Part shown: in pieces, positions 1-12,156 of the stretch | Layout: each line of letters begins with the position of its first letter | Numbering within the stretch: the stretch's first letter is position 1 | Assembly: GCA_043826455.1 (NCBI GenBank) | Contig: JBDRQD010000020.1 | Coordinates: 1 to 12,156 of the forward strand | Reading direction: 5' to 3' | From: Candidatus Bathyarchaeota archaeon | GTDB lineage: Archaea; Thermoproteota; Bathyarchaeia; TCS64 | Length of the DNA stretch: 12,156 nt | The notes under the pieces: generated by a model | Seen by the model: the letters and a program-made list of their open reading frames with translations, nothing else | Databases searched by the model: none | Told to the model about the DNA's origin: nothing | Position numbers and translations under genes: made by a program

Positions 1-768
1 AACCCCATCATTGACGGCTATCACCGCAAGAACGCTGATCCCGAGTGGCGTGAGGTGGTCCTTGAAGATATTGACAGTAAGGAGAAGTTTCTCAAGGCCC
101 GTATCATCGCCAACCTCCACAGGCGTACAGTCCCAGCCTCTGAAATTAAAGCCTGGGTCAACGAGTTAGCCGAATACGCTCTCATAGAGAAGGGTATTCA
201 GCCTGGTGAGATCAGCGGGTGGATCGCCGAAGAAACAGGATACTCGGAGAGACAAGTAAGAAGCTATCTTGATGAAAAATACAAAGACACATTACAAAGA
301 GAAAGGCGGTTAGGCAAGCCTCAGCCGGAGGAAATGACCGCCACCGCTGTTGAGCTTGACGCCATAGACAAACTAGGCCCCGACGGATATGACCAACTTC
401 GTCGTAAAATCGCTGAAGAGACCACCGAGTACATCGTAGAAACCTACGACATTCCAGACGAAATCGTGGATCAGATACTATACGAGGAAGAAGACGACCT
501 TGAGGAAACCCTGGAAACCGACACACAGAACGAGCTCAGACAGAGAGGCCAAGAGATCGGGGCTCAGATGAGGGAGGCCTTCAGCAGACTCGACACCCGC
601 CCCAACAAGCTACAGGAACGCTTCGCCCTCAAGGGCCGCCTCCTCATGATAGCCCACCAGCTGGAGAACCGCACCCTGTACCACCCCACAGACCCCCAGG
701 CCACCCTGATCTGGAGCAACGGCGACACCGTACAGAAAGCCCTAGAACTCCTGGAGGGCCTGCTGTGA
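1..768 (+). CDS. ParB/Srx-like N-terminal domain protein with HTH (5'-truncated)
   Basis: Frame 1 is open from base 1: NPIIDGYHRKNADPEW...IIANLHRR contains the ParB-type IIDGxHR motif and the NxxRR motif. It is followed by an HTH-like segment (WIAEETGYSERQVRSYL) and an acidic region. The ORF-track start at 55 is internal. Confidence 0.8.
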   Translation, partial: NPIIDGYHRKNADPEWREVVLEDIDSKEKFLKARIIANLHRRTVPASEIKAWVNELAEYALIEKGIQPGEISGWIAEETGYSERQVRSYLDEKYKDTLQRERRLGKPQPEEMTATAVELDAIDKLGPDGYDQLRRKIAEETTEYIVETYDIPDEIVDQILYEEEDDLEETLETDTQNELRQRGQEIGAQMREAFSRLDTRPNKLQERFALKGRLLMIAHQLENRTLYHPTDPQATLIWSNGDTVQKALELLEGLL

Positions 769-1412
769 GCTACATCAACATGATCCCCAGCAGCAGCCTC
801 TACATGCTCACCCAGTGGGACCCCGACCTAAAACTACAGGCCTTCAGAGGCTCAGGCAGCGCGGCAGGCGAAGCCACCAGCTGGGAGATCACCATGGGGG
901 ACACCACCATAGGCAAAGGGTCCACGGCCCAGACAGTCAAGGCCGACCTATTATACGAGTTCGGGGGCGGCGAGGTTCCGTTGAAGCAGGTCTACGAGTC
1001 CGTCAAAGAGAAAACAGGTTTACCCGACATAAGCCTGGACAGCTTCGTCTACGTTGACCGGGGCTGCAGGCTGGGAGTCCCCGAGTGGGGCACCACGGTG
1101 CGGAGTACCTTCAGGCGCAGAAGCCTCCACCCAGGTGTCTTCAAGCGCATGGCTGTGAACGGGCAGTACCCTCTCCAAGGCGTACACGTCATGCTGGATG
1201 AGATCAAGAGGAGCTTCGAGGCGTTGCCACAGGAAGTCAAGGTGAGGCTGAAGCCTAGCTGCCTCATCAGCGAGTACCACCCGGACATAAACGAAGATGG
1301 GCCCGCCGTCTACGCCTTGAAGCGCCCCTACATGGTGTTCATGAGCACCTCCTCCCGATTCTGGGAGCTGTTCGACATGGACTATAAACACAGAGGAGGC
1401 CCACCCACATGA
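765..1412 (+). CDS. Hypothetical protein (215 aa)
   Basis: GTG start overlaps the upstream stop (GTGA) with GGAGG just upstream; its own stop overlaps the next ATG (ATGA). No motif recognised. Confidence 0.75.
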   Translation: MSYINMIPSSSLYMLTQWDPDLKLQAFRGSGSAAGEATSWEITMGDTTIGKGSTAQTVKADLLYEFGGGEVPLKQVYESVKEKTGLPDISLDSFVYVDRGCRLGVPEWGTTVRSTFRRRSLHPGVFKRMAVNGQYPLQGVHVMLDEIKRSFEALPQEVKVRLKPSCLISEYHPDINEDGPAVYALKRPYMVFMSTSSRFWELFDMDYKHRGGPPT

Positions 1413-2545
1413 CTCAGGAGGCCCGTGACCTGGCCGTCAAGGAGCCTCAGAGCATAGCAGCAGGCGACCTTCTGCCCATCCTGGACCCGAAGGCCGCTGA
1501 GCGGGCGTACCACACTTACCTGAAGCTCTGCCAGGCCATACTAGTACCCTACGACAAGCGCATAGTCAAGGACGGGGTGGTGGTTCAGGAGTCGGATTAC
1601 GCCCGCATCCCCCAGCGGAAACAGGTGGCCGGGAAGTGGATCACCGAGTACGTGGACGCCCCCAAGAAATCGGCGTGGCGTAAGCTGGGCAGGTTCTACG
1701 GCGTCAGCACCGAGATCGTTGAGAAGACCAAGGAGCCCCACCCGGACGGTAGCTACACGTGGCACTACACCGTGAAGGCAACCGCCAGCGGCGTCACCCA
1801 GGACGGAGAGGGCAGCTGCACCAGCACCGAGAAGGGCGGCAAGTCTGAGCACGACACCCGGGCCACGGCCCACACCAGGGCCAAGAGCCGCGCCATCAGC
1901 GACCTCATAGGCTTCGGCCAGGTGAGCGCCGAGGAGTACCACAACTACGAGGAAGACGCCGAGCCCCGTAAACAGGTGGAAGCCGAGGCCAAGCCCGTGG
2001 AGCCTGAACGAAAGGGGAACGCCGCGCCAAACACCGCCAAGCCTGAGACACCCATCGTGGACCCGGCTGAGGAGACGGTGAAGGCCACCCTCACCGCCAA
2101 CGACCTGGACACCGACCACCTCCTCATCGTCCGGTACGGCAACGTGGTCAGGGTTGAGCCGGAAGAGGGATTCGGCGTCTGGGACGACTACGACCGCGTA
2201 CTCAAGCTCCTCAAGGCCAAGTGGAGCGACGAGGAGCTACGCTGGGAGATACCCGCCAAGAACCTGGAACACCTCACAGACGCCCCCGGGCCAGAGCCCG
2301 AGGAGCCGGTGTATGACATCTGGGCCATAGACTGGAAGCTGAAAGGCGGCGAATCCGCTCCACGGGGCACCAGCTGGGCTTGGGCCTTCGCCTACAATGA
2401 CGGCGACTACATACCCGAGATCAAGCCCCTCATCCAGTTCATCGAGCAGTACGGCCAGCTGGAGGCAGAGGGCTACACCGTCACCCTGGGAGGCCGAGAC
2501 AAGAACCTTCTCAACCTAAAGAAAAACAAGAAGGAGGCGAAGTGA
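1409..2545 (+). CDS. Probable Rad52/Rad22-superfamily single-strand annealing protein with C-terminal accessory domains
   Basis: Core reads KKSAWRKLGRFYGVS...YTVKATA...DGEGSC...HDTRATAHTRAKSRAISDLIGFGQVSAEE, matching the helix-strand-strand-helix pattern and A-x-TRA-xx-RA...SAEE signature of viral SSAPs. A Pro/Glu-rich linker and two small Trp-rich domains follow. SD GGAGG upstream. Confidence 0.65.
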   Translation: MTQEARDLAVKEPQSIAAGDLLPILDPKAAERAYHTYLKLCQAILVPYDKRIVKDGVVVQESDYARIPQRKQVAGKWITEYVDAPKKSAWRKLGRFYGVSTEIVEKTKEPHPDGSYTWHYTVKATASGVTQDGEGSCTSTEKGGKSEHDTRATAHTRAKSRAISDLIGFGQVSAEEYHNYEEDAEPRKQVEAEAKPVEPERKGNAAPNTAKPETPIVDPAEETVKATLTANDLDTDHLLIVRYGNVVRVEPEEGFGVWDDYDRVLKLLKAKWSDEELRWEIPAKNLEHLTDAPGPEPEEPVYDIWAIDWKLKGGESAPRGTSWAWAFAYNDGDYIPEIKPLIQFIEQYGQLEAEGYTVTLGGRDKNLLNLKKNKKEAK

Positions 2546-2850
2546 TGGTCCTAGCAGCCACAGCCCTGGAGATAGGCCTAGCCGAGGCCACAGGGAAAAG
2601 CGTGATGACTATCAGATACTCAGCCGCCAGGCTGCTCCTGGAGCTTCAGCTAGGCCGAGGGCTAACACCCAGGGAGGCATACAGGCTCACAGGCAAGATG
2701 TCCGACTCCTACCCCAGGATCAGAGGCCAGGGCTGCGTCTACATAGGTGAGACCCCGGAGCCCGACCACCTGGGAGCCCTAGAGGTCCTGAAGATCATCC
2801 AGCGAACAGGGATACTGGAGACCAACGAAGCGGAGGTGCCGAGGCCATGA
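2545..2850 (+). CDS. Hypothetical protein (~101 aa), possible HTH
   Basis: TGATG overlap at 2543-2547 with SD AAGGAGG at 2531-2537 (alternative GTG start at 2542). LTPREAYRLTG weakly resembles an HTH. Confidence 0.65.
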   Translation: MVLAATALEIGLAEATGKSVMTIRYSAARLLLELQLGRGLTPREAYRLTGKMSDSYPRIRGQGCVYIGETPEPDHLGALEVLKIIQRTGILETNEAEVPRP

Positions 2851-2957
2851 CCAGGTGCAACCGCCACGACCTAAGAGACCGGGATCTCGACCAACGCACC
2901 GTGTTCACCGACCAGCTAAACGAGAAACAGCCGCAAAAGGAGGGAGAAAATGGCTGA
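2847..2957 (+). CDS. Microprotein, 36 aa (MTRCNRHDLRDRDLDQRTVFTDQLNEKQPQKEGENG); not in ORF track
   Basis: ATG overlaps the upstream TGA (ATGA), with GGAGGTG upstream; its stop overlaps the next ORF. Confidence 0.5.
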   Translation: MTRCNRHDLRDRDLDQRTVFTDQLNEKQPQKEGENG

Positions 2958-3081
2958 AAAAACAGTGAAAAAACTCCCCCCATGCCCCTGGCCAGACAAC
3001 AAAGCCCCATACACCATACACCGAGTAGTGATACCACGGAAACTATCCCACGGCGGCTACTGGATGGAGGACCGATGGTGA
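2950..3081 (+). CDS. Microprotein, 43 aa (MAEKTVKKLPPCPWPDNKAPYTIHRVVIPRKLSHGGYWMEDRW); not in ORF track
   Basis: Strong SD AAGGAGGG just before ATG 2950; its TGA (3079-3081) overlaps the nuclease ATG (TGATG). Confidence 0.55.
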   Translation: MAEKTVKKLPPCPWPDNKAPYTIHRVVIPRKLSHGGYWMEDRW

Positions 3082-3740
3082 TGAGCGAAAAACTCCAAGT
3101 AATGCGAGACATAGCCACCTGGATCCTCCCCCACCGCTGGAACGTCTACTATAACCAGAGAAACGCGGACGGATACCCAACATTCACCGCCGACACCAAC
3201 AGCCGCCCGGACATGATGATCACCAAGAAAAACTACAGCATACTCATAGAGGTAAAACCATGCAGCGAACACCAGGACCTCCTCAACGGCTACGACCAGC
3301 TACTGAAATACGCGGGCGAATACTACAGCGGCCGAGTCACCTACAAAACAAACATAACAAGAAACATCAACGCCTTCGCATTAGCGACAAAGTACAGCCG
3401 AAACGGGTACCTGTACAGCAACGAAGCAAACACCGGCTTCGTAGACTACGTCGGGTACCTTGCCCAGCACCTGAATATGACTGAGAAGCCGATAACCTTC
3501 CTCTTCACACGTATGCTATGGCGGCAATGGGAGAAGGGCTATGCGTTTGAACATTACTCAAAGCTGAGACAAGGAGAATCCCGTGAAATAAACAGACTAC
3601 CCAAAAAGCCCTATGTAGGGGTACTAACAGCAAAGATACTATCAAACCGACAGATCGAGTCCACGCCATACCTATACCTTAACAGCAACAAGTTCATCCC
3701 CCTAAACCTCGACGAATTATACCTGTTCGAGGAGTCGTAA
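3081..3740 (+). CDS. PD-(D/E)xK (restriction-endonuclease-fold) nuclease, ~219 aa
   Basis: RPDMMI...ILIEVK followed by a QxxxY helix (DQLLKY). Start placed at ATG 3081 (TGATG coupling, GGAGG at 3066-3070); 3075 and 3078 are alternatives. Stop overlaps the primpol start (TAATG). Confidence 0.75.
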   Translation: MSEKLQVMRDIATWILPHRWNVYYNQRNADGYPTFTADTNSRPDMMITKKNYSILIEVKPCSEHQDLLNGYDQLLKYAGEYYSGRVTYKTNITRNINAFALATKYSRNGYLYSNEANTGFVDYVGYLAQHLNMTEKPITFLFTRMLWRQWEKGYAFEHYSKLRQGESREINRLPKKPYVGVLTAKILSNRQIESTPYLYLNSNKFIPLNLDELYLFEES

Positions 3741-4813
3741 TGGACCCCCGACCAGAGACGCTTCTAGTCTTCACCGACTGCCTCCTAGACGACGCACCAC
3801 CCACATATGTTCCCTGGCTTTTCAGGTGCGGTAGACACAGCAAAGCCCCGGCCACCGAGTACGGGTCATGGAAGGACACCAAGAACAGGCTAACCGTTGA
3901 CCAGGCCGTGGAGTGGATGCTGGAGGGCGGCAACGTAGGCATAGCCGGTATGCCCGATGACCCGCTAGTCAACGTGGACATTGACGACGGCGAAGTAACC
4001 CGGAAAGAGGACCTGGCCCCAACACTCATGTCCAGATCCCGCAGCCGAACAGGCATCCACGGCTTCTACTTCTCATGGGACAACATCCCAAACATTCCGA
4101 CAGATAACGCCGGGGAGGTACGCAGCCGAGGCCAGTACGTAGTAGCCCCAGGCAGCTACGTGGCCACGGACCCCGAGACCGTGCCCGAGAACCAGCGCCG
4201 AGACGCGGGCTATTACACTGTCGAGGAGGCCCGCCCGCCGGCGTGGATCACGTACCAGGACCTCCCAGAGATATTCAGAAAGACCTATGAAAAGAACAGG
4301 ACAGAGGAACCCCGACAGCCGACACGGTTTGACCCCAAGAAAGCCGGCGGAAGCTATTCCGCCCTCTTCGATGTCAAAGCCATAGACATAATACGGCATG
4401 AAGGAAAACCGGCGGAGCCAAACAGACGATGGGGGAGCCTATTCCACGACAGCACCACCGAGGCCAACATGAGCCTCAGCACCAAGGGACTCCTACACTG
4501 CTGGCGACACAACGTAACCCACAACGGCCTCCAGGCCCTCACCGTACTCAGCGGATACATGACGTGCCAGGAAGCCGGGACACCGCACCGAGGCACGGCG
4601 GGCTCATCCAGAGTCGTAGGCGACGACGGAGCAGTATTCCACGCCTGGCTCTACGCCAAGAAACACGGCTACATACCCGGAGACGACCCAATACCCGTCC
4701 GCGCCCTGAACCATATCGCTCAGAAGCACTTGGGTTACGAGGCCAAGAAAAACAAGCTACTGCCCAGCGATGTTTACCGCCGCGTACTGGAAATCGTGGA
4801 GGCCGACTACTGA
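3740..4813 (+). CDS. Bifunctional DNA primase-polymerase (Prim-Pol, AEP superfamily) with putative C-terminal Zn-binding region
   Basis: Characteristic Prim-Pol motifs: K-x-P, GNVGIA, LVNVDID (DxD), SRSRTGIHGFYF (catalytic His) and GEVRSRGQYVVAPGS. The C-terminal FHDS...LHCWRH...C segment resembles primase Zn-binding motifs. Confidence 0.88.
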   Translation: MDPRPETLLVFTDCLLDDAPPTYVPWLFRCGRHSKAPATEYGSWKDTKNRLTVDQAVEWMLEGGNVGIAGMPDDPLVNVDIDDGEVTRKEDLAPTLMSRSRSRTGIHGFYFSWDNIPNIPTDNAGEVRSRGQYVVAPGSYVATDPETVPENQRRDAGYYTVEEARPPAWITYQDLPEIFRKTYEKNRTEEPRQPTRFDPKKAGGSYSALFDVKAIDIIRHEGKPAEPNRRWGSLFHDSTTEANMSLSTKGLLHCWRHNVTHNGLQALTVLSGYMTCQEAGTPHRGTAGSSRVVGDDGAVFHAWLYAKKHGYIPGDDPIPVRALNHIAQKHLGYEAKKNKLLPSDVYRRVLEIVEADY

Positions 4814-6519
4814 TGGTTAAGACAGGGCGAAAAAAACCCAGAAAAAACGCCATGTCCCAGGTGCTGGAGCTCCTTGAAAACAAGTACGTGTTCGCAACTC
4901 CAGACGACATCGAGGTTCTATACCTCTACAAGGACGGCGTGTACATCCCTGGTGAAACCACAGTAAAGGCAGCCGTCGAAGAGATCCGGGGCGACGATAC
5001 TGATACCAGTTTCTGCAACGAAGTCATAAACCACTTCAAACGCAGGTCCTACACCCCAAGAACTGCTTTCAACCACTTTAAGGGCGAGATCCCTGTACTC
5101 AACGGCCTCCTCAACCTAGAAACCATGCAACTACGGGACTTCGACCCGAAGAAAATATTCACCTATAAAATAAACACCAGATTCCATCCAGACAAAGACT
5201 GCCCCCAGTTTAAAGCAGCCCTCAACCAGATCCTGCCCAAAGAAGACGAGCAAGCCCTACTGCAAGAATACGCCGGCTACACGCTGTGGCCCGAGTTCCC
5301 ACACCACAAGTTCATAGTCTTCATCGGAGTAGGCCGCAACGGTAAAGGCGTCATCATAAGGACAATAGTAGGGATCCTAGGTCAAGACAACGTCAGCAAC
5401 ATTCGGCTAGAGCACCTGGACGGCAGCCACAGGTTCATGGTACCCAACCTCTTCGGGAAGCTGATGAACGTATGCTCCGAACCATCCACACGAAGACCCT
5501 TCAAAACGGAGCTCCTGAAACAGATCACTGGACAGGACACCCTGGATGGGGAGATCAAGGGCAAGCAAAACCCCCTCAGATTCATACCCTTCACCAAGTT
5601 CTTCGTCCAAGCGAACAAGCTCCCCGTGGTCGACGACACAACCCTATCGTTCTGGGACAGGATAAACATAATCGAGTTCACGGAAACATTCACCGACGAG
5701 AAGGGAAACAAAACCGCTGAAATCGAGAGCATGTGGCTATGTGATGAGGATGAACGAAGCGGCATCCTAAACTGGATGATCGAGGGCCTGAAAAGACTCA
5801 AAGAGAAAGGCCAGTTCACACAAACGAAGTCAATGGATCAGCAGATCCTGAAATTCAAGCAAGCAAGCGACCCTGTAGGCGCGTTCCTCACCGACCCCCA
5901 AGAATGCATGTACGGAGCCAATCAGTGGGTGACGCGCAACGACCTGTACAACGCCTACAAGGAGTACGCAGAAACCATAGGCACAAAAATCGAAACCACT
6001 GGAGTATTTGCTGAACGCATAAAACGGCTGCCGGGTGTAAAAACAAGGCAAAAAAGAGTCAAAGGAACAACTGAGCGAATCTGGACAGGGATCAGTATAA
6101 GAAAAAAGGAAACCGCACTAGAGGACTACGAGGAAGAAAAGACACCTGAACACGAAAGTGAAGCAGATGAAGCAGATGAAACACCCTTTTCCCTCCGAGA
6201 AAATGAAAATAATAATAATATAAAGGGGGGGGATATACCTGCTTCACCTGCTTCACCTGCTTCATTTTACCCTCTCCGGCAGGAGACCCCCAAGCCGGGG
6301 CTAACACAGGACACCCCGAGGGACACGATAGACCCCGATAAACTACGCATCGGTGAGATCGCGGCCCTCATCGCCAAAAACAGCGGCAAGCACACCACGG
6401 ACAACATAGCGTACAGGTTCAACGGCATATCCCGCCAGGTCTTAGACAAGCTGCTGGCCCGGGCCGCCGAGGTGGGGCTAGTCTACGTGGACACCGAGGG
6501 GAGGTGGTTCAAGCGGTGA
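4813..6519 (+). CDS. SF3 helicase, D5/phage-plasmid primase P4 C-terminal family (568 aa), with an extra C-terminal wHTH
   Basis: D5_N-like region (LYLYKDGVY...IPVLNGLLNLET...FTYKI), Walker A GVGRNGKG, Walker B LMNVCSE, LKQITGQD, motif C FVQANKLP, FWDRINIIEF and D5-type wHTH (NDLYNAYKEY). The start is likely ATG 4813 (TGATG overlap with the primpol stop), not 4429. Confidence 0.9.
   Translation: MVKTGRKKPRKNAMSQVLELLENKYVFATPDDIEVLYLYKDGVYIPGETTVKAAVEEIRGDDTDTSFCNEVINHFKRRSYTPRTAFNHFKGEIPVLNGLLNLETMQLRDFDPKKIFTYKINTRFHPDKDCPQFKAALNQILPKEDEQALLQEYAGYTLWPEFPHHKFIVFIGVGRNGKGVIIRTIVGILGQDNVSNIRLEHLDGSHRFMVPNLFGKLMNVCSEPSTRRPFKTELLKQITGQDTLDGEIKGKQNPLRFIPFTKFFVQANKLPVVDDTTLSFWDRINIIEFTETFTDEKGNKTAEIESMWLCDEDERSGILNWMIEGLKRLKEKGQFTQTKSMDQQILKFKQASDPVGAFLTDPQECMYGANQWVTRNDLYNAYKEYAETIGTKIETTGVFAERIKRLPGVKTRQKRVKGTTERIWTGISIRKKETALEDYEEEKTPEHESEADEADETPFSLRENENNNNIKGGDIPASPASPASFYPLRQETPKPGLTQDTPRDTIDPDKLRIGEIAALIAKNSGKHTTDNIAYRFNGISRQVLDKLLARAAEVGLVYVDTEGRWFKR
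6159..6264. repeat. Inverted 9-bp iteron arrays flanking an AT-rich spacer; candidate replication origin
   Basis: Left: TGAAGCAGA x2 plus degenerate TGAAACACC (6159-6185). Right: CCTGCTTCA x3 (6238-6264), whose reverse complement is TGAAGCAGG. The spacer contains AAAATGAAAATAATAATAATATAAA and a G8 run. Confidence 0.7.
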
Positions 6520-6905
6520 CCTCAGGGTTTGCCTTACTTGACGTTTCTGAAATGAAACATCTGTTGACTGACAAACAATACGTCGTCATGAGTTGGGGGA
6601 ACGAAGACGGGTTCTATCAATATTTAGAAGAAAAGTACTTCACGCCAGGAACCCCCAGAAACGCCGAGTTTGAAATCGTGATAGGGCCCATAAATACTTC
6701 TAATGGGCATAAAATGAGTTTCTGGGTCAGAATAAAGAGGACAAAACTCAACGAGGCTTACCTCTTTGCTGCACTACAGGAGTTTTACAATCTTCCTCTA
6801 AAAAGATCGGACTTCAAAAAGAGACTGAAAAAAATAAGAGATGAGATTAACTCAAACATACCGACCTGGTTTAGCTTTGAACAACCCAAGGAGGCGAAGC
6901 CATGA
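6516..6905 (+). CDS. Hypothetical protein (~129 aa), low GC
   Basis: GTG 6516 overlaps the helicase stop (GTGA), with an alternative ATG at 6552; its stop overlaps the next ATG. Confidence 0.65.
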   Translation: MTSGFALLDVSEMKHLLTDKQYVVMSWGNEDGFYQYLEEKYFTPGTPRNAEFEIVIGPINTSNGHKMSFWVRIKRTKLNEAYLFAALQEFYNLPLKRSDFKKRLKKIRDEINSNIPTWFSFEQPKEAKP

Positions 6906-7159
6906 GTCTGGCGCTGAGCCTGAAGACGCCGGAGGAGATACGCCCCGGCGAGGTAGTATCCTACTGGGAGCAGCTGGCCGAGCGCACCCCTCACGACTGC
7001 TACGCCGTCTACCGGAGCCCAAACCGCGAGCTCCGGGCCTGGGTAGACGAGGCAACGACCACCGTCGCCCTCATGTGGAACGTACACACCGGTCAGGTCC
7101 ACCAGGTAGACACGAAGGCCCTGTACCCACTCATCAGCAAGCTAGGAGGCTGGATATAG
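6902..7159 (+). CDS. Hypothetical protein (85 aa)
   Basis: ATGA overlap with the upstream stop, SD AAGGAGG at 6888-6894; abuts the next gene. Confidence 0.7.
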   Translation: MSLALSLKTPEEIRPGEVVSYWEQLAERTPHDCYAVYRSPNRELRAWVDEATTTVALMWNVHTGQVHQVDTKALYPLISKLGGWI

Positions 7160-7465
7160 GTGAGCCGAAAAAGATTGACCTGGTATGAGACAAGGGCCAG
7201 AATCCTTAACGTGATTAGAGAAGCGGGCTCTATATCTCAATACAAACTGGTAAAAAAGGCGGGGGTAGCCCCCAACAGCGTCTTCAAGTACGTCAAAATG
7301 CTTAACGCTGAAGGTCTTATCCGCCTCGAACATGAGCCGTGCTCGCGCAGCCTCACAGGTGTAAAAAGTATCTGGGTGATCACCCCCAGGGGCATGGTGA
7401 ATAGTTGCCCCTTATGCGGCCACCCCATAGAGGCCGCTAACCCTGAAGGAGGCTGGATAGGGTGA
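7160..7465 (+). CDS. Winged-helix DNA-binding protein with a C-terminal CPxCG motif
   Basis: RARILNVIREAGSISQYKLVKKAGVAPNSVFKYVKMLNAEGLI...IWVITPRG is a typical ArsR/MarR-like wHTH pattern; tail contains CPLCGHP. Confidence 0.8.
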   Translation: MSRKRLTWYETRARILNVIREAGSISQYKLVKKAGVAPNSVFKYVKMLNAEGLIRLEHEPCSRSLTGVKSIWVITPRGMVNSCPLCGHPIEAANPEGGWIG

Positions 7466-7611
7466 GGTGTGAGGTTTGCCCGTACAGGGTGACCCCGTTC
7501 TTCTTCTGCTCCAGGCTGAGGCAGCCCCTGGACGACGGCAAGACGGTGATCCAGGGCTGCAACGTAGACGGAGAGATGGACTGGGTGGAGGATGAGGGAA
7601 ATGAGTCGTAG
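7462..7611 (+). CDS. Cys4 microprotein, 49 aa (MRCEVCPYRVTPFFFCSRLRQPLDDGKTVIQGCNVDGEMDWVEDEGNES); not in ORF track
   Basis: GTGA overlap with the wHTH stop, SD AGGAGG at 7447-7452, CxxC-x9-C-x16-C pattern; stop TAG 7609-7611 overlaps the next ORF. Confidence 0.65.
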   Translation: MRCEVCPYRVTPFFFCSRLRQPLDDGKTVIQGCNVDGEMDWVEDEGNES

Positions 7612-7780
7612 CCTGGAGGTGGCCGCCATGTGGGTGCCCGAGAGGTTCTGCGCCCACTGCCTATGGATACGTGACTACTGCGGCCGGTACGTGTGCTACG
7701 CCGGTGGCCAGGTGGGCCGCACCGTCCGGGGTGACGAGGACGCCACATTCTGCCAGGAATACGAGGAGGCGGTGAGATGA
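7601..7780 (+). CDS. Cys-rich microprotein (59 aa), probable Zn-binding
   Basis: CAHC...C...C...C pattern; GGAGG at 7587-7591 favours ATG 7601 over 7592; ATGA overlap with the next gene. Confidence 0.65.
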   Translation: MSRSLEVAAMWVPERFCAHCLWIRDYCGRYVCYAGGQVGRTVRGDEDATFCQEYEEAVR

Positions 7781-8172
7781 CTCCTGGGACTATTTGCTTT
7801 GACCTCGACGGCGTACTTGCCGAGTACGACGGGTGGAGAGGCCCCAGCCACATAGGGAAGCCTATCCCCGAGGGGGTTGATCTCGCCAAGCGCCTGCGAG
7901 AGCTAGGCTTCCAAATCATCATCTTCACGTGCCGCCTTAACGGCCAGTGGCCCGGGGTTGACTACCAGAAGATCAAGCGCCAGGTTGAGGAGTGGCTGGA
8001 CGCCCACGGGGTGCCCTATGACAGAGTGGCCACCCAGGTGGATGGGAAGCCCTTCGCAGACGCCTACGTGGACGACCGGGCCATACACTTCCCCGCGAAC
8101 AGGGGTCCGGCGGCACCCGTCCTCGCGCAGCTGCTCAGGCTTCTATATTGGGAGGTGGCTGAAAGTGACTAG
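7777..8172 (+). CDS. Cap-less HAD-superfamily phosphohydrolase
   Basis: Motif I FDLDGVL (DxD), motif II IFTCR, motifs III/IV GKP-x-AD-x-YVDDRA. Confidence 0.85.
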   Translation: MTPGTICFDLDGVLAEYDGWRGPSHIGKPIPEGVDLAKRLRELGFQIIIFTCRLNGQWPGVDYQKIKRQVEEWLDAHGVPYDRVATQVDGKPFADAYVDDRAIHFPANRGPAAPVLAQLLRLLYWEVAESD

Positions 8173-8965
8173 GTACGTTCCCCTTAACCACTTCCGGCGC
8201 AGCGCCGGCAACATGTTTGAGTCAGTGGACTACACGTTCACCTACTATCAGGGCTGCGGCTACGACAGGGTATTTTACCCATGCCCCGTGTGCTGGGCCC
8301 AGTTCCTACCCTGGGGCACCGTAGGCCACGAGGCCAGGCTAGTCTGGGAGGACCCGGAGGCCCTGATACCGCCCACCATAAGGGACGCCGTGATCTTCAT
8401 GAACAGCGCCCACGACTGGCTAGCCCCACGCATCCCCGACCAGTGGATCAGGGACATGATCAGGTGGATGAGCCGCCAGGACCCCAGCATCAGGTTCTAC
8501 CTCCAGAGCAAGTTCCTACCAAGAGCCCGGAGCTTCATGGACGAGCTCTACCCGCTCAGGAACCGGGTGATCATGGGTACCACCCTCATGACCACCAGCC
8601 AGAGCCTCCTAGATGACACCGGGTTCAAGGTGACCCCAATCAAAGACCTCTACGGCGCCCTGGCCTTCTTCAGTGACGCTGGGTTCAGGATCCGGCTGAG
8701 CCTGGAGCCCCTGTACAGCTTCAACCCAGGCATCATGGCCGACAGGGTACGCCGCCTCCGGCCCGAGGTGGTGGAGGTGGGCCTAGACAACTACCTGGAC
8801 AGGCACCGCCTACCCATACCTCAGCCGTCCAGGGAGAGCGTCAGGCTGCTCCTCCAGACGCTGGCGCCCCTCACCAACACTAGGATGGTCCTGAAGAAGG
8901 GCATGAAGCGGTGGCTAGGCGAGCCGGATCAGCCCCAAGCCGAGGAGGAGGCCGAGGTATGGTGA
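8165..8965 (+). CDS. DUF5131 (phage Gp37/Gp68)-like radical-SAM-related Fe-S protein (~266 aa)
   Basis: GNMFESVDYTFTYYQGC-x8-C-x2-CWA, IFMNSAHDW, FYLQSK, GTT and LSLEPL match the DUF5131/SPL-like motif series. Start at GTG 8165 with SD GGAGGTGG upstream; the 7958 start in the ORF track overlaps the HAD gene. Confidence 0.7.
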   Translation: MTRYVPLNHFRRSAGNMFESVDYTFTYYQGCGYDRVFYPCPVCWAQFLPWGTVGHEARLVWEDPEALIPPTIRDAVIFMNSAHDWLAPRIPDQWIRDMIRWMSRQDPSIRFYLQSKFLPRARSFMDELYPLRNRVIMGTTLMTTSQSLLDDTGFKVTPIKDLYGALAFFSDAGFRIRLSLEPLYSFNPGIMADRVRRLRPEVVEVGLDNYLDRHRLPIPQPSRESVRLLLQTLAPLTNTRMVLKKGMKRWLGEPDQPQAEEEAEVW

Positions 8966-9198
8966 CCGTGGAGAGGGAGCTTGTGGAGGTCTACCGAGGC
9001 CAGCTTCTACGGGTGGCCGAGGCCGGGGACCTCTCCGGGCTAGGCGCGGAGGACCAGGCCGTACTCCGCGAGGCCGGGGTCCTGGTGGAGTACCTGGACT
9101 GGAAATGCGGCGGCACCTACACAGGCCTCAGCCCAGGGGCCCGCCGCATGGCGCTGGGGCTGCCCAGGGCCAGGATCATCAGGTGGAGGACCGGATAG
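8959..9198 (+). CDS. Hypothetical protein (79 aa), possible degenerate wHTH
   Basis: ATG 8959 (or GTG 8962) overlaps the upstream stop after GAGGAGGAGG; LREAGVL...TYTGLSPGARR resembles a wHTH wing. Confidence 0.6.
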   Translation: MVTVERELVEVYRGQLLRVAEAGDLSGLGAEDQAVLREAGVLVEYLDWKCGGTYTGLSPGARRMALGLPRARIIRWRTG

Positions 9199-9226
9199 TG
9201 GAGCAAGCAGACAGGCGGGAGGAGCT

Positions 9227-9520
9227 ATGACCGTCAACGAGGCTTTCATCCTGGAGCCTGTGGACACCAAGGCGTCACGGTTCGCCGTGGTGGTGGTGTA
9301 CCACGACGCCCGGGTGATCCCGCGGGTGGAGAAACTCATGGGGAGGCATGGGAAGATCAAGTCCCGGACCTATCACTCCGTTGAGGACCGCTACGATAAC
9401 CCCGTAGACAGGATAGGAATATATGTTTTAGAAGATGTAGTGAGTGATAGGGCCATAAAAAGCATATTGAAAAACATTGAAACATCAGGCGACATACAGA
9501 GTGTAATGTTAAAGTGTTGA
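9227..9520 (+). CDS. Hypothetical protein (97 aa), possible ACT/ferredoxin-like fold
   Basis: SD GGAGGAG before the ATG. The sequence pattern suggests beta-alpha-beta-beta-alpha-beta (FAVVVVYHD / VIPRVEKLMGRHG / ... / IKSILKNIE..GDIQSV); the fold is inference only. Confidence 0.65.
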   Translation: MTVNEAFILEPVDTKASRFAVVVVYHDARVIPRVEKLMGRHGKIKSRTYHSVEDRYDNPVDRIGIYVLEDVVSDRAIKSILKNIETSGDIQSVMLKC

Positions 9521-9529
9521 ATTAAAAGT

Positions 9530-9558
9530 CTGTGAAGGGTATATTAATTCTTTCACGG
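9530..9558 (+). promoter_or_regulatory. Candidate archaeal TATA-type promoter (TATATTAA, 9540-9547) inside an imperfect palindrome
   Basis: Lies in the only sizeable intergenic gap and is AT-rich; purine-rich GAAGGG precedes the TATA-like box; GTGAA (9532-9536) and TTCAC (9552-9556) flank it. Confidence 0.45.
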
Positions 9559-9571
9559 CACAGCCCCCTGA

Positions 9572-9675
9572 TTCAGTTGACTGCGGGGAGCCATGTTAAA
9601 CCTGTTTTTCCTTCCGTTAGTCACGTCTTTGCTTCTCAGGGTCGCCGCAGCCAGCTTGAACACAAGGAGGAAAAA
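9572..9675 (+). ncRNA. Candidate structured 5' leader (long stem plus loop/SD pairing)
   Basis: TTCAGTTGACTGCGG (9572-9586) pairs with CCGCAGCCAGCTTGAA (9645-9660). Loop segment TTTTTCCTTCC (9605-9615) is complementary to GGAGGAAAAA (9666-9675). Confidence 0.4.
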
Positions 9676-9680
9676 GAAAA

Positions 9681-10580
9681 GTGAAACAGAGTCAAAACCA
9701 TGCAGCCAAGCACCTAGCAGTCGCAGCCATCGCAATCATGCTCCTGGCCCCCATGATGCTCACAGGCGTCGTGGTGCCCGTCGAGGGAGCCGCAGCCCGC
9801 GTATACTTCGCGGCGGCCAGCCCAGACAAGAGCGGCTACGCCGTAGACGAGGCGGTGAAGATCAACGTCAAGTTCAAGTGGGAGGGCCTGTCAGCCAACA
9901 CGACGGTGGCTATCGAGCTCTGGAACAGCACCGAGGTCATGGAGGACCTGGGCGACTACAAGGCCCCCGGAGCCATCCTAGCCAGCGGTACAGCGACAGT
10001 CCAGTACACGCCCACAGTTGACCTCACCGAGGAGACAGGCACCAAGACCTACAACCTCAAGATGCTGAGCGGAGGCATCGTGGTTGACAGCGCCAACGTC
10101 GTCATCGTCGTGGCGGCGGGCCAGATCACCATGAGCGTCACCTGGCAGGACCAGAACAACGACAGAGTCGTGGACGTGAACGAGCTTGTCACCTTCACCG
10201 CCTACGTCAACTGGGCCTTCGTGGAGACCACGGAGAGCCACAGCCTGTACGTGAACTACGGCGAGGGGGAGAAGCTGCTGAGCAGCATAAGCGTCACGGC
10301 GGGCAGCGGGAGCCAGACGGTTACGGACAGCCACGGCTTCAGCTCCGCCGGCGCCAAGGCGGTCGCCTTCACATTGAAGGACGCCACCGGCACCACGGTC
10401 AAGACCTCGACGGCCGCCATCAGCGTAGGGGCAGCGGCCCCGACGCCACAGGCCCCAGCGCAGACGAGCATCGTGGGCATCATCACGGCTAACTGGCAGA
10501 TACTGGCTATACTGGTCGCGGCGGGCGCCATCGGCTACGTGTACCTGGGCGACGGCAACAAGAGGAAGCGCGGGAAGTAG
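9681..10580 (+). CDS. Secreted, C-terminally membrane-anchored protein with two Ig-like beta-sandwich repeats (candidate virion spike or surface protein)
   Basis: SD AAGGAGG at 9664-9670; N-terminal hydrophobic signal; Thr/Val/Ser-rich beta pattern; sequons NTT and NST; Pro/Ala linker; TM helix (WQILAILVAAGAIGYVYL) and basic tail KRKRGK. Confidence 0.8.
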   Translation: MKQSQNHAAKHLAVAAIAIMLLAPMMLTGVVVPVEGAAARVYFAAASPDKSGYAVDEAVKINVKFKWEGLSANTTVAIELWNSTEVMEDLGDYKAPGAILASGTATVQYTPTVDLTEETGTKTYNLKMLSGGIVVDSANVVIVVAAGQITMSVTWQDQNNDRVVDVNELVTFTAYVNWAFVETTESHSLYVNYGEGEKLLSSISVTAGSGSQTVTDSHGFSSAGAKAVAFTLKDATGTTVKTSTAAISVGAAAPTPQAPAQTSIVGIITANWQILAILVAAGAIGYVYLGDGNKRKRGK

Positions 10581-10592
10581 GAGGTCCAAGTC

Positions 10593-11369
10593 ATGAACAA
10601 GGACCGTAAACTACTCCTAGTCGGCCTATTCATCGCCCTGCTGGCCATCGGCTGGATAGCGCTGACGCCCATCGTGGTGACGGGGGCCAGGGTCCAGGGA
10701 TCAGGCTCCGCCGAGGCCACCACCCCCTACGGGGAGAGCATCAGCATCAGGATCGGCAGCGGAACCAGCACCAGCGGCCAAGCCAGCGTCATAGACTTCG
10801 TGATGCCCGCCTCGTGGCTGGCCTACGTGGGCGGCGACACCCAGGACGTCTACGACGTGGACGGCGCCTATAAGAGCCAGGAGCAGGTCACCCTCAGCTA
10901 CAGCCTCAGCGTCACCTACAGCAACGTCAACACCATCAAGGCCACCGTCAAGATCAAGGCCACAGACAACGCCGACCAGAGCATGTACGAGTACACCCTA
11001 GCGACCCAGAAAGCCCTCTCAGGCGCCTCACCCATAGCTGACAATGGCCAGGTCCAGAAGAGCATCACCGACCACCTAACCGAGATAACAGCGTCAACAA
11101 CTGGTGCGACAGTCAAGTACGAGATATACTGCCAGGTCACAGGCACCGGAGCCACGTCGGGCGAGACCCTGACGGCAACCGTCGCCTACACACAGTTCGG
11201 GCAGATGGTCTACACCAGGACCACTGAATCTAGCAGCGCCGACGTCACGCCCACGGTTAGCGTAGCCAGCTGGGTGGACGACGCGCTTGGGTTGCCGGAT
11301 GGAACCATATTCGCCGTCGCCGCCATCGTCCTTGTAGGGGTAGCCTACAAGGTGGTGAAGCAGCGGTGA
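10593..11369 (+). CDS. Beta-rich exported protein with N-terminal signal/TM and C-terminal TM anchor
   Basis: SD GGAGGT at 10580-10585; MNKDRK followed by a hydrophobic stretch; Thr/Ser-rich ectodomain; C-terminal IFAVAAIVLVGVAY followed by KVVKQR. Confidence 0.8.
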   Translation: MNKDRKLLLVGLFIALLAIGWIALTPIVVTGARVQGSGSAEATTPYGESISIRIGSGTSTSGQASVIDFVMPASWLAYVGGDTQDVYDVDGAYKSQEQVTLSYSLSVTYSNVNTIKATVKIKATDNADQSMYEYTLATQKALSGASPIADNGQVQKSITDHLTEITASTTGATVKYEIYCQVTGTGATSGETLTATVAYTQFGQMVYTRTTESSSADVTPTVSVASWVDDALGLPDGTIFAVAAIVLVGVAYKVVKQR

Positions 11370-11659
11370 ACCCCCTTTTTTCTCATTTAGTATCATCGGC
11401 GGCTGAGGCAGGCAGCGTCACCGAGGTGTTCGCCATCCTCGCCGCAGCCGCGGTCGGGCTCTTCGCCTTCTACAAGCTTGGGACGGTGGAGAGCGTCATC
11501 AAGACCATCATCACGGTGGTCTTATTCATCGGCGGCCTGTACGCCGCCGGGTATGCCTTCCCGTCCATCCAGGAGGCGGGTTGGTACCAGCTCATCGCGT
11601 GGGTCGTTGAGGTGGGGCCCAGACTGATCCTGGAGCAACTTGGAGGAACAAAATCATGA
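11366..11659 (+). CDS. Small membrane protein (97 aa, 2 TM plus amphipathic tail)
   Basis: GTGA overlap with the upstream stop; hydrophobic helices VFAILAAAAVGLFAFY and IITVVLFIGGLYAAGYAF. Confidence 0.7.
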   Translation: MNPLFSHLVSSAAEAGSVTEVFAILAAAAVGLFAFYKLGTVESVIKTIITVVLFIGGLYAAGYAFPSIQEAGWYQLIAWVVEVGPRLILEQLGGTKS

Positions 11660-12156
11660 TCGCGGGAATACTTTTAGCGGCTCTTCTCGGAGCCGGCGGC
11701 CTCATCTACCTGGTCCAGCTAGGCGGGTCAACCCCGGCCATAGTCGAGACCATAGTCTCACCTCTCACCATATCGGTGGAGAGGCTGTTCACCATCCTGG
11801 GGACCCTGGCGCCGCTTCTCGTCGCCGTGGTGCCTCTCTACCTGGTGCTGAACGCCAAGAGCCTTGGTAAAGATAGGAAGCAGATGATAGTCTTCGGCGC
11901 CGTGTTCGGGCTGGCCCTCTACGGCATCGCCATCTTCACGGGCCTGGACACGCTTCTAGCCCAGGAGATGCGGGGCAGCTTCATGGTGGGTAGCACCCTC
12001 GGCATGGCCGTCACCACCCTGGGGGCCGCCGCCGAGTGGGTCATCGGCCTCTTCACGGGGCTTCTGCTCTGGGGGGCAGGCTTAGCACTTGTAATCATCG
12101 GGGGCTTCCTTGACGCCCTGATAGGCGTCGGGGAGGCAGCCAGGCACGGTAAACGC
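11656..12156 (+). CDS. Polytopic Gly/Ala/Leu-rich membrane protein (3'-truncated, at least 167 aa); not in ORF track
   Basis: ATG 11656 overlaps the upstream TGA, with GGAGG at 11642-11646. The frame is open to the window end (MIAGILLAALLGAGGLIYLVQLGG...WVIGLFTGLLLWGAGLALVIIGGFLDALIGVGEAARHGKR) with about 4-5 hydrophobic segments. Confidence 0.8.
   Translation, partial: MIAGILLAALLGAGGLIYLVQLGGSTPAIVETIVSPLTISVERLFTILGTLAPLLVAVVPLYLVLNAKSLGKDRKQMIVFGAVFGLALYGIAIFTGLDTLLAQEMRGSFMVGSTLGMAVTTLGAAAEWVIGLFTGLLLWGAGLALVIIGGFLDALIGVGEAARHGKR

What the first reader, a model, noticed from the sequence alone, without database searches (positions are those of the whole stretch)
9681..12156. All-membrane-protein operon: candidate morphogenesis module of an undescribed enveloped archaeal virus lineage
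Seen: after the only promoter-like gap come four adjacent genes, all membrane-associated: two beta-rich ectodomain proteins with C-terminal anchors, a 2-TM small protein and a polytopic protein. No HK97 or jelly-roll capsid, portal or terminase is recognisable in the window. Known: pleolipoviruses build virions from a C-terminally anchored spike plus small internal membrane proteins, and spindle-shaped viruses use small two-helix hydrophobic capsid proteins. Inference: this is a virion-envelope or vesicle/transfer module paired with a primpol-SF3 replicon, a combination I do not recognise from described families.
Basis: partly seen in the sequence, partly recalled or inferred. Interest (0 to 1): 0.75.

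Follow-up and report, generated by a model that had tools for sequence, protein, structure and literature searches.

The report
Capsid-less envelope module, Bathyarchaeia element
These four genes begin a long, conserved block of membrane-protein genes carried by mobile DNA elements in sediment archaea; the block probably wraps the DNA in a membrane for spread, using proteins unlike those of known viruses, but no particle has been seen.

Summary
The four membrane genes are real, but they are only the start of a conserved block of about 12-15 genes; the contig ends inside the fourth. Sister copies in the same genome and 71 related loci give the order A-B-C-D-E-CPBP protease-F-G-H-I-(arginine-leader cargo)-FtsK/HerA ATPase-small tyrosine recombinase. 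One complete copy is a 13.8 kb element between 32-bp tRNA-like repeats with an integrase; no terminase or VirB4 was found in that genome. The family is patchy (7 of 401 genomes of the class), and the replication genes are exchangeable. The ATPases are related to those of PAV1/pTN2, pleolipoviruses and TPV1, but A-D matched no pleolipovirus, spindle-virus or jelly-roll protein tested. New lead: an A-S-W/F motif sits before the C-terminal anchor of B, E, F and G (not A, rare in host proteins), a candidate signal for the element's own CPBP protease. Best reading: a temperate, capsid-less enveloped virus or vesicle-borne element (0.55); rival: a pT26-2-like cell-to-cell transfer system (0.27). Particles, excision and expression are not shown.

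The parts
9681..10580 (+). gA: type I membrane protein, probable cleavable signal peptide, predicted Ig-like ectodomain, C-terminal anchor; family averages 3.5 N-glycosylation sequons
   Evidence: (lead only)
10593..11369 (+). gB: beta-sandwich anchored at both ends; conserved A-S-W sites at residues 73-75 and 225-227, both in low-confidence segments of the model; paralogous to the N-terminal half of downstream protein F
11366..11659 (+). gC: small 2-TM protein with invariant Lys at the turn and an amphipathic tail; candidate matrix, pilin-like or capsid-like subunit
   Evidence: no family match
11656..12156 (+). gD: 4-TM protein with basic C-terminal tail, truncated by the contig end (continues in C8/C49)
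9521..9680 (+). Promoter and leader of the block: TATA-like box 9537-9547, possible stem 9572-9585/9646-9660, Shine-Dalgarno 9664-9670
   Evidence: the stem is a weak lead (negative)
9227..9520 (+). 97-aa gene often found just upstream of gA in related elements
   Evidence: 17 members
3740..4813 (+). Prim-Pol protein of the exchangeable replication module
   Evidence: PF09250, E 4e-5
4813..6519 (+). SF3/D5-like helicase of the exchangeable replication module
1..9198 (+). Variable early region of the integrated element (partly shared with the C52 and C36 copies): regulators, HAD-like protein, DUF5131-like protein

Best explanation
The window is part of a temperate integrative element of Bathyarchaeia, present in several divergent copies in this genome. 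Shown: a fixed gene block of membrane proteins, a CPBP intramembrane protease, a compact FtsK/HerA ATPase and a tyrosine recombinase, with exchangeable replication genes and site-specific integration in a complete relative. Inferred: after excision and replication the block builds a capsid-less, membrane-enveloped DNA particle that buds from the cell, as pleolipoviruses do, but with different proteins. In this model A, B, E, F and G are the surface layer (B conserved, F with a variable receptor-binding head), C and D are matrix proteins, H and I couple the membrane to the ATPase, and soluble proteins with an arginine-rich N-terminal leader are co-packaged with the DNA. The CPBP protease matures B, E, F and G at the A-S-W/F sites. 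Whether to call the particle a virus or a plasmid vesicle cannot be told from sequence.
For: Gene order conserved. Among 70 of 71 loci with a called B: A upstream in 56 of 56, C or D downstream in 36 of 38, CPBP downstream in 10 of 10 loci with room (loci include near-duplicates). Complete 13.8-kb copy G154:C2 209929-223704 with a 32-bp perfect direct repeat and an integrase; no terminase, portal or VirB4 match in that genome. B in 7 of 401 class genomes. ATPase model (pLDDT 87.3): top BFVD hit is the ATPase of halovirus PH1 (E 8.4e-11) with A32-type and corticovirus ATPases close behind. 64 of 70 family members match the PHROG family of PAV1 ORF375. The L082 ATPase matches the pleolipovirus NTPase family (E 7e-23) and 11 of 11 phage-collection hits are pleolipoviruses. 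CPBP motifs intact in 19, 17 and 20 of 20 sequences (Pfam Rce1-like E 2e-7). A-S-W/F-type motif before the anchor: F 46 of 51 representatives, E 24 of 27, G 4 of 4, B 43 of 86, versus A 2 of 55 and host C-anchored proteins 1 of 34. Arginine leader: 9 of 9 six-frame matches in the genome lie in block contigs.
Against: No pleolipovirus VP4-like fusogen family match in the genome or among 52 block proteins, so the entry protein is unidentified. In solved structures the ATPase fits HerA, VirB4 and TrwB (Z 18-21.6) at least as well as the viral B204 (Z 17.4, rmsd 3.3, 199 aligned). The PAV1-type ATPase also sits on pTN2 plasmids, in the half of PAV1 that PMC3543421 separates from the virion genes. 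No B relative in IMG/VR by two pattern scans. No terminal repeat in 16 of 16 long loci. The motif counts are not independent: B/F and E/G share domains and kin are related; in B the Trp is present in only 49 of 86.
Confidence: 0.55

Rival explanations
1. The block is a minimal cell-to-cell DNA or protein transfer apparatus of an integrative plasmid, like the one proposed for the pT26-2 family or the Ced/Ted systems: C is a pilin-like subunit, D and H form the channel, B forms a ring, the ATPase pumps DNA, and the arginine leader is a secretion signal.
For: Same architecture as pT26-2 (17-38 kb, about 12 syntenic genes, nine with TM helices, one HerA/B204-like ATPase, exchangeable replicons; PMC6972569 passages). 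ATPase fold ties with HerA/VirB4/TrwB and has plasmid homologues. B's best structural match is the porin MspA (Z 9.8, rmsd 4.0, 121 aligned, 7% identity). Absent from IMG/VR scans.
Against: No VirB4 family match over cut-off and no relaxase among the annotated proteins of complete or near-complete copies. Only one 250-400 aa ATPase per element. MspA's Z is barely above generic Ig-like hits (7-8.4). Several variable surface proteins suit an extracellular particle.
Confidence: 0.27
2. It is a divergent spindle-shaped virus, with gC as a two-helix major capsid protein and A/B/E/F/G as tail or adhesion proteins, as in PAV1, TPV1 or fuselloviruses.
For: C has two hydrophobic helices with a short turn. 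ATPases are related to PAV1 ORF375 (E 4e-21 for L074) and weakly to TPV1. PAV1 also has a long run of membrane genes before its ATPase.
Against: C matches neither PAV1 ORF121, TPV1 small membrane proteins, any PHROG family at E<0.01 nor a solved capsid protein. C is the least conserved of the four families (23% mean column identity, against 43-53% for A, B, D). No VP1-3 set like that of Huangdivirus was recognised (PMC10541130 passages).
Confidence: 0.12
3. The block is accessory: a cell-surface or adhesion cassette, or moron genes of a head-tail provirus.
For: Two terminase-like genes exist elsewhere in the genome, on C18 and C38.
Against: Those genes lie among host-like genes with no block family on their contigs; no portal match; the complete G154 element is almost entirely this block.
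Confidence: 0.06

Closest known systems
Pleolipoviridae / Thalassapleoviridae (HRPV-3, His2, AvPV1)
   Same: Small integrating elements of similar size; membrane-protein block ending in an NTPase; one element ATPase (L082) is a clear family relative; ATPase plus C-terminal HTH layout in the main family.
   Different: No VP4-like fusogen, VP3-like matrix or ORF6/ORF7-like match; B is a doubly anchored beta-sandwich; the block has a CPBP protease and arginine-leader proteins.
Pyrococcus abyssi virus 1 and pTN2-family plasmids
   Same: The main ATPase family matches PAV1 ORF375 and pTN2 gene 8; long membrane-gene run before the ATPase.
   Different: No match to ORF121, ORF676/678, ORF137, ORF180b or ORF293; these elements integrate.
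pT26-2 family integrative plasmids (Thermococcales, Methanococcales)
   Same: Conserved syntenic TM-rich core with one HerA/B204-like ATPase, exchangeable replication and integration modules, unknown transfer mechanism.
   Different: Different hosts; no match of block profiles to any solved chain; direct comparison with pT26-2 proteins was not possible (record not held).
Described Bathyarchaeia viruses (Fuxi-, Kunpeng-, Chiyou-, Huangdiviridae)
   Same: Same host class; Huangdivirus is also a provirus with an ATPase.
   Different: Those have head-tail, Adnaviria or fusellovirus-like VP1-3 hallmarks, none recognised here.
CPBP sorting systems (MYXO-, JDVT-, Synerg-, CGP-CTERM)
   Same: A CPBP glutamic protease co-occurring with proteins that end in motif, TM helix and basic tail.
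   Different: Known signals carry an invariant Cys; here the motif is A-S-W/F, often with a spacer, and is encoded on a mobile element.

Membership tests
Pleolipoviridae/Thalassapleoviridae | VP4-like spike/fusogen | tested here: not met
   Sequence-profile level only: phrog_2231 (the HRPV-3 spike family) has no match in G000 while the control rings in Haloferax; none among 52 block proteins; B vs HRPV-3 spike E 0.77. A, E, F, G were not folded.
Pleolipoviridae/Thalassapleoviridae | VP3-like internal membrane protein and ORF6/ORF7-like genes | tested here: inconclusive
   D vs HRPV-3 VP1 E 0.075; H vs HRPV-3 ORF4 E 0.25 over 89 columns with similar layout; no PHROG match. Small TM proteins are hard to test.
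Pleolipoviridae/Thalassapleoviridae | Conserved NTPase | tested here: inconclusive
   Met for L082; only weak for the main family, which is closer to PAV1 ORF375.
Pleolipoviridae/Thalassapleoviridae | Enveloped pleomorphic particles | not testable with these tools
   No particle data.
Spindle-shaped viruses (PAV1, TPV1, Fuselloviridae, Huangdiviridae) | Two-helix hydrophobic major capsid protein homologous to VP1/ORF121 | tested here: inconclusive
   Topology fits C; no homology found; C was not folded.
Caudoviricetes | Terminase, portal, HK97 capsid in the element | tested here: not met
   PF03237 and PF04860 have no match in G154 and none on block contigs of G000; no such PHROG family among window or block membrane proteins. 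Weak terminase-family hits of the ATPase cover only a short stretch.
Varidnaviria | Jelly-roll major capsid protein | tested here: inconclusive
   B's matches are Ig-like sandwiches; other block proteins were not folded. The FtsK/HerA packaging-type ATPase is present.
Conjugative T4SS / ICE | VirB4, coupling protein and relaxase | tested here: not met
   TIGR00929: no match over cut-off in G000 or G154; one small ATPase per element; no relaxase family above cut-off among proteins scanned. A novel relaxase could be missed.
pT26-2 family | Seven core genes t26-5p, 6p, 7p, 11p, 13p, 14p, 15p | tested here: inconclusive
   Record not held; profiles of A, B, C, D, H and ATPase gave no pT26-2 chain among solved structures.
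CPBP (Rce1-like) glutamic intramembrane protease, for the block's protease | EExxR, FxxxH and HxxxN motifs | tested here: met
   Pfam PF02517 over cut-off; motif patterns in 19, 17 and 20 of 20 sequences.

The most novel reading that the evidence does not exclude
A new kind of archaeal virion: a capsid-less enveloped particle whose surface proteins are unrelated to known fusogens and are matured by an element-encoded, sortase-like CPBP protease at an A-S-W/F signal, with an arginine-rich N-terminal leader that loads swappable cargo proteins (including a PCNA-bearing giant protein) into the particle.
Probability: 0.3. Interest if true: 0.85.

Novelty: new variant of a known kind. Interest (0 to 1): 0.66.

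Why it matters
Bathyarchaeia are abundant in sediments and only four virus families have been proposed for them. This element family is recurrent, can sit in several copies per genome and was missed by my IMG/VR scans, probably because it lacks capsid hallmarks. It gives a concrete gene set for the open question of how TM-rich integrative archaeal elements such as pT26-2 move. It also predicts a new membrane-entry protein and a testable protease-substrate pair.

Tried and rejected
Family scans of A-D in Pfam, PHROGs and NCBIfam: nothing above cut-off. Fold search of B: no Foldseek match at E<=0.001 in PDB or BFVD; VIA best Z 9.8 to MspA, treated as a generic beta-sandwich; pleolipovirus spikes and jelly-roll capsids were not among the 50 rows shown, which excludes nothing. 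ESM Atlas: leads under the bar for A and B. B homotrimer prediction: no verdict, used neither for nor against. H vs PAV1 ORF293, I vs PAV1 ORF137, A vs H: not significant. ATPase tree of 20 rows: 8 of 17 inner branches open, long branches, monophyly not tested. Main-family ATPase gave no tblastn match in phages or plasmids. Alignment A3 included a doubtful L045 protein and A6 three divergent rows. Reads: only contigs; no RNA holder listed; seven short RNA-run contigs are not evidence of expression; no excision joint can be seen from this window. No CRISPR array was found by my simple scan of the genome, so no spacer test. Attachment sites of the G000 copies were not found; none seen for L049. 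Leader RNA: no consensus structure on 15 sequences, z +1.13 alone, no Rfam match. An all-against-all hhalign script timed out with no output. Literature searches listed no description of this block; supplements were not read, so the 56 genomes of PMC10541130 or the tables of PMC13573593 could hold such elements unnamed.

Full report
Observation. The four ORFs are present as described: A 9681-10580, B 10593-11369, C 11366-11659 and D from 11656 to the contig end. A has a signal-peptide-like start and a C-terminal anchor, B has TM helices at both ends, C has two and D four. They are conserved genes (57 and 89 homologues for A and B) with no family above cut-off. The model of B is a beta-sandwich with long stem strands; it has no Foldseek match at E<=0.001 and only generic VIA matches, best MspA at Z 9.8.

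The block is longer than the window. The window is the whole contig C20. Its last 133 nt overlap contigs C8 and C49, and contig C52 ends the same way, so I cannot say which continuation belongs to this copy. A-family genes occur on C20, C52, C1, C36 and C37, and D on C45 as well, so the genome holds at least four divergent copies. Contigs C1, C8, C49, C7, C45, C11 and C13 give the order: A, B, C, D, an arginine-leader protein, E (anchored), a CPBP protease, a small TM protein, F (B-like domain plus variable head), G (E paralogue), H (ectodomain, three TM, cytoplasmic tail), I, a giant soluble protein, further leader proteins, an ATPase and a small tyrosine recombinase.

It is a mobile family. 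Scans gave 4 genome loci, three titled Bathyarchaeota or Bathyarchaeia, and 67 metagenome loci; the host class is inferred from this. In the 70 of 71 loci with a called B, A lies upstream in 56 of 56, C or D downstream in 36 of 38 and the protease downstream in 10 of 10 loci with room; the loci include near-duplicates. B is found in 7 of 401 genomes of the class, two of them weak partial matches, and 2 of 401 in a phylum sample. G154:C2 holds a complete 13.8-kb copy between perfect 32-bp repeats that are 85% identical to the end of a nearby tRNA, with an integrase. L049 is an apparently whole copy of about 17 kb between host-like genes. Replication genes differ: primpol plus SF3 here, a different 752-aa protein in C52, TFB plus a 636-aa protein in C36, none recognised in G154.

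Terminase and portal families have no match in G154; the two terminase-like genes of G000 lie on other contigs without block genes. VirB4 has no match over cut-off.

The ATPase. The model (pLDDT 87.3) is FtsK/HerA-type with a C-terminal HTH. Among viral structures the best hit is the PH1 ATPase, followed by A32-type packaging ATPases. Among solved structures HerA, VirB4 and TrwB score Z 18-21.6 and B204 17.4, so the fold does not separate packaging from conjugation. By sequence, 64 of 70 members match the PAV1 ORF375 family and the profile hits PAV1 ORF375 and pTN2 gene 8 at about 1e-12. The L074 ATPase matches PAV1 at 4e-21 and pTN2-type plasmids at 3e-26. The L082 ATPase matches pleolipovirus NTPases. 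PMC3543421 (passages) places ORF375 in the plasmid-like half of PAV1, which weakens it as a virion marker.

No known virion protein. Profiles of A, B, C, D, E, F, H and I did not match the HRPV-3, His2, TPV1 or PAV1 proteins tested; a four-sequence G profile gave one weak hit to His2 ORF26 (E 1e-4 in a 30-protein set) that I did not follow. The pleolipovirus spike family, called the hallmark in PMC10919331 (first third of the text read), is not found in the genome. The element therefore cannot be filed under Pleolipoviridae, though it may work like one. The four Bathyarchaeia families in PMC10541130 (passages) have other hallmarks. The pT26-2 family (PMC6972569, passages) is the closest match in architecture, but I could not compare proteins directly.

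Two new signals. First, an A-S-W/F-type motif precedes the C-terminal anchor in F (46 of 51 representatives), E (24 of 27), G (4 of 4) and B (43 of 86 by pattern; Ala 77, Ser 72, Trp 49 of 86 by column), against A (2 of 55) and host C-anchored proteins (1 of 34). Read by eye, 13 of 14 distant B representatives keep it. B has a second site at 73-75, and both lie in segments the model leaves unstructured. The block's CPBP protease keeps its catalytic motifs, and CPBP enzymes are proposed sortases for Cys-containing signals (10.1101/2023.06.07.544157, abstract and passages). Cleavage here is inferred, and in E and G the motif could simply be a last beta-strand. Second, otherwise different soluble proteins share an arginine-rich N-terminal leader, with 9 of 9 genome matches in block contigs; one is a 1700-aa protein ending in a PCNA-like domain. 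I read the leader as a packaging or secretion tag.

Verdict. Shown: a conserved, integrating, capsid-less membrane block with one FtsK/HerA ATPase and its own protease. Inferred: it builds an enveloped DNA particle (0.55), or a cell-to-cell transfer device (0.27), or a spindle virion (0.12). No particle, excision or expression evidence was obtained, and no B relative was found in IMG/VR. Eight literature searches listed no description; PMC12934983, PMC13573593 and 10.64898/2026.02.13.705702 were seen as passages only and no supplements were read. Statements on Ced/Ted systems, VirB2 pilins and fusellovirus proteins are recalled, not from a call.

Noticed in passing
L001:1104-6218 (G000 C11); L006:925-5931; L015:9352-12264: Giant soluble proteins (970-1700 aa) of the block; two of three scanned have a C-terminal PCNA-like domain (NCBIfam E 1e-5 to 1e-7); the C11 and C13 proteins also carry an HExxH motif.
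   Followed up: partly
window 9572-9660: Possible long stem in the leader of gA, ending just before the Shine-Dalgarno: 107 of 126 cells pair in nine close sequences against 27-50 when slid (structure derived from those sequences; six other rows 40 of 84). RNAalifold found no consensus.
   Followed up: partly
L001:8747-9370; L074:15522-16094; L106:13848-14510; L103:9852-10640: A short tyrosine-recombinase-like gene (190-260 aa) follows the ATPase in four elements, in G154 in addition to a separate integrase.
   Followed up: partly
G000 C18:5109-6533 and C38:51009-52505: Two lone terminase-like genes among host-like genes, with no portal match in the genome.
   Followed up: partly
L007:10047-10985 (G000 C36): The C36 copy encodes its own TFB-like transcription factor and a Dam-like methylase.
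   Followed up: no
window 1409-2545: Protein shared by C20, C52, C36 and C26, resembling single-strand annealing proteins by a recalled motif; only a weak PHROG hit of unknown function.
   Followed up: no
L008:1-260 (G000 C37) and many host contigs: A repeat of about 250 bp occurs in dozens of places across the genome at 72-91% identity, like a MITE.
   Followed up: no
L049:11116-12582; L074:10111-12618; L103:4966-7374: Gene fusions within the block: D+E in L049, F+H in L074 and G154, suggesting these proteins work together.
   Followed up: partly
G000 C67:30000-36200 and C10:1-9100: Other small integrated elements without the membrane block; C67 shares the short recombinase and neighbouring genes with C11.
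   Followed up: no
L049:7910-8836: Fic-family gene inserted just upstream of the block.
   Followed up: no
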